Below are positions 1 to 64,000 of a stretch of DNA of 64,000 bases, one piece after another. The stretch is from Alphaproteobacteria bacterium (GTDB lineage Bacteria > Pseudomonadota > Alphaproteobacteria > CAAHEQ01 > UBA3637), in NCBI GenBank assembly GCA_017467335.1, contig JAFTSJ010000037.1, positions 1,078-65,077 of the forward strand. Reading direction: 5' to 3'. How positions within the stretch are numbered: position 1 is the stretch's first letter; the number at the start of each line of letters is the position of its first letter. The notes under the pieces are model-generated. The model had not been told where the DNA came from. It saw only the letters and a program-made list of their open reading frames with translations, and searched no databases. A program made the position numbers and the translations under genes.

Positions 1-17628: not shown

Positions 17629-18771
17629 ATGACAGCATTAACTCGGGAACAATTTTTCAGATTACAATTGGCGTTTAGTGAAAATGTCGGACCGATAACA
17701 TATAGAGATTTATTGCGTTATTACAAAAATGCTGAGGAGGCGTTATCTCATGTGGCTGATTGTGCCGTTAAAGGTGGTAGAAAGCGTCCGATTAAAATTG
17801 CCGATAAGGCTTATGTTGAACATCAAATTGAATTAGCAACTAAAAAAGATGTATCTATTATAACAAATGAAACACCCGAGTTTCCTCGTTTATTACGAGA
17901 AATAGAAGATTGTCCGCCTTTTTTATTTGTCAAAGGGCGAGGCGATTTTTTAGATCGACCGAGTGTCAGTATTGTCGGTAGTCGTAACTGTACGATTAAC
18001 GGTTTGAATTTGGCTCGAACAATAGCTTCGGATTTGGTTAAAAATAAATATGTTGTTACATCTGGTTTGGCTCGTGGTATTGATGGGGCAGCTCATGAAG
18101 GAGCATTAGCTTCAACAAATGAAAAATTTGGAACCGTTGCTGTTTTAGGAACAGGTGTTGATGTTGTTTATCCACGTGAAAATGAAAAAATTTATAATCA
18201 AATTATTGAACGTGGATGTGTGGTATCAGAATTACCGATGGGAACGAATCCATCCCCTCGTTTTTTCCCCAGACGTAATCGAATCATTTCCGGTTTGAGT
18301 TTAGGAACGGTTGTGATTGAAGCACATGCTTTGTCAGGATCATTGATAACGGCACGGGAGGCTTTATCTCAAAACAGAGAGGTATTTGCTGTTCCGGGAT
18401 CACCGCTTGATACAAGAAGTTCCGGTCCGAATGGGTTGATTAAAGATGGGGCTCATCTTGTTACATGTAGTGATGATATTTTGAAAGTTCTTGATTTTAA
18501 TACAACAAAAACATTACTGGATGTTTGTGAAGACAAGACATTTGATAAACCGCTGTCTTTTATATCCGATAGTGATTTGAATAAAGCTCGTGATGTGATT
18601 GTTTCAAGGTTATCACCGGAAGTGACGGGTGTTAATCAGTTAATTCGGGGGACGGGATTGCCAACAGAGTTGGTCAGTATTATTTTAGTTGAATTGGAAT
18701 TAGCCGGTAAAATTGAACGTTTTGCCGGACAACGAATTGCATTGATATACGATAATGAATGGGGAAATTAA
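17629..18771 (+). CDS. dprA: DNA-processing protein DprA (Smf)
   Basis: The Rossmann-like core SIVGSRNCTINGLNLARTIASDL...VVSGLARGIDGAAHEGAL is the DprA signature. Confidence 0.85.
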   Translation: MTALTREQFFRLQLAFSENVGPITYRDLLRYYKNAEEALSHVADCAVKGGRKRPIKIADKAYVEHQIELATKKDVSIITNETPEFPRLLREIEDCPPFLFVKGRGDFLDRPSVSIVGSRNCTINGLNLARTIASDLVKNKYVVTSGLARGIDGAAHEGALASTNEKFGTVAVLGTGVDVVYPRENEKIYNQIIERGCVVSELPMGTNPSPRFFPRRNRIISGLSLGTVVIEAHALSGSLITAREALSQNREVFAVPGSPLDTRSSGPNGLIKDGAHLVTCSDDILKVLDFNTTKTLLDVCEDKTFDKPLSFISDSDLNKARDVIVSRLSPEVTGVNQLIRGTGLPTELVSIILVELELAGKIERFAGQRIALIYDNEWGN

Positions 18772-21255
18772 ATGAAGTTAGTGATTGTGGAATCTCCTGC
18801 AAAAGCGAAGACCATCAATAAATATTTAGGTAAGGATTATATGGTTATGGCCAGTTTCGGACACATTCGTGATGTGCCAGCCAAAAATAATTCCGTTCGA
18901 CCGGAAGAAGATTTTGCAATGGATTGGGAAGTTCAGTCTCGGGGCGAAAAAACCGTTCGTGATATGATTAAGGCCTTATCCAAAGCTGAATCATTATATT
19001 TGGCATCTGACCCTGATCGTGAAGGAGAAGCAATTGCATGGCATGTTGTACAAGAATTAAAACGCCGCAAAAAATTGCCGGAGAATTTACCTGTTTATCG
19101 AGTTGTTTTTCATGAAATTACAAAAAATGCTATTTTGGAAGCAATAAAAAATCCTCGGGAAATTGATATGCAGTTGGTTAATGCCTACTTGGCACGGCGG
19201 GCGTTAGATTATTTGGTCGGATTTAAAATTTCTCCTCTCTTATGGCGTAATTTACCGGGAGCAAAATCCGCAGGGCGAGTTCAATCGGTTGCTTTACGGT
19301 TGGTTTGTGAAAGAGAAGATGAAATTGCTTCTTTTAAACCGGAGGAATACTGGACTTTAAACGGTCAATTCAAAACAATTCGTCAAGATGTTTTTAAAGC
19401 TCGTTTAACTCACTATAACGGTAAAAAACTGACAAAGTTTGACTTGAACAATGAAACGCTTGCTAAACAGGTTGAAAATGCTGTTAAACAAAGCAGTTAT
19501 TCTGTCGGAACAATAGAACGTAAGCAAACAAAACGTAATCCGGCTCCTGCTTTTACGACTTCAACATTGCAACAGGAAGCCTCTCGCAAGTTGGGATTTG
19601 GAGCCAAAAAAACAATGCAATTGGCTCAAGGTTTATATGAAGGGGTCGATATTGGCGGAGAAACGGTTGGTTTGATTACTTATATGAGAACAGATAGCGT
19701 TGCTTTATCCCAAGAAGCTATCACAGCAACCAGAACCTTGATTGAAAAAGAATATGGAAAAGAATTTTTACCGGATAAGCCTCGTTTATATAAAAATAAT
19801 TCCAAAAATGCTCAAGAAGCCCATAAAGCCATTCGACCGACAAATGTTTTACGGACACCGGATTCGATTGCTGGTAGTTTGTCATCTGACCAACGCAAAT
19901 TATATGAATTGATTTGGAAACGAACGGTTGCTTGTCAAATGGAAAGTGCTGTTTTAGATAAAGTTGGGATTGATATACCGGCTCAAGATGGACAAACACA
20001 ATTTAGAGCCACGGGGCAGACGATTGCATTTGCCGGTTTTATTAAAGTTTATAAAGAAGATATTGATGATGCTAAACAAGAAGATGATGAAAACGGGTTG
20101 TTGCCTTTGATGAATGAAGGAGAAAAATTAGATACCATATCTGTTTTATCCGAACAGCATTTTACGGAACCGCCTCCTCGTTTTTCAGAAGCCAGTCTTG
20201 TGAAAAAATTAGAAGAATTAGGAATTGGTCGTCCATCAACATATGCAACTATTTTATCGGTATTGCAGGAACGAGCTTATGTTAAGTTGGTTGCTAAAAA
20301 ATTTATTCCTGAGGATAGAGGACGTATCGTAACGGCATTTATGGAAAATTATTTTACCAGATATGTTCAGTATGATTATACAGCCTTAATGGAAAATAAA
20401 TTGGATGATATTACGAATGGGGATGCTCAGTGGAAAGAGGTTTTAACGGATTTTTGGGGTAGTTTTGATTCAACGGTACAATCTGTTCCAAACAAAATGG
20501 GAGAAATTTTAGAAAAGGTATCAGCTTCTTTAGAAAAACAAATTTTTCCGACCGAAGAAAGTCGTAAATGTCCGGATTGTGAAACCGGAAGTTTATCATT
20601 ACATATCGGTAAGTTTGGGGCATTTATCGGATGTTCTAATTATCCGACCTGTAAGCATACAAAGCAGTATGCTTCATTAACGCCCCCTCCACTGGATGAA
20701 AACGGACACCCTCTTGAAACAATAGCCGAAGATACAAATAAGGAACTTGGCAAAAATGAAAACGGCATTGTTATCTTTTTGAAAAAAGGTCCGTATGGTT
20801 GGTATGTTCAGGAAGGGGATGGAAAGCAGGCTAAACGAACCGGATTGCCGAAAAGTATGAAGCCTGAAAGTGTAACAATGGATGTAGCATTGAAATTGTT
20901 GGCACTGCCTCGTTTTATCGGATATGATCCGGATACGAAAGAACCGGTTGAAGCCAGTATCGGTCGTTTTGGCCCGTATGTTAAACGAGGAAAAACATTT
21001 CAGTCGCTAGAAGCCTCCGATAGTATTTTAACCGTTACATTGGAACGGGCTTTGCAACTTCTTTCACAGTCGAAAACCAAAAAACAAGCGACAGAAATCG
21101 GAAAATGGAATGATGACGTCATAACGTATCAAATTGGTCGATATGGTCCTTATGTGAAATGGGGAAAATTGATGGCATCTGTCAAAAATAAAAATGATGT
21201 TCCGACATTGGAAGAAGCCATTCGCTTGCTTCAAGACAAAATACATGAAAAATAG
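18772..21255 (+). CDS. topA: DNA topoisomerase I
   Basis: Toprim N-terminus MKLVIVESPAKAKTI, active-site region GLITYMRTDS, a C-terminal Zn ribbon CPDC...GCSNYPTCKHT and Topo-I C-terminal repeats; 827 aa. Confidence 0.9.
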   Translation: MKLVIVESPAKAKTINKYLGKDYMVMASFGHIRDVPAKNNSVRPEEDFAMDWEVQSRGEKTVRDMIKALSKAESLYLASDPDREGEAIAWHVVQELKRRKKLPENLPVYRVVFHEITKNAILEAIKNPREIDMQLVNAYLARRALDYLVGFKISPLLWRNLPGAKSAGRVQSVALRLVCEREDEIASFKPEEYWTLNGQFKTIRQDVFKARLTHYNGKKLTKFDLNNETLAKQVENAVKQSSYSVGTIERKQTKRNPAPAFTTSTLQQEASRKLGFGAKKTMQLAQGLYEGVDIGGETVGLITYMRTDSVALSQEAITATRTLIEKEYGKEFLPDKPRLYKNNSKNAQEAHKAIRPTNVLRTPDSIAGSLSSDQRKLYELIWKRTVACQMESAVLDKVGIDIPAQDGQTQFRATGQTIAFAGFIKVYKEDIDDAKQEDDENGLLPLMNEGEKLDTISVLSEQHFTEPPPRFSEASLVKKLEELGIGRPSTYATILSVLQERAYVKLVAKKFIPEDRGRIVTAFMENYFTRYVQYDYTALMENKLDDITNGDAQWKEVLTDFWGSFDSTVQSVPNKMGEILEKVSASLEKQIFPTEESRKCPDCETGSLSLHIGKFGAFIGCSNYPTCKHTKQYASLTPPPLDENGHPLETIAEDTNKELGKNENGIVIFLKKGPYGWYVQEGDGKQAKRTGLPKSMKPESVTMDVALKLLALPRFIGYDPDTKEPVEASIGRFGPYVKRGKTFQSLEASDSILTVTLERALQLLSQSKTKKQATEIGKWNDDVITYQIGRYGPYVKWGKLMASVKNKNDVPTLEEAIRLLQDKIHEK

Positions 21256-21327
21256 TTAAAAAATATTTGCAAAATCAAACTGATTGATGTATAAAGGTCA
21301 ACAGTTTCAATAGTAAGGATAGGTAAA

Positions 21328-23238
21328 ATGATAACTTTTTTTAATAAACTTGCAAATTCGTGGTTTGCTAAATTTATTTTAAGTGCTTTGGCATTGAGTA
21401 TGTTGGCTTTTTTCGGGTTAGGCGGATTGGCAAATGTTTCTTCTTACAATGTTTCCAAGGATGTTATTAAAGTTGGTCAAACCGGTGTTTCATCAAATCA
21501 ATTGATGCAATCATTTGAACAGGCCAGAAAATTTCATTCTCAATTGAGAGGCGGACAATATTATTCACCGGCACAGGCCATTGCCAATGGGGTTATGGAT
21601 CAGGTTATTCAACAAGAAATTGAAACAGCTGTTCAATCTGAAATTTCGGAAGGTCTTGGATTAACGGCTTCAAATGAAGCCATTCGAAGATACATTGAAA
21701 AAGATAAAATTTATCATGATGCTGCCGGTAATTTTGATAAAAATATGTTTCGAACTCATTTGTCATATTTAGGCTTAACAGAAGTTCAAATGGCTGGTAA
21801 GTTGAAAAAAATATTGGCTTATAAACATTTTACGGATACAATTAAACAATTAGGATATTCTCCCGAAGCATTGGCAAAAGCATCTTATGCTTATAAGAAT
21901 GAAAAACGAGACGTTGAAGTTTTATATGTTTCTCCGGATAAAATTAAAGTTGAACAAGTTCCGTCCGAACAAGATATTCAAGATTATTATGAAGCCTATA
22001 TTGAAAATTTCATGAAACCGGAATATCGAACATTAACGGTTGTTTCTTTATCTCCTGAACAAATAGCGAATCAAATTCAAATTGAAGCTGACGAAATTGA
22101 TTCGGTTTATGAAGAACAAAAAGAAACATATAATAAACCGGAAGAACGTGATTTGTATCAAATGTTTTTCAAAACAAAAGAAGAAGCGGATTTAATCAAA
22201 AAAGAAGTAACAGCACAAAATTTTATACAATTGGCACAAGATAAAGTCGGACAAACAAAACAAGATACGTATTTTGGTATGACTTCGAAAGCTCAATTGA
22301 TGGAAGAATTAAGTGATATTGTCTTTAATGCTTCAAAAGGTGATATTGTTGGTCCGATTGAATCGAAAAGCGGTTGGCATATTTTATGGGTAAAGGATAT
22401 AAAACCGGCTGAAACGACACCTCTCGCAACAGTTAAGGCTGAAATTAAAAAGACATTAGCAATGGGTAAAGCATATGATGAAATGCAACAAGTATCACGC
22501 CGTTTGGAAGATATTTTGGGGGAAGGTAAAGATTTAATAACAGCTGCCAAGGAATTAAATTTACCGATTATATCTGTTGAAAAAGTGGATATTACCGGCA
22601 TTCAAAGTGATGGTAAAGAAGTTGAAAAATCTTATTTGAATTCGGAATTATTGCAGGAAGTTTTTGTATTAAAAGTGGGTGAAGTATCCGGTTTAATTCA
22701 AAATAATGACGGTTTTTTAGTTGCTCAGGTTCAAGAAATTATACCGGTTGAAGCAAAGCAATTAAGTGAAGTTAAAAATGATATTACAGCTCTATGGGTA
22801 CAAGAAAAACAAAAAGAAGCTTTTCCTGATTTAGTGAAAGAAATTACGCAAAAAGTTCAAAAAGGGAGTGATTTGAAAACACAGGCTACTTATAACGGTT
22901 CTTTTGAATTTTTTGATATGAAAGATACGTTACGTACAACGGTCAATCCTGAATTTGTAGGTATTTCAAATGCCATATTTGCTCAGGAAAAAGGACAAGA
23001 AAATGCTCAAAGCATTACCTTGGGGGACGGACAAGTTATTGTTGTTGTCAAAGATATCAAAAAAGCTGATACAAATATTTCATCTGATTTGTTGGCAACA
23101 GAGATGATGTCAACCCGAGAAAGAGTAGGGCAATTATTAAATGATGAAACAATTCAAGGCTATGTGTCTCGTGTCGGTTTTGAAATCAATCAAGGGGTTC
23201 TTCAAAATATTATCGGAACATACCAAAGTCAAGAATAA
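21328..23238 (+). CDS. ppiD: periplasmic chaperone/peptidyl-prolyl isomerase PpiD-like (N-terminal TM anchor, SurA-N-like and parvulin domains)
   Basis: N-terminal TM FAKFILSALALSMLAFFGL and a parvulin core SKSGWHILWVKDIKPA; 636 aa. Confidence 0.75.
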   Translation: MITFFNKLANSWFAKFILSALALSMLAFFGLGGLANVSSYNVSKDVIKVGQTGVSSNQLMQSFEQARKFHSQLRGGQYYSPAQAIANGVMDQVIQQEIETAVQSEISEGLGLTASNEAIRRYIEKDKIYHDAAGNFDKNMFRTHLSYLGLTEVQMAGKLKKILAYKHFTDTIKQLGYSPEALAKASYAYKNEKRDVEVLYVSPDKIKVEQVPSEQDIQDYYEAYIENFMKPEYRTLTVVSLSPEQIANQIQIEADEIDSVYEEQKETYNKPEERDLYQMFFKTKEEADLIKKEVTAQNFIQLAQDKVGQTKQDTYFGMTSKAQLMEELSDIVFNASKGDIVGPIESKSGWHILWVKDIKPAETTPLATVKAEIKKTLAMGKAYDEMQQVSRRLEDILGEGKDLITAAKELNLPIISVEKVDITGIQSDGKEVEKSYLNSELLQEVFVLKVGEVSGLIQNNDGFLVAQVQEIIPVEAKQLSEVKNDITALWVQEKQKEAFPDLVKEITQKVQKGSDLKTQATYNGSFEFFDMKDTLRTTVNPEFVGISNAIFAQEKGQENAQSITLGDGQVIVVVKDIKKADTNISSDLLATEMMSTRERVGQLLNDETIQGYVSRVGFEINQGVLQNIIGTYQSQE

Positions 23239-23264
23239 AATATCATTTTGGGTGGTATTTAGAA

Positions 23265-23295
23265 ACAGTCTTTCAGACAGAAAGGCTGTTTTTTA
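23265..23295 (+). terminator. rho-independent terminator after ppiD (acagtctttc / gaaaggctgt stem + T6)
   Basis: gaaacagtctttcagacagaaaggctgttttttac. Confidence 0.7.
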
Positions 23296-23506
23296 CTATA
23301 TAAAATTCTAAAAGAACAATAAGTAAAAATGGATGAATTTTAATTATCTGATGTTATTTTATCATCGATTGGTAATTTATTTCTGTTTGGCAGAAAGTGT
23401 TTTGCTATAAAAACTGCTTCTTAATCTTTTAAATTATAGGCGGTACAAGGGGTGGTATTTGTTGTTTTTACAGGTGTTGTAAAATTTATTTAATTATGGG
23501 GATTTG

Positions 23507-23560
23507 TAACAAAAACACCCCTTTAAAAATGAAAACCATCCATCTTTAAAAGGGTGCTTA
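23507..23560 (-). terminator. putative terminator for the rpsP-rimM-trmD-rplS operon (minus strand)
   Basis: Minus-strand hairpin cacccttttaaag...ctttaaaggggtg followed by TTTTTG. Confidence 0.5.
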
Positions 23561-23579
23561 AAACGGTAACTAATAAAAA

Positions 23580-23951
23580 TTAGTCTTGATTATCCGTTGA
23601 TTTATCTTCAGCAATACGAGCCTTTTTACCGAACAAGTTGCGTAAGTAGTAAATTTTTGAACGAGCAACTTTACCACGGCGAACAACTTCAATGCTGGCA
23701 ACATTCGGTGAATAAATCGGGAAAATTCTTTCAACGCCTTCGCCAAAAGAAATTTTACGAATAACGCAAGATGAATTTAAACCATCATTATGACGGGCAA
23801 TACAAACACCTTCATAAGCTTGTAAACGTTCACGACCTTTGTCTTCAACGATTTTGTACATAACACGAACAGTGTCACCCGCTTTAAATTCAGGAACTTT
23901 TTTGCCGAGTTTGGCAATTTGTTCATTTTCTAATTCTTTAATTAAGTTCAT
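23580..23951 (-). CDS. rplS: 50S ribosomal protein L19
   Basis: [30 protein letters not shown] is the L19 signature. I place the start at ATG 23951 with GGA upstream; the listed 24110 start adds a spurious 53-aa extension overlapping trmD. Confidence 0.9.
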
Positions 23952-23965
23952 TGTAGATTCCTTTC

Positions 23966-24655
23966 TTAATTTTTTTTCTGAGCCAGATAGTTTGCCCACA
24001 AGTCTGGTCTTCTTGTTTTTGTTAATGCAATTGATTGTTCCAAACGCCAATCTTGAATTTTGGCATGATGTCCTGATACTAAAACATCTGGGACGATACG
24101 TCCTTGCCAATTTTGAGGTTTTGTATAATGCGGATATTCCAATAATCCGTTTTCAAAACTTTCTTCATTCATAGAGTGCATATTTCCCATAACTGCCGGT
24201 AATAAACGTATAACAGCATCAAGCATTGTTAAAAGAGCAGGTTCGCCACCGGATAAAATAAAATCTCCGATACTTATCTCTTTTACTTGCCATTTTTCAA
24301 GAATACGTTCATCAATACCTTCAAATCGTCCACAGATAAAAGTCATTTCTTCTTTATTAACCCATTCGTGAGCCGTTTTTTGTGTAAAAGTACAACCACG
24401 AGGAGATAAATAATATATATCACCCGTTGTATATGTTGCTTGAATGGCAGAATCTAATACATCCGGTTTCATAACCATACCGGCACCGCCACCAAACGGG
24501 GTATCATCAACGGATTTGTACTTATCAGTTGCAAAATCACGAATATTAACAATGTTTAGGACACATTTACCTTCGGCAAGGGCTTTTCCGGCTAGGGAGT
24601 AACCTAAAAAACCGGGGAACATTTCAGGATAAAGTGTCAATATGTTAATCTTCAT
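23966..24655 (-). CDS. trmD: tRNA (guanine37-N1)-methyltransferase
   Basis: [26 protein letters not shown], a SPOUT-fold TrmD; 229 aa. Confidence 0.9.
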
Positions 24656-25160
24656 GTATGACTTCCTCCATCCCGGACGGTAAATTTATTTCCATATATT
24701 GATTTTCAATTGAAACAACTGGAAAAGTTGCATCAGAAAAATCAAACGGATAAATTCGACCGTTATTTAGTTTGATATTGATAATATCACCGGCGCCAAA
24801 ATTTTCAACCGAATCAACTTTACCAAAAATTTTATTATCACGCATAACATTCAGACCAACTAAATCACAATAATAATATTCATCATCAGAAGCAGTCGGT
24901 AATTGTGAACGATTGATGTATAATAATGTTCCTTTTAACGATTCGGCTGTTGTTCTGTCATTAACACCCTTGATAGATGCTAAAACAATCCCTTGTTTTT
25001 GACTGTGTGCCTTGATTTGAAATGATTCTTTACCAAACTTATCCGTAACAGATTGAAACGTAGCAATATCCAACGGATTCGTTAAGTACGATTTGATTTT
25101 AACCGCACCTTTGATACCGTGAACATTGATAATTTGACCGACACAGACGAGTTGGGACAT
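24645..25160 (-). CDS. rimM: ribosome maturation factor RimM
   Basis: VGQIINVHGIKGAVKI N-terminal barrel motif; the protein is 171 aa and sits in the conserved position between rpsP and trmD. Confidence 0.85.
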   Translation of the reverse strand: MSQLVCVGQIINVHGIKGAVKIKSYLTNPLDIATFQSVTDKFGKESFQIKAHSQKQGIVLASIKGVNDRTTAESLKGTLLYINRSQLPTASDDEYYYCDLVGLNVMRDNKIFGKVDSVENFGAGDIINIKLNNGRIYPFDFSDATFPVVSIENQYMEINLPSGMEEVIHED

Positions 25161-25169
25161 AACTTACTC

Positions 25170-25559
25170 CTATTCGGCGGAGGTTTCTGCTTTGGCTGCT
25201 TCTTCAGCGGCACGAGCGGCTTCGGCACGTTCTTGAGCTTCTCTCATTCTTTCTTGTGCTTTGGCTTTCGGAGCAGATTTTTTCGGTTGTTCACGAATAA
25301 CCGGTTTTTCCGTTAAACCGACAAGAGCAAATAATTTTTGAACACGTTCTGTTAATTCGGCTCCTTGTGCCATCCATTTTTTAGCAGCTTCTGTGTTGAT
25401 ACGCAAAGCATCAGCGTTATCTTTTGGCAATAACGGATTATAAAAACCCAATGCTTCAATAAAGCGACCATCACGTGGTGCACGTTTATCGGCAACAACA
25501 ATTTTGTGAACCGGACGTTTTTTTGAACCGCCACGGGCTAAACGAATACGTACTGACAT
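25170..25559 (-). CDS. rpsP: 30S ribosomal protein S16 (with Ala/Glu-rich C-terminal extension)
   Basis: [42 protein letters not shown]. Confidence 0.9.
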
Positions 25560-25748
25560 TTAATAATTCCTTTCTTACGTTTTTCAATTTTTATTTTACC
25601 GTTCAAAAACCAAAATACACCACTAGCACCAATGCACGAACCATCGCGGATTGATGTATCTCCTTAGAGACTGAAAAAGCATTTCAGTTTATGAAAGATG
25701 TTCCCTTATAGCATTTGCTTTTTCATATGTCAAGAAAAAAAATATTGT

Positions 25749-27569
25749 TTAGTTGTTTTTGTTTGATGTTTCAACACGTATGGTTAATAATTCAATACCC
25801 GGATAGCGTTGCTTTGTCGGGGGATTTGTATCAATATTAAAATCCAGTTGAATTGTCCCGCTTTCAATTAAATCCGCTGATATAGGAAATGTTTGTGTAT
25901 CAATTGTTAATTCGTTATATCGTTTTTGAAAGACTAACCGGTTATGACTACGAACAGTTAAGGTGCGATGTGATTGTGGCGGTACCGGAATGACATATTG
26001 TATCGTTATATTGACAGATTGATTGTGTATTTTTTCGGGTTGTAATTTCAGTTGTCCAAAATCTTGTTCAACCCACACATGATTTAAAAATTCTTCCCGT
26101 ATCTTATTACCGGCAACAAATTTATTCATAGCTTCAAGAAATGGAATCGTTTGATTTAAAGGTGTTTTTTGTAGTTGAGAAGGATTATCAAAATAAGATG
26201 AAAAATTTTCGTTTCCCCATTCTTTATATTTTTGAGATATACAATCTAATTCATATTCTAAATTATAACCGATTTTTTCAAGAAGTGTTTTTTCCGATCG
26301 AAATAATGACCGACCTAAACCATATTGTCCGTTAAAGTCAAAACCGACAGCATCTAATATCGTTGGTGCTATATCAAGATTTGTATATTGATGTGGATAT
26401 GCTGTCATTTTTCTTGCCGGATTGATAATGGAAAAATAAATTTCACGATTAGGTATCTTTTCAATATAAGAATCAATATTTGTTGCCGTAACAAGATGAT
26501 CTCCCATAATGACAATGGTTGTATTATCGTAAAACGGTTGTTCTTGTATCCATTTTACAAATTCACCTGCTTCTTTGTCTGAACAGATAACAGCATCTCG
26601 ATAATCATTAAATGTTCGTTGACAGGTTTTGTTAATATTGCCAACCGGTTGATGTGTATCGGCTTGCACGGTTACTATCATAAATGGTTTGTTTGATTGG
26701 GCTAATCGATTGATTTCATCTTTAGCCGCTTTGTATAATTGTCTATCGTTTAATCCCCAAGTTGAAATAGGCGGTTCATCGTATTGTTGTAATTCACGAT
26801 AACCGATAGCTTTTTTAAAACCGTGTTGTAAAGCAAATTTATCTGTTCCGGTAAATTGGATACGGGCTGATTTCATTAAAACTGTTTCATATCCTTGTTC
26901 TTTTAATGTTTCTACCCAACAAGGAAGTCCGGGAATAAAAGAATGATAGGTCGATAAATCAACAAACATATTATTCAACTTTAAAGGAGCACCGCAAAAA
27001 GAAGACATTAAACTGGTAATGGTCCATCCGCATTGACGCAGTTGCTTAAAACCTGAAAAAGAAATGTTTTCTTGTTGTATTTGTGTTAGTTTGGGAGAAA
27101 GATTTTGTTCTAAAATTTGACTGTTTTGAAAAGATTTTTCATATGATTCCAGAACAATAATAATCAGATTTCTGCCATTTGTTTTTACTTGAGGAATAAT
27201 ATGGTACGTTTCATATATATTTCCGATGACAAAACGACTTCTGATAAAATCAAATAAATGCCATTTTGTAATAGGATAAGATAAACATAATAAACCAATC
27301 AATACACAAACAAGCATGGGGTAGGGAACTTTTTTTTGTATCAATCGATATAACAAATAAGCTACAATCAAGCTGACACAGAAAATTAAAATAACACCAC
27401 TGACAATTAAAGAAACAGCAACCCCATTAAGCGGTTGGGCTAAATTAAGCATAATCTGTTCCCACTGAATATTCCCGAAATTTTGATTAACCCAAATGGT
27501 GGCAATAAAACCGGCTGTTCCTAAATATAAAACAGTAAAGACAAAAAAGATAATTATTTTTTTTAACAT
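25749..27569 (-). CDS. sulfatase-family membrane protein (LtaS / phosphoglycerol-transferase-like: N-terminal polytopic TM + extracytoplasmic sulfatase domain)
   Basis: Four to five N-terminal hydrophobic helices are followed by the alkaline-phosphatase/sulfatase core (LIIIVLES..., HQPVGN, IVIMGDH); 606 aa. Confidence 0.7.
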   Translation of the reverse strand: MLKKIIIFFVFTVLYLGTAGFIATIWVNQNFGNIQWEQIMLNLAQPLNGVAVSLIVSGVILIFCVSLIVAYLLYRLIQKKVPYPMLVCVLIGLLCLSYPITKWHLFDFIRSRFVIGNIYETYHIIPQVKTNGRNLIIIVLESYEKSFQNSQILEQNLSPKLTQIQQENISFSGFKQLRQCGWTITSLMSSFCGAPLKLNNMFVDLSTYHSFIPGLPCWVETLKEQGYETVLMKSARIQFTGTDKFALQHGFKKAIGYRELQQYDEPPISTWGLNDRQLYKAAKDEINRLAQSNKPFMIVTVQADTHQPVGNINKTCQRTFNDYRDAVICSDKEAGEFVKWIQEQPFYDNTTIVIMGDHLVTATNIDSYIEKIPNREIYFSIINPARKMTAYPHQYTNLDIAPTILDAVGFDFNGQYGLGRSLFRSEKTLLEKIGYNLEYELDCISQKYKEWGNENFSSYFDNPSQLQKTPLNQTIPFLEAMNKFVAGNKIREEFLNHVWVEQDFGQLKLQPEKIHNQSVNITIQYVIPVPPQSHRTLTVRSHNRLVFQKRYNELTIDTQTFPISADLIESGTIQLDFNIDTNPPTKQRYPGIELLTIRVETSNKNN

Positions 27570-27573
27570 TGTA

Positions 27574-28512
27574 TTATTCTTTGAACGATGATTCTTGTAT
27601 AATGTAATTCGGACGTTTTTTTGTTTCTAAATAAATCAATCCTAAATATTCTCCTAATATACCCATAATCATCAATTGAACACCACCAATTATTAAAACA
27701 GATACCAGAACGGATGTCCAGCCGGTTACCACAAAGTGATTGGTAAAAATTTTCATATAGACAACATAACAGGCATACAAAAAGCCCAGCAAGGTAGTTA
27801 AAAATCCGACAACACTTGCAATACGCAAAGGCATAATACTAAATGATGTTATTCCCATCCAAGCCAATCGTATCATTTTTGATAACGTGTAACTGCTTTT
27901 TCCGGCATGACGTTTGGCAACCTGATAGGGAATACCGATTTGTTTAAATCCCATCCAAGTAATATATCCTCGTAAAAATAAATCTCTTTCCGGAGATTTA
28001 TTCAATATTTGAACAACTTTTTTATCCAATAGACGAAAATCAGCAGCCCCTTTGGGCACTGAAACAGAAGTCATAAAATTAAGAAGTTTATAATATAAAT
28101 TAGATGTTTTTCGTTTTAAAAAACCTTGATTTTTATTTTCTTGACGAAGCGTATATACAATATCGTAGCCATCTTGCCATTTTTGAATAAGTTGCGGAAT
28201 GACTTCAGGCGGATGTTGTAAGTCTGCATCAATGGAAATAACAGCATCACCCGTTGCTTTTGCTAAACCGGCCCGCAAAGCATATTGATGTCCAAAATTG
28301 CGGGAAAAGGATAAGTAGTGGATACAATCATTTTGTTTTCTTAAATTTTTTAATATATTTAATGTATCATCTGTTGAACCGTCATCCACAAAAATAATCT
28401 CATAAGATTTTGATGGTATATTTTTTTTTAATTTTTCCAATAAAACAGGGATATTTTCTGCTTCATTGTAGGCGGGAACGATAACGGATATTTTTGTGTT
28501 TAATGCTGTCAT
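27574..28512 (-). CDS. family-2 glycosyltransferase, polyprenyl-phosphate sugar transferase type (GtrB/ArnC-like) with C-terminal TM helices
   Basis: ISVIVPAYNEAENIPVLLEKL...IIFVDDGSTDDT...DADLQHPPE is the GT2 DXD architecture. I place the start at ATG 28512, preceded by AAGAGG; the listed 28647 start lacks an SD. Confidence 0.8.
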   Translation of the reverse strand: MTALNTKISVIVPAYNEAENIPVLLEKLKKNIPSKSYEIIFVDDGSTDDTLNILKNLRKQNDCIHYLSFSRNFGHQYALRAGLAKATGDAVISIDADLQHPPEVIPQLIQKWQDGYDIVYTLRQENKNQGFLKRKTSNLYYKLLNFMTSVSVPKGAADFRLLDKKVVQILNKSPERDLFLRGYITWMGFKQIGIPYQVAKRHAGKSSYTLSKMIRLAWMGITSFSIMPLRIASVVGFLTTLLGFLYACYVVYMKIFTNHFVVTGWTSVLVSVLIIGGVQLMIMGILGEYLGLIYLETKKRPNYIIQESSFKE

Positions 28513-28667
28513 GACAAACCTCTTGGACTTTATTATTAACTTGAATTGTATGTATTTGCAAGTTTTTTTGTTAACAGGTCGTGAAAAAGATAACATTGTT
28601 TTGTCATAAAAAAACATTGCAATCAATTTATTATCTGATGATTGCAATGTTATTTTGAATAAGTGAT

Positions 28668-29087
28668 TTATTTTTGAATTGTTTGTCGAATAGATGTTGT
28701 GGAACGAACGGGTAAATCACCTTTTGGCTTTCTTTGACTGATTTTATATTCAATTCCTTTGCTTTCAACAAATTGTCGTTTGATATCGCTGTCTCCGTCT
28801 GAATTAACGAAAAAAATATCCGGTTTGACTTGGTCTAAAAGAGAGGCAAAGTCTAAAATACCATCATCCGGACCAATGAAAACCTGTTTGACAAATTTAA
28901 TAGATTCCAACATGTATTTTCGTTCATTTTCTGTATATAAAGTTGAACGATTTTTCAGTTTTTGTACAGTTGCATCCGAACCGATTGATACATATACATC
29001 TCCTAATTCGGCTGCTTCTTCTAAAAAACGGATATGTCCGCTATGTAAAACATCAAAACAGCCTGATACAAATACTTTTTTTGTCAT
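28668..29087 (-). CDS. cytidylyltransferase (glycerol-3-phosphate cytidylyltransferase TagD-like)
   Basis: KKVFVSGCFDVLHSGHIRFLEEAAELGD is the HxGH nucleotidyltransferase motif; the ~139 aa size is typical of TagD/TarD. Confidence 0.7.
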   Translation of the reverse strand: MTKKVFVSGCFDVLHSGHIRFLEEAAELGDVYVSIGSDATVQKLKNRSTLYTENERKYMLESIKFVKQVFIGPDDGILDFASLLDQVKPDIFFVNSDGDSDIKRQFVESKGIEYKISQRKPKGDLPVRSTTSIRQTIQK

Positions 29088-29102
29088 ATATAATACTCCT
29101 TT

Positions 29103-30254
29103 TTACTTTACACCATTGTCAATCAAACGTTGACGATATTCAGGTTTCCAATCAACCGGTTCATCTTTTCCGAAAGTACGACAATACGGTTCAATCGGAT
29201 ATAAATGAGGATTGGTATCTAATGCCGCTTGTCTTTTTTCCGAATCGGCGAATAAATAAAGGGCATAACCCCCATGACCGCCACCGCAATATTTATGACC
29301 CAGCGAATCTTTGATATCGGGTAAAGGCAACATGCCTTCGTCTAATTGAAGTTTATAACTCATTTGGACAGCTTCCGAAACAATAAAAATATCTTTTGCT
29401 ATGACGCCGATACGGGCAACTCGACCGGCTTGGGCAATTTGTTCAAAATTACGTTGCACGTTTGCTAAACTGGGCGTGTTGTGTTCAATGCAAGTATCTA
29501 AAACAGCCATACGACCACGCAAAAAATCACCGGTATTTTTACAATCTAATACCGGATAATCTCCGGACGACCATACGCAAGCTCCCGTTTCCGCAATAAC
29601 GGCAGGATCTTGCCAACCGACACCTAATCCCAATTCTGACTTAACGGGATCCCATCCGTTTAAAACACTCCAACCACCGCTACCGCCTAAACCGGCTCCT
29701 TTACGGTAAAGCCATTCATTCATGGAAACTGTTGGGGAAATAGCACAGTTAACAATATAAGCACCGTCAATTTTATTTTCAGGAACATCCAGCCAACCGC
29801 CGGCAAAATCAACACGTAACGGAACATAATTCGGGGCTTTTATTTTTTGAATAATTTGTGTGCAGGATAATTGATTAGAGTAAGGAGGTGTTTTTTCCAA
29901 CATAATATATTCAATTCCCATTTGGGCACAGAGTGCTTTTTTTTCGGCACTGTATTGGTCATCGGTTGTAACGGCTAAAATGTCCGGTTTATAAATGTCT
30001 ATTTCATTTTCAAATTCAAGCCCTTTACGGTTACCACGGCAAAATACAACTTTATCAACAATATCCAACGCAGAAAGAACAGCCATTTTATCCTGATCCG
30101 TCATGGCAGATTTCATACGATAAAGCTTCCACAATGTTTCCGAATCCGGAATGGCAACAATCAATTTGTTGCCCAGTTGTCGAGCATCTTTAAAAAATTG
30201 AATATGACCGGCATGCAAAATATTAAAAGCCCCCGAAATAAATACAGTTTTCAT
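29103..30254 (-). CDS. bifunctional protein: N-terminal TagD-like cytidylyltransferase + C-terminal ~250-aa domain with a Gly-rich GHMP-kinase-like loop
   Basis: N-terminus KTVFISGAFNILHAGHIQFF (HxGH). The C-terminal half contains KGAGLGGSGGWSVL, resembling the GHMP kinase phosphate-binding loop. Confidence 0.6.
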   Translation of the reverse strand: MKTVFISGAFNILHAGHIQFFKDARQLGNKLIVAIPDSETLWKLYRMKSAMTDQDKMAVLSALDIVDKVVFCRGNRKGLEFENEIDIYKPDILAVTTDDQYSAEKKALCAQMGIEYIMLEKTPPYSNQLSCTQIIQKIKAPNYVPLRVDFAGGWLDVPENKIDGAYIVNCAISPTVSMNEWLYRKGAGLGGSGGWSVLNGWDPVKSELGLGVGWQDPAVIAETGACVWSSGDYPVLDCKNTGDFLRGRMAVLDTCIEHNTPSLANVQRNFEQIAQAGRVARIGVIAKDIFIVSEAVQMSYKLQLDEGMLPLPDIKDSLGHKYCGGGHGGYALYLFADSEKRQAALDTNPHLYPIEPYCRTFGKDEPVDWKPEYRQRLIDNGVK

Positions 30255-30381
30255 ATATTCCTCTCTTTAAGTAAAAAACAACTATTTTGCACTATAATAC
30301 AAAGTGTGTTTATTTTCAACATGAAAAGTATTCTTTACTCAAAAATGATACATGTTGGATATAGATAAAAGACAGTTATTG

Positions 30382-30747
30382 TTAAAATAAGTCAAATAAA
30401 ACGCAAAACCATATAATTAAGGCATTTATAATGGATAAAAAAACTAAAAAACTGCCAATATCTTTCGCTTTTTTGGATAAAGGATGTTGTTTTTGAGAAA
30501 TTCTGTCAATAACAGTTTCAATAGCGGTGTTGGCTAATTCCATCATCAAGATAAGCATTAAAGAAGCAATTAAAATGCCTTTTGTAAGTATATTTATTGG
30601 TAATAAGAATGATAAAATTGTTCCCCCAATGAATAAAATTAAATCCAAACGAAACGATTCTTGTGTGCTAACGGCTATTTTAAAACCGTTATATGAATGT
30701 ATAAAAGAAAATAATAACCGTTTGATACCTGTCTGCGGTGTATTCAT
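30382..30747 (-). CDS. dgkA: diacylglycerol kinase
   Basis: 121 aa with three TM helices and the DgkA motif MMELANTAIETVIDRIS...AKDIGS. Confidence 0.8.
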   Translation of the reverse strand: MNTPQTGIKRLLFSFIHSYNGFKIAVSTQESFRLDLILFIGGTILSFLLPINILTKGILIASLMLILMMELANTAIETVIDRISQKQHPLSKKAKDIGSFLVFLSIINALIIWFCVLFDLF

Positions 30748-30798
30748 GCTACCTCCGTAAACAAAAAAAAGTCGCAGATACGCGACTTTTTATAAAAC

Positions 30799-30874
30799 TG
30801 GTAGCGGAAGAGGGGATCGAACCCCCGACACATGGATTATGATTCCACCGCTCTACCATCTGAGCTATTCCGCC
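30799..30874 (-). tRNA. tRNA-Met (anticodon CAU; could instead be tRNA-Ile2 if lysidinylated)
   Basis: 76 nt on the minus strand. Acceptor stem GGCGGAA/TTCCGCT; D arm GCTC-AGATGGTA-GAGC; anticodon stem GTGGA/TCCAT with loop ATCATAA; T arm GGGGG-TTCGATC-CCCTC; discriminator A; CCA encoded. Confidence 0.85.
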
Positions 30875-30990
30875 ATTCGATATGGGAACTATATACACCC
30901 AAAAAAAATGCTTGTCAACAAAAAAGTTGCATTTTTCAAAAAAATATTTTACAGTACATTTATTGGATAAACGAATTGAAAGGGAAAAGA

Positions 30991-31701
30991 ATGTCTGAAG
31001 TATTTTTTAACGGGGTTGCCGGTCGTCTGGAAGGACGTTTTCACAAATCAGAAAATCCACGTGCTCCACAAATATTGATATTACATCCTCAACCGTTACA
31101 AGGCGGGACGATGAATAATCGTGTGACATATGCGATGTTTCAGGCTTTTGTTAATATGGGCTTTTCCGTTTTAAGATTTAACTATCGTGGCGTTGGTAAT
31201 TCACAAGGGGAACTTGATGGTTCGGGTGTGGGTGAATTAGCTGATGCCATTATTGCGTTGGATTGGTTGCAAAATTTAGATTCGGAAGCAAATTGTTGTT
31301 GGATTGCCGGTTATTCTTTTGGGGCATGGGTGGCTGCACAATTATTGATGAGACGTCCGGAAATTAAAGGATTTGTTTTTGTTTCTCCGCCGACTGATAT
31401 GTATCCGTTTGATTTTTTAACACCTTGTCCTGCTTCGGGATTGATTATACAAGGGGGGGCTGATACAATTGTATCCGAATCATCAGTTGCCATGTTAGCA
31501 GAACAATTATCCGGACACAAATATCTGCGTGTTGAATACAAAGTCTTGCCAGAGGCTGATCATATTTATTCGCGTCATTTAAAAGATGTTCAGGATTTGA
31601 TTACCCAGATTGTTCCGGAGTTAAAAGGTCGCCCGAGAAAGGTTGTTAAAAAAGTTAAAAAAGCAACTGTTTCAACGGTTATATCCAATGAAGACTATTG
31701 A
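30991..31701 (+). CDS. alpha/beta-hydrolase fold protein
   Basis: GYSFGAW nucleophile elbow (G-x-S-x-G) with downstream Asp/His (EADHIY). I place the start at ATG 30991 after AAGGGAAAAG; the listed 30832 start overlaps the tRNA. Confidence 0.7.
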   Translation: MSEVFFNGVAGRLEGRFHKSENPRAPQILILHPQPLQGGTMNNRVTYAMFQAFVNMGFSVLRFNYRGVGNSQGELDGSGVGELADAIIALDWLQNLDSEANCCWIAGYSFGAWVAAQLLMRRPEIKGFVFVSPPTDMYPFDFLTPCPASGLIIQGGADTIVSESSVAMLAEQLSGHKYLRVEYKVLPEADHIYSRHLKDVQDLITQIVPELKGRPRKVVKKVKKATVSTVISNEDY

Positions 31702-32584
31702 TTATATTGATGTGTTAGATGCTTTTAAAGCCTTTGACATACATACAAAACGTTATACGGAAAAAAATAAAGAATGGCTCAGTTGGAAATATTTTCACAC
31801 ATTAGATGTTGTGAAGACGGGGTTTGAGATTATTCAAAAAGAAAAGATATTGGCAGAAATGTCGGAAGAATCGCATAAACGCATGGAACGTTCTTTGCTG
31901 TTCCACGATATTGCCCGTTCAAAACAGATGATGCCAAACGGATGTATGATACCTCATTTTGTCCATGGGGCAGAAGGTATGCAAATGCTTTTAGAAAAAG
32001 GGGAACAAGATATATCCGTTTTGTCATCGGTGTTGGTTCATGATCAACTTACGATGAATTTTTTGGAAGAACAAGAACATATTCTGAAACAAGACATTGT
32101 TTTTCAAAAGTTACCTGAATTAGTTCAAAAAAGTGTTTTAACAATAAATCAATCGTACCAATCTTTGTCTGATAAAGAAAAATTATTTGTTCGTCAAACA
32201 TGTTTTTTAGTAAAAGATGCAGATACATTATCAAATATTTTGAATTACCAACAATTATTAAAAATTGAAAAAAATACGGATATTTTTCATATAACACCGG
32301 CCGTTTGGAAGGCGGTATCTGAACGTCAGTATGTTCCATATAAAAATGTTGCGACTTTTTTAGATAAAATATTGGTTTATATGGCGTGGACTTGGCATTT
32401 TTATTATGAAGCCACGATTCGCATTTTATGGCAATCAGATATATTAAATCATATGAAAGAATATGTTTTGTTTGAAATGAAACACAACGGTTATACAAAT
32501 CGTGTGGTAGAAATTGATGTATTGTTAAAAGAGTTAATTGACAATATACGCCAATTTCATGAAGTAAAGGTGAAACATCATTGA
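31688..32584 (+). CDS. HD-domain protein (putative metal-dependent phosphohydrolase)
   Basis: H..(x)..HD arrangement (FHTLDV ... LLFHDIARS). The start is uncertain: 31643 or 31688. Confidence 0.5.
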   Translation: MKTIDYIDVLDAFKAFDIHTKRYTEKNKEWLSWKYFHTLDVVKTGFEIIQKEKILAEMSEESHKRMERSLLFHDIARSKQMMPNGCMIPHFVHGAEGMQMLLEKGEQDISVLSSVLVHDQLTMNFLEEQEHILKQDIVFQKLPELVQKSVLTINQSYQSLSDKEKLFVRQTCFLVKDADTLSNILNYQQLLKIEKNTDIFHITPAVWKAVSERQYVPYKNVATFLDKILVYMAWTWHFYYEATIRILWQSDILNHMKEYVLFEMKHNGYTNRVVEIDVLLKELIDNIRQFHEVKVKHH

Positions 32585-32724
32585 TTATTTTCTGTTCGTT
32601 ATATGATTTAGTTGTCATGTTGTTTGTTTTGAAAAATATTTGTACATTTTTTTGTTGAATAAATAAATTTTTTGTGCTAAAATAACTGAAAGTATAACAT
32701 GGTTGATAGAAGGAGGAGGTTAAA

Positions 32725-33603
32725 ATGACTGATACAATACAAAAAGAACCTAAAAAAAAGAAATCTCCTGCCCAAAGATGGGTTAAAAGAATTTGGAATA
32801 TGATACCCAGTATGAAATCGCTGATAAAAGGGGCTGTATTTGTTACGAAAAAGTTTTTAGTCCGGAAATGGGAAAATGTGCAAAAAGATATTGCTGATGT
32901 GATTGATATCTTGAAACGAACCAAACGGACATTAGGAGCATTTTCTCCACATCAGATTAAGACGTCACCGGCTAAGGCGATTGATTGCCCATTGAATGAA
33001 TGTCCGATTATTATTAAAATTGAAACCTTAGGTGATAAAGGTCGCTGCATGCACGGTGCGGCGGCGTATAAAGGCATTATTGTTGATAGTGACGGCGAAG
33101 GACACAACACGACCGATGATGGTCGGATGGAAGAACCGGAAGATACAAACGGTCAATATTTTGTTATATATCCCAGTCGGTTGGGTATTGATGAAGAAAA
33201 ATTATTGCAGGCAATGAAACAAGAAGCTGCAAAAACAGGAGATTATGATTTTTATACGAATAACTGTATTGATCATGTCATCAGACCGTTGCAGGCAGCC
33301 GGTGTTCAAATTGATTTAGGAGAAGTATCAACGCCCAAAGAACTGTGTCAATGGTGTGACAATATTTGTTGTACGCAAAAAGCCGGTTATTTGTTGAATG
33401 AGGAAGAATATCAATCCTTTTTAAACCGTATTGAAGAACAAAATAAAAATGATATGGAACAATTGTATTTGATTTCTTCATTATACAATATCATAACTCG
33501 GCATAAGCCTAAACAAAGACCGATTATTCAAAAAGCAAATGAAACGGCAAAATCTTCCTATCTGTTTGAAAGAGGTCGTATTGAACAGATGTGTTACGGA
33601 TAG
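32725..33603 (+). CDS. hypothetical protein with an LRAT/H-Rev107-like (NlpC/P60-superfamily, permuted papain-fold) catalytic signature
   Basis: A His upstream (CMHGAAAYKGIIVDSDGEGHN) followed ~70 aa later by NNCIDHV, reminiscent of the NCEHF active-site Cys motif of LRAT-like acyltransferases/phospholipases. The SD GAAGGAGGAGG is very strong. Confidence 0.55.
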   Translation: MTDTIQKEPKKKKSPAQRWVKRIWNMIPSMKSLIKGAVFVTKKFLVRKWENVQKDIADVIDILKRTKRTLGAFSPHQIKTSPAKAIDCPLNECPIIIKIETLGDKGRCMHGAAAYKGIIVDSDGEGHNTTDDGRMEEPEDTNGQYFVIYPSRLGIDEEKLLQAMKQEAAKTGDYDFYTNNCIDHVIRPLQAAGVQIDLGEVSTPKELCQWCDNICCTQKAGYLLNEEEYQSFLNRIEEQNKNDMEQLYLISSLYNIITRHKPKQRPIIQKANETAKSSYLFERGRIEQMCYG

Positions 33604-33608
33604 CAAAT

Positions 33609-33643
33609 AACGGGTGTTGGTACAACACCCGTTTTCTTTTTTT
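33609..33643 (+). terminator. rho-independent terminator (acgggtgttg / caacacccgt stem + T-tract)
   Basis: aacgggtgttggtacaacacccgttttcttttttt. Confidence 0.75.
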
Positions 33644-33687
33644 AGATTCGAACGCAATGCTACCAAAGTCAGTAGGGAATGTTTGTT

Positions 33688-35019
33688 TTATTTTATGACG
33701 AATGGTAACCAATTTTTTATTTTTTCCTTGGCTCGTTGTGTGTAAAGGCGTTTTCTGTCTTGACCTTTAACCTTTTTTGTATAACCGGATAAATCCAGTT
33801 CGGGGAAAATACCGAAATTGATGTTCATCGGTTGAAATAATTCTTCTTTTCCATCAATCGTAATATGAGATAACATAGATCCGAGGGCTGTTTCTCGAGG
33901 CGGTAACGGCAAATCAGGAAGAGCCGTAAATAAACCGGCCAATAATCCGATAGACGCACTTTCAATATATCCTTCACAACCGGTTATTTGTCCGGCTAGT
34001 TTAATATTGGGTCGTTGTTTGAGTTGCAATTTCTCTGTTAAAACACGAGGGCCACAAACAAATGTATTTCTATGAATACCTCCTAAACGGGCAAATTCAG
34101 CATTTTTTAATGCCGGAATTAAACGAAAAACTTCTTTTTGGGCTCCATATGTTAATTTTGTTTGAAATCCGACTAAATTCATTAGCGAACCTTGCTTGTT
34201 TTCTTTGCGTAATTGAACAACGGCAAAGGGACGTCTGCCGTCTTCGTGCGGATTTGATAAACCAACCGGTTTCATCGGACCGAATAAAAGCGTTTGTCGT
34301 CCTCTTTCTGCCATAACTTCGACCGGTAAACACCCTTCAAAATAAGGTGTATTTTTTTCCCAATCTTTGAATTGAACACGTTCTCCAGTTAATAAAGCAT
34401 CAATAAATTGATTGTATTCATCTTTTGTTAAAGCACAGTTTAAGTAATCAGTTCCATCTCCTTTATCATAACGGGATTGATACCAAGCATATTTCATATC
34501 TATACTATCTGTGTAAACAATCGGAGCGATGGCGTCAAAGAAATGTAACGAATCCTGTTGGGTTATATTTTGAAGGTCGTGAGCCATTTTATCACTGGTT
34601 AGCGGACCCGTAGCAATAATAATCGAATCCGAATCGTTATCAGGTACTCCCATTTCGTTTACTTCAAAAGAAAATAATGGATGAGATTTAAGTGTGTGGG
34701 TAATCATTTGGGCAAATTCAGTTCGATTAACAGCTAATGCACCACCGGCAGGGACTTGTGTTGCATCGGCACATTTCATAATCAAAGAATCACATTGACG
34801 CATTTCTTCATGTAATAAACCGACTGAATTGATATTCGAATCATCAGAACGAAGTGAATTTGAACAAACTAATTCTCCAAATAAATCAGTTGTATGAGCC
34901 GGTGTTGATTTTTGTGGACGCATATCAATCATATGAACGGGGATATTTCTTTTTAATAATTGCCAAGCGGCTTCCGAACCGGCTAAACCGGCACCGATAA
35001 TCGTTACTTTTTTTGTCAT
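33688..35019 (-). CDS. trmFO: methylenetetrahydrofolate--tRNA-(uracil54-C5)-methyltransferase
   Basis: N-terminal FAD site VTIIGAGLAGSEAAWQL and GidA-like family length (443 aa). Confidence 0.9.
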   Translation of the reverse strand: MTKKVTIIGAGLAGSEAAWQLLKRNIPVHMIDMRPQKSTPAHTTDLFGELVCSNSLRSDDSNINSVGLLHEEMRQCDSLIMKCADATQVPAGGALAVNRTEFAQMITHTLKSHPLFSFEVNEMGVPDNDSDSIIIATGPLTSDKMAHDLQNITQQDSLHFFDAIAPIVYTDSIDMKYAWYQSRYDKGDGTDYLNCALTKDEYNQFIDALLTGERVQFKDWEKNTPYFEGCLPVEVMAERGRQTLLFGPMKPVGLSNPHEDGRRPFAVVQLRKENKQGSLMNLVGFQTKLTYGAQKEVFRLIPALKNAEFARLGGIHRNTFVCGPRVLTEKLQLKQRPNIKLAGQITGCEGYIESASIGLLAGLFTALPDLPLPPRETALGSMLSHITIDGKEELFQPMNINFGIFPELDLSGYTKKVKGQDRKRLYTQRAKEKIKNWLPFVIK

Positions 35020-35063
35020 TTTTGCTTTCCTTTTTAATATAAATATGCTATAACATAAAAATA

Positions 35064-35861
35064 ATGAAAAAGAAATATTTTTATAGCATTGTTTTTATAT
35101 TTTTCGGCATGTTATTGTTTGACATACCTGTTTTGTCGTATGAATCTAAATTAAGTAAAGAAGATTTAGCTGAAATACAAAAAATAAAGAATCATAATAA
35201 GCAACAGTTAGAACAGCAAATGACACTGGAACGGTATCAAAAAGAACATCCGAATTCTATGACCCCGCAACCGGAAGAATATTGGGATTTGGCTTGGCAT
35301 GCTCGTTTGGCGGATTATGGTGATGAAGAAAGTCAATTTGTTATTGCTCGTGCTTATGATAAGGGGCAACAAGTTGATCAAAATCCGAAAAAAGCCATTG
35401 CTTTTTATGAAAAAGCAGCTGATCAAGGACATATTGATGCTTGTATGCGTTTAGGGGAAATATATTCTGAAAATAAGTGGGTTAAAAAAGACGAAGAAAA
35501 ATCGTTATATTGGTATGCCAAAGCCGCAAAAAACGGTTATGTTCAGGCTCAATTGAAAGTGTCTGAAATCTGTAAAGAAAAGGGAGATTATGTATTGGCT
35601 GTTTTGTATTTGGAAACCGGATTAAAACAATTATTTCCTCAGGCTGATAAATTAGAAACATATGCTCCTGATTTGGTTGAATTAAAACGGTTGGCTCAAA
35701 TGCAGAAAAAAATGAATGACAGAGGTGTTTATCGATTCGTGTTGCATGAAAGCGGTCTTTCAAGTTTTCAATCCAGACAATTGCAACAAAAGAATATCAA
35801 TCGTTCACCAATGCAACCGTTTAAGCCTCAAAAACGTGTTTTAAAAGAGGTTCATCAATGA
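35064..35861 (+). CDS. Sel1-repeat (TPR-like) protein with N-terminal signal peptide
   Basis: Signal-like N-terminus MKKKYFYSIVFIFFGMLLF, then Sel1 units (AYDKGQQVDQNPKKAIAFYEKAADQGHIDACMRLGEIY; YWYAKAAKNGYVQAQLKV). Confidence 0.75.
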   Translation: MKKKYFYSIVFIFFGMLLFDIPVLSYESKLSKEDLAEIQKIKNHNKQQLEQQMTLERYQKEHPNSMTPQPEEYWDLAWHARLADYGDEESQFVIARAYDKGQQVDQNPKKAIAFYEKAADQGHIDACMRLGEIYSENKWVKKDEEKSLYWYAKAAKNGYVQAQLKVSEICKEKGDYVLAVLYLETGLKQLFPQADKLETYAPDLVELKRLAQMQKKMNDRGVYRFVLHESGLSSFQSRQLQQKNINRSPMQPFKPQKRVLKEVHQ

Positions 35862-36793
35862 CCAAGCGAAACGAGTGTCCGATATTTTCGGCTCCGATGG
35901 CTGGGGTAACGGACAAGCCCTTTCGCTACATATTACGCCGGTTTGGTATGCAAACGCTTTATACTGAAATGATAGGCGTTAACACATTGGCCTATCGACA
36001 TCCTTCAACGTGTAAAATGATACATATTGCTGATGAAAAAAATATTATTGTTCAGTTGGTTGGTGTTGATGAAGATAATATGATAAAAGGGGCAAAAGAA
36101 GCCGAATTCAACGGAGCAATCGGTATTGATATCAATATGGGCTGTCCGGTTAAAAAATTGATTTCAAACGGAAGTGGGGCGGCTTTGATGAAGGATATAG
36201 ATAAGGCGTGTCGATTGGTTGAAAGGGTTAAAGAAAGTGTATCTGTTCCTGTTAGTGTTAAAACCCGATTGGGATGGGATGAACAACATATAACGATAAA
36301 TGAATTTGTTCAAAAAATGAGTCAAACAGGTGTTTCGCACATTACGATACATGGTCGAACCCGAGAACAAGGCTATGCCGGTCAGGCTAATATAACAGCG
36401 ATAGAACAAGTGGCTCGTCAAAATTTAGTCCCCATTATTGCCAATGGTGATATTACAGATAGGCAAAGTGCTGAAAACATGTGTAATAAAGAATGTTTTT
36501 CCGGTTTGATGATTGGACGGGGAATATTGGGAAAACCATGGTTATTACAAGAAATAGAAACAAAAAAAAAGCCGTCATTTTGTTTAAGTGATATTGTACT
36601 GGAACATTTAGATTTAATGTTGCACTATTACGGAAAACATGGTTTGTATGTTGCTCGAAAACATCTTGCTTGGTATGCTCGAGGTAAAAAAGAAGTTGCA
36701 CAATTTTGCCGAAATATATATCTTGAAGAAGATGAAAAAGAAGTTAAGCGACAAATTATCTCTTTTTTTACAAATGCCGAAGAAAAGGAATAG
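35858..36793 (+). CDS. tRNA-dihydrouridine synthase
   Basis: FSAPMAGVTDKPFR Dus N-terminal motif, a TIM-barrel flavoenzyme with catalytic Cys in NMGCP; 311 aa. Confidence 0.85.
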   Translation: MTKRNECPIFSAPMAGVTDKPFRYILRRFGMQTLYTEMIGVNTLAYRHPSTCKMIHIADEKNIIVQLVGVDEDNMIKGAKEAEFNGAIGIDINMGCPVKKLISNGSGAALMKDIDKACRLVERVKESVSVPVSVKTRLGWDEQHITINEFVQKMSQTGVSHITIHGRTREQGYAGQANITAIEQVARQNLVPIIANGDITDRQSAENMCNKECFSGLMIGRGILGKPWLLQEIETKKKPSFCLSDIVLEHLDLMLHYYGKHGLYVARKHLAWYARGKKEVAQFCRNIYLEEDEKEVKRQIISFFTNAEEKE

Positions 36794-36796
36794 AAC

Positions 36797-38164
36797 ATGA
36801 AAATCATTATTGCCGGAGCCGGACAGATAGGTGTTGGATTAGCAAAATATTTGCGTGCTGAAAACAATGAAATCGTATTGGTTGACAGTGATTGCGAACG
36901 ATTAGGAAATTTAAGTGAACAATTGGATATTCAAACAATTGAAGGTTCGGCTGCCTATCCGGCGGTTTTGGAAAAAGCAGGAGCACGTCAGGCTGATGTT
37001 TTTTTAGCGGTTACCGGTTCTGATGAAACTAATATTGTGTCGTGTGGTGTTGCCCGTTCTATTTTTAATATTCCAACACGTATTGCACGCATATTAGCTA
37101 GCGAATATTTATCACAAAAATATAAATCTTTTTTACAATCACAAAGTATAGATGTTGTCTTGTCACCGGAGATGGAAACAGCACGTCGTGTTTTAGAAAA
37201 TTTATCTGTTTCTCATTCAGTTGACTTTTTTAATTTATCGGAAGGCATTGCCAAATTGATTGGTTTAAGATGTCGTAAAACATCACCATTAGTTGGAAAA
37301 ACAGTCAATGAATTAAGAAAATTAACAGAAGGCTTTAACATTCAATTTGTTGCCATTAAGCGTCGTCAACGTTTAAAACCGTTAGAAGATACCGTTTTAC
37401 GATTTGGGGATGATATTTATTTTGTTGTTGATTCAAAGCATGTCAGACCGATTTTGGATATTTTTGCATATGAAACGATTTCACCGAAATACATGGTTAT
37501 TTTTGGAGGAGGAAAAGTTGGTTATCAATTGGCTCGTTTATTAGAACATACATCATATGCACAAGATGTAACAGTTGTTGAAATGAAAGAAGAACGAGCT
37601 CGCTATTTAGCAGAAAGATTGGAAAATACGCTGGTTATACATGGAGATGGTTTGGATGATAAATTGGTTGATGATTTAAAGTTATCTAATTATCAAGTTG
37701 CAATCGCAACAACTCAATCGGATGAAAGTAATATTTTATTATCATTATTGGCCAAAAGAAACGGTGTTGAAAGAACGTGTGCTTTGATACATAATCCTCT
37801 TTATGATGATTTAGTAACGGGTTTAGGTGTTGATGTAACGATTGAACCCAATTCTGTTCTTGTATCAGCTATTTTGCAACATATGCGTAAAGGACGTGTA
37901 CGTAGCGATTATTTTATTCAATCCGGTATCGGGGAGATTTTGGAAGTTGAAGCATTGGAAACTTCTAAAATCACGCATGCTCCGTTAGGCAAGATTAAAA
38001 TACCGGCAGGTGTTGTGATAGCCGGTATTGTTCGAAATGGAGAATTTATTATTCCTCAATCGGATTTTATTGTTCAAAAACAAGATTTAGTTATTTTATT
38101 TGTTGAACGGGGAAAAGTGCGTGAAGCGGAAAAATTGTTTACGGTCGGATTTAATTTCTTTTGA
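36797..38164 (+). CDS. trkA: Trk system potassium uptake protein TrkA (tandem RCK/NAD-binding domains)
   Basis: MKIIIAGAGQIGVGLAKYL and a second Rossmann site MVIFGGGKVGYQLARLL; 455 aa. Confidence 0.85.
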   Translation: MKIIIAGAGQIGVGLAKYLRAENNEIVLVDSDCERLGNLSEQLDIQTIEGSAAYPAVLEKAGARQADVFLAVTGSDETNIVSCGVARSIFNIPTRIARILASEYLSQKYKSFLQSQSIDVVLSPEMETARRVLENLSVSHSVDFFNLSEGIAKLIGLRCRKTSPLVGKTVNELRKLTEGFNIQFVAIKRRQRLKPLEDTVLRFGDDIYFVVDSKHVRPILDIFAYETISPKYMVIFGGGKVGYQLARLLEHTSYAQDVTVVEMKEERARYLAERLENTLVIHGDGLDDKLVDDLKLSNYQVAIATTQSDESNILLSLLAKRNGVERTCALIHNPLYDDLVTGLGVDVTIEPNSVLVSAILQHMRKGRVRSDYFIQSGIGEILEVEALETSKITHAPLGKIKIPAGVVIAGIVRNGEFIIPQSDFIVQKQDLVILFVERGKVREAEKLFTVGFNFF

Positions 38165-41100
38165 TGATGAATAATAAAATTTCACTTTGTGGGATACCAA
38201 ACGGGTATCAAGGTATTGTTTTAAAACGATTGTTGCAAACATCAACGATACATTGTCATATTGTGGCCAATGACAGACAATTATCCTTTTTGCAAGAAAC
38301 AATTTCGCTATTGAATCCGGATATTCAAATTTTGGTTTTTCCGAATTGGGATACGGTACCATATGACAGAGTTTCTCCGAAGTCAGAAATTGTTTCGGAA
38401 CGAATTAACACTTTGATAATGTTGAAAGAATTATCAAAATTGAATACATTTGAACAGCCGGTTCTTATTTTAACAACAACGGCTGCATTGCTTCAAAAAG
38501 TACCACCGATGTCTTTTTTTGACAGCGGCGTATTACATTTAACATCCGGTCAATCGATTGGCTTTGATTTTCTTAAACATTATTTACAACAAAACAATTA
38601 TGTTTCAAGTAATGCTGTTGTTTCTGTGGGCGAATACACCGTTCGGGGCGGACTTATAGATATATTTCCGACCGGGGCTTTACATCCGATTCGAATAGAT
38701 TTTTTTGGAGATGAAATTGATTCAATCAAATATTTCGATGAAAGTACGCAACGTACGTTGAAATCGATTGATAAGATAACATTAAAGCCTGTTTCGGAAT
38801 ATCGTTTAACAACAGATAGTATTTCGCTTTTTCGAACAAAGTATCGAACGTTATTTGATGATGTACAAAACGATTATCTGTACGAAGCAATCAGTAATGG
38901 AATCATGGCACAGGGAATCGAACATTTTTTACCGCTTTTTTTTGAAGAAATGGCAGATTTGTTTGATTATTTACCTAAATGTACATTTTCTTTTGATTTT
39001 CAGGCTCTTGAATCATTGTCATCTCGTATAGAGCAAATTACCGAGTATTATGAAGCTCGTCGAATTGCTTTAAAAAATACAGATGGTCTGACACAAGAAA
39101 AATATTGTCCGATATCGCCTGATTTGTTTTTTTTGACGCAAGACGAAGTATTAACAAAAATTGAACAATATCAATATTATGTTTTTTCACCATATGTTGA
39201 ACCGGATAAAAAAGATGAAACAGGTCGAATAGGGCAAACATTTGTTGATGTTCGTGTTCAGGAAAATAAAGATGTCTTTGATGCTGTTATTCAACAAATT
39301 TCAATTGAAAAGCGTTCTGTGATATTAACAGCTTCAACATTTGGAGCAGTGCAACGGCTTATCGGGGTTTTTCGAGAACACGGTTTGAAATTGTATGAAG
39401 CCCATACATGGCAGGAAAGCATACAAAATGCTCCGGCTATTTTGGTTGCTCCCTTTGTCAATGGTTTTTCTGATAATTCTTTTGTTTTAATAACCGAAAC
39501 AGATATGTTTGGAGAACGTGTTGTACAGACACAGCGTAAACCGAAAAATAAAAATTTTATTACAGATGTTAATTCGCTTAACATAGATGATTTGGTTGTT
39601 CATCAAATACACGGTGTCGGCAAATATATTGGTTTGTTTCCTATTAAAACGGGACAAATTACACATGATTGCATCGGGTTGGTTTATGCCGGCGGTGATA
39701 AATTATTTGTACCGGTTGAAAATGCTGATGTTTTGTCAAAATACGGTTCGCAAAACGTGATGTTGGATACATTAGGGTCATCATCTTTTTTACAACGGAA
39801 AGAACGAGTTAAAAAAGATTTGTTTGTAATGGCTGAACGGTTGATTAACATTGCTTCTCAAAGAGCCCTTAATCGTACGGAACCGATATTGATACCGCAT
39901 GGTACATATCAAGAGTTTTGTATGCGTTTTCCTTATGTTGAAACGGAAGACCAATTACGAACAATGCAAGAAGTTGAAACAGATTTATCATTGAATCGCC
40001 CGATGGATAGATTGGTTTGCGGAGATGTAGGTTTTGGAAAAACGGAAATAGCATTACGGAGTGCTTTTTTAGTTGCTATGGCTGGTTTACAGGTTGCTAT
40101 TGTGGCTCCGACAACTTTATTGGCCATGCAACACGCTCAAACGTTTATAGAACGATTTAAAGGTTTTCCCATCCGTGTCGGAACACTTTCTAGATTGGTA
40201 TCATCAACGAAAAGTAAACAAATCAAAAAAGAGTTAGCCAATGGAACGTTAGATATTGTTGTCGGTACACATGCTTTGTTAGCGAAAACAATTTCTTTTA
40301 AACGATTGGGTTTGGTTATTGTTGATGAAGAACAACATTTTGGCGTTGCTCATAAAGAACGTTTAAAAGAATTACAAAAAGGTGTTCATGTGTTAACATT
40401 GACAGCTACGCCAATACCCAGAACGTTGCAGTTATCCTTGGCCGGTGTTCGGGAGTTATCTATTATTGCAACGCCACCGGTTGACAGGTTGGCTGTTAAA
40501 ACATTTGTAACTCCTTTTGATGGGGTCATTATTAAAGAAGCTATTTTAAGAGAACATTTTCGAGGCGGACAAATATTTTTTGTATGTCCTCGTATTTCTG
40601 ATATGGATGAAGTTCGTCAGATTTTGAAAGAATTAGTACCGGATATCCGTGTTGTTGAAGCTCATGGGCAAATGGGGGCATCTTCATTGGAAAAAATTAT
40701 GCAGGATTTTGCTCAAAAAAAATACGATATTTTATTGGCGACAAGTATAATTGAATCCGGATTGGATATGCCTTCTGTTAATACGATTATTATTTATCGA
40801 GCCGATATGTTTGGTTTATCGGCATTATATCAAATGCGTGGTCGTGTCGGACGAGGCAAATTAAGGGCGTATGCCTATTTAACAACTCCACCGTATGCTC
40901 GTTTAAATACGGCTGCCCAAAAACGCTTGAATGTAATGCAAAGTTTAGACAGTTTAGGAGCCGGATTTACGTTAGCAAGCCATGATTTAGATATTCGGGG
41001 AGCCGGCAATTTATTGGGACAGGAACAATCTGGTCATATTCGGGAAGTAGGGGTTGCTTTGTATCAAAAAATGCTTTCAGATGCGATACAGACTCTTAAA

Positions 41101-41574
41101 AAGAATAATTCAAAAGAAGTTGTTGAGGTGTTTTCTCCTCAAATTTCTGTCGGATTATCTGTTTTTATTCCGGAAACATATATAACCGATTTAGATACCC
41201 GAATGGATTTATATCAACGCATTGGTCATATTGAAACACTAGAAGAAATCGATTTGTTTAAAGATGAGTTGGTTGACAGATTTGGTTTATATCCCAAAGA
41301 AGTAGATAATTTATTTTTAACAATACGATTAAAAATACTATGCAAAAAGGCTCATATAGACCGTTTGGATATTGGTGAAAAAGGAGCAACAATTTCTTTT
41401 CATCAAAATATTTTTCCTAATCCTACCGGCTTGATAGATTATATTACTTCTCAAATGGGAACGATACGTATTCGATCGGATCAAAAGTTAGTTGTTTTAC
41501 GACCGTTTTCCACAATTGAAAATCGATTAAAAAGCATAGAAGATATTATTATGCGGATTGCAAATCTGGTTTAA
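38164..41574 (+). CDS. mfd: transcription-repair coupling factor Mfd
   Basis: UvrB-homology N-terminus, RNAP-interacting domain, and SF2 helicase motifs (GDVGFGKTE, DEEQHFG, QMRGRVGR); ~1136 aa. ATG 38164 overlaps the trkA stop (TGATG). Confidence 0.9.
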   Translation: MMNNKISLCGIPNGYQGIVLKRLLQTSTIHCHIVANDRQLSFLQETISLLNPDIQILVFPNWDTVPYDRVSPKSEIVSERINTLIMLKELSKLNTFEQPVLILTTTAALLQKVPPMSFFDSGVLHLTSGQSIGFDFLKHYLQQNNYVSSNAVVSVGEYTVRGGLIDIFPTGALHPIRIDFFGDEIDSIKYFDESTQRTLKSIDKITLKPVSEYRLTTDSISLFRTKYRTLFDDVQNDYLYEAISNGIMAQGIEHFLPLFFEEMADLFDYLPKCTFSFDFQALESLSSRIEQITEYYEARRIALKNTDGLTQEKYCPISPDLFFLTQDEVLTKIEQYQYYVFSPYVEPDKKDETGRIGQTFVDVRVQENKDVFDAVIQQISIEKRSVILTASTFGAVQRLIGVFREHGLKLYEAHTWQESIQNAPAILVAPFVNGFSDNSFVLITETDMFGERVVQTQRKPKNKNFITDVNSLNIDDLVVHQIHGVGKYIGLFPIKTGQITHDCIGLVYAGGDKLFVPVENADVLSKYGSQNVMLDTLGSSSFLQRKERVKKDLFVMAERLINIASQRALNRTEPILIPHGTYQEFCMRFPYVETEDQLRTMQEVETDLSLNRPMDRLVCGDVGFGKTEIALRSAFLVAMAGLQVAIVAPTTLLAMQHAQTFIERFKGFPIRVGTLSRLVSSTKSKQIKKELANGTLDIVVGTHALLAKTISFKRLGLVIVDEEQHFGVAHKERLKELQKGVHVLTLTATPIPRTLQLSLAGVRELSIIATPPVDRLAVKTFVTPFDGVIIKEAILREHFRGGQIFFVCPRISDMDEVRQILKELVPDIRVVEAHGQMGASSLEKIMQDFAQKKYDILLATSIIESGLDMPSVNTIIIYRADMFGLSALYQMRGRVGRGKLRAYAYLTTPPYARLNTAAQKRLNVMQSLDSLGAGFTLASHDLDIRGAGNLLGQEQSGHIREVGVALYQKMLSDAIQTLKKNNSKEVVEVFSPQISVGLSVFIPETYITDLDTRMDLYQRIGHIETLEEIDLFKDELVDRFGLYPKEVDNLFLTIRLKILCKKAHIDRLDIGEKGATISFHQNIFPNPTGLIDYITSQMGTIRIRSDQKLVVLRPFSTIENRLKSIEDIIMRIANLV

Positions 41575-41584
41575 GTAAAATAAC

Positions 41585-41613
41585 TTGACAATAGACTGTA
41601 AATATGATATTTT
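41585..41613 (+). promoter_or_regulatory. possible promoter for the paralog array: -35 TTGACA (41585-41590), 17-bp spacer, weak -10 TATTTT
   Basis: cTTGACAatagactgtaaatatgaTATTTT. SD AAAAGGA lies before ATG 41657. Confidence 0.3.
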
Positions 41614-41656
41614 CCCTTATATGTCAAAATTTTCAGATAAAACAGCAAAAGGATAA

Positions 41657-42595
41657 ATGAAGATGAGTGAAGATAAAAAAACGGGTGAATTTTTATATTT
41701 TGAAGAAAAAGACAATGCAATTTATTCAAAAGAAACCGGTCAAAAAGTGGTTGATATCAATGATGAAACGCATATTTATGAATATCAGGATAACGGTTTG
41801 CTGAAAGTCAGCACGGCAGATACGTGTGTATTATACGATTATCGGGGAAATTTACTGCCACATTTTGAAAACGGAGGTAAATTTATTCATTTTGGCCGAT
41901 TTAATAGTTCATTTTATACTGTGAAAACATCTGAAGGAGAACAATCATATCTTATACCATGTATCAGACGAGGCTCTTTTGTAATTGAGAGTGATGAGAA
42001 AGCAGGTCAATTTGTTGTTTCAACGGTAAAAGGTAAGGAAATAGGAAGCGGTGTTGATTTTAATTTTTATCAACCAAATCCTTTATGTTTATATATTGGT
42101 ATTAAAAATAAAGATGATATGTGGACTGTTTATGATGAAAAAGGTATTCCTGAACCGAAAATGACAAATGTTCGTTGGGTGGGATGCCATAGTTCCACAG
42201 ATTCTTTTGACATTCGTAAAAATTTGTATTCTGATTATGAAACTGTATTAACAAGACGACAAAATCGCAATCGTCTGGCTACTTACTCAATATGTGCCGC
42301 TTTGTTTTGTTTAGGTGCTTTATGGGTAAGTCGGTCGTGTCAGAAAGAAGAACAGCAATTGAATGAATTTGCACAACAAGACGCGACATATTTAGGTGCA
42401 TCAGATGGTGTTTTGTTGTTTGATACGGATGGTGATAAGGAAACGGCTGAATTAGGTGCTGATTTACACCGAAAATCTCGGACTAAAATTATGGGTAAAA
42501 TGTACAAGAAGGAAGGTCAATGTCGCAAAATTACTCATTGGTGCGATATAACCGGATTGTCCATTCGTTCTTTTGATAAAGTAAATGAAAATTAA
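41657..42595 (+). CDS. paralog 1 of a four-member bitopic membrane-protein family (312 aa): cytoplasmic beta-rich repeat domain, single TM, ~80-aa Cys-containing C-terminal ectodomain
   Basis: No signal peptide; positive residues (RRQNRNR) precede the hydrophobic helix LATYSICAALFCLGALWV. The conserved C-terminal block is QQDATYLGASDGVLLFDTDGD...EGQCRKITHWCDITGLS. N-domain motifs (YDYRGNLLPHFENG; WTVYDEKGIPEPKMTNV) loosely resemble WG-type repeats. Confidence 0.75.
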   Translation: MKMSEDKKTGEFLYFEEKDNAIYSKETGQKVVDINDETHIYEYQDNGLLKVSTADTCVLYDYRGNLLPHFENGGKFIHFGRFNSSFYTVKTSEGEQSYLIPCIRRGSFVIESDEKAGQFVVSTVKGKEIGSGVDFNFYQPNPLCLYIGIKNKDDMWTVYDEKGIPEPKMTNVRWVGCHSSTDSFDIRKNLYSDYETVLTRRQNRNRLATYSICAALFCLGALWVSRSCQKEEQQLNEFAQQDATYLGASDGVLLFDTDGDKETAELGADLHRKSRTKIMGKMYKKEGQCRKITHWCDITGLSIRSFDKVNEN

Positions 42596-42611
42596 ATATC
42601 AGTGAAAAGGT

Positions 42612-43547
42612 TTGGTAATGCCCAAGAAACAACATAATGACAAGATGTTAAATTTTCAGGAAGTTAATGGTGCTATTTATTCAAAAGCAACGGGCAACAA
42701 GATTATTGACATGGCTGAAGTCAAATTTATTTGTGAAAACAGGTGGTTGGGTGTCTTGGTTGTTAGTAAGCCTGATGCGAATATCTTATATGATTATCGG
42801 GGAAATTTATTGCCTCATTTTGAAAACGGAGAAACTTTTAAATATTTTTGCGGGCGTGATAATCGGTATTATACTGTTAAAAAGGGTGAAATGGAAGAAA
42901 CATATCATATTCCATGTATTAAACAAGGTTGTTTGATTGTTGAGTATGATGAAAATAAAAAACAATATACACTATCGACAATTAAAGGAAAACAAATTGC
43001 TGTTGGAAAGGATATAACACCATATAAAATAAATGAACGGTTGTATTTATGTGTTAAAAATAATGACGGACGTGTAACAGTTTATGATGAAAAAGGTGTT
43101 CCAGAACCACAAATGACAAACGTTGATGAAGTTCGTTCGTGTGGTTGGGATTTTTTAGAAATTCGTTCAAGCAAACAGAATTCTGATTATACGCAGGTTT
43201 TAACAAGACGGCAGATGAGGAACAAAAAATTGACACGAACACTTTTAACAACTTTGGGGGCAATAGCCGTTGTTTTGGGCGGCAAGTGTTGTCAATCGTA
43301 CATACAGGAGTTGGATGAGATAAAACAACAAGATGCAACATATTTAGGTGTGTCAGATGGTGTTTTATTGTTCGATACGGATGGTGATACGGATACAGCG
43401 GAAATGTGTGTTGCTTTGGCTGATACAAATAAATCGGAAATTATCAGAAGTATGTATAAGCAGGAAGGAAAATGTCGAAAAGTTGCTCAATGGTGTGAAA
43501 GAACAGGATTATCAGTCTGTGTTTTTGATCGTGTGAATGAAAATTAA
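42612..43547 (+). CDS. paralog 2 (311 aa)
   Basis: Collinear with paralog 1: YDYRGNLLPHFENG, IPCIKQG, VTVYDEKGVPEPQMTNV, TM TLLTTLGAIAVVLGG, and C-terminal QQDATYLGVSDGVLLFDTDGD...EGKCRKVAQWCERTGLS. Confidence 0.75.
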   Translation: MVMPKKQHNDKMLNFQEVNGAIYSKATGNKIIDMAEVKFICENRWLGVLVVSKPDANILYDYRGNLLPHFENGETFKYFCGRDNRYYTVKKGEMEETYHIPCIKQGCLIVEYDENKKQYTLSTIKGKQIAVGKDITPYKINERLYLCVKNNDGRVTVYDEKGVPEPQMTNVDEVRSCGWDFLEIRSSKQNSDYTQVLTRRQMRNKKLTRTLLTTLGAIAVVLGGKCCQSYIQELDEIKQQDATYLGVSDGVLLFDTDGDTDTAEMCVALADTNKSEIIRSMYKQEGKCRKVAQWCERTGLSVCVFDRVNEN

Positions 43548-43567
43548 ATATTGAAAAGGATTTATAA

Positions 43568-44503
43568 ATGACAATAATACCTAATGAAGATGAATTTTTT
43601 TATTTTAAACAGATTGGTGATGTAATTGTTTCAAAAGCAACAGGGAGAATTATCACAAAATTAGATGAAAATACATTTGTTGAAGAAAATGCAGAAAACG
43701 GCTTATTAGTCGTTAAAAATACAGACAAAAGTGTTGTGTGCGATTATCGGGGTGAGTTATTGTCCCATTTTGAAAATGGTGCTTCATTTAAGGAATTTAG
43801 TCGTGAACGGGTTGAAACACGCCATTATATTGTAAAGACAGAAGAAGGCGAGAAAAGATGTCATATTCCATGTATCAGACGAGATGATTTTGTTATTGAA
43901 TATGATGAAAAATCACAACAATATGCATTTTCAACAACAAATGGAAAGCAATTTGCCATTGGTAAAGATTTTGAATTACATAAAATAGATGAAGGTTTAT
44001 TTATTGCTATTCAGGATGAAAAAGAACGATGGACAGTTTATAATGCAAAAGGCATTGTTGAACCTCAATTAAAAGACGTTGTCTGTGTACGTGTTTATGA
44101 AGAAAATAAGTTCCATGTTCGACGAACACCTGATTCTTGTATGGAACCTGCTTTGACAAAACAACAAACACGTCGCAGAAATGTGAAACGGGGAACTCTG
44201 ATAGGGTTGCTTTCGTTGGCAGTCGTTGTGGGTGGCAAGGGTTGTCAGGCATATATGGATGAATTGCGTGCAATTCGTCAGCAAGAAGCAACATACTTAG
44301 GTGTATCCGATAGTGTTTTATTATTTGATACGGACGGTAATCACGCAACGATTGAATTAGGTGTGTCTTTGACAGATAAACAAGATAAAGTTCGTGTTTT
44401 GGGAAGCCTGTTTCAGCAGGAAGGACAATGTCGCAAAGTGGCTCAATGGTGTGATATGACAGGATTGGCGACATCTTATTTTGAAAAGGTAAATTCGAAC
44501 TAA
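43568..44503 (+). CDS. paralog 3 (311 aa)
   Basis: Collinear with paralogs 1 and 2: CDYRGELLSHFENG, IPCIRRD, WTVYNAKGIVEPQLKDV, TM LIGLLSLAVVVGG, and C-terminal QQEATYLGVSDSVLLFDTDGN...EGQCRKVAQWCDMTGLA. Confidence 0.75.
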   Translation: MTIIPNEDEFFYFKQIGDVIVSKATGRIITKLDENTFVEENAENGLLVVKNTDKSVVCDYRGELLSHFENGASFKEFSRERVETRHYIVKTEEGEKRCHIPCIRRDDFVIEYDEKSQQYAFSTTNGKQFAIGKDFELHKIDEGLFIAIQDEKERWTVYNAKGIVEPQLKDVVCVRVYEENKFHVRRTPDSCMEPALTKQQTRRRNVKRGTLIGLLSLAVVVGGKGCQAYMDELRAIRQQEATYLGVSDSVLLFDTDGNHATIELGVSLTDKQDKVRVLGSLFQQEGQCRKVAQWCDMTGLATSYFEKVNSN

Positions 44504-44519
44504 AAAGATAGGAATTAAC

Positions 44520-45377
44520 ATGTTTGAAACAGATAAAAATTTTGAAATTATTGGTACGGAAGTCTATCATAAATTAACAAATAAACTGATTGTTGATTTG
44601 GGAAAAAACGGGGCTGCGTTAGAAACACCCATGTGTTTGTTGGTACGTACATCAGATCAATCCAAGAATTATGATATGGCGTTTGATTGCGATGGTAACT
44701 TACTTAAAGGAACAGGTGAAAACGATTGTGTCGGTGTTTTCCCGTGTGATAAAAAATATCAGATTCTTCATCACAGCGGACGGGTTACAAATTATTTTTT
44801 TCCACTTATTAAAACATCGTTTTTTCATATCAGACATGATGGTCAAAAATATGTTTTTTCAACAAAAACAGACCGTGAATTTGCATCGGGAACAAATTAT
44901 CACATATACACAATTGATTCTCGTGAATACTTAGCTGTTTGTCAGGAAAATACACAACAAGATGAAAAGGGCGTTAATTTAAGTGATTGCAAACGTTGGA
45001 CATTGTTTAGTGCTGATGGCGTAGTTGTTCCTGAAGTATCAAATGCTCGTTCAATTCGGTTGGCTGATAATCATTTTTTTGTTGAAAATGAAAACCATGA
45101 TGTGAAAGAAGTCCCCGTTCTTACTTACGAAAAAGAATCTTTTGGTGCAAAGCGGTGGGGATGTTTGTTTGCCGGTGTTGTGACATGTGTTTCATGGATT
45201 GCAATTGCTCAACTGTCACGGTGTTTTGTTGAGGATGTATCGGTTAAGCAAGAAATTCCAACATGTTCGGGTTTAAGCATTGATAATGAAAATGAAATGA
45301 AATCAATATTACCTCCTCGAAAAATTACTTCCGGTAATGTTATTTCGCAACCTGACAAGCAACACGTGAAACAGTAG
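44520..45377 (+). CDS. paralog 4, divergent (285 aa): related N-domain and TM but an unrelated C-terminal tail
   Basis: Shares the overall layout (beta-rich N-domain, TM WGCLFAGVVTCVSWIAIAQL) but lacks the DATYLG...CRK..WC block. Confidence 0.65.
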   Translation: MFETDKNFEIIGTEVYHKLTNKLIVDLGKNGAALETPMCLLVRTSDQSKNYDMAFDCDGNLLKGTGENDCVGVFPCDKKYQILHHSGRVTNYFFPLIKTSFFHIRHDGQKYVFSTKTDREFASGTNYHIYTIDSREYLAVCQENTQQDEKGVNLSDCKRWTLFSADGVVVPEVSNARSIRLADNHFFVENENHDVKEVPVLTYEKESFGAKRWGCLFAGVVTCVSWIAIAQLSRCFVEDVSVKQEIPTCSGLSIDNENEMKSILPPRKITSGNVISQPDKQHVKQ

Positions 45378-45388
45378 TAATTATTTTT

Positions 45389-46063
45389 TTATTCAATAGA
45401 TTGAATGGTTTTACCGTTTTTGCGTAACCAGATTTGAGCATCGGCTTGTTTGACGTTGAGTTGAGAAACCACAGCCCAAAATTTTGGGCTGTGATTCATT
45501 TCAATTAAATGGGCTACTTCATGAGCAATAACGTAATCAATCACATCAAGTGGAGCGAAAACCAATTTCCAACATAAATTGATATTTTTCAAAGAAGAAC
45601 AGCTACCCCAGCGTGAAGATGAATTTTTAAGTGTTATTTTTTGAATGGGCGTATCGAGTTGAACGGCCATTTGTAATGCTTTTGCTTGTGCATATTGGTA
45701 AAATTGTTCTTTTGCAAATGTTGTAATACGCCTATGCAGAAACGTGCTTTCCCCACCAACGACAATGTGATTATCTTGTATTATTGTTCCTTTTTTATGT
45801 AACGGATTGTGTTCGATAATATAATTTTGACCTAAAATGGAGATGGTATCATTATTTTTAAATCGAATTGTTTTAAAAGTATCAATCTGTTTTGCTATCC
45901 AGTTCAAATGTTGTTTAGCAAAGGATACGGCTTGTTGTTCTGAACAAAACAACGGTGCGGATAAAATGATGTTTTTGTTTTTATCAAAACGCAAACGAAT
46001 GCTTTTAAGGTTTTCTTTTTGAATAAAAAAAACAAAATAAGAACCGATTTTAATTTTTTTCAT
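45389..46063 (-). CDS. YgjP-like metal-dependent hydrolase (DUF45 / M48-like, HExxH)
   Basis: C-terminal VIAHEVAHLIEMNHSPKFW zinc-binding motif is characteristic of the YgjP/UTP pyrophosphatase family; 224 aa. Confidence 0.7.
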   Translation of the reverse strand: MKKIKIGSYFVFFIQKENLKSIRLRFDKNKNIILSAPLFCSEQQAVSFAKQHLNWIAKQIDTFKTIRFKNNDTISILGQNYIIEHNPLHKKGTIIQDNHIVVGGESTFLHRRITTFAKEQFYQYAQAKALQMAVQLDTPIQKITLKNSSSRWGSCSSLKNINLCWKLVFAPLDVIDYVIAHEVAHLIEMNHSPKFWAVVSQLNVKQADAQIWLRKNGKTIQSIE

Positions 46064-46130
46064 TGATTCATTTTTTTCTTCATTGTATATTGTACTGTCA
46101 TCATTGTATCATAAGTGAAAGGAAAAATAA

Positions 46131-46433
46131 ATGAGAAAGTTAATTAAATTTTGTACATGGTTAATTGTACATGTGATTGCTTTTGTTGTTATTGCTTGGA
46201 TTTTCTTGGGTATGACACCAACTGAAACATATCAAAAGTTTATTTATCGTATGCAAAGTTTCCGTTCAGGAACGGCAACGTTTGCTTCAGATTTATCAAA
46301 AACGGGAGCTAGTATGGGGCGTGTTGCCAATCAACACTTGGGCGAAGCATCAGAACGTATTGATGGTCGTGACCCATATGAACGTCATAATGCAATTATT
46401 GACCAAAAAGTTCGTAGTGATTTTGGAAAATAA
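46131..46433 (+). CDS. hypothetical small membrane protein (100 aa)
   Basis: One N-terminal TM (LIVHVIAFVVIAWIFLG), followed by the terminator at 46451..46483. Confidence 0.4.
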   Translation: MRKLIKFCTWLIVHVIAFVVIAWIFLGMTPTETYQKFIYRMQSFRSGTATFASDLSKTGASMGRVANQHLGEASERIDGRDPYERHNAIIDQKVRSDFGK

Positions 46434-46450
46434 GTCGTATTTCTTTTAAA

Positions 46451-46483
46451 AATCGGATTAACAGGGTTTAATCCGATTTTTTT
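46451..46483 (+). terminator. rho-independent terminator (aatcggattaa / ttaatccgatt stem + T7)
   Basis: aaaatcggattaacagggtttaatccgatttttttaatg. Confidence 0.75.
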
Positions 46484-46587
46484 AATGGAGTCATGTAGAA
46501 AAAATGTAAAAAAATGTAAAAAGCCTTGCAAAATGAAAGGCAATATGTTAGAAAAAAACACAGTACATTTTAACAAGGGATAAAAAT

Positions 46588-48401
46588 ATGACATCAGAAA
46601 ATCAAACAGAAAATTTATTTACGATTGGTTCTTCTCGTTATGTGGAAGTTGAATCAGCGGTTGCATTGAACGAAAAACAAATGGAAACGTTACGCAAACG
46701 TTTGGAAAAAGTGTTAAAAACAGAACGATTTGTTTTACAAGTCAAAGTGAATCCGGCATTGTTAGGTGGTTTGTCATTGAAAGTTGATTCGTTTTTAGTT
46801 GATGCTTCCGTGAAAGGTCAATTACAAGCGTTTGAAAAAGAAATTGCTCAAAAAGTTTCATCGGCAGTTGATGTAACAAAAATTGCTGATATTTTTTCTG
46901 ATAGTGTTAAATCTTTTCAAGAAAAAACAATTGTGTCTGAGGTCGGGGTTGTTTTATCTGTTTCAGACGGTGTTGCTAAGGTTGAAGGGTTAAAATCAAT
47001 TGCTTCCGGTGAACGGGTTGTTTTTGAATCCGGTGCTCAAGGGATGGCTTTAAACTTAAATCCGGATGGCGTAGATGTTGTTATTTTTAATGGTGCCGTT
47101 AATATTCGTGAACATGAAAAGGTCTCTCGTACGGGAATGATGAACACTGTTCCGGTCGGTAAAGAATTGTTGGGTCGTGTTGTTAATCCTTTGGGTGAGC
47201 CGTTAGATGGAAAAGACGGTTTTGATGATTTACCACGGAATCCGGTTAATGCTCCTGCTCCGGGGATTATTGCTCGGTCACCGGTTAATGTTCCCATTCA
47301 AACGGGGATTAAAGGAATTGATGCCCTTGTTCCGATTGGTCGGGGACAACGTGAATTGATTATCGGAGATAGACAAACCGGTAAAACAGCCATTATTTTA
47401 GATACAATTTTAAGTCAAAAAGAGATAAATGCCCGTGTATCTGATAAAGATAAATTATTTTGTGTTTATGTTGCCATCGGACAGAAACAATCAACCGTTC
47501 GGGATATTATGCGTGTGTTAGAAGAACGAGGAGCAATGGATTATACGGTTATTGTGTCCGCTACGGCTTCTGATAGTGCTGCTATGCAATATTTGGCTCC
47601 ATATGCCGGTTGTACTATCGGTGAATATTTCCGTGATAATGGTATGAATGCCATTGTTTTCTATGATGATTTGTCAAAGCATGCTGTAGCATACCGTGAA
47701 ATGTCATTGTTGTTGAAACGTCCGGCCGGTCGTGAAGCATATCCGGGTGACGTTTTCTACTTACACTCTAAATTGTTAGAACGAGCTGCCCAGTTAAGTG
47801 CCGAAAATGGGGGTGGGTCCTTGACGGCTTTACCGGTTATTGAAACGCAAGAAGGGGATGTGTCTGCCTATATTCCGACTAATGTTATTTCTATTACGGA
47901 CGGACAGATTTTCTTAGAAACAACTTTGTTCCATCAGGGCGTTCGTCCGGCTATCAACGTTGGGTTATCGGTTAGTCGTGTCGGGTCTGCTGCTCAAAGT
48001 AAAGCCATGAAAAAAGTTGCCGGTTCATTGAAATTGGATTTGGCTCAATATCGTGAAGTTATGTCATTTTCGCAATTTGCTTCTGATTTGGATCCGGCAA
48101 CACAGGCATTGTTAAATCGAGGGGCCCGTTTAACAGAAATTATGAAGCAAAAGCAATATCGTCCATATTCAATGGCACAAGAAGTTGTTTCGATTTGTGC
48201 CGGTGTTAGTGGTTTACTTGATGAAATAGCTATTGATAAAGTGTCTGTTTTTGAACAAAAACTGCAAGATAAAGTTGCTGCGGATTATCCGGAAATACTT
48301 GAAAGTATTACTACAACTCGTGAATTAAAAGATGATATAAAAGAAAAATTGCACTCAGTCGTCCGATTGGTTGTACAAGAAATGACGGGAAATACAGATA
48401 A

Positions 48402-48405
<4 letters not shown>
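46588..48405 (+). CDS. atpA: F1 ATP synthase alpha subunit with an N-terminal in-frame fusion to the C-terminal half of subunit delta (OSCP)
   Basis: The first ~90 aa ([26 protein letters not shown]...[29 protein letters not shown]) match only the C-terminal domain of AtpH. The frame then runs without a stop into the canonical alpha subunit ([22 protein letters not shown]..., P-loop GDRQTGKT); 605 aa total. Confidence 0.8.
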
Positions 48406-51437
<3,032 letters not shown>

Positions 51438-51457
51438 ATAATTGAAAAAATCTCTTG

Positions 51458-51487
51458 TGTAAAACAGGGGATTTTTTTTATAATACA
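51458..51487 (+). terminator. putative terminator after the atp operon (CTCTTGT / ACAGGGG stem with wobble pairs + T8)
   Basis: aaaaaatctcttgtgtaaaacaggggatttttttta. Confidence 0.45.
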
Positions 51488-51705
51488 ACCGGAATGGACA
51501 AGTTATGGGTTAATGATATAAGAAGGAATATAAAACGTATCAAGGAAATCGTTTTGGTAGAGAAGTAAAAATTAAACAACATAATACGCTTATAAATTCA
51601 TAACTCTTATGCAAAAATTATCTTTTTAAGATAAGATTCTATTGAATTTTTATACAAAAAATATCGCTATATAAGGATTTTTAAGGCTCAATTATTTTTG
51701 AGCAG

Positions 51706-52185
51706 TCAAAAAGATGTTTCAAAAGAATTATCTGTTTCTTTTTGAGCCAAAGATTTAACCAAATCTAAAATATGATTAGCAACAACAGGATCCTTGATTG
51801 AAATAAATGCGTCAACAAGTTCACGTACAGAATTTTCCATTTCCATTGGAATTTCGGTAAATCCTTCATCAGCATCACAAAGGCAATCAGAGGCATATTG
51901 GGGAATATTATATCCCTTGAAAGAAAGAGAACGTTCAATACCATCAAAAAAATAACTGACAGGAATATTTAAAGTTCGGGCTAATTGCCATATACGACTA
52001 CCGGCAATGCGATTGCTTCCTTTTTCATATTTTTGTACTTGTTGAAATGAAATGCGAAGGCTTTTTGCCAATTGGTCTTGGCTTAAACCTAACAAATTAC
52101 GGCGAATACGTATTCTGGCACCAATATATTCGTCAATGGCATTTAAAACTTCTTCATTTGTATCTGAATCAAATATATCTGACAT
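51706..52185 (-). CDS. XRE-family helix-turn-helix transcriptional regulator
   Basis: HTH_3: IRRNLLGLSQDQLAKSLRISFQQVQKYEKGSNRI. I place the start at ATG 52185 with AAGGA upstream. Confidence 0.7.
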   Translation of the reverse strand: MSDIFDSDTNEEVLNAIDEYIGARIRIRRNLLGLSQDQLAKSLRISFQQVQKYEKGSNRIAGSRIWQLARTLNIPVSYFFDGIERSLSFKGYNIPQYASDCLCDADEGFTEIPMEMENSVRELVDAFISIKDPVVANHILDLVKSLAQKETDNSFETSF

Positions 52186-52285
52186 TTCATAAATCCTTAT
52201 GTATTTTTGTAAGATACATAAAATATCATGTTTTGTCAAATAAAATAATGCAATAAAAATAAATTTTATTATAATTTTTTAAATT

Positions 52286-53266
52286 TTACTTTGTTAATGT
52301 GCAAAAGATTTCAATGTGATTAGAATAAATAAATTGGTCAATCAATACGATTGTATGTAATTTATATCCGCCGTTATCAATGAGTTCCCGAATATCACGA
52401 GCAGCTGTTGATGGATTACACGATACCATGGCAATAAGTGGTATGTTTGTTTTAGATAATTGTTTGCATTGTAGTAAAGCACCGGCACGGGGCGGATCAA
52501 TAACAACGGCATCAATGTTTTTTAATTCTTCCGGTAGCAGAGGATTGCGAAATAAATCCCGTTCTTGTCCGATATGTCCCAAGGCTTTTAAACTATCAGA
52601 AGCAATATCATATCCAATGATATTTTTTCCTTTTTTAAATAAAGGTTTGGTGAATGTACCTGAACCGCAAAATAAGTCAACAACATTTTTTTTGTCTTGA
52701 ATGGCATTACATACAAGGTTAATTAAAATTTCTTCACCTTCTTGAGATGGTTGTAAAAAAGAATCAGGAGCAAAAGGTAATTGTACAGATTGAACAATCG
52801 GTTCGTGATTATACATAATGCGAGCAATATTATGAGTTGAAGCAAATTGTGCTAATATTTCCCGTTGATGTAAAGAAGGGGGATTGCTTTCTCTTTTAAT
52901 ATGTATATCAATTCCATAAGGCGTTGATAAGACACTGATATCTCCAGAACCTTTTAAATTTTGAACTAAAATTTTTAAATGTGGTAAAAATTCCGATAAC
53001 TCCGGTACAAGAGCAGGGCAAGAATCTAATGGGACAATTTGATGACTTTTATAGCCGTTAAAACCGATGATTCCTTTCCTAAAAGCAAAAGTTGCTCTGC
53101 GTCTTCGACCAAATGGAATGCAAATTGTTTTTTCAATATCAATATGTAAGTGATAATCCGAAAATGATTTTTTTACAAAATTTTCTTTTTTTTGAACATA
53201 TTGTGTCTGCTCCATATCTTGATACAAACACCCGCCACATTTGCCGAAAAAAACACATTTTGACAT
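52286..53266 (-). CDS. RNA (uracil-5-)-methyltransferase family protein (RlmD/TrmA-like, N-terminal Cys cluster)
   Basis: CVFFGKCGGC Fe-S-type Cys cluster and SAM motif VVDLFCGSGTFT; 326 aa. Confidence 0.75.
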   Translation of the reverse strand: MSKCVFFGKCGGCLYQDMEQTQYVQKKENFVKKSFSDYHLHIDIEKTICIPFGRRRRATFAFRKGIIGFNGYKSHQIVPLDSCPALVPELSEFLPHLKILVQNLKGSGDISVLSTPYGIDIHIKRESNPPSLHQREILAQFASTHNIARIMYNHEPIVQSVQLPFAPDSFLQPSQEGEEILINLVCNAIQDKKNVVDLFCGSGTFTKPLFKKGKNIIGYDIASDSLKALGHIGQERDLFRNPLLPEELKNIDAVVIDPPRAGALLQCKQLSKTNIPLIAMVSCNPSTAARDIRELIDNGGYKLHTIVLIDQFIYSNHIEIFCTLTK

Positions 53267-53415
53267 TTGAACCCTATCCTTTGTTTAACATATTGATAAA
53301 AAAGATTTTTTTTGAAAATAGCATTTTTGTTGTATTCTGTCAATAAAATTATTTGACTTCACTTAAAAAAAAAGATAAATTTAAACGAGTTTTAACGTGA
53401 TTGTAAAGGATTAAA

Positions 53416-54894
53416 ATGACTGAAATACAAAATACAGGCCATGAACAACGCCAAGTTCGTTTGTCAAAATTGCAAGCATTGGAAGCAAAAGGCATCAATG
53501 CCTATCCGCAAATTTATCGACCAACGGCAACATCTAAATCGTTAGCACAAACCTATGCAGAATTACCAAATGACACGCAAACACAAGACGTTGTGGCGGT
53601 CGCCGGTCGTATCAGAGCCATTCGTAATTCCGGTATGTTTATTGATATTTATGATCCCAGTGGAAAAATACAAATTTATACATCAAAGGAACATAGTTCT
53701 GCCGAATTATTAGAGATGTTATCCTTTTTAGATATAGGGGATATCATTGGTGTAGAAGGTACAGTCAGACGTACGAAACGAGGGGAATTATCCGTCAGTT
53801 CGGAAAAAATAACGATGTTAGCAAAGGCTTTATTACCTTTGCCGGAAAAATTTCATGGTTTAACGGATACGGATACCAAGTACCGCCAACGTTATTTGGA
53901 TATGATTATGAATCCGGAAACAACAGCGACGTTGATTAAACGGTCAAAAATTATTACAACGATACGAACTTTATTGTTAGAACAAGGATTGTTAGAAGTT
54001 GAAACACCTATTTTACACGTTATTAAAGGTGGAGCAACGGCGAAACCGTTTATTACACATCATAACGCATTAGATATGGATTTATTTTTGCGTGTTGCTC
54101 CTGAATTACATTTAAAAAGGTTGATTGTTGGTGGTTTAGAAGGTGTTTTTGAAATCGGTCGTAATTTTAGAAACGAAGGAATTGATACCCGTCATAATCC
54201 TGAATTTACAATGATGGAAATTTATCGTCAGTATAATGATTATACGGATATGATGACATTATTTGAACAAATGGTAGAAGCAGCAGCGTTGGCTGTCAAC
54301 GGAACAACCGAAGTCGAAATTGACGGGAAAAAGATTGATTTAAAAGGTCCATATCCACGCCGTCCGATGGCAGAGTTGGTCAGAGAGTATGCTAAAATAG
54401 ATTTCTTGTCTATTCAAACAGATGAAGAAGCTCGTCAGGCTGCAAGGAGTGTCGGTGTTAATGTCGATGATAATGCTGATTGGGGACATTGTATGGCTGC
54501 TGTTTTTGAAGAAAAATGTGAATGTCATTTAATCCAACCGACCCATGTTATTGATCATCCGAAATCTATTTCACCGCTAACGAAAGAACACCGTTCCGAT
54601 TCACGGTTGGTTGAACGTTTTGAAACGTTTGTTAATACATGGGAAATGTGTAATGCGTATTCAGAATTGACCAATCCGTTGGATCAAAAAGCTCGTTTTG
54701 AAGAACAGGTTAAAGCCCGTGAAGCAGGTGATGATGAAGCTGATATGATGGATGATGATTTTGTTACGGCTTTGGAACATGGTATGCCTCCGACAGGTGG
54801 TTTAGGTGTTGGTTTAGATAGATTGATTATGGTTTTAACATCAAATTTGTCAATTCGGGATATTATTGCATTTCCAACAATGCGTAAGAAATAA
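53416..54894 (+). CDS. lysS: lysine--tRNA ligase, class II
   Basis: N-terminal OB anticodon-binding domain (VAVAGRIRAIRNSGMFIDIYD) and class II motifs 2/3 (FRNEGIDTRHNPEFTMME; GLGVGLDRLIMVLT); 492 aa. Confidence 0.9.
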   Translation: MTEIQNTGHEQRQVRLSKLQALEAKGINAYPQIYRPTATSKSLAQTYAELPNDTQTQDVVAVAGRIRAIRNSGMFIDIYDPSGKIQIYTSKEHSSAELLEMLSFLDIGDIIGVEGTVRRTKRGELSVSSEKITMLAKALLPLPEKFHGLTDTDTKYRQRYLDMIMNPETTATLIKRSKIITTIRTLLLEQGLLEVETPILHVIKGGATAKPFITHHNALDMDLFLRVAPELHLKRLIVGGLEGVFEIGRNFRNEGIDTRHNPEFTMMEIYRQYNDYTDMMTLFEQMVEAAALAVNGTTEVEIDGKKIDLKGPYPRRPMAELVREYAKIDFLSIQTDEEARQAARSVGVNVDDNADWGHCMAAVFEEKCECHLIQPTHVIDHPKSISPLTKEHRSDSRLVERFETFVNTWEMCNAYSELTNPLDQKARFEEQVKAREAGDDEADMMDDDFVTALEHGMPPTGGLGVGLDRLIMVLTSNLSIRDIIAFPTMRKK

Positions 54895-54965
54895 AAGACA
54901 CCTTGAATTTACACTATTTTGAAATTATTTTTAGTTAGTTCTTTTATGCGATAAGGAGAGGAAAA

Positions 54966-55232
54966 ATGAACAAAGAAGAAATGAAAACAAAAATGCAAAA
55001 AATTTTGGAACTTAAAGAACCGGTTTTTATTGAAAAATTGGCTCCGGCACTGTCCAAGTATGCTCAAATTGTTTATTTAATCGGCTTGGTTATTTTGGCC
55101 TTTGCCATTTTGGGTTCAATTATTGCGTTGTTTGGTAGTCCGATGGCAGCATTAGGCGGATTATTATTCACATTGATTGAATTTGTTTTGTTGCGTATGT
55201 TCTGTGAATTTTTGGTAACATACAAAAAATAA
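54966..55232 (+). CDS. hypothetical small membrane protein (88 aa)
   Basis: Two hydrophobic helices and a reasonable SD AAGGAGAGG. Confidence 0.4.
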   Translation: MNKEEMKTKMQKILELKEPVFIEKLAPALSKYAQIVYLIGLVILAFAILGSIIALFGSPMAALGGLLFTLIEFVLLRMFCEFLVTYKK

Positions 55233-55238
55233 AAACAA

Positions 55239-55315
55239 GTTCCCGTAGCTCAGTAGGATAGAGCGTAGGATTCCTAATCCTGAGGCCGTGGGTTCGATTC
55301 CCTCCGGGAACGCCA
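55239..55315 (+). tRNA. tRNA-Arg (anticodon CCU)
   Basis: 77 nt. Acceptor stem GTTCCCG/CGGGAAC; anticodon stem TAGGA/TCCTG with loop TTCCTAA; T loop TTCGATT; CCA encoded; one U-U mismatch in the T stem. Confidence 0.85.
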
Positions 55316-55343
55316 TTTCATTTGAGATGGTCGGTTTAAATGA

Positions 55344-55381
55344 TTAACCTGAAATAAGCATATATTTCAGGTTAATTTTTT
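55344..55381 (+). terminator. rho-independent terminator after tRNA-Arg (ttaacctgaaata / tatttcaggttaa + T6)
   Basis: gattaacctgaaataagcatatatttcaggttaatttttta. Confidence 0.75.
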
Positions 55382-55479
55382 AGAGAAATAATTGATTGAA
55401 TAGGATTTTACTTGACAATTTGCAGGGAAAAGGTTATAAAACGCCGATAAGATTTTTTTGTTAAGTGAAGGGAGAAAAG

Positions 55480-55869
55480 ATGTTGGGAATTGTTTTGGTT
55501 GGTCATGGCGATTTGCCTAAATCAATGTTGGCTGTTGTTGAGCATGTTGTTGGTCACACAGACGGAATGACATGTGTTTGTATTGATGTAACAGATGATA
55601 TTGAAGAAAAACGCCATGAAATTTTGGATAAAACAATTTCTGTTGACAGTGGTGACGGAGTTGTTGTTGTAACGGACATGTTTGGTGGTACACCGTCTAA
55701 TTTAGCTATTTCAATTATGGAAGAACGTAATATTGAAGTTATTTCCGGTATGAATGTTCCTATGTTGATTAAATTGGCAGAAGAACGGTCAGAAACAATG
55801 CAAACAGCTGTCAAAAAAGCACAAGAAACCGCCCGAAAATATATCAATATTGCATCTAATTTACTATAA
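55480..55869 (+). CDS. PTS EIIA component, mannose/fructose family (regulatory ManX-type EIIA)
   Basis: MLGIVLVGHGDLPKSM with the phosphorylatable His in VGHG. ATG 55480 lies 6 nt after GGGAG. Confidence 0.8.
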   Translation: MLGIVLVGHGDLPKSMLAVVEHVVGHTDGMTCVCIDVTDDIEEKRHEILDKTISVDSGDGVVVVTDMFGGTPSNLAISIMEERNIEVISGMNVPMLIKLAEERSETMQTAVKKAQETARKYINIASNLL

Positions 55870-55876
55870 GGATGTG

Positions 55877-56155
55877 ATGATGCCTGTTTTGCAAGAAAAA
55901 ATAACAATACAAAATTTGAAAGGTATGCACGCTCGTGCCACATCTGCATTTGTTAAGGTTGCTTCTGAATTTCAAAGTGATATTACAATAATCAAGTCAG
56001 ACGGAACAACTGCCTCCGGAAAATCTATTATGGATATTTTGATGTTAGCTATTCCTTTGGGCGAAGAAATTACATTATGTATTGATGGGTCTGATGCACA
56101 GAAAGCCATGATTTCATTAACGAATTTAATCAATAATCGATTTGGGGAAGATTAA
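55877..56155 (+). CDS. ptsH: phosphocarrier protein HPr/NPr
   Basis: ITIQNLKGMHARATSAFV contains the His15 region GxHARxA; ~92 aa. Confidence 0.8.
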   Translation: MMPVLQEKITIQNLKGMHARATSAFVKVASEFQSDITIIKSDGTTASGKSIMDILMLAIPLGEEITLCIDGSDAQKAMISLTNLINNRFGED

Positions 56156-56167
56156 CAAGGAGTAACA

Positions 56168-57061
56168 ATGAATATTGTTGAAGATATGCAACGAGCAGAT
56201 ACTTATGAAATAAAATTTTTGTTGCAACCGCAACTTGTTCCGATATATGAAATGGTTTTGGAAAATATAGCCTCTGCCGTTTTAACGGTTATGATTGAAC
56301 ACGGAAAAAATAAAGGTTTATGGGAAGTACAGGCTATTTTTGAAAATGAACCGAATGAATTAGATGTTACAAATGCCATGAAACAAGCGGCTGAAATTTC
56401 AAATACGCCCGAAATAAAGGTGAATATTGTTAAAATGCCGGCTAAAAATTGGTTGGCTGAATGTTATCAAAGTTTTCAACCGATTACTATCGGAAAATAT
56501 TGTATTTATGGTTCGCACATAACAGATACACTTCCGGATGATAAAATTACCTTAAAAATTGATGCCGCAACGGCTTTTGGTACAGGAGAACACCAAACAA
56601 CACATGGTTGTTTGGAAGCCTTGACTCATTTAAAAATAACTCCGCAAAAAGTTTTGGATGTCGGTTGCGGATCCGGTATTTTGGCTATGGCTTACGCTAA
56701 AACATATCAAAAGTCGGTTGATGCAGTTGATATTGATGAAGAATCTGTTCGTGTGGCAACTGAAAATGCCAAAGAAAATAATTTAAGCCACTTAATTCGT
56801 GTTTGGCAAAGTTGTGGCTATGAGAAAGTGACTGAAAAATATGATTTAATTTTATGTAATATCTTGGCTCGTCCTTTAATGGACATGGCGTTGGATTTAA
56901 AAAATCATTTAACGGTTGGCGGACAAGCTATTTTATCCGGATTTTTAAATCGACAAGAACGATGGGTTTTAAAATCTCATACGGATATTGGTTTAAAATT
57001 AGTTGAAAAATATCGTATAAACGGTTGGAGTACACTTGTTGTATCAAAAGAGGAAGAATAA
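56168..57061 (+). CDS. prmA: ribosomal protein L11 methyltransferase
   Basis: VLDVGCGSGILAMA SAM motif and PrmA N-domain; 297 aa. Confidence 0.85.
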   Translation: MNIVEDMQRADTYEIKFLLQPQLVPIYEMVLENIASAVLTVMIEHGKNKGLWEVQAIFENEPNELDVTNAMKQAAEISNTPEIKVNIVKMPAKNWLAECYQSFQPITIGKYCIYGSHITDTLPDDKITLKIDAATAFGTGEHQTTHGCLEALTHLKITPQKVLDVGCGSGILAMAYAKTYQKSVDAVDIDEESVRVATENAKENNLSHLIRVWQSCGYEKVTEKYDLILCNILARPLMDMALDLKNHLTVGGQAILSGFLNRQERWVLKSHTDIGLKLVEKYRINGWSTLVVSKEEE

Positions 57062-58728
57062 TGCCTCATTCACTCTATAAACAGATAAAACAATTTATAT
57101 CAGAAACAGATTTTGACGGAATTTTGATAACACGGTTTGATTCGTTTTTAGGAGAATATTTTCCTCCTGATGTAACTTGCTTAAAAAATGTCACCGGTGG
57201 TTTTTCCGGTTCAGCCGGATTGGCTTTAATAACACAAGATGATAATATTTTGTTTGTTGATTCCAGATATACGTTACAAGCCAAAAAACAAACGTTTTTT
57301 AAGGTATTTGAAGTACCAAGTGAAACAACTCCTTCGGCATGGATAAAGCAACATTTAAAAGGAAAAAAAATTGCTTTTGACCCTCGGAAGCATTCCGTTA
57401 CATGGTATTTACAATTTTCGCAAATGTTATCGTCTGAACAAATTGAATTATCTCCTCTTTCAAAAGAGGAAACAGAAAAATTATTTCCTCAAAAACAATT
57501 TATTCAGACAGATGTTTTTGATTATGATGTTCAATATTCAGGTCAAAGTGTTTCGGATAAGAAAAATGAAATAGTTAAATTTTTACAAAAGGATAATTTA
57601 GATTGTTTTGTTATTACTTCACCTGAAAATGTTTCGTGGTTATTAAATAAACGAGCTGGAACGGTTTCGGAATATCCGGTTGTTTTCGAACAAGGGATAA
57701 TAGATATATATGGACATTATGAACCTTTAAATATAAAGCGTCTTTCGCATTTAAAAGGGAAACGAATCGGGGTTGATTTATCTCAAACATCTTATGCTTT
57801 ATACGATATAATCAAGTTATTTGCTGAAATTGTGCCTGTTCAAGATCCGATTAACAAATTGAAAGCAATCAAAAACAAAATAGAAATAGCGAATATAAAG
57901 CAAGCATGTTTATCTGAAAGTAAAACAATTTGTCGTTTTTTGTCTTGGATTGAATTAAATAAATCTCATATTACAGAAATGCAATGCGATTTTTATTTAA
58001 AACAACTTCGATGTGAAGATAAACTTTATTTTGCAGATAGTTTTGAAACGATTGCCGCAGTTGGGGAACATGCGGCACGAGCTCATTATCGGGCTGATGA
58101 ATCTTCTGATACCTTGATAACGACTTCTGCTTTGTTGCTGGTTGATACCGGGGGACATTATTTAAACGGTACAACGGATATGACACGAACGATTGCCGTT
58201 GGTCAACCGAGTGATATGATGAAAAAACGCTATACACAGGTTTTACAAGGGCATATTGATTTAGCGATGAGTTCTTTAAAAGTAACCGATACAACGGCTG
58301 AAATGGATAAAAAAGCCCATCATTGGTTACGATTGGATAACGTTGATTATCATCATGGTACGAGCCATGGAATCGGTATGTTTTTGGCCGTACACGAAAC
58401 ACCTCCGGTTGTTCATGAGAGAGATACACATGGTATGATATCCGGTATGGTTTTTTCAAATGAACCGGCTTATTACGATTCAGAGGCCGGTTATGGTATT
58501 CGTCTTGAAAACATGTTATTATCTGTTCAACAAGATGATGAAACTCTTGTTTTTGAAAATTTGCTGTTTATTCCGTTTGATTATCGACTTGTTTTATTTG
58601 ATATGTTAACTCAGGAACAGAAAAATTGGTTAAAACACTATCACAAACAAATTGAAGAACGTATTTTTCCTTTACTTGATGCAGAAACAAAAAAAATTTT
58701 AAAACCGTTTGTTGATGCTTTTCAATAA
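57061..58728 (+). CDS. Xaa-Pro aminopeptidase (M24B family)
   Basis: Pita-bread metal ligands HGTSHGIG...NEPAYY...IRLEN. The start overlaps the prmA stop (TAATG). Confidence 0.8.
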   Translation: MPHSLYKQIKQFISETDFDGILITRFDSFLGEYFPPDVTCLKNVTGGFSGSAGLALITQDDNILFVDSRYTLQAKKQTFFKVFEVPSETTPSAWIKQHLKGKKIAFDPRKHSVTWYLQFSQMLSSEQIELSPLSKEETEKLFPQKQFIQTDVFDYDVQYSGQSVSDKKNEIVKFLQKDNLDCFVITSPENVSWLLNKRAGTVSEYPVVFEQGIIDIYGHYEPLNIKRLSHLKGKRIGVDLSQTSYALYDIIKLFAEIVPVQDPINKLKAIKNKIEIANIKQACLSESKTICRFLSWIELNKSHITEMQCDFYLKQLRCEDKLYFADSFETIAAVGEHAARAHYRADESSDTLITTSALLLVDTGGHYLNGTTDMTRTIAVGQPSDMMKKRYTQVLQGHIDLAMSSLKVTDTTAEMDKKAHHWLRLDNVDYHHGTSHGIGMFLAVHETPPVVHERDTHGMISGMVFSNEPAYYDSEAGYGIRLENMLLSVQQDDETLVFENLLFIPFDYRLVLFDMLTQEQKNWLKHYHKQIEERIFPLLDAETKKILKPFVDAFQ

Positions 58729-58791
58729 GGTTATCTTGACAATCAACCTATTTTGTGATAGCAAAAATACATAAGAAATAAAGGCAATGAA

Positions 58792-59280
58792 ATGAATGGA
58801 ACAACAATTAAAAATGGTTCGATAGCAACCAATCGAAAAGCTCGTTTTAATTATGAAATTATTGAAACCTATGAAACGGGTATTGTTTTGACCGGAGCAG
58901 AAGTGAAATCACTTCGGGCCGGACATGCGACTATCAATGAAAGTTATGCAACAATTCAAGATGGTGAATTATACTTAATTAACGCTCATATTACGGAATA
59001 TGGGGCAGCCAAAGGTGGTTTTGTTAAGCAAGTTGCTTCCCGACCACGCAAATTACTGGTTCATCGCAAAGAATTAAATAAATTGATGGGAGCAATACAG
59101 CAAAAAGGAAAAACACTTGTTCCTTTAGATTTGTATTTTAACCCGAGAGGCAAGGTCAAAGTTCGTATCGGATTAGCAAGTGGTAAAAATACCGTTGATA
59201 AACGGGAAGATATAAAAACAAGAGATTGGAACCGTGAAAAACAACGTATAATGGCACACTATAACAGTGGAAAAAAATAA
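58792..59280 (+). CDS. smpB: SsrA-binding protein
   Basis: ARFNYEIIETYETGIVLTGAEVKSLR; 162 aa. Confidence 0.9.
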   Translation: MNGTTIKNGSIATNRKARFNYEIIETYETGIVLTGAEVKSLRAGHATINESYATIQDGELYLINAHITEYGAAKGGFVKQVASRPRKLLVHRKELNKLMGAIQQKGKTLVPLDLYFNPRGKVKVRIGLASGKNTVDKREDIKTRDWNREKQRIMAHYNSGKK

Positions 59281-59399
59281 TGTTTCTTTTGGCAAAAATA
59301 TGTCTTGTTTCAAAATAAAATTAAATAAAAGTCTTGATTTTTCAAAATAAATAAAGTAGGTTTGTCTTTGTTGTATATTTTTTTATGAGGAGATTTGTT

Positions 59400-61166
59400 A
59401 TGCATCAATATCGTACACATACTTGTGGTGCTTTGCGGGCAAGTGATGAAGGTAAAATTGTTCGTTTATCCGGTTGGATTCATCGGAAACGAGATCACGG
59501 TAATTTATTATTTATTGATTTACGTGATAATTACGGTATTACACAATGTGTATTAGATACATCAAGCCCTCATTTTACTACATTGGAAAAAGTTCGTCCG
59601 GAATCGGTTGCTCGTATTGACGGAACGGTTATTTTACGTGTTCCTGAAACAGTTAACGCTAAAATGCCGACCGGTGAAATTGAAATTCAAGTTTCCGATG
59701 TTTCGATTTTATCTCAAGCGGATGTTTTACCGATTCAGGTGGTTGCAGATACGGAAGATTTGTCGGAAGAACAACGCTTAACGTATCGTTTTTTGGATTT
59801 ACGGCGTGAAAAACCCCATGCTAATATTTTGTTACGTAATAACTTTATTCGTTCGTTACGTCAGCGGATGTGGGCGGCCGGTTTTAATGAATTTCAAACA
59901 CCAATTTTAACATCTTCTTCACCGGAAGGGGCTCGGGATTTTCTTGTTCCGTCACGGTTACATGCCGGTAAATTTTATGCATTACCACAAGCTCCGCAAC
60001 AATTTAAACAATTGTTAATGGTTTCCGGTTTTGACAGATATTTTCAAATTGCACCGTGTTTTCGTGATGAAGATGCTCGGGCAGATCGTTCTCCGGGTGA
60101 ATTTTATCAATTAGATATTGAAATGTCTTTTGTAACGCAGGATGAAATTTTTGCTACGGTTGAACCGATTATTCATGATGTTTTTGTTGAATTTGCTCCA
60201 AAAGCTGTTATTACGCCGGCTCCATTTGTTCATATTCCATATAAAACCTCTATGGTAAAATATGGAACAGATAAACCGGATTTAAGAAATCCGCTTGAAA
60301 TTGTCGATGTATCTGAAATTTTTGATGGGTCATCATTTGGTTTATTTGCTAACCAAGTTGCTCAAGGTGGATTTGTTCGTGCTATTAAGACAAAAGGAAC
60401 GGCTTCAAAACCACGTAGCTGGTTTGATAAAATGAATGCTTTTGCCGTTGAATCCGGTTTTGGCGGTTTGGGTTATATTACATTTGCTACGGAAGGTAAC
60501 AAAGGACCGATTGCTAAAAATTTAGATACAGACCGTATCAATCGTTTAGCAGAAATGACAAATGCCCAAGTTGGTGATAGCGTTTTCTTTGTTTGTGGTA
60601 AAGGTGATAAAACAGCCAAATTTGCCGGTCAAGTTCGGACATTGTTGGGAAATGAATTGGATTTGATTGATAAAAATCAATTCTGCTTCTGTTGGATTAC
60701 GGATTTCCCGTTCTATGAACAAAATGAAGAAACCGGTGAAATTGAATTTTCTCATAATCCGTTTTCAATGCCACAAGGTGAAATGGAAGCCTTGTTAAAT
60801 AAAAATCCATTAGATATTTACGCTTACCAGTTTGATATGGTTTGTAATGGTTATGAAATTTTATCAGGTGCCATTCGTAATCATCGACCGGATATTATGT
60901 ATAAAGCATTTGAAATTGCCGGATATGGTCCGGAAGTTGTTGAACAAAAATTTGCCGGTATGTTGAATGCGTTTAAGTTTGGGGCTCCTCCGCACGGTGG
61001 ATGTGCTTTTGGTATTGACAGACTTGTTATGTTGTTAACGGATGAAGATTATATTCGGGAAGTTATTGCTTTCCCATTGACACAACAAGGACTTGATTTG
61101 TTAATGAAGGCACCGTCAGAGGTAACTGAAAAACAATTACGAGAATTACATATTAAATTACGTTAA
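59400..61166 (+). CDS. aspS: aspartate--tRNA ligase
   Basis: OB-fold N-terminus ([21 protein letters not shown]), class II motifs ([20 protein letters not shown]; [13 protein letters not shown]) and a GAD insertion. ATG 59400 lies 8 nt after GAGGAG. Confidence 0.9.
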
Positions 61167-61225
61167 TTTTTCATACAAATATCACTTTTGAACGTTATCT
61201 CAAAAGTTAAACAATAAAAAAAAGT

Positions 61226-61277
61226 CCCCTTGAAGATTATGATTGCAATATTCAAGGGGATAATTTATTTTTTTTAT
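61226..61277 (+). terminator. putative terminator 1 after aspS (ccccttgaa / ttcaagggg + T-rich)
   Basis: gtccccttgaagattatgattgcaatattcaaggggataatttattttttttat. Confidence 0.5.
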
Positions 61278-61283
61278 TTTAAG

Positions 61284-61313
61284 AAAACTTCTTGTATCGG
61301 CAAGAAGTTTTTT
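61284..61313 (+). terminator. terminator 2 after aspS (aaaacttcttg / caagaagtttt, 11-bp stem + T-tract)
   Basis: gaaaacttcttgtatcggcaagaagttttttactttttttt. Confidence 0.7.
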
Positions 61314-61335
61314 ACTTTTTTTTAATACTTATGTA

Positions 61336-62553
61336 TTGAAAAGAAAAGATTTTATTGACAATAGTCTTTTGTATTCCTATGTCAAAAATCAAAGGCTGAT
61401 TAAAGGAAAAAACATGATTTTTGATTTTTTATTGTTAGTAATTGTCAGTATTAGTGTTATTTTTATTTTATATAAAATGATAATAAAAGTTTATATCGTG
61501 ACAAAAATACGTCAGGCATCTGATGTCGAAACGTGTATTTTACGTCCCGAAACGATTTTAATAACGCGTCAATATAATGCCATAAAAACAACACTACAGT
61601 CAGTTCTTGTTTTTCCTCACATCAGCGGATTTATAGAAAAAGTATTTGTCCATAAAGGTCAATATGTTAAAGCAGGAGAATTGCTTTTTACCATTCAACA
61701 GCGGCAATATTTAGTTCAAAAAGAAATAACGTATGCTAATTTAAAACGAGCTCAATCCCTTCTCAATCAGGCACAGCAATATTTGTATAAATCTGAACAG
61801 CAACAAGATAAGTCTGAGGCAGAAGTTTATCAAGCACAGCAATCATTTTTAACAGCTCAAACAAATGTATCAAAAGCTGAAAACGAATTTAAAATAGCGG
61901 ATACAAATTTTTCTTATACATTTATACGTTCTCCGATTGAAGGAAGTATTCAAGAATTAAATACCATGAAGGGAAATTACGTATCACCGGCAGGGTGTTT
62001 TTTAGCGAAAATAATCAATGCTTCAAAAACATCTGTCATGATTAAAATACCAAAAAATCAATATCTTCAATATGTTAAAAATAAACAAACGGAGTGTGTT
62101 TTTAAAATACAATCATCCGGTAATTTTATTTTTTCACAAAGCGGTATTTTAAAACAAGTTGAAGATGATTGTACTTTAGGTGAAAAAATGATGTGTTTGT
62201 ATATTGATTTTCCTCAAATATATAATCGACTTGATACGGCTGAACATTTGATTGTTTCAATGAATTGTAAGCAAAAAAATGTTTTATTGGTTGATGAAAA
62301 TTTAGTTTATAACGTGGGAAAACGACCATATGTATATTTAGCCTTTCAAGGAAAAATAAAGCGAAGAGCTATTGTTATTGGGGAAAAAATTGATCATCGA
62401 TATATTGTCAAAAAAGGTTTAAATGCCAATGATGAATTGATTACAACCCATATACAACCAATACAAATCGGGTACAAAATTGTATCACAAATCAGACGTA
62501 TCTACTTAAATAAAATTGTTTTAGAAAGGAAAATAAAAGAGGTTAAAGCATGA
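61336..62553 (+). CDS. HlyD-family membrane-fusion (periplasmic adaptor) protein, orphan
   Basis: N-terminal TM (FLLLVIVSISVIFILY), lipoyl-like hairpin GFIEKVFVHKGQYVKAGELLFTI, a long coiled coil, and a second hairpin half IRSPIEGSIQELNTMKGNYVSP. No pump gene is adjacent. The start may be the internal Met at 61414. Confidence 0.6.
   Translation: MKRKDFIDNSLLYSYVKNQRLIKGKNMIFDFLLLVIVSISVIFILYKMIIKVYIVTKIRQASDVETCILRPETILITRQYNAIKTTLQSVLVFPHISGFIEKVFVHKGQYVKAGELLFTIQQRQYLVQKEITYANLKRAQSLLNQAQQYLYKSEQQQDKSEAEVYQAQQSFLTAQTNVSKAENEFKIADTNFSYTFIRSPIEGSIQELNTMKGNYVSPAGCFLAKIINASKTSVMIKIPKNQYLQYVKNKQTECVFKIQSSGNFIFSQSGILKQVEDDCTLGEKMMCLYIDFPQIYNRLDTAEHLIVSMNCKQKNVLLVDENLVYNVGKRPYVYLAFQGKIKRRAIVIGEKIDHRYIVKKGLNANDELITTHIQPIQIGYKIVSQIRRIYLNKIVLERKIKEVKA

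Positions 62554-64000: not shown

What the first reader, a model, noticed from the sequence alone, without database searches (positions are those of the whole stretch)
25749..30874. Teichoic-acid-like glycerol-phosphate gene set in a Gram-negative background, adjacent to tRNA-Met
Five consecutive same-strand genes encode an LtaS/MdoB-type polytopic sulfatase-family transferase, a polyprenyl-phosphate GT2, a TagD-like glycerol-3-phosphate cytidylyltransferase, a second TagD-like domain fused to a GHMP-kinase-like domain, and DgkA. DgkA recycles diacylglycerol released by phosphoglycerol transfer from phosphatidylglycerol. CDP-glycerol synthesis plus an LtaS-like enzyme is the Gram-positive teichoic acid logic (established). 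In a proteobacterium it suggests glycerol-phosphate decoration of LPS/OPG or a capsule-like polymer. The block ends at a tRNA-Met, a common site for island insertion, but I see no integrase or flanking direct repeat.
Basis: partly seen in the sequence, partly recalled or inferred. Interest (0 to 1): 0.55.

Follow-up and report, generated by a model that had tools for sequence, protein, structure and literature searches.

The report
Composite envelope-glycan decoration locus, not teichoic-like
The five genes are real, but they look like two separately inherited modules rather than a teichoic-acid-like glycerol-phosphate pathway: an uncharacterised sugar-kinase/nucleotidyltransferase pair shared with Akkermansia, and a lipid-carrier glycosyltransferase paired with an OpgB-like phosphotransferase, probably decorating a cell-envelope glycan.

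Summary
Five minus-strand genes (25749-30747) encode an OpgB/LtaS-family transferase, a polyprenyl-phosphate GT2, a small HIGH-type nucleotidyltransferase (NT), an NT fused to a GHMP-like domain, and DgkA, followed by tRNA-Met.

The CDP-glycerol/teichoic reading is not supported. Both NTs score far below the TagD cut-off, score higher against HldE domain II, and lack the TagD RTEGISTT motif. The fused C-terminal domain is a shortened GHMP kinase. Its invariant residues coincide with the catalytic and sugar-binding residues of fucokinase Fkp, which points to an anomeric sugar-1-kinase making an NDP-sugar.

The locus is composite. The fusion plus small NT are 65-83% identical to Akkermansia-type proteins. 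The fusion family is uncharacterised and lies in polysaccharide loci of mostly PVC bacteria, usually next to a WecG/TagA glycosyltransferase. GT2 plus sulfatase-family is a separate pair conserved in most of the sampled alphaproteobacterial relatives. DgkA is adjacent only in the closest relatives.

No att repeat, integrase or compositional signal supports a tRNA island.

Best model: activated sugar, then Und-P-sugar, then a glycan side chain that receives a phospholipid-derived phospho-substituent. The sugar, acceptor and ORF1 donor are unknown.

The parts
25749..27569 (-). ORF1, 606 aa: OpgB(MdoB)/LtaS-family alkaline-phosphatase-superfamily transferase. It has three N-terminal TM segments, a periplasmic catalytic domain (~130-430) and a lineage-specific C-terminal ~175 aa.
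   Evidence: PF00884 3.5e-22; NF003000 OpgB 1e-49 (169 bits, cut-off 574); LtaS 3.6e-11. PDB hits: 3lxq, LtaP 4uop, LtaS 4uoo/2w5q. E141, H306, D357 and H358 are invariant and T183 nearly invariant in 22 homologues. TM segments at 5-23, 50-68 and 83-101.
27574..28512 (-). ORF2, 312 aa from M46 (the ORF extends to a TTG at 28647): GT2 polyprenyl-phosphate glycosyltransferase of the GtrB/ArnC/PgfS type, with two C-terminal TM helices. It ends 4 nt before the ORF1 start.
   Evidence: PF00535 1.8e-39; PgfS 1.2e-81 (274 bits, cut-off 500); ArnC 1.7e-59. TM segments at 224-242 and 268-286. Orthologues of 311-316 aa sit directly upstream of, or overlap, the sulfatase gene in L089, L090, L091 and L092.
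28668..29087 (-). ORF3, 139 aa: stand-alone HIGH-type (HSGH) nucleotidyltransferase with C-terminal motif LPVRSTT. Specificity is unresolved.
   Evidence: PF01467 1.9e-16; rfaE_dom_II 66.3 bits and TagD 47.6 bits, both far below cut-off. PDB: ECT, 3glv, TagD, Fom1 CyTase and HldC all within 55-38 bits. It is 67-83% identical to the gene downstream of the fusion in the closest group of relatives, which includes the Akkermansia-named loci, and 74% identical to the NT next to GT2 and sulfatase in L089.
29835..30254 (-). ORF4 N-terminal domain (aa 1-140): HIGH-type (HAGH) nucleotidyltransferase with motif YSNQLSCT.
   Evidence: PF01467 6.9e-10. PDB sequence hits 3glv 6.9e-11 and HldC 1.2e-8. Foldseek hits 3glv, HldC 5xf2, Fom1 5x3d and TagD 2b7l. 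34% identical to ORF3.
29103..29834 (-). ORF4 C-terminal domain (aa 141-383): shortened GHMP-kinase domain ('mini-GHMP') with motifs RVDFAGGWLD (147), GLGGSGG (188), GWQD (213) and CGGGHGGY (323). Predicted to be an anomeric sugar-1-kinase.
   Evidence: No Pfam or NCBIfam hit for the single sequence. Family profile against PDB: every hit is a GHMP kinase, with Fkp best at 1.4e-5 and three colinear motifs. AF2 model pLDDT 91.6. Foldseek: Fkp 9iip 9.2e-10, WcbL, 3k85, HddA, mevalonate kinases. R147, W154, D156, Q215, D216 and G188/G190/G191/S192 are invariant in 121 sequences and align with Fkp R592, W599, D601, Q761, D762 and its Gly-rich loop (PMC11982464).
30382..30747 (-). dgkA, 121 aa, three TM segments: prokaryotic diacylglycerol-kinase family. 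It is separated from ORF4 by a 127-bp gap.
   Evidence: PF01219 1.4e-29. TM segments. Adjacent to the cluster only in L001 and L092, not in L089-L091, L093 or the Akkermansia-type loci.
30291..30319 (-). Best promoter-like site in the region (TTGAAA-17-TATAGT), in the dgkA-ORF4 gap. It suggests ORF4 and the genes after it are transcribed separately from dgkA.
   Evidence: 10/12 match. This is a consensus match only; the number of such sites does not exceed the shuffled expectation.
28545..28574 (-). Promoter-like site (TTAACA-18-TACAAT) in the 155-bp gap between ORF3 and the probable ORF2 start. This is consistent with two transcriptional modules.
   Evidence: Consensus match only.
30766..30791 (-). 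Terminator-like hairpin with a T-run directly after tRNA-Met.
   Evidence: sequence read.
30799..30874 (-). tRNA-Met (CAT). Its 3' end faces the cluster.
   Evidence: ARAGORN. There is no second copy of its 3' 25-mer or 15-mer anywhere in the window.

Best explanation
The locus combines two modules that decorate an envelope glycan.

Module B (ORF4 and ORF3, both cytoplasmic). The mini-GHMP domain of ORF4 phosphorylates the anomeric hydroxyl of a free sugar. The HIGH-type NT domain of ORF4, probably working with the paralogous ORF3, converts the sugar-1-phosphate and an NTP into an NDP-sugar. This is an Fkp-like or HldE-like activation route built from a different combination of domains.

Module A (ORF2 and ORF1). 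The GT2 transfers a sugar from a nucleotide donor, plausibly the product of module B, onto undecaprenyl phosphate. After flipping, a transferase not encoded here attaches the sugar to a periplasmic or outer-membrane glycan (LPS/LOS, periplasmic glucan or capsule). The OpgB/LtaS-family ORF1 then adds a phospho-substituent, most likely sn-glycerol-1-phosphate from phosphatidylglycerol. The diacylglycerol released can be re-phosphorylated by DgkA.

Shown here: domain identities, the fold, conservation of catalytic residues, modularity, and phylogenetic distribution. Inferred: the substrate class (a sugar), the link between module B and ORF2, the donor and acceptor of ORF1, and the role of DgkA. 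Module B was probably acquired horizontally from an Akkermansia-like verrucomicrobium.
For: Kinase half. The profile hits only GHMP kinases, with Fkp first. A confident model matches Fkp, WcbL and HddA. The Fkp general base D762, R592, and sugar-contact residues W599, D601 and Q761 (PMC11982464) align with invariant D216, R147, W154, D156 and Q215.

NT halves. Both keep an intact HxGH motif. They rank closest to HldE domain II in NCBIfam, and ORF4-N is closest to 3glv and HldC in PDB sequence and fold searches.

Context of the fusion family. In 80 metagenome loci it lies in polysaccharide clusters. A WecG/TagA GT26 gene (PF03808, 4e-55) is directly downstream in 42 loci, together with Ugd, UXS-type epimerases, DegT, Glf, acyltransferases and CysDNC. 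In the closest group of relatives a GT25-like gene follows. So the product is consumed by glycosyltransferases.

Two NT domains plus one kinase also occur on a single polypeptide (P0123).

GT2 and sulfatase-family genes are adjacent or overlapping in L089, L090, L091 and L092. ORF1 retains the LtaS/OpgB catalytic residues. ORF2 has the GtrB/ArnC topology.

Precedent: in S. mutans, SccN (a Glc-P-Und synthase) and SccH (glycerol phosphate taken from phosphatidylglycerol) act on the same side chain (PMC11754754). In E. coli, OPG phosphoglycerol derives from membrane phospholipids (PMC3818809).

HGT: the fusion is 65% and ORF3 about 75% identical to Akkermansia-type proteins, while other PVC homologues are about 50%.
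Against: No substrate has been identified for any of the enzymes. Both NTs and ORF1 and ORF2 fall well below every equivalog cut-off.

The cluster and the 64-kb window contain no GT-C transferase or flippase among the larger ORFs scanned with Pfam, so the Und-P-sugar route is incomplete as encoded here.

Module B is never found with module A outside this genus-level clade, so their functional link rests only on adjacency. The 155-bp gap with a promoter-like site between ORF3 and ORF2 is compatible with independent expression.

L089 has the small NT next to GT2 and sulfatase without an adjacent fusion. The small NT may therefore act on a metabolite that needs no dedicated kinase, which leaves room for a phospho-alcohol such as glycerol-3-P.

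HIGH-type NTs acting on sugar-1-phosphates are so far known only for heptose. The mini-GHMP domain lacks about 100 residues present in Fkp between motif I and GWQD, so its pocket may differ.
Confidence: 0.5

Rival explanations
1. ORF3 and ORF4-N are glycerol-3-phosphate cytidylyltransferases that make CDP-glycerol, with the kinase supplying glycerol phosphate. The cluster builds or attaches a teichoic-acid-like glycerol-phosphate polymer or decoration.
For: TagD is among the sequence and fold neighbours of both NTs. Some database records name family members 'glycerol-3-phosphate cytidylyltransferase'. L089 has the small NT beside GT2 and sulfatase with no adjacent kinase, as expected for a substrate taken from central metabolism. 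ORF1 is homologous to phosphoglycerol transferases.
Against: TIGR01518 scores are 47.6 and 42.0 against a cut-off of 165.4, and are lower than the scores for rfaE domain II. The TagD RTEGISTT motif is absent: ORF3 has LPVRSTT and ORF4 has YSNQLSCT. The kinase conserves the sugar-contact residues of fucokinase (PMC11982464). No TagB/TagF-type CDP-glycerol transferase lies in the cluster, and none stands out by eye among the 25 most frequent neighbour families of the fusion, of which only eight were confirmed with Pfam. The usual partners are GT26 and GT25 glycosyltransferases. LtaS/OpgB enzymes use phosphatidylglycerol, not CDP-glycerol (established knowledge; PMC11754754, PMC3818809), so the two halves do not form one teichoic pathway.
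Confidence: 0.1
2. The two modules are functionally unrelated neighbours. ORF1, with or without ORF2, modifies periplasmic glucans or LPS with a phospholipid-derived headgroup, as OpgB or CgmB do. ORF4 and ORF3 supply an NDP-sugar to a glycosyltransferase encoded elsewhere. Their adjacency, and that of dgkA, results from local gene turnover.
For: Module B is associated with GT26 or GT25 genes elsewhere and never with ORF1 or ORF2 outside this clade. ORF1 relatives occur without any NT (L090, L091, L093). Intergenic gaps with promoter-like sites separate dgkA, module B and module A. DgkA adjacency is not conserved.
Against: The five-gene order is kept in three sampled members of the clade: the window, L001 and L092. 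Their ORF1 identity is as low as 74%. An ORF3-type NT also sits directly upstream of GT2 and sulfatase in L089, at 54% ORF1 identity. This suggests repeated or persistent linkage of an NT with module A.
Confidence: 0.2
3. ORF4 and ORF3 form an alternative NDP-heptose pathway: a heptose-7-P kinase of the HddA/WcbL type plus HldC-like heptose-1-P nucleotidyltransferases. It would be analogous to HldE and possibly make CDP- or UDP-heptose.
For: rfaE domain II is the best NCBIfam hit for both NTs. Burkholderia HldC is a top sequence and fold neighbour of the ORF4 N-domain. The heptokinases WcbL, HddA and 3k85 are among the best matches of the kinase domain. ORF3 has an Arg directly before STT, as in Burkholderia HldC (FEHDRSTT), a feature linked to CTP/UTP use in heptose NTs (commentary on Tang et al. 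2024, PMC11461863).
Against: GmhA- and GmhB-like genes lie near the fusion in only 1 of 94 loci (L025, using E. coli query sequences recalled from memory). Akkermansia already has a functional canonical HldE, Amuc_0415 (PMC9427033). The full (F/L)xxGxSTT motif is not present. Scores are far below the rfaE cut-off. W154, which aligns with the sugar-stacking W599 of Fkp, makes motif I (AGGWxD) match Fkp in particular.
Confidence: 0.08

Closest known systems
Fkp, the bifunctional L-fucokinase/GDP-fucose pyrophosphorylase of Bacteroides fragilis
   Same: One polypeptide combines a GHMP anomeric sugar kinase with a nucleotidyltransferase to turn a free sugar into an NDP-sugar for surface glycans. 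The kinase is the best sequence-profile and fold match of ORF4's C-domain, and the catalytic and sugar-contact residues are conserved (PMC11982464).
   Different: The domain order is reversed: NT first here, kinase last. By established knowledge, Fkp's NT half is a pyrophosphorylase of a different fold, whereas this one is a small HIGH/Rossmann cytidylyltransferase-like domain (PF01467). The kinase is about 220-240 aa against about 360 aa, with roughly 100 residues missing between motif I and GWQD. A second stand-alone NT is encoded next to it.
HldE / HldC (ADP-heptose synthesis)
   Same: A bifunctional kinase plus HIGH-type nucleotidyltransferase acting on a sugar phosphate. The NT domains here rank closest to rfaE domain II in NCBIfam, and ORF4-N is close to HldC in PDB searches.
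   Different: By established knowledge the HldE kinase is ribokinase-like (PfkB), not GHMP, and is N-terminal. Scores are far below the family cut-off. There is no GmhA/GmhB context. Akkermansia has a separate true HldE (PMC9427033).
TagD (CTP:glycerol-3-phosphate cytidylyltransferase)
   Same: Same fold and HxGH motif, and similar size to ORF3.
   Different: 47.6 and 42.0 bits against a cut-off of 165.4. RTEGISTT is replaced. No CDP-glycerol-consuming transferase is nearby. One NT is fused to a sugar-kinase-like domain.
OpgB (MdoB) phosphoglycerol transferase I of E. coli, and LtaS/GacH/SccH of Gram-positives
   Same: N-terminal TM anchor plus a periplasmic sulfatase-fold domain, with the Glu/Thr/His/Asp-His catalytic set conserved. 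OpgB is the best NCBIfam hit.
   Different: 169 bits against a cut-off of 574. The match covers only OpgB residues 53-463 of 763. The C-terminal ~175 aa are unrelated. The gene is translationally coupled to a polyprenyl-phosphate GT2, which is not a feature of opgB. Donor and acceptor are unknown.
Streptococcal side-chain module: SccN/GacI (Und-P-sugar GT2), SccM/GacL (GT-C), SccH/GacH (GroP transferase)
   Same: A GtrB-type GT2 and an LtaS-family transferase are encoded together and act successively on one glycan side chain (PMC11754754; bioRxiv 10.1101/337519). ORF2's best equivalog hit is the streptococcal PgfS.
   Different: No GT-C transferase or flippase lies in the cluster or the window. 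The host is Gram-negative. Extra NDP-sugar synthesis genes are present.

Membership tests
TagD / glycerol-3-phosphate cytidylyltransferase (TIGR01518) | Score at or above the curated equivalog cut-off (165.4 bits) | tested here: not met
   ORF3 47.6 bits and ORF4 42.0 bits. Both are lower than their rfaE_dom_II scores.
TagD / glycerol-3-phosphate cytidylyltransferase (TIGR01518) | HxGH and RTEGISTT signature motifs of the GCT/CCT/ECT cytidylyltransferases | tested here: not met
   HxGH is present (HSGH, HAGH). The second motif is LPVRSTT in ORF3 and YSNQLSCT in ORF4. Most fusions have F-x-P-V-STT. The motif definition comes from established knowledge of the family.
TagD / glycerol-3-phosphate cytidylyltransferase (TIGR01518) | A CDP-glycerol-consuming partner (TagB/TagF-type glycerophosphotransferase) in the pathway | tested here: not met
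   No such domain occurs among the cluster proteins. The recurrent neighbours confirmed with Pfam are GT26, GT25, an acyltransferase, an epimerase and similar genes. The rest of the genome could not be examined.
Teichoic acid pathways (WTA TagO/A/B/D/F/GH; LTA LtaS with glycolipid anchor) | A coherent gene set in which the activated donor matches the polymerase | tested here: not met
   Only an NT of uncertain specificity and an OpgB-like enzyme are present. No TagO-, TagA-, TagB-, TagF- or TagGH-type domain was found in the Pfam scans of the cluster, its immediate neighbours or the larger window ORFs.
HldE domain II / HldC heptose-1-phosphate nucleotidyltransferase (TIGR02199) | Score at or above the cut-off (181.5 bits), and the (F/L)xxGxSTT motif | tested here: not met
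   66.3 and 57.8 bits. The motif is only partly kept (motif taken from PMC11461863).
HldE domain II / HldC heptose-1-phosphate nucleotidyltransferase (TIGR02199) | Pathway context with GmhA isomerase and GmhB phosphatase | tested here: not met
   GmhA- and GmhB-like ORFs are present in 1 of 94 loci (L025) and absent from the window. The query sequences were recalled from memory, so this is a BLAST-level test only.
GHMP kinase superfamily (fucokinase/heptokinase branch) | Motifs I, II (Gly/Ser-rich phosphate loop) and III in colinear order | tested here: met
   RVDFAGGWLD (147), GLGGSGG (188), GWQD (213), CGGGHGGY (323). The profile against PDB hits only GHMP kinases, with Fkp at 1.4e-5 and three colinear segments.
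GHMP kinase superfamily (fucokinase/heptokinase branch) | GHMP fold | tested here: met
   The model has pLDDT 91.6. Foldseek E-values are 9.2e-10 to Fkp 9iip and 7.6e-9 to WcbL, and it also hits HddA, 3k85 and mevalonate kinases. TM-scores normalised to the target are only about 0.45-0.5, because the domain is shortened and the query includes the NT domain.
GHMP kinase superfamily (fucokinase/heptokinase branch) | Catalytic base Asp, stabilising Arg and sugar-contact residues | tested here: met
   D216, R147, W154, D156 and Q215 are invariant in 121 sequences. They align with Fkp D762, R592, W599, D601 and Q761 (roles from PMC11982464).
GHMP kinase superfamily (fucokinase/heptokinase branch) | Pfam GHMP_kinases_N or GHMP_kinases_C at gathering threshold | tested here: not met
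   No Pfam hit for the window domain even at E<=10. One distant homologue (P0135) gives PF08544 at E=0.0013, below the cut-off.
GHMP kinase superfamily (fucokinase/heptokinase branch) | Kinase activity and substrate | not testable with these tools
   This needs an enzyme assay.
OpgB/LtaS phosphoglycerol-transferase family (alkaline phosphatase superfamily) | N-terminal TM anchor plus an extracytoplasmic Sulfatase (PF00884) domain | tested here: met
   PF00884 at 79.5 bits against a cut-off of 25. Three TM segments lie within residues 5-101.
OpgB/LtaS phosphoglycerol-transferase family (alkaline phosphatase superfamily) | Metal-binding Glu and Asp-His, nucleophilic Thr, substrate His | tested here: met
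   E141, H306, D357 and H358 are invariant and T183 is conserved in at least 90% of sequences. Alignments to LtaS and LtaP place them at the corresponding positions. Residue roles come from established knowledge of LtaS structures.
OpgB/LtaS phosphoglycerol-transferase family (alkaline phosphatase superfamily) | Equivalog-level identity to OpgB (cut-off 574) or LtaS (cut-off 970); phosphatidylglycerol as donor | tested here: not met
   169 and 42 bits. The donor lipid cannot be tested here.
GtrB/ArnC/DPM1-type polyprenyl-phosphate glycosyltransferase (GT2) | N-terminal GT-A GT2 domain plus two C-terminal TM helices, about 310 aa | tested here: met
   PF00535 at 135.8 bits. TM segments at 224-242 and 268-286 of the 312-aa form. 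PgfS and ArnC are the top hits but below their equivalog cut-offs.
Prokaryotic DgkA | PF01219 above threshold, about 120 aa, three TM segments | tested here: met
   102.3 bits against a cut-off of 22.3. Three TM segments. Whether the substrate is diacylglycerol or undecaprenol is not testable here.
tRNA-associated genomic island | Integrase, a direct repeat of the tRNA 3' end, deviant composition | tested here: not met
   No integrase-like ORF in the region. No second copy of the tRNA 3' 25-mer or 15-mer. No flanking direct repeat. GC3 of the five genes is 0.21-0.31, within the window's range.

The most novel reading that the evidence does not exclude
ORF1 does not take its phospho-group from a phospholipid. 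Instead it uses the undecaprenyl-phosphate-sugar made by its translationally coupled partner ORF2 as donor. It would attack the phosphodiester, as LtaS attacks phosphatidylglycerol, and transfer sugar-1-phosphate to an envelope glycan while releasing undecaprenol. The neighbouring DgkA-family enzyme, whose Gram-positive homologues are undecaprenol kinases, would then recycle the undecaprenol. The sugar itself would be a so-far-undescribed NDP-sugar made by the NT/mini-GHMP pair. This would explain why no GT-C transferase is encoded with the GT2, and it would be a new reaction type for the LtaS/OpgB family.
Probability: 0.06. Interest if true: 0.75.

Novelty: new variant of a known kind. Interest (0 to 1): 0.42.

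Why it matters
The teichoic-acid framing would have implied a Gram-positive polymer in a proteobacterium. The evidence does not support that.

What remains is more modest but real. ORF4 belongs to a sizeable and, as far as I could find, uncharacterised enzyme family: more than 2,700 protein clusters at 90% identity and at least 577 metagenome loci. The family joins a cytidylyltransferase-fold NT to a shortened fucokinase-like GHMP kinase. It is conserved in Akkermansia, a medically important gut symbiont, and occurs in named Verrucomicrobiota, Planctomycetota and some Bacteroidales. It sits inside surface-polysaccharide loci.

Identifying its sugar would define a new nucleotide-sugar route and possibly a surface epitope of Akkermansia.

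The window also shows this module moving between phyla in the gut and docking next to a lineage-specific GT2/OpgB-like pair. That makes it a small case study of how envelope-decoration pathways are assembled from parts.

Tried and rejected
1. Single-sequence Pfam and NCBIfam scans of ORF4's C-domain at E<=10 gave nothing except a 9.5-bit fucokinase fragment. A family profile was needed.

2. The first AlphaFold run, on 29 close homologues, gave pLDDT 30-40 over residues 127-215 and was discarded. A 121-sequence alignment fixed this.

Species-level taxonomy of the wider family therefore rests on names.

5. tRNA-island tests (att repeat, direct repeats, GC3) were all negative.

6. The heptose hypothesis was considered and down-weighted. 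There is no GmhA/GmhB context and Akkermansia has a separate HldE.

7. A search for informative domain fusions among atypically long homologues found only a tandem-NT variant and one weak GHMP_C hit, with no clue to the substrate.

8. Literature searches for the Akkermansia 'cytidyltransferase' or for an NT-GHMP bifunctional enzyme found no characterisation.

9. NT specificity could not be resolved from sequence. PDB neighbours (ECT, 3glv, TagD, Fom1, HldC) are nearly equidistant from ORF3.

Full report
OBSERVATION. ORF1 (25749-27569, 606 aa) carries a Sulfatase domain (PF00884, 3.5e-22), and its best curated match is OpgB/MdoB (NF003000, 1e-49); LtaS is much weaker at 3.6e-11. ORF2 is a GT2 (PF00535, 1.8e-39) whose best matches are the polyprenyl-phosphate glycosyltransferases PgfS and ArnC. 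ORF3 (139 aa) and the first 140 residues of ORF4 (383 aa) are cytidylyltransferase-like (PF01467). ORF5 is DgkA (PF01219, 1.4e-29). tRNA-Met(CAT) lies at 30799-30874. Hydropathy shows three N-terminal TM segments in ORF1, two C-terminal TM segments in ORF2, three in DgkA, and none in ORF3 or ORF4. ORF2 probably starts at M46 (28512; 312 aa), because its orthologues are 311-316 aa. That leaves a 155-bp gap after ORF3.

THE TWO NUCLEOTIDYLTRANSFERASES ARE NOT DEMONSTRABLY TagD. Against the TagD equivalog model (cut-off 165.4 bits), ORF3 and ORF4 score 47.6 and 42.0. Both score higher against HldE domain II (66.3 and 57.8; cut-off 181.5). In the PDB, ORF3 is nearly equidistant from ethanolamine-phosphate cytidylyltransferase, 3glv, TagD, the Fom1 CyTase domain and HldC. 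ORF4-N is closest to 3glv and Burkholderia HldC. Both keep the HxGH motif. However, the second signature motif, RTEGISTT in TagD (established knowledge) and (F/L)xxGxSTT in heptose NTs (PMC11461863), is LPVRSTT in ORF3 and YSNQLSCT in ORF4. Specificity therefore cannot be assigned from sequence. ORF3 and ORF4-N are paralogues at 34% identity.

THE C-TERMINAL HALF OF ORF4 IS A SHORTENED, FUCOKINASE-LIKE GHMP KINASE. The single sequence has no Pfam or NCBIfam match. An exhaustive phmmer search of 1.84 billion cluster representatives found only 238 relatives at E<=1e-3. They occur either fused behind an NT (~360-385 aa) or alone (~215-245 aa). A profile built from the window's domain and 20 stand-alone members (A2) hit only GHMP kinases in the PDB. 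Fkp fucokinase was first (1.4e-5), matching three colinear motifs (PxRxDxAGGWxD, GGWQD, KxxGAGxGGY). The heptokinases WcbL and HddA, 3k85 and mevalonate kinases followed. A shallow alignment gave a poor AlphaFold model. A 121-sequence alignment (A3) gave mean pLDDT 91.6. Foldseek then matched the N-domain to 3glv, HldC, Fom1 and TagD, and the C-domain to Fkp (9.2e-10), WcbL, 3k85, HddA and mevalonate kinases. According to the 2025 Fkp structure paper, D762 is the general base acting on the anomeric OH, R592 stabilises the transition state, W599 stacks on the sugar, D601 and Q761 bind its hydroxyls, and loop 712-720 binds ATP (PMC11982464). In the alignment these residues correspond to ORF4 D216, R147, W154, D156, Q215 and G188-S192, all invariant across the 121 sequences. 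The domain is about 100 residues shorter than Fkp between motif I and GWQD. This is good evidence for an anomeric sugar kinase, and hence for an NDP-sugar product rather than CDP-glycerol. The sugar itself is unknown.

THE LOCUS CONSISTS OF TWO MODULES WITH DIFFERENT HISTORIES. The fusion's nearest relatives are a 93% copy in an 'Alphaproteobacteria bacterium' MAG (L001) and a 71% copy. Next comes a very large group at 61-66% identity that includes Akkermansia proteins named only 'cytidyltransferase'. In loci recovered with Akkermansia-named proteins, and in related ones, the fusion is followed directly by a 139-aa NT that is 67-83% identical to ORF3. That pair is flanked by small membrane proteins, a GT2 unrelated to ORF2, and a GT25-like gene. 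No sulfatase-family gene or dgkA is present. A metagenome scan with the A2 profile gave at least 577 confirmed loci, of which 80 were kept. In these, ORF1-, ORF2- and DgkA-like genes never accompany the fusion, and more distant fusions lack an adjacent second NT. The commonest neighbour is a WecG/TagA-family GT26 (PF03808, 4e-55), directly downstream in 42 loci. The other recurrent neighbours were recognised by eye from representative sequences: Ugd, UXS-type epimerases, DegT, Glf, WxcM-like genes, Acyl_transf_3 and CysD/N/C. Pfam confirmed the epimerase, WxcM-like, acyltransferase, GT25, cupin and small-membrane-protein families. The named members of the family are Verrucomicrobiota, Planctomycetota and some Bacteroidales, always with generic names. 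One homologue (P0123) carries a degenerate NT, an intact NT and the kinase on one chain. This mirrors ORF3 plus ORF4 and suggests the two NT domains act together.

ORF1, by contrast, has about 20 close full-length relatives (39-99% identity). Similarity then drops to 34% in another alphaproteobacterial MAG and to about 30% in Firmicutes 'phosphoglycerol transferases'. In relatives at 47-54% identity, a 311-316-aa GT2 lies immediately upstream or overlaps it. L089 also has an ORF3-like NT (74% identical) but no fusion. L090 has extra glycosyltransferases and no NT. L091 has GT2 only. L093 (40-41% identity) has the sulfatase gene alone, next to the rpsP operon. L094 (34%) pairs it with a CDP-alcohol phosphatidyltransferase. 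DgkA is adjacent only in L001 and L092, the closest relatives. ORF1 retains the catalytic set of the LtaS/OpgB family: E141, T183, H306 and D357-H358.

NO EVIDENCE FOR A tRNA ISLAND. The 3' 25-mer and 15-mer of tRNA-Met occur only once in the window. No flanking direct repeats exist and no integrase is present. GC3 of the five genes (0.21-0.31) is within the range of housekeeping neighbours. The tRNA is followed by a terminator-like hairpin, and the best promoter-like site lies in the 127-bp dgkA-ORF4 gap. These are consensus matches only. Gene content around the sulfatase gene changes piecemeal among relatives, which fits local turnover plus horizontal acquisition of module B from an Akkermansia-like donor. 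That acquisition is inferred from 65-83% identity across phyla, compared with about 50% to other PVC homologues. No rooted tree was made.

MECHANISM. The best-supported model, at confidence about 0.5, runs as follows. ORF4's kinase makes a sugar-1-phosphate. ORF4-N and ORF3 make the NDP-sugar. ORF2 loads a sugar onto undecaprenyl phosphate. A transferase not encoded here attaches it to an envelope glycan. ORF1 adds a phospholipid-derived phospho-substituent, and DgkA recycles the diacylglycerol. The closest worked-out precedent for a GtrB-type GT2 acting with an LtaS-family enzyme is the streptococcal SccN/SccM/SccH (GacI/L/H) side-chain module (PMC11754754; bioRxiv 10.1101/337519). E. coli OpgB is the Gram-negative precedent for phospholipid-derived phosphoglycerol on periplasmic glucans (PMC3818809). 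There are three weak points. No GT-C transferase or flippase was found in the cluster or among the larger ORFs of the 64-kb window. The link between the modules rests on adjacency alone. All substrates are unknown. The rivals are CDP-glycerol/teichoic-like (0.10), unrelated neighbouring modules (0.20) and an alternative NDP-heptose route (0.08). The heptose route is weakened by the lack of GmhA/GmhB context and by Akkermansia's separate HldE (PMC9427033). The remaining probability, about 0.06, goes to the novel reading in which ORF1 uses Und-P-sugar as a sugar-phosphate donor.

NOVELTY AND VERDICT. The finding is real, but its headline interpretation is not supported. It is a new variant of known kinds: an Fkp/HldE-like bifunctional sugar-activating enzyme with an undescribed domain combination, joined to a GT2/OpgB-like pair. 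I found no publication characterising the NT/mini-GHMP family. Interest is moderate. The family is widespread, present in Akkermansia and testable, but nothing here contradicts established principles.

Noticed in passing
window 2336-8977 (+) and 35064-35861 (+): A 2,213-aa protein with ankyrin repeats at both ends, and a Sel1-repeat protein. L092 also has a small ankyrin gene next to the rpsP operon. Eukaryote-like repeat proteins suggest a host-associated, possibly intracellular, lifestyle for this low-GC (35.5%) alphaproteobacterium.
   Followed up: no
window 30832-31701 (+): The 289-aa alpha/beta-hydrolase ORF overlaps tRNA-Met on the opposite strand. The orthologue in L092 is 236 aa, so the real start is probably the ATG at 30991. 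The overlap is an ORF-calling artefact.
   Followed up: partly
window 41657-44503 (+): Three consecutive ORFs of almost identical length (312, 311 and 311 aa). The first has no Pfam hit. This may be a tandem paralogue array of unknown function. Paralogy was not checked.
   Followed up: no
window 46588-48405 (+): The ORF encoding the ATP synthase alpha subunit also carries the C-terminal part of the OSCP/delta domain at residues 19-85. This is either an ORF extension running through the atpH end or a delta-alpha fusion.
   Followed up: no
P0123 (500 aa): A single chain with a degenerate NT (HxGH replaced), an intact NT and the mini-GHMP kinase. This is a natural fusion of the three domains that are split between ORF3 and ORF4 in the window.
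   Followed up: partly
L025 11692-12961 (-): This is the only locus of 94 in which GmhA- and GmhB-like genes lie within about 2 kb of the fusion. It may be worth checking whether this subgroup acts on heptose.
   Followed up: no
L002-L006, L009-L021 (loci of the closest relatives, including Akkermansia-named ones), upstream of the fusion: A conserved trio of small membrane proteins, one matching Phage_holin_3_6 (PF07332, 3.7e-11), precedes the fusion. They might be a flippase or membrane anchor for the pathway. A 124-aa mannose-6-P-isomerase-type cupin follows the small NT in six loci.
   Followed up: partly
environmental fusion loci such as L035, L072 and L083: CysD-, CysN- and CysC-like (PAPS synthesis) genes, recognised by eye from their sequences, recur 2-3 kb downstream of the fusion in 12-15 loci. 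This hints that the associated polysaccharide is sulfated.
   Followed up: no
L094 7001-9517: A 34%-identical ORF1 relative is immediately followed by a CDP-alcohol phosphatidyltransferase (PF01066). This links the sulfatase-family enzyme to phospholipid headgroup synthesis in another alphaproteobacterial MAG.
   Followed up: no
L089 9835-11718 (-): Directly after the sulfatase-family gene lies a 627-aa protein combining DUF4422 (a glycosyltransferase-like family) with UDP-galactopyranose mutase. This suggests a galactofuranose-containing glycan in that relative.
   Followed up: no

What the first reader, a model, noticed from the sequence alone, without database searches (positions are those of the whole stretch)
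41585..45377. Tandem array of four paralogous single-pass membrane proteins of an apparently undescribed family
Four same-strand genes separated by only 16-20 bp encode collinear proteins of 285-312 aa. Paralogs 1-3 are ~45-55% identical to each other by eye. Each has no signal peptide and a ~215-aa N-domain with repeated beta-hairpin-like motifs (YDYRGNLLPHFENG; IPCIRRG; WTVYDEKGIPEPxMTNV), possibly distantly WG-repeat-like. A positively charged stretch precedes a single TM helix (N-in predicted). The ~80-aa C-terminal ectodomain has an invariant block DATYLGxSDGVLLFDTDGD...EGQCRKxxxWCDxTGL with two conserved Cys, consistent with a periplasmic disulfide. The intergenic junctions (aaattaaatat..gaaaagg) are themselves conserved, indicating unit duplication. 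The array sits between mfd and a ygjP-like gene, outside any obvious operon context. Tandemly amplified, diverging bitopic proteins suggest a sensor/receptor or envelope family under diversifying selection, or a polymorphic immunity-like array.
Basis: partly seen in the sequence, partly recalled or inferred. Interest (0 to 1): 0.8.

Follow-up and report, generated by a model that had tools for sequence, protein, structure and literature searches.

The report
Tandem array, undescribed bitopic membrane-protein family
Four neighbouring genes in an uncultured gut alphaproteobacterium encode old, diverged copies of a rare, undescribed single-pass membrane protein; the gene block changes copy number by recombination and was recently swapped between two related lineages, but its function is unknown.

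Summary
Four same-strand ORFs (312, 311, 311 and 285 aa; spacers 16, 20 and 16 bp) are collinear paralogs, 42-48% identical among copies 1-3 and 21-24% to copy 4.

Pfam, NCBIfam, PHROGs, PADLOC and PDB sequence searches give no significant match. An exhaustive HMMER search of 1.84 billion representative proteins finds only 38 relatives, on low-GC metagenome contigs. Some of these are also in tandem.

The family architecture is:
- one or two copies of a ~95-aa all-beta module, which are internally duplicated (hhalign 95.6%);
- a single transmembrane helix, with charge bias indicating N-in/C-out;
- a ~70-aa C-domain carrying ATYLG...FDTDG[DN]xxTAE...W.

AlphaFold2 reaches pLDDT 93.8. PDB fold searches return only partial propeller-blade resemblance.

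- Copy 4 lacks the C-block.
- The Cys pair is not conserved across the family.
- No WG-repeat match was found.
- Pairwise dN/dS of 0.35-0.48 at dS of about 1 gives no sign of diversifying selection.

New findings: three array haplotypes exist ([1,2,3,4], [1/2 chimera,3,4] and [1,3,4']), all explained by unequal recombination at shared sequences. A ~3.1-kb block is 97-100% identical between lineages whose flanking genes differ by dS of about 0.9, which indicates recent exchange.

Function is unresolved. An exchangeable accessory envelope cassette, possibly protective, is my best inference.

The parts
41585..41613 (+). Promoter-like site TTGACA-17 nt-(TG)TATTTT, 44 nt upstream of copy 1. It is a candidate promoter for a four-gene operon.
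   Evidence: 10 of 12 matches with an extended -10 TG. The number of promoter-like sites in the region is not above chance (22 found vs 25.3 expected), so this is weak evidence. The operon reading is inferred from the 16-20 bp spacers.
41657..42595 (+). Copy 1 (312 aa). It contains beta-module 1 (about residues 11-100), beta-module 2 (about residues 101-199), a helix at residues 200-239 that includes the membrane segment (about residues 207-225), and a C-domain (residues 240-312).
   Evidence: (AF2 pLDDT 93.8).
42128..42145 (+). GTTTATGATGAAAAAGGT (encodes VYDEKG), shared exactly with copy 2 at 43080-43097. It is the crossover site of the copy 1/2 chimeric gene found in three other samples.
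42275..42331 (+). Membrane-spanning segment of copy 1 (about residues 207-225). It is preceded by RRQNRNR and followed by a juxtamembrane Cys (SRSC).
42374..42592 (+). C-terminal (inferred periplasmic) domain of copy 1, with the family motif ATYLG..LFDTDGDKETAE..G..R.I..W.
   Evidence: invariant T244 Y245 L246 F255 D256 D258 T263 E265 W295 in 16 members that carry the C-domain.
42584..42599 (+). Shared gene-end/junction repeat AATGAAAATTAAATAT (copy 1 end), paired with 43536-43551.
   Evidence: The copy 1|3 junction of the three-gene haplotype (L004, L018) is joined exactly here.
42612..43547 (+). Copy 2 (311 aa from TTG; more likely 309 aa from the ATG at 42618). It is absent from the L004-type haplotype and fused with copy 1 in the L012-type haplotype.
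43536..43551 (+). Second copy of the junction repeat AATGAAAATTAAATAT (copy 2 end).
43568..44503 (+). Copy 3 (311 aa).
44520..45377 (+). Copy 4 (285 aa). It is a divergent member with both beta-modules, the membrane segment and a short tail that lacks the conserved C-domain motif. Other family members share this truncated architecture.
41650..44695 (.). Block that is 97-100% identical to a lineage whose flanking genes are only about 82-85% identical. I read it as a recently exchanged recombination tract running from the start of copy 1 to about codon 60 of copy 4; copy 2 is an exact one-unit indel within it.
   Evidence: The haplotype was seen in four independent samples.

Best explanation
What it is (shown). 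This is an operon-like array of four ancient paralogs of a previously undescribed, very narrowly distributed family of bitopic membrane proteins. The family occurs in low-GC, uncultured Alphaproteobacteria-type genomes from gut-type metagenomes.

A family member consists of:
- one or two copies of a ~95-aa all-beta module at the N-terminus, with no signal peptide;
- a basic stretch;
- a single transmembrane helix, usually ending in a juxtamembrane Cys;
- in most members, a ~70-aa alpha/beta C-domain with the motif ATYLG...FDTDG[DN]xxTAE...G.t..I..W.

Topology (inferred from the charge bias and the size of the N-domain). The beta-modules are cytoplasmic and the C-domain is periplasmic.

How the locus behaves (shown).
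- The copies diverged long ago (dS of about 1) under moderate purifying selection.
- The array gains and loses units by unequal homologous recombination at short sequences shared between units.
- A ~3.1-kb block of it has recently moved by recombination between two lineages whose neighbouring housekeeping genes differ by dS of about 0.9.

How it most likely works (inferred, low confidence). The proteins are accessory trans-membrane adaptors. The conserved periplasmic domain contacts a common envelope component or cation. The more variable cytoplasmic beta-modules supply specificity, possibly as homo- or hetero-oligomers of co-expressed paralogs. The cassette gives a niche-dependent, probably protective, advantage that favours its spread between co-resident relatives.
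For: Genes and paralogy.

No described family: Pfam on the four copies and on all 32 aligned relatives, NCBIfam, PADLOC, PHROGs and a PDB profile search.

Rarity:
- 3 hits among 5.8 billion clusters by word-indexed search.
- 38 hits (26 at E<=1e-10) among 1.84 billion representatives by exhaustive HMMER.
- 1 locus among 185,579 species genomes.
- 1 locus in JGI metagenomes.
- None in viral contigs.

Architecture:
- Alignment A3.
- AF2 with 32 sequences gives mean pLDDT 93.8 and pTM 0.75: about 19 strands in residues 15-197, a helix at 200-239 and a beta-beta-beta-alpha-beta-alpha-beta C-domain.
- Internal duplication of the beta-module: hhalign probability 95.6%, E=1e-8.
- Short forms (about 200-230 aa) match only module 2 plus the membrane segment plus the C-domain.

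Topology:
- One hydrophobic segment in all 32 members.
- K+R 142 before vs 77 after the segment; D+E 44 before vs 76 after.

Age and selection:
- Paralog dS 1.0-1.3, dN/dS 0.35-0.48.
- The vertically inherited part of copy 4 has dS 0.97 and dN/dS 0.35, against 0.03-0.17 for the flanking genes.

Array dynamics:
- [1/2 chimera,3,4] was seen in three independent samples.
- [1,3,4'] was seen in four samples.
- The breakpoints lie at exactly shared sequences.

Inter-lineage exchange:
- Copies 1 and 3 have dS 0.04, against 0.83-1.0 for trkA, mfd, ygjP and atpHA.
- Identity drops sharply from 100% to 66% at about 44696.

Tandem arrays in other lineages: L005 (at least 3 members), L021 (2) and L024 (2).

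No conserved partner gene in six different genomic contexts.
Against: - Function is not demonstrated by any result here. No expression data exist.
- Topology is predicted only.
- The hydrophobic segment of copies 2 and 3 is short and only moderately hydrophobic (KD about 1.4 over 19 residues, about 1.75-1.8 over 17).
- The 'protective accessory' inference rests only on population-genetic behaviour. No toxin, secretion-system, integrase or phage gene is nearby, and no defence model matches.
- GC content is like the surroundings. In this genus the array sits at a fixed chromosomal site, so it also looks like an ordinary lineage-specific core-ish locus.
- Members without the C-domain (copy 4, P0020/21/27/28/29/36) show that the periplasmic domain is dispensable for whatever those members do.
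- Metagenomic assemblies could in principle create chimeric contigs. I consider this unlikely because the haplotypes recur in independent samples.
Confidence: 0.55

Rival explanations
1. Orphan immunity array. Each paralog neutralises a different variant of an envelope- or membrane-acting toxin delivered by competitors (T6SS, CDI or bacteriocin-type). The array is kept and exchanged between co-resident species because it protects against antagonism, as described for acquired interbacterial defence (AID) clusters and orphan immunity genes of gut Bacteroidales.
For: - Tandem, same-strand, tightly spaced, strongly diverged paralogs.
- Copy-number polymorphism within a species.
- A near-identical block shared across lineages with diverged flanks.
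- Elevated dN/dS relative to neighbours.
- Gut-type metagenome origin of the contigs.
- The concept of exchanged immunity arrays in gut bacteria is described in the abstracts of 10.1101/471110 and PMC12247911.
Against: - No match to any Pfam immunity family in 32 members at E<=10.
- No cognate toxin, T6SS/CDI gene, integrase or mobile-element gene in the 64-kb window parts examined or in the related loci.
- The most variable part is the inferred cytoplasmic domain, while the inferred periplasmic domain is the most conserved. That is awkward for immunity to periplasm-acting toxins.
- Many relatives are single-copy.
Confidence: 0.2
2. Lineage-specific envelope housekeeping or signalling proteins. 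These would be bitopic adaptors or sensors comparable in layout to anti-sigma/FecR-type regulators, RodZ, GspL or PrgH/YscD-type proteins, coupling a periplasmic cue or structure to a cytoplasmic partner. Under this reading the tandem copies are simple subfunctionalised duplicates.
For: - N-in/C-out layout with a folded cytoplasmic domain and a small conserved periplasmic domain.
- Purifying selection on all copies over dS of about 1.
- Native GC content and a fixed site between mfd and ygjP in two lineages.
- No mobile-element signature.
Against: - No sigma factor, regulator, secretion or divisome gene is consistently adjacent.
- No Pfam match to anti-sigma, FecR, GspL or FHA domains.
- Loss or fusion of whole copies is tolerated within a species.
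- Recent inter-lineage replacement of the block is unusual for housekeeping genes.
Confidence: 0.15
3. Host- or protist-interaction proteins. The organism carries large ankyrin- and Sel1-repeat proteins typical of host-associated bacteria. The family members could be exported, or could act at the bacterial surface or in a host membrane, with paralog diversity reflecting host targets.
For: - A 2213-aa ankyrin-repeat protein and a Sel1 protein in the same window.
- Ankyrin genes next to a family member in L006.
- Low GC content and narrow, gut-restricted distribution.
Against: - No signal peptide.
- No secretion system in the loci seen.
- An inner-membrane anchor in a diderm would not reach the surface.
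- There is no direct evidence of export.
Confidence: 0.07
4. Not functional genes. The ORFs would be decaying duplicates or mis-called ORFs, and the haplotypes and the high-identity block would be metagenome assembly artefacts.
For: - All data are from metagenome assemblies.
- There are no expression data.
- Promoter-like sites are not enriched.
Against: - All four ORFs are intact in every haplotype, each with a ribosome-binding site.
- dN/dS is well below 1 across dS of about 1.
- 38 relatives conserve domain order and motifs.
- AF2 reaches pLDDT 93.8 from a 32-sequence alignment.
- The haplotypes recur in 3-4 independent samples each.
Confidence: 0.03

Closest known systems
Beta-propeller blade repeats (WD40, NHL, prolyl-oligopeptidase propellers, YqgU-like; two-blade lectins such as BambL)
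   Different: - No Pfam propeller model reaches its cut-off.
- The unit of duplication is a ~95-aa module, and one module alone is a viable architecture.
- It is anchored by a C-proximal membrane helix.
- Whether the modules close into a propeller, alone or as oligomers, is unknown.
WG-repeat / KWG and MORN-variant (YwqK-type) beta-hairpin repeat proteins
   Same: There are recurrent hairpin motifs of the type h-[YF]-[DN]-x-x-G-x-x-h-P (YDYRGNLLP, WTVYDEKGIPEP). This resemblance is by eye.
   Different: None of the 32 members matches WG_beta_rep or KWG at E<=10. A single member touches MORN_2 at E=0.011, below its cut-off.
Arrays of orphan immunity genes / acquired interbacterial defence clusters of gut Bacteroidales (10.1101/471110; PMC12247911)
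   Same: - Tandem arrays of diverged genes in gut bacteria.
- Variable copy number.
- Transfer between species.
   Different: - No homology to known immunity families.
- No linked toxin or T6SS.
- No mobile-element backbone.
- The proteins are bitopic with a large inferred cytoplasmic domain.
- The analogy concerns locus behaviour, not demonstrated function.
Bitopic N-in envelope adaptors (FecR/anti-sigma factors, RodZ, GspL, PrgH/YscD)
   Same: The layout is a folded cytoplasmic N-domain, one membrane helix and a small periplasmic domain.
   Different: - No sequence match to any of their domains.
- No sigma, secretion-system or cytoskeletal gene neighbours.
- The list of these proteins is from my own knowledge, not from a test.
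Bacterial lipoprotein signal peptides (lipobox)
   Same: A basic stretch, a hydrophobic stretch of 15-20 residues and then a Cys, often after G/S/A, in 23 of 32 members.
   Different: - The segment lies 100-240 residues from the N-terminus.
- Position -2 is frequently K/R/H/Y, and position -1 is K or R in six members.
- This does not fit the classical [LVI][ASTVI][GAS]C lipobox (consensus quoted from my own knowledge).

Membership tests
WG-repeat (Pfam WG_beta_rep / KWG) | Match to the family HMM at or above the gathering score | tested here: not met
   No hit for the four copies at E<=1, nor for any of 32 relatives at E<=10.
Beta-propeller (WD40 / NHL / YqgU / SBBP) | Closed toroid of at least 4 four-stranded blades, seen as a global structural match or a repeat HMM above cut-off | tested here: not met
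   - Foldseek TM about 0.2 on both models.
- YqgU 15.8 bits against a cut-off of 27; SBBP matched by 1 of 32 members at E=0.015.
- Model coordinates could not be inspected, and oligomeric closure was not tested.
MORN_2 / YwqK-type immunity proteins | Match to PF07661 above its cut-off | tested here: not met
   1 of 32 members at E=0.011, and none of the window copies.
Known anti-phage defence systems (PADLOC-DB) | Match to a defence-protein HMM | tested here: not met
   0 families at E<=1 for all four copies.
Phage protein families / prophage cargo | PHROG match, or presence on viral contigs | tested here: not met
   Only non-significant PHROG hits, E>=0.012. No relative found in IMG/VR with the pattern FD[TM]DG[DN]xxT[AVI].
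Orphan immunity array / AID-type cluster | Tandem array of diverged genes with copy-number variation and inter-species transfer | tested here: met
Orphan immunity array / AID-type cluster | Homology of the array genes to immunity genes that are cognate to a known toxin, or a linked toxin or secretion locus | tested here: not met
   No Pfam immunity family. No toxin or secretion gene in the window parts and loci examined. Whole genomes were not available to search.
Orphan immunity array / AID-type cluster | Protection against a toxin | not testable with these tools
   This needs an experiment.
Anti-sigma / FecR-type bitopic regulators | Cytoplasmic anti-sigma domain and an adjacent ECF sigma factor gene | tested here: not met
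   No such Pfam domain. The neighbours are mfd, ygjP and atp genes.
Bacterial lipoproteins | N-terminal signal peptide ending in the lipobox [LVI][ASTVI][GAS]C | tested here: not met
   The hydrophobic segment is internal, starting at residues 100-242. The residues before the Cys are often K/R/H/Y.
Bitopic N-in/C-out (type II) membrane protein (generic class) | Single hydrophobic segment, no signal peptide, positive-inside charge bias | tested here: met
   All 32 members have one segment. K+R is 142 before vs 77 after it. This is a prediction only; the experimental topology is not testable here.

The most novel reading that the evidence does not exclude
The family is a new kind of exchangeable envelope module. 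Co-expressed paralogs would assemble through their two-blade-like cytoplasmic beta-modules, and perhaps through the juxtamembrane Cys, into hetero-oligomeric propeller-like complexes tethered to a conserved periplasmic domain. Different paralog combinations would provide strain-specific protection (immunity- or defence-like), and this would drive sweeps of the cassette between co-resident gut alphaproteobacterial species.
Probability: 0.12. Interest if true: 0.75.

Novelty: categorically new. Interest (0 to 1): 0.45.

Why it matters
At the level of protein family, this matches nothing curated or solved. AlphaFold2 nevertheless models it with high confidence, it has a clear modular architecture, and its locus shows unequal crossing-over and a recent inter-lineage replacement. 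That behaviour usually marks genes involved in conflict or niche adaptation.

If a protective or interaction role were shown, the family would add a new membrane-anchored module to the repertoire of gut bacterial competition or defence genes. It would also give a handle on the biology of an uncultured gut alphaproteobacterial group.

The novelty has limits. 'New' here means no detectable relationship to described families, not a demonstrated new mechanism. Lineage-restricted families of unknown function are very common in metagenomes. Without functional data this remains a well-documented ORFan family.

Tried and rejected
1. WG-repeat, MORN or propeller membership was rejected on HMM and fold evidence.
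2. A family-wide periplasmic disulfide was rejected. The EGQC..WC Cys pair is not conserved outside these paralogs and P0016. A different, juxtamembrane Cys is common (23 of 32 members).
3. The C-domain as a further copy of the N-module was rejected. hhalign probability is 8% against module 1 and 0.5% against module 2; only a 9-residue hairpin motif (lFDTDG vs lYDxxG) is alike.
4. Recent amplification and diversifying selection were rejected at the whole-gene level: paralog dS is about 1 and dN/dS is 0.35-0.48. Comparisons with copy 4 are saturated.
5. Phage or defence-island origin: no PHROG or PADLOC hits, no viral contigs, and no integrase seen.
6. Association with YgjP: this gene is absent from the contexts of the other family members.
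7. Classical lipoprotein processing was rejected on the position and composition of the segment.
8. Technical dead ends:
   - The afdb50 fold library was unavailable.
   - The word-indexed homolog search with the family profile added only four close relatives of P0029.

Full report
1. THE OBSERVATION

Four + strand ORFs lie at these coordinates:
- 41657-42595 (312 aa)
- 42612-43547 (311 aa from TTG; public gene calls use the ATG at 42618, giving 309 aa)
- 43568-44503 (311 aa)
- 44520-45377 (285 aa)

The spacers are 16, 20 and 16 bp. Each start codon is preceded by an AAGG/AGGA-type ribosome-binding sequence. A promoter-like TTGACA-17-(TG)TATTTT sits at 41585-41613. Such sites are not enriched in the region (22 found vs 25.3 expected), so this is weak evidence.

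The proteins are collinear. Identity to copy 1 is 48, 42 and 23%. The weakest pair still gives BLASTP E=2e-6.

- trkA and mfd lie upstream.
- A convergent YgjP-like gene (Pfam E=9e-44) lies downstream.
- A 100-aa ORF and the atp operon follow.

GC content of the array (30-40%) is like its surroundings.

Two details need correcting. Copy 4 lacks the conserved C-terminal block. The junction repeat AATGAAAATTAAATAT is shared only by the ends of copies 1 and 2; it occurs exactly twice in the window, with 0.06 occurrences expected by chance.

2. IS THE FAMILY DESCRIBED?

No. These searches found nothing significant:
- Pfam: the best hit is YqgU at 15.8 bits against a cut-off of 27.
- NCBIfam.
- PADLOC.
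- PHROGs.
- A PDB profile search.
- Pfam on all 32 aligned relatives at E<=10: no family is shared by more than two members.

NCBI names the one deposited copy 'hypothetical protein', from an 'Alphaproteobacteria bacterium' MAG.

3. HOW WIDE IS THE FAMILY?

- The word-indexed search of 5.8 billion clusters found three proteins, all from this genus-level group.
- An exhaustive HMMER search of 1.84 billion representatives found 38 proteins, 26 of them at E<=1e-10.
- Pattern scans found one locus in 185,579 species genomes.
- Pattern scans found one locus in JGI metagenomes.
- Pattern scans found none in IMG/VR.

All recovered loci have 29-40% GC. The record labels (for example XIEF21, TONG22, ROVI19) suggest animal or ruminant gut metagenomes, in line with the ruminant catalogue paper PMC8199421 found. 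That provenance is my inference and was not checked.

4. ANATOMY

Architectures. The 32-sequence alignment shows two forms:
- Long forms (about 260-330 aa) have two beta-modules, a membrane segment and a C-domain.
- Short forms (about 200-230 aa) have only the second module, the membrane segment and the C-domain.
- Several members, including copy 4, have the modules and the membrane segment but no C-domain motif.

Internal duplication. The two modules are homologous to each other (hhalign 95.6%, E=1e-8, 71 columns). The C-domain is not detectably related to them.

Conserved motifs:
- WT[LV]Y[DN]xxGxPxPxAxNV in the module.
- ATYLG...[LF]FDTDG[DN]xxT[AV]E...G.t..I..W in the C-domain.

Predicted structure. 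With four sequences AF2 already gave pLDDT of about 90 for residues 11-200. With 32 sequences the whole chain reaches pLDDT 93.8 and pTM 0.75. The model has:
- about 19 short strands in residues 15-197;
- a 40-residue helix at 200-239 that contains the membrane segment;
- a beta-beta-beta-alpha-beta-alpha-beta C-domain.

- TM-scores are about 0.2.
- The short best-fitting hits are two-blade-sized pieces such as the BambL lectin and a BamB fragment.

No C-domain match appeared among the top hits. I could not inspect coordinates, and afdb50 was unavailable. 'No global match among solved structures' is therefore as far as this goes.

Topology. All 32 members have exactly one hydrophobic segment and none at the N-terminus. 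K+R is 142 in the 15 residues before the segment against 77 after it. D+E is 44 before against 76 after. A 100-240-residue folded N-domain without a signal peptide is very unlikely to be exported; that is established knowledge of Sec/YidC insertion and is my inference here. N-in/C-out is therefore the best prediction.

Juxtamembrane Cys. A Cys sits at the outer end of the membrane segment in 23 of 32 members. Its position recalls a lipobox, but the segment is internal and the residues before the Cys are often K/R/H/Y. This feature is unexplained.

(a) The paralogs are old.
- Pairwise dS is 1.0-1.3.
- dN/dS is 0.35-0.48 among copies 1-3.
- The C-domain is the best conserved part (56-62% aa identity).
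- The membrane segment and linker are the least conserved part.
- There is no whole-gene signal of positive selection.

(b) There are three array haplotypes.
- [1,2,3,4] occurs in the window and in identical contigs.
- [1/2 chimera,3,4] occurs in three independent samples of the same species, with flank dS of about 0.025.
- [1,3,4'] occurs in four samples of a second lineage, including the GTDB species representative JAZTVX010000024.

The chimera's crossover lies in GTTTATGATGAAAAAGGT, which copies 1 and 2 share exactly. The 1|3 junction of the three-gene haplotype is joined exactly at the shared AATGAAAATTAAATAT. Both rearrangements are textbook products of unequal homologous recombination.

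(c) A block has recently moved between lineages. Between the window and the second lineage:

| Gene | dS | aa identity |
|---|---|---|
| trkA, mfd, ygjP, atpHA | 0.83-1.0 | 77-96% |
| copies 1 and 3 | 0.04 | 95-97% |

In 100-nt windows, identity is 96-100% from about 41,700 to 44,695. It then falls to 57-74% inside copy 4.

Copy 4 confirms the boundary:
- Codons 1-60 are 97% identical.
- Codons 61 to the end are 54% identical, with dS 0.97 and dN/dS 0.35.

So vertically inherited family genes diverge to about 54% identity over this distance. The 95-97% identity of copies 1 and 3 must reflect a recent recombinational transfer between the lineages. Recurrence in independent assemblies argues against an assembly chimera.

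(d) Tandem copies recur elsewhere.
- L005 has at least three members on a 2.9-kb contig.
- L021 has a short plus a long member.
- L024 has a short plus a long member.
- L006, L010, L015 and L020 carry single copies, at unrelated sites.
- Two lineages place members next to the L-serine dehydratase gene.
- No partner gene recurs across these contexts.

6. WHAT IT MOST LIKELY IS AND DOES

Shown:
- This is a real, conserved and very narrowly distributed family of single-pass membrane proteins with a modular beta / membrane helix / small alpha-beta layout.
- In the window it is present as an operon-like array of ancient paralogs.
- The array is remodelled by unequal crossing-over.
- Part of the array was recently exchanged between lineages.

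Inferred:
- The beta-modules are cytoplasmic and the conserved C-domain is periplasmic.
- The four genes are co-transcribed.

Speculative but my preferred reading: these are accessory trans-membrane adaptors. Their conserved periplasmic domain would recognise a common envelope component; the acidic FDTDG[DN]..TAE loop could also bind a cation. Their variable cytoplasmic modules would confer specificity, perhaps as oligomers.

Several properties point to conflict or niche-adaptation genes, of which orphan immunity arrays of gut Bacteroidales are the closest behavioural analogue (10.1101/471110, PMC12247911):
- copy-number polymorphism;
- dN/dS elevated relative to neighbouring genes;
- varied insertion sites in different genomes;
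- inter-lineage replacement of the block.

Against that reading:
- No toxin, secretion-system, integrase or phage gene is linked.
- No immunity or defence model matches.
- The more variable part is predicted to be cytoplasmic.

My confidence is 0.55 for the descriptive explanation taken as a whole. Within it, I would put about 0.3 on a protective function of any kind, which includes the 0.2 given to the specific immunity-array rival.

7. VERDICT

'Undescribed family' and 'N-in bitopic' hold up. 'WG-repeat', 'conserved disulfide' and 'diversifying selection' do not.
- As a family it is new with respect to everything I could test.
- As biology it is an ORFan family with interesting population-genetic behaviour and no known function.
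- Interest is moderate (0.45).

Noticed in passing
window 2336-8977 (+): A 2213-aa ORF with ankyrin repeats near both ends (Pfam Ank_2 E=6e-35). It is a giant ankyrin-repeat protein of the kind typical of host- or protist-associated bacteria. A Sel1-repeat protein lies at 35064-35861.
   Followed up: partly
window 46588-48405 (+): The ATP synthase alpha subunit is fused to an N-terminal OSCP/delta domain, giving 605 aa (Pfam OSCP plus ATP-synt_ab in the precomputed annotation of the identical gene in L001). The fusion is conserved in the second lineage.
   Followed up: no
window 45390-45489, including the hairpin at 45470-45493: A 100-nt island is 98% identical between the two lineages, while the surrounding ygjP and copy-4 sequence is 67-82% identical. 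It contains a 10-bp-stem GC-rich hairpin followed by a T-rich tail on the + strand, inside the 3' end of the convergent ygjP gene. It could be a shared terminator for the array or a second short recombination tract.
   Followed up: no
window 40696-40995 (inside mfd): This stretch is 92-97% identical to the second lineage, against 81-88% in neighbouring mfd segments. It could be a conserved helicase motif region or another short recombination tract.
   Followed up: no
window 44007-44570 (-): A 187-aa antisense ORF lies inside copy 3 and is also present in L004 (9859-10422). It is most likely a by-product of the conserved sense gene. A 124-aa antisense ORF lies in copy 2 (43054-43428).
   Followed up: partly
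Family-wide; in the window, residues 228 (copy 1), 226-227 (copy 2), 226 (copy 3) and 235 (copy 4): A Cys sits at the outer end of the membrane segment in 23 of 32 family members, often as G/S-C. The position is lipobox-like, but the segment is internal and the residue at -2 is often charged. Possible roles are an intermolecular disulfide or an unusual processing site.
   Followed up: partly
L020 4497-6645 and L021 3738-6984: In two other lineages, family members sit directly next to, and divergent from, the L-serine dehydratase gene. L020 has one copy and L021 has two. This suggests a second recurrent insertion site for the family.
   Followed up: partly
L006 8946-10409: Downstream of a single-copy short-form member lies a 487-aa protein with a prepilin-like N-terminus (MVEMLGVLAIIGVLSVAGIATYQY) and a Cys-rich central region. 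It has no Pfam annotation on record.
   Followed up: no
window 9002-10489, 10683-12071, 31643-32584, 32725-33603: Four further sizeable ORFs (495, 462, 313 and 292 aa) have no Pfam match at E<=1e-5. None matches the family HMM.
   Followed up: partly
window 38161-41574 vs 36797-38164: The longest mfd ORF starts at a TTG that overlaps the trkA stop codon. Public gene calls use starts 2-3 codons downstream (1135-1136 aa), so the start coordinate is uncertain.
   Followed up: no

Follow-up and report, generated by a model that had tools for sequence, protein, structure and literature searches.

A natural fusion of the ATP synthase delta subunit's C-terminal domain to the alpha subunit, conserved in a clade of gut Alphaproteobacteria

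It has long been assumed that c-ring size alone sets the H+/ATP ratio of ATP synthase. In canonical F-ATPases, the delta subunit (OSCP) has a C-terminal domain that is the part that binds the b stalk. For one engineered enzyme and one natural enzyme with two stalks, work published in 2025 showed that extra peripheral stalks and a-subunits can multiply H+/ATP. For the engineered enzyme, residues 2-104 of the Bacillus PS3 delta subunit were deleted and residues 105-178 were joined via GSGG to alpha (Ueno et al., bioRxiv 2024; Nat Commun 2025;16:5410), the reason for this deltaΔN-alpha design being that the delta N-domain, which lies on the threefold axis, restricts the enzyme to one stalk (Nat Commun 2025;16:5410). 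The resulting enzyme carried up to three peripheral stalks with an a-subunit at each, a and b amounting to ~2.4x and 2.0x per gamma, respectively; the average was about 2 a-subunits, and the extra stalks self-assembled from a normal operon (Nat Commun 2025;16:5410). Its H+/ATP was 5.9 versus 3.1, and it synthesized ATP at about half the pmf, while the preparation was heterogeneous (1-3 stalks) and slower than the wild type (Nat Commun 2025;16:5410). The same authors pointed to natural fusions in Acidaminococcus fermentans (UniProt D2RLW6) and in the entries G4Q3K6 and A0A1I2C5T3, and predicted that the natural Acidaminococcus fusions behave like the engineered enzyme, which awaits experimental verification (Nat Commun 2025;16:5410). 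The natural enzyme that has been solved is the F1Fo of Chloroflexus, which has two stalks and two a-subunits and in which a shortened delta N-domain dimerises.

The deltaΔN-alpha design is therefore already known, having been engineered, with a structure determined, and reported for three natural proteins. New in the present study are a deep gut alphaproteobacterial clade that carries the fusion, the probably independent origin of the fusion in this clade, additional carriers among the Firmicutes, and a strict constraint on the length of the linker.

Architecture and surroundings of the fusion gene

The window, that is, the whole stretch of DNA analysed here, comprises 64,000 nucleotides from the genome of an uncultured Alphaproteobacteria bacterium (contig JAFTSJ010000037.1). 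It contains a deltaΔN-alpha fusion gene on the plus strand (46588..48405), which starts with ATG and encodes 605 aa plus a stop codon. An in-frame TAG at 46549 lies upstream of the ATG, and a Shine-Dalgarno-like AAGGGA read from the sequence (46575..46580, plus strand) stands 7 nt 5' of it. The corresponding GenBank record, MBQ9090376.1, bears the sole label "F0F1 ATP synthase subunit alpha". A preliminary description of this locus had reported, from 46434 onwards, an ORF encoding merely the C-terminal half of delta that runs into AtpA without a stop or a separating ATG. The fusion was present as reported, and its start had to be moved, since a span from 46434 takes in the intergenic region and the gene itself begins at 46588. 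Between the delta part and the alpha part we found neither a stop codon nor an ATG, as described. Likewise, the delta portion proved to be the C-terminal domain only: the PF00213 (OSCP) match, at aa 19-85, begins at profile position 105 and ends at 171 of 172 (E 1.4e-15).

The protein begins with a tail (aa 1-16; 46588..46635, plus strand) that is variable, with a majority-residue fraction of 0.33, indels, high dN/dS and a pLDDT below 50, and that is probably disordered according to the model. It is followed by the delta/OSCP C-terminal alpha/beta domain (aa 17-85; 46636..46842, plus strand), which is recognised by PF00213, the predicted fold, Foldseek and conservation, and then by a 9-aa linker (aa 86-94; 46843..46869, plus strand) whose sequence varies and whose length is invariant. 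The N-terminal helix of alpha is kept (aa 95-112; 46870..46923, plus strand), the TIGR00962 match starting at aa 95 and the helix being predicted at aa 96-108. The alpha core (46924..48402, plus strand) contains the beta-barrel crown, the nucleotide-binding domain with the Walker A motif GDRQTGKT, and the C-terminal helical domain. The TIGR00962 (atpA) profile is covered from position 3 to 500 (of 503) at aa 95-598, with a score of 740 bits where the cut-off is 484.45. The delta equivalog TIGR01145 reached 55.6 bits, just under its cut-off of 57.5, since no more than the C-terminal 40% of delta remains. The full-length TIGR00962 match, the Walker A motif and the atpA-atpG-atpD-atpC context identify the protein as an F1 alpha subunit, which also has the C-terminal alpha/beta domain of delta/OSCP and lacks its N-terminal helical bundle (about the first 100 residues). 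With no delta N-domain, delta-C in frame with alpha and the alpha N-helix kept, it belongs to the deltaΔN-alpha class.

The structural comparison led to the same assignment. An AF2 model of the full-length fusion was of low confidence (pLDDT 64), and re-modelling of aa 1-136 gave a pLDDT of 75.7, the predicted delta-C fold being beta-alpha-beta-beta-beta-alpha. In Foldseek searches, the engineered PS3 protein 9jc1 ranked at the top both for the full-length model (577 columns) and for the model of aa 1-136 (116 columns, RMSD 3.4-3.9 Å), followed in the latter case by delta/OSCP C-domains (RMSD 1.2-3 Å). Furthermore, chain 9jc1_I was the only PDB sequence that matched the window protein across both of its parts, in a single stretch (aa 26-588), and the alignment was gapless over the junction. 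The geometry of the fusion thus matches that of the engineered Bacillus PS3 deltaΔN-alpha protein.

Downstream of the fusion gene lie the other F1 genes on the plus strand. The start of atpG (gamma, 364 aa; 48402..49496), whose product has two clade-specific insertions, overlaps the stop codon of the fusion gene (ATGA); atpD (beta, 485 aa; 49511..50968) and then atpC (epsilon, 158 aa; 50961..51437) come directly after it. Upstream lie an ORF of 100 aa (46131..46433), which encodes a single TM helix and has no Pfam match, and a divergent YgjP-like gene. The intergenic region contains a hairpin with a 14-bp stem and a 6-nt loop followed by a U-run (46448..46481, plus strand; dG -17.5 kcal/mol), which corresponds to the terminator that had been placed at 46451..46483. 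A simple consensus terminator scan did not list it; in the folding analysis its z was -4.73, and none of 200 shuffles was equally stable. It is likely the intrinsic terminator of the 100-aa ORF, and the fusion gene is therefore probably the first in its own transcription unit. This synteny was kept across the clade, in the order YgjP, small TM ORF, sometimes a His_Phos_1 gene, fusion, gamma, beta and epsilon. Genes for ADP-forming acetyl-CoA synthetase and PPDK were also observed near the fusion operon. One protein with 23 matched stretches (P0130, 1960 aa), a low-complexity shrimp protein, was set aside as irrelevant.

The missing part of delta was searched for with an N-domain HMM based on 70 canonical deltas, each cut to its N-terminal half. 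At canonical loci, it matched directly upstream of alpha in every locus retrieved. No delta N-domain was detected by this HMM in any frame of the window or within ±10 kb around 40 clade loci, and the 154 bp of intergenic DNA together with the upstream 100-aa ORF held none, which bears out the earlier statement that the upstream DNA lacks the N-terminal part. Six-frame phmmer searches, for which a, b, c and delta of E. coli and R. rubrum were the queries, revealed no F0 gene and no delta N-domain in the window. Nor were F0 genes (a, c, b, b') found in the window, within ±10 kb of the 40 clade loci or in 20 kb past both window ends, and no other delta subunit was found within ±10 kb of the 40 loci or in about 84 kb of the window's contig. 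A delta-C HMM had alpha N-termini from fragment sequences mixed into it, so that the N-domain HMM is the one used as evidence here. Alphaproteobacteria carry their F0 genes at a separate locus, in a split atpHAGDC / atpIBEFF' organisation, with which the absence of F0 genes near the fusion operon is consistent. In view of these negative searches, which took in ±10 kb around the clade loci, the clade genomes are unlikely to encode delta, or its N-domain alone, at some other locus; atpH is normally single-copy.

Conservation, selection and origin of the fusion

Protein searches retrieved at least 120 protein clusters of ~596-638 aa each, at 61-100% identity, all with the same OSCP and three alpha domains. 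An exhaustive search with aa 1-135 among representatives at 50% identity returned mostly fragments and canonical deltas; such representatives are unfit for counting fusions, as full-length fusions fall into ordinary-alpha clusters. A scan with one genome per GTDB species gave 40 loci with the same N-terminal architecture from about 36 species, all of them gut MAGs named "Alphaproteobacteria bacterium". All the source samples were gut or rumen, with buffalo, sheep, roe deer, rabbit and human among the hosts. Alpha-core identity within the clade went down to 64%.

Alignment of 27 diverse clade members revealed no indel at aa 17-130. The delta-C signature LNPxLLGG...D.S..G.L..F was invariant, including the residues L58, G60/G61, D72, G77, L79 and F82, and the spacing F82-E118 was 36 residues in all 27 members despite the varying linker sequence. 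Pairwise dN/dS lay at 0.03-0.2 in the delta-C domain and at 0.02-0.12 in the alpha core, these values being approximate with dS near saturation in many pairs, and free evolution by this measure was confined to the 16-aa N-terminal tail. The delta-C domain is under purifying selection. Of 32 distinct sequences, at most 50% had a start codon at any given position of the junction; the place of the ancestral alpha Met is taken by V/L/M/I in the clade and encoded by GTT in the window, where codons 94 and 96 are GTT and GTA. These results show that the fusion is a conserved, selected protein, in which a delta without its N-terminal helical bundle has its C-terminal domain attached to an intact alpha N-helix via a linker of fixed length.

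In sequence comparisons, the alpha core scored best with mitochondrial and Paracoccus alpha (~623-645 bits), and Bacillus PS3 scored 571 bits. A neighbour-joining tree of the alpha cores of 80 loci showed that the window fusion clade was monophyletic (100/100 bootstraps) and adjoined canonical alphaproteobacterial alphas with a separate full-length delta, with weak support (44/100). Further deltaΔN-alpha fusions were found in the rumen/gut Firmicutes Saccharofermentans, Mageeibacillus and Ruminococcaceae bacterium KHP2 and YRB3002 (loci L048, L056, L057, L059, L061, L062, L064, L069, L075 and L077). They formed a group of their own (91/100), and the alphaproteobacterial and Firmicutes fusions grouped together in 4/100 replicates. 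Many seemingly continuous delta-alpha matches, in Patulibacter, Solirubrobacterales, Bacteroidales and Omnitrophica, were canonical and were rejected as fusions, since one stop codon divides delta from alpha there, the two being separate genes that share a frame. In canonical relatives as well, delta and alpha share a frame and are separated by one stop codon. Most likely the fusion formed in situ, within the alphaproteobacterial atpHAGDC operon, when the 5' half of atpH was deleted and both the stop of atpH and the start of atpA were lost, and its origin is probably independent of that of the Firmicutes fusions.

Proposed consequences for stalk number and the alternatives

As delta-C is fused to alpha, every alpha of the alpha3beta3 head bears its own delta-C domain. 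The preliminary description had suggested such a covalent tether of the stalk-binding domain to every alpha, with which conservation, selection and structural comparison agree; the consequence, according to the engineering work, would be up to three stalks and three a-subunits. The mechanism proposed here is modelled on the engineered PS3 enzyme and the Chloroflexus two-stalk enzyme. The canonical delta N-domain on the threefold axis would cap the complex at one stalk, as the engineered enzyme suggests. Without this domain, each of the three alpha-tethered delta-C domains could dock a b/b' dimer, and each stalk would bring an a-subunit to the c-ring, giving the native enzyme two or three peripheral stalks and proton paths. 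H+(or Na+)/ATP would rise as a consequence, by as much as threefold, so that the enzyme could synthesize ATP at low ion-motive force or, in reverse, pump more ions per ATP. A raised ion/ATP ratio would suit an anaerobic, fermentative gut organism. We consider it probable that the conserved fusion lets two or three stalks and a-subunits assemble in this way and raises ion/ATP. A more far-reaching proposal, which we put forward tentatively and with slightly more doubt than belief, is that the clade (~36+ species; ruminants, rabbits, humans) natively operates an F-type ATP synthase of near-threefold symmetry, with three stalks, as many a-subunits and an ion/ATP ratio far above that of any measured natural enzyme, and that this state is convergent, having evolved at least three times (Alphaproteobacteria, Oscillospirales-type Firmicutes and Acidaminococcus) as an adaptation to very low ion-motive force.

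The fusion could also be functional and work with a single stalk. One of the three delta-C domains would then be occupied by b/b', and the fusion would only replace the non-covalent anchor between delta and alpha at a normal ion/ATP ratio, for instance because a and b are limiting or because the geometry of the c-ring admits one a-subunit. The engineered preparation, in which particles with fewer than three stalks occurred and turnover was slower, lends some weight to this reading. Yet the same engineered system assembled extra stalks and a-subunits spontaneously from a normal operon, and two delta-C domains would go unused although the domain and the length of the linker are tightly conserved. 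Moreover, the fusion has become fixed more than once, in separate anaerobic gut lineages, which suggests an effect on function other than anchoring alone. The single-stalk enzyme is the main alternative, and we regard it as less likely.

Considerably less probable is that delta is split or complete elsewhere, with the N-domain or a whole atpH at another locus, for example beside F0 or as a fusion with b, or that cleavage of the fusion or internal initiation yields a normal alpha. The ±10 kb covered around the operon and the habit of Alphaproteobacteria of keeping F0 genes at a separate locus leave some room for a second locus. However, the remnant sits at the ancestral position of the usually single-copy atpH, directly upstream of atpA, and the contiguous Firmicutes fusion operons hold no N-domain either. 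A cut at the linker is hard to reconcile with the strict conservation of linker length, and the internal non-ATG start of atpA that had been raised earlier does not agree with a junction that has no conserved start codon. An artefact or decay, namely a faulty assembly, a frameshift error or read-through into atpA from an atpH pseudogene of recent truncation, is scarcely credible. The unusual architecture alone would speak for it. Against it, an identical architecture recurs in independent assemblies from many hosts and laboratories, and an assembly error or missed frameshift, considered in the preliminary description, is refuted by its presence in at least 120 clusters and 40 independently assembled loci. 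Recent deletion or pseudogenisation is likewise contradicted by the purifying selection on delta-C and by a clade that is deep (alpha-core identity down to 64%) and monophyletic.

The engineered three-anchor design corresponds to a stable, strongly selected natural state that is fixed in a large group of gut Alphaproteobacteria; the fusion occurs, probably independently, in rumen Firmicutes also and, according to the literature, in Acidaminococcus. The clade and the other carriers provide many natural candidates that can be tested for three-stalk F-ATP synthases, and they link the deltaΔN-alpha trait with low-energy anaerobic habitats. There is also an annotation problem, as the fusions are labelled "subunit alpha" and the genomes that carry them appear to be without atpH.

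Comparison with known systems

The carriers of the fusion known so far are all anaerobic gut or fermenter organisms. Among the natural fusions, those of the Firmicutes resemble the window clade in having delta-C on alpha and an operon without the N-domain. They differ in a linker of ~85 aa instead of 9 aa, with proteins of 634-655 aa, and in a contiguous a-c-b-fusion-gamma-beta-epsilon operon. The Acidaminococcus-type fusions, compared by description, share with the clade the lack of the delta N-domain, delta-C on alpha and anaerobic gut or fermentative hosts, but they belong to another phylum (Negativicutes), whereas the window clade has an F1 operon apart from F0 and the short 9-aa linker.

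Two other natural systems are more distant. In the mycobacterial b-delta fusion (AtpFH; PDB 7jg5 chain d), a stator subunit is likewise covalently fused with delta; however, it is a full-length delta on the C-terminus of b in an enzyme with one stalk, whereas the window protein has delta-C only, on alpha. In agreement with this, NF009961 scored 27.4 bits on the window fusion against a cut-off of 328, and no b-like part was present. The Chloroflexus enzyme resembles the window in its altered delta N-domain, which in Chloroflexus makes room for more than a single stalk and proton path. It differs in that delta is a separate subunit, that there are two stalks rather than potentially three, and that there is no alpha fusion; in the window the N-domain is missing altogether and delta is not a separate gene.

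The closest counterpart is the engineered PS3 protein of 9jc1, in which delta from ~105 to its end likewise sits on the N-terminus of alpha with the N-domain gone. Unlike 9jc1, the window protein is natural, with a native linker in place of GSGG; it further differs in its alphaproteobacterial (mitochondrion-like) alpha, in an extended gamma and, presumably, in a b/b' heterodimer.

Genes around the fusion in the window and its contig

Immediately upstream of the fusion gene (window 46588..48405, forward strand), a 100-aa ORF with a single N-terminal transmembrane helix was identified at window 46131..46433 on the same strand, and a terminator hairpin lies between this ORF and the atp genes. A Pfam search with the 100-aa protein returned no match. 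Comparison of the loci showed that at least 29 of the 40 fusion-clade loci inspected keep this small membrane ORF directly ahead of the fusion gene, and the canonical loci lack it. Further upstream lies a tandem array of four paralogous ORFs, 285-312 aa in length (window 41657..45377, forward strand). Their products each carry a hydrophobic segment close to the C-terminal third; the first of them was scanned against Pfam and gave no match.

The contig also carries genes that may bear on the lifestyle of the organism. An ankyrin-repeat protein of 2213 aa is encoded at window 2336..8977 on the forward strand, and just beyond the left end of the window the contig encodes two further ankyrin proteins of 469 and 1140 aa (L088 2258..7156). 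The presence of these proteins in a genome with a GC content of about 36% suggests a host- or protist-associated lifestyle. In addition, genes for an ADP-forming acetyl-CoA synthetase-type protein (window 169..1749, forward strand; 693 aa at full length) and a pyruvate phosphate dikinase (13920..16664 in locus L086) were found near the atp operon, which is consistent with a fermentative energy metabolism.

Within the alphaproteobacterial fusion clade, two members, the locus L026 (CAYPVK010000004.1) and the protein P0088, are listed in public records under the name 'Lactobacillales bacterium', a label that probably stems from a mistake in binning or taxonomy.

Fusions in Firmicutes and other unusual delta architectures

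DeltaΔN-alpha fusions of 634-655 aa with a linker of about 85 aa were also found at ten Firmicutes loci (L048, L056, L057, L059, L061, L062, L064, L069, L075 and L077). Their hosts are rumen and gut bacteria; Ruminococcaceae bacterium KHP2 and YRB3002 among them are cultured, and one locus resides on a complete Saccharofermentans chromosome. At these loci, genes a, c and b are immediately upstream of the fusion, and no delta N-domain was found.

The protein searches revealed other arrangements of delta. A normal N-domain followed by two to three tandem C-terminal domains was observed in P0126 (the 364-aa delta of Clostridium argentinense / C. faecium), P0131 (360 aa) and P0127 (299 aa), while P0133 (186 aa) consists of two C-domains only; Pfam OSCP matched these four proteins in two to three stretches. 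Such tandem C-domains may be another natural route to several stalk-binding sites. In two metagenomic fragments, P0134 (227 aa) and P0226 (339 aa), an apparent full-length delta with both domains runs in frame into the alpha N-terminus. These fragments may capture an intermediate stage or may contain a sequencing error.

The gamma subunit of the fusion clade

The gamma subunit encoded by atpG (window 48402..49496) comprises 364 aa. Gamma measures 340-364 aa across the fusion clade, whereas it spans 253-303 aa in most canonical loci. Two clade-specific insertions were recognized, one of about 15 aa near residues 62-78 and the other of about 55 aa near residues 220-275; the gamma of the Firmicutes fusion lineages is without the second. 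This second insertion is placed in the loop immediately ahead of the C-terminal helix, which is the loop that also carries the insertion of chloroplast and cyanobacterial gamma.
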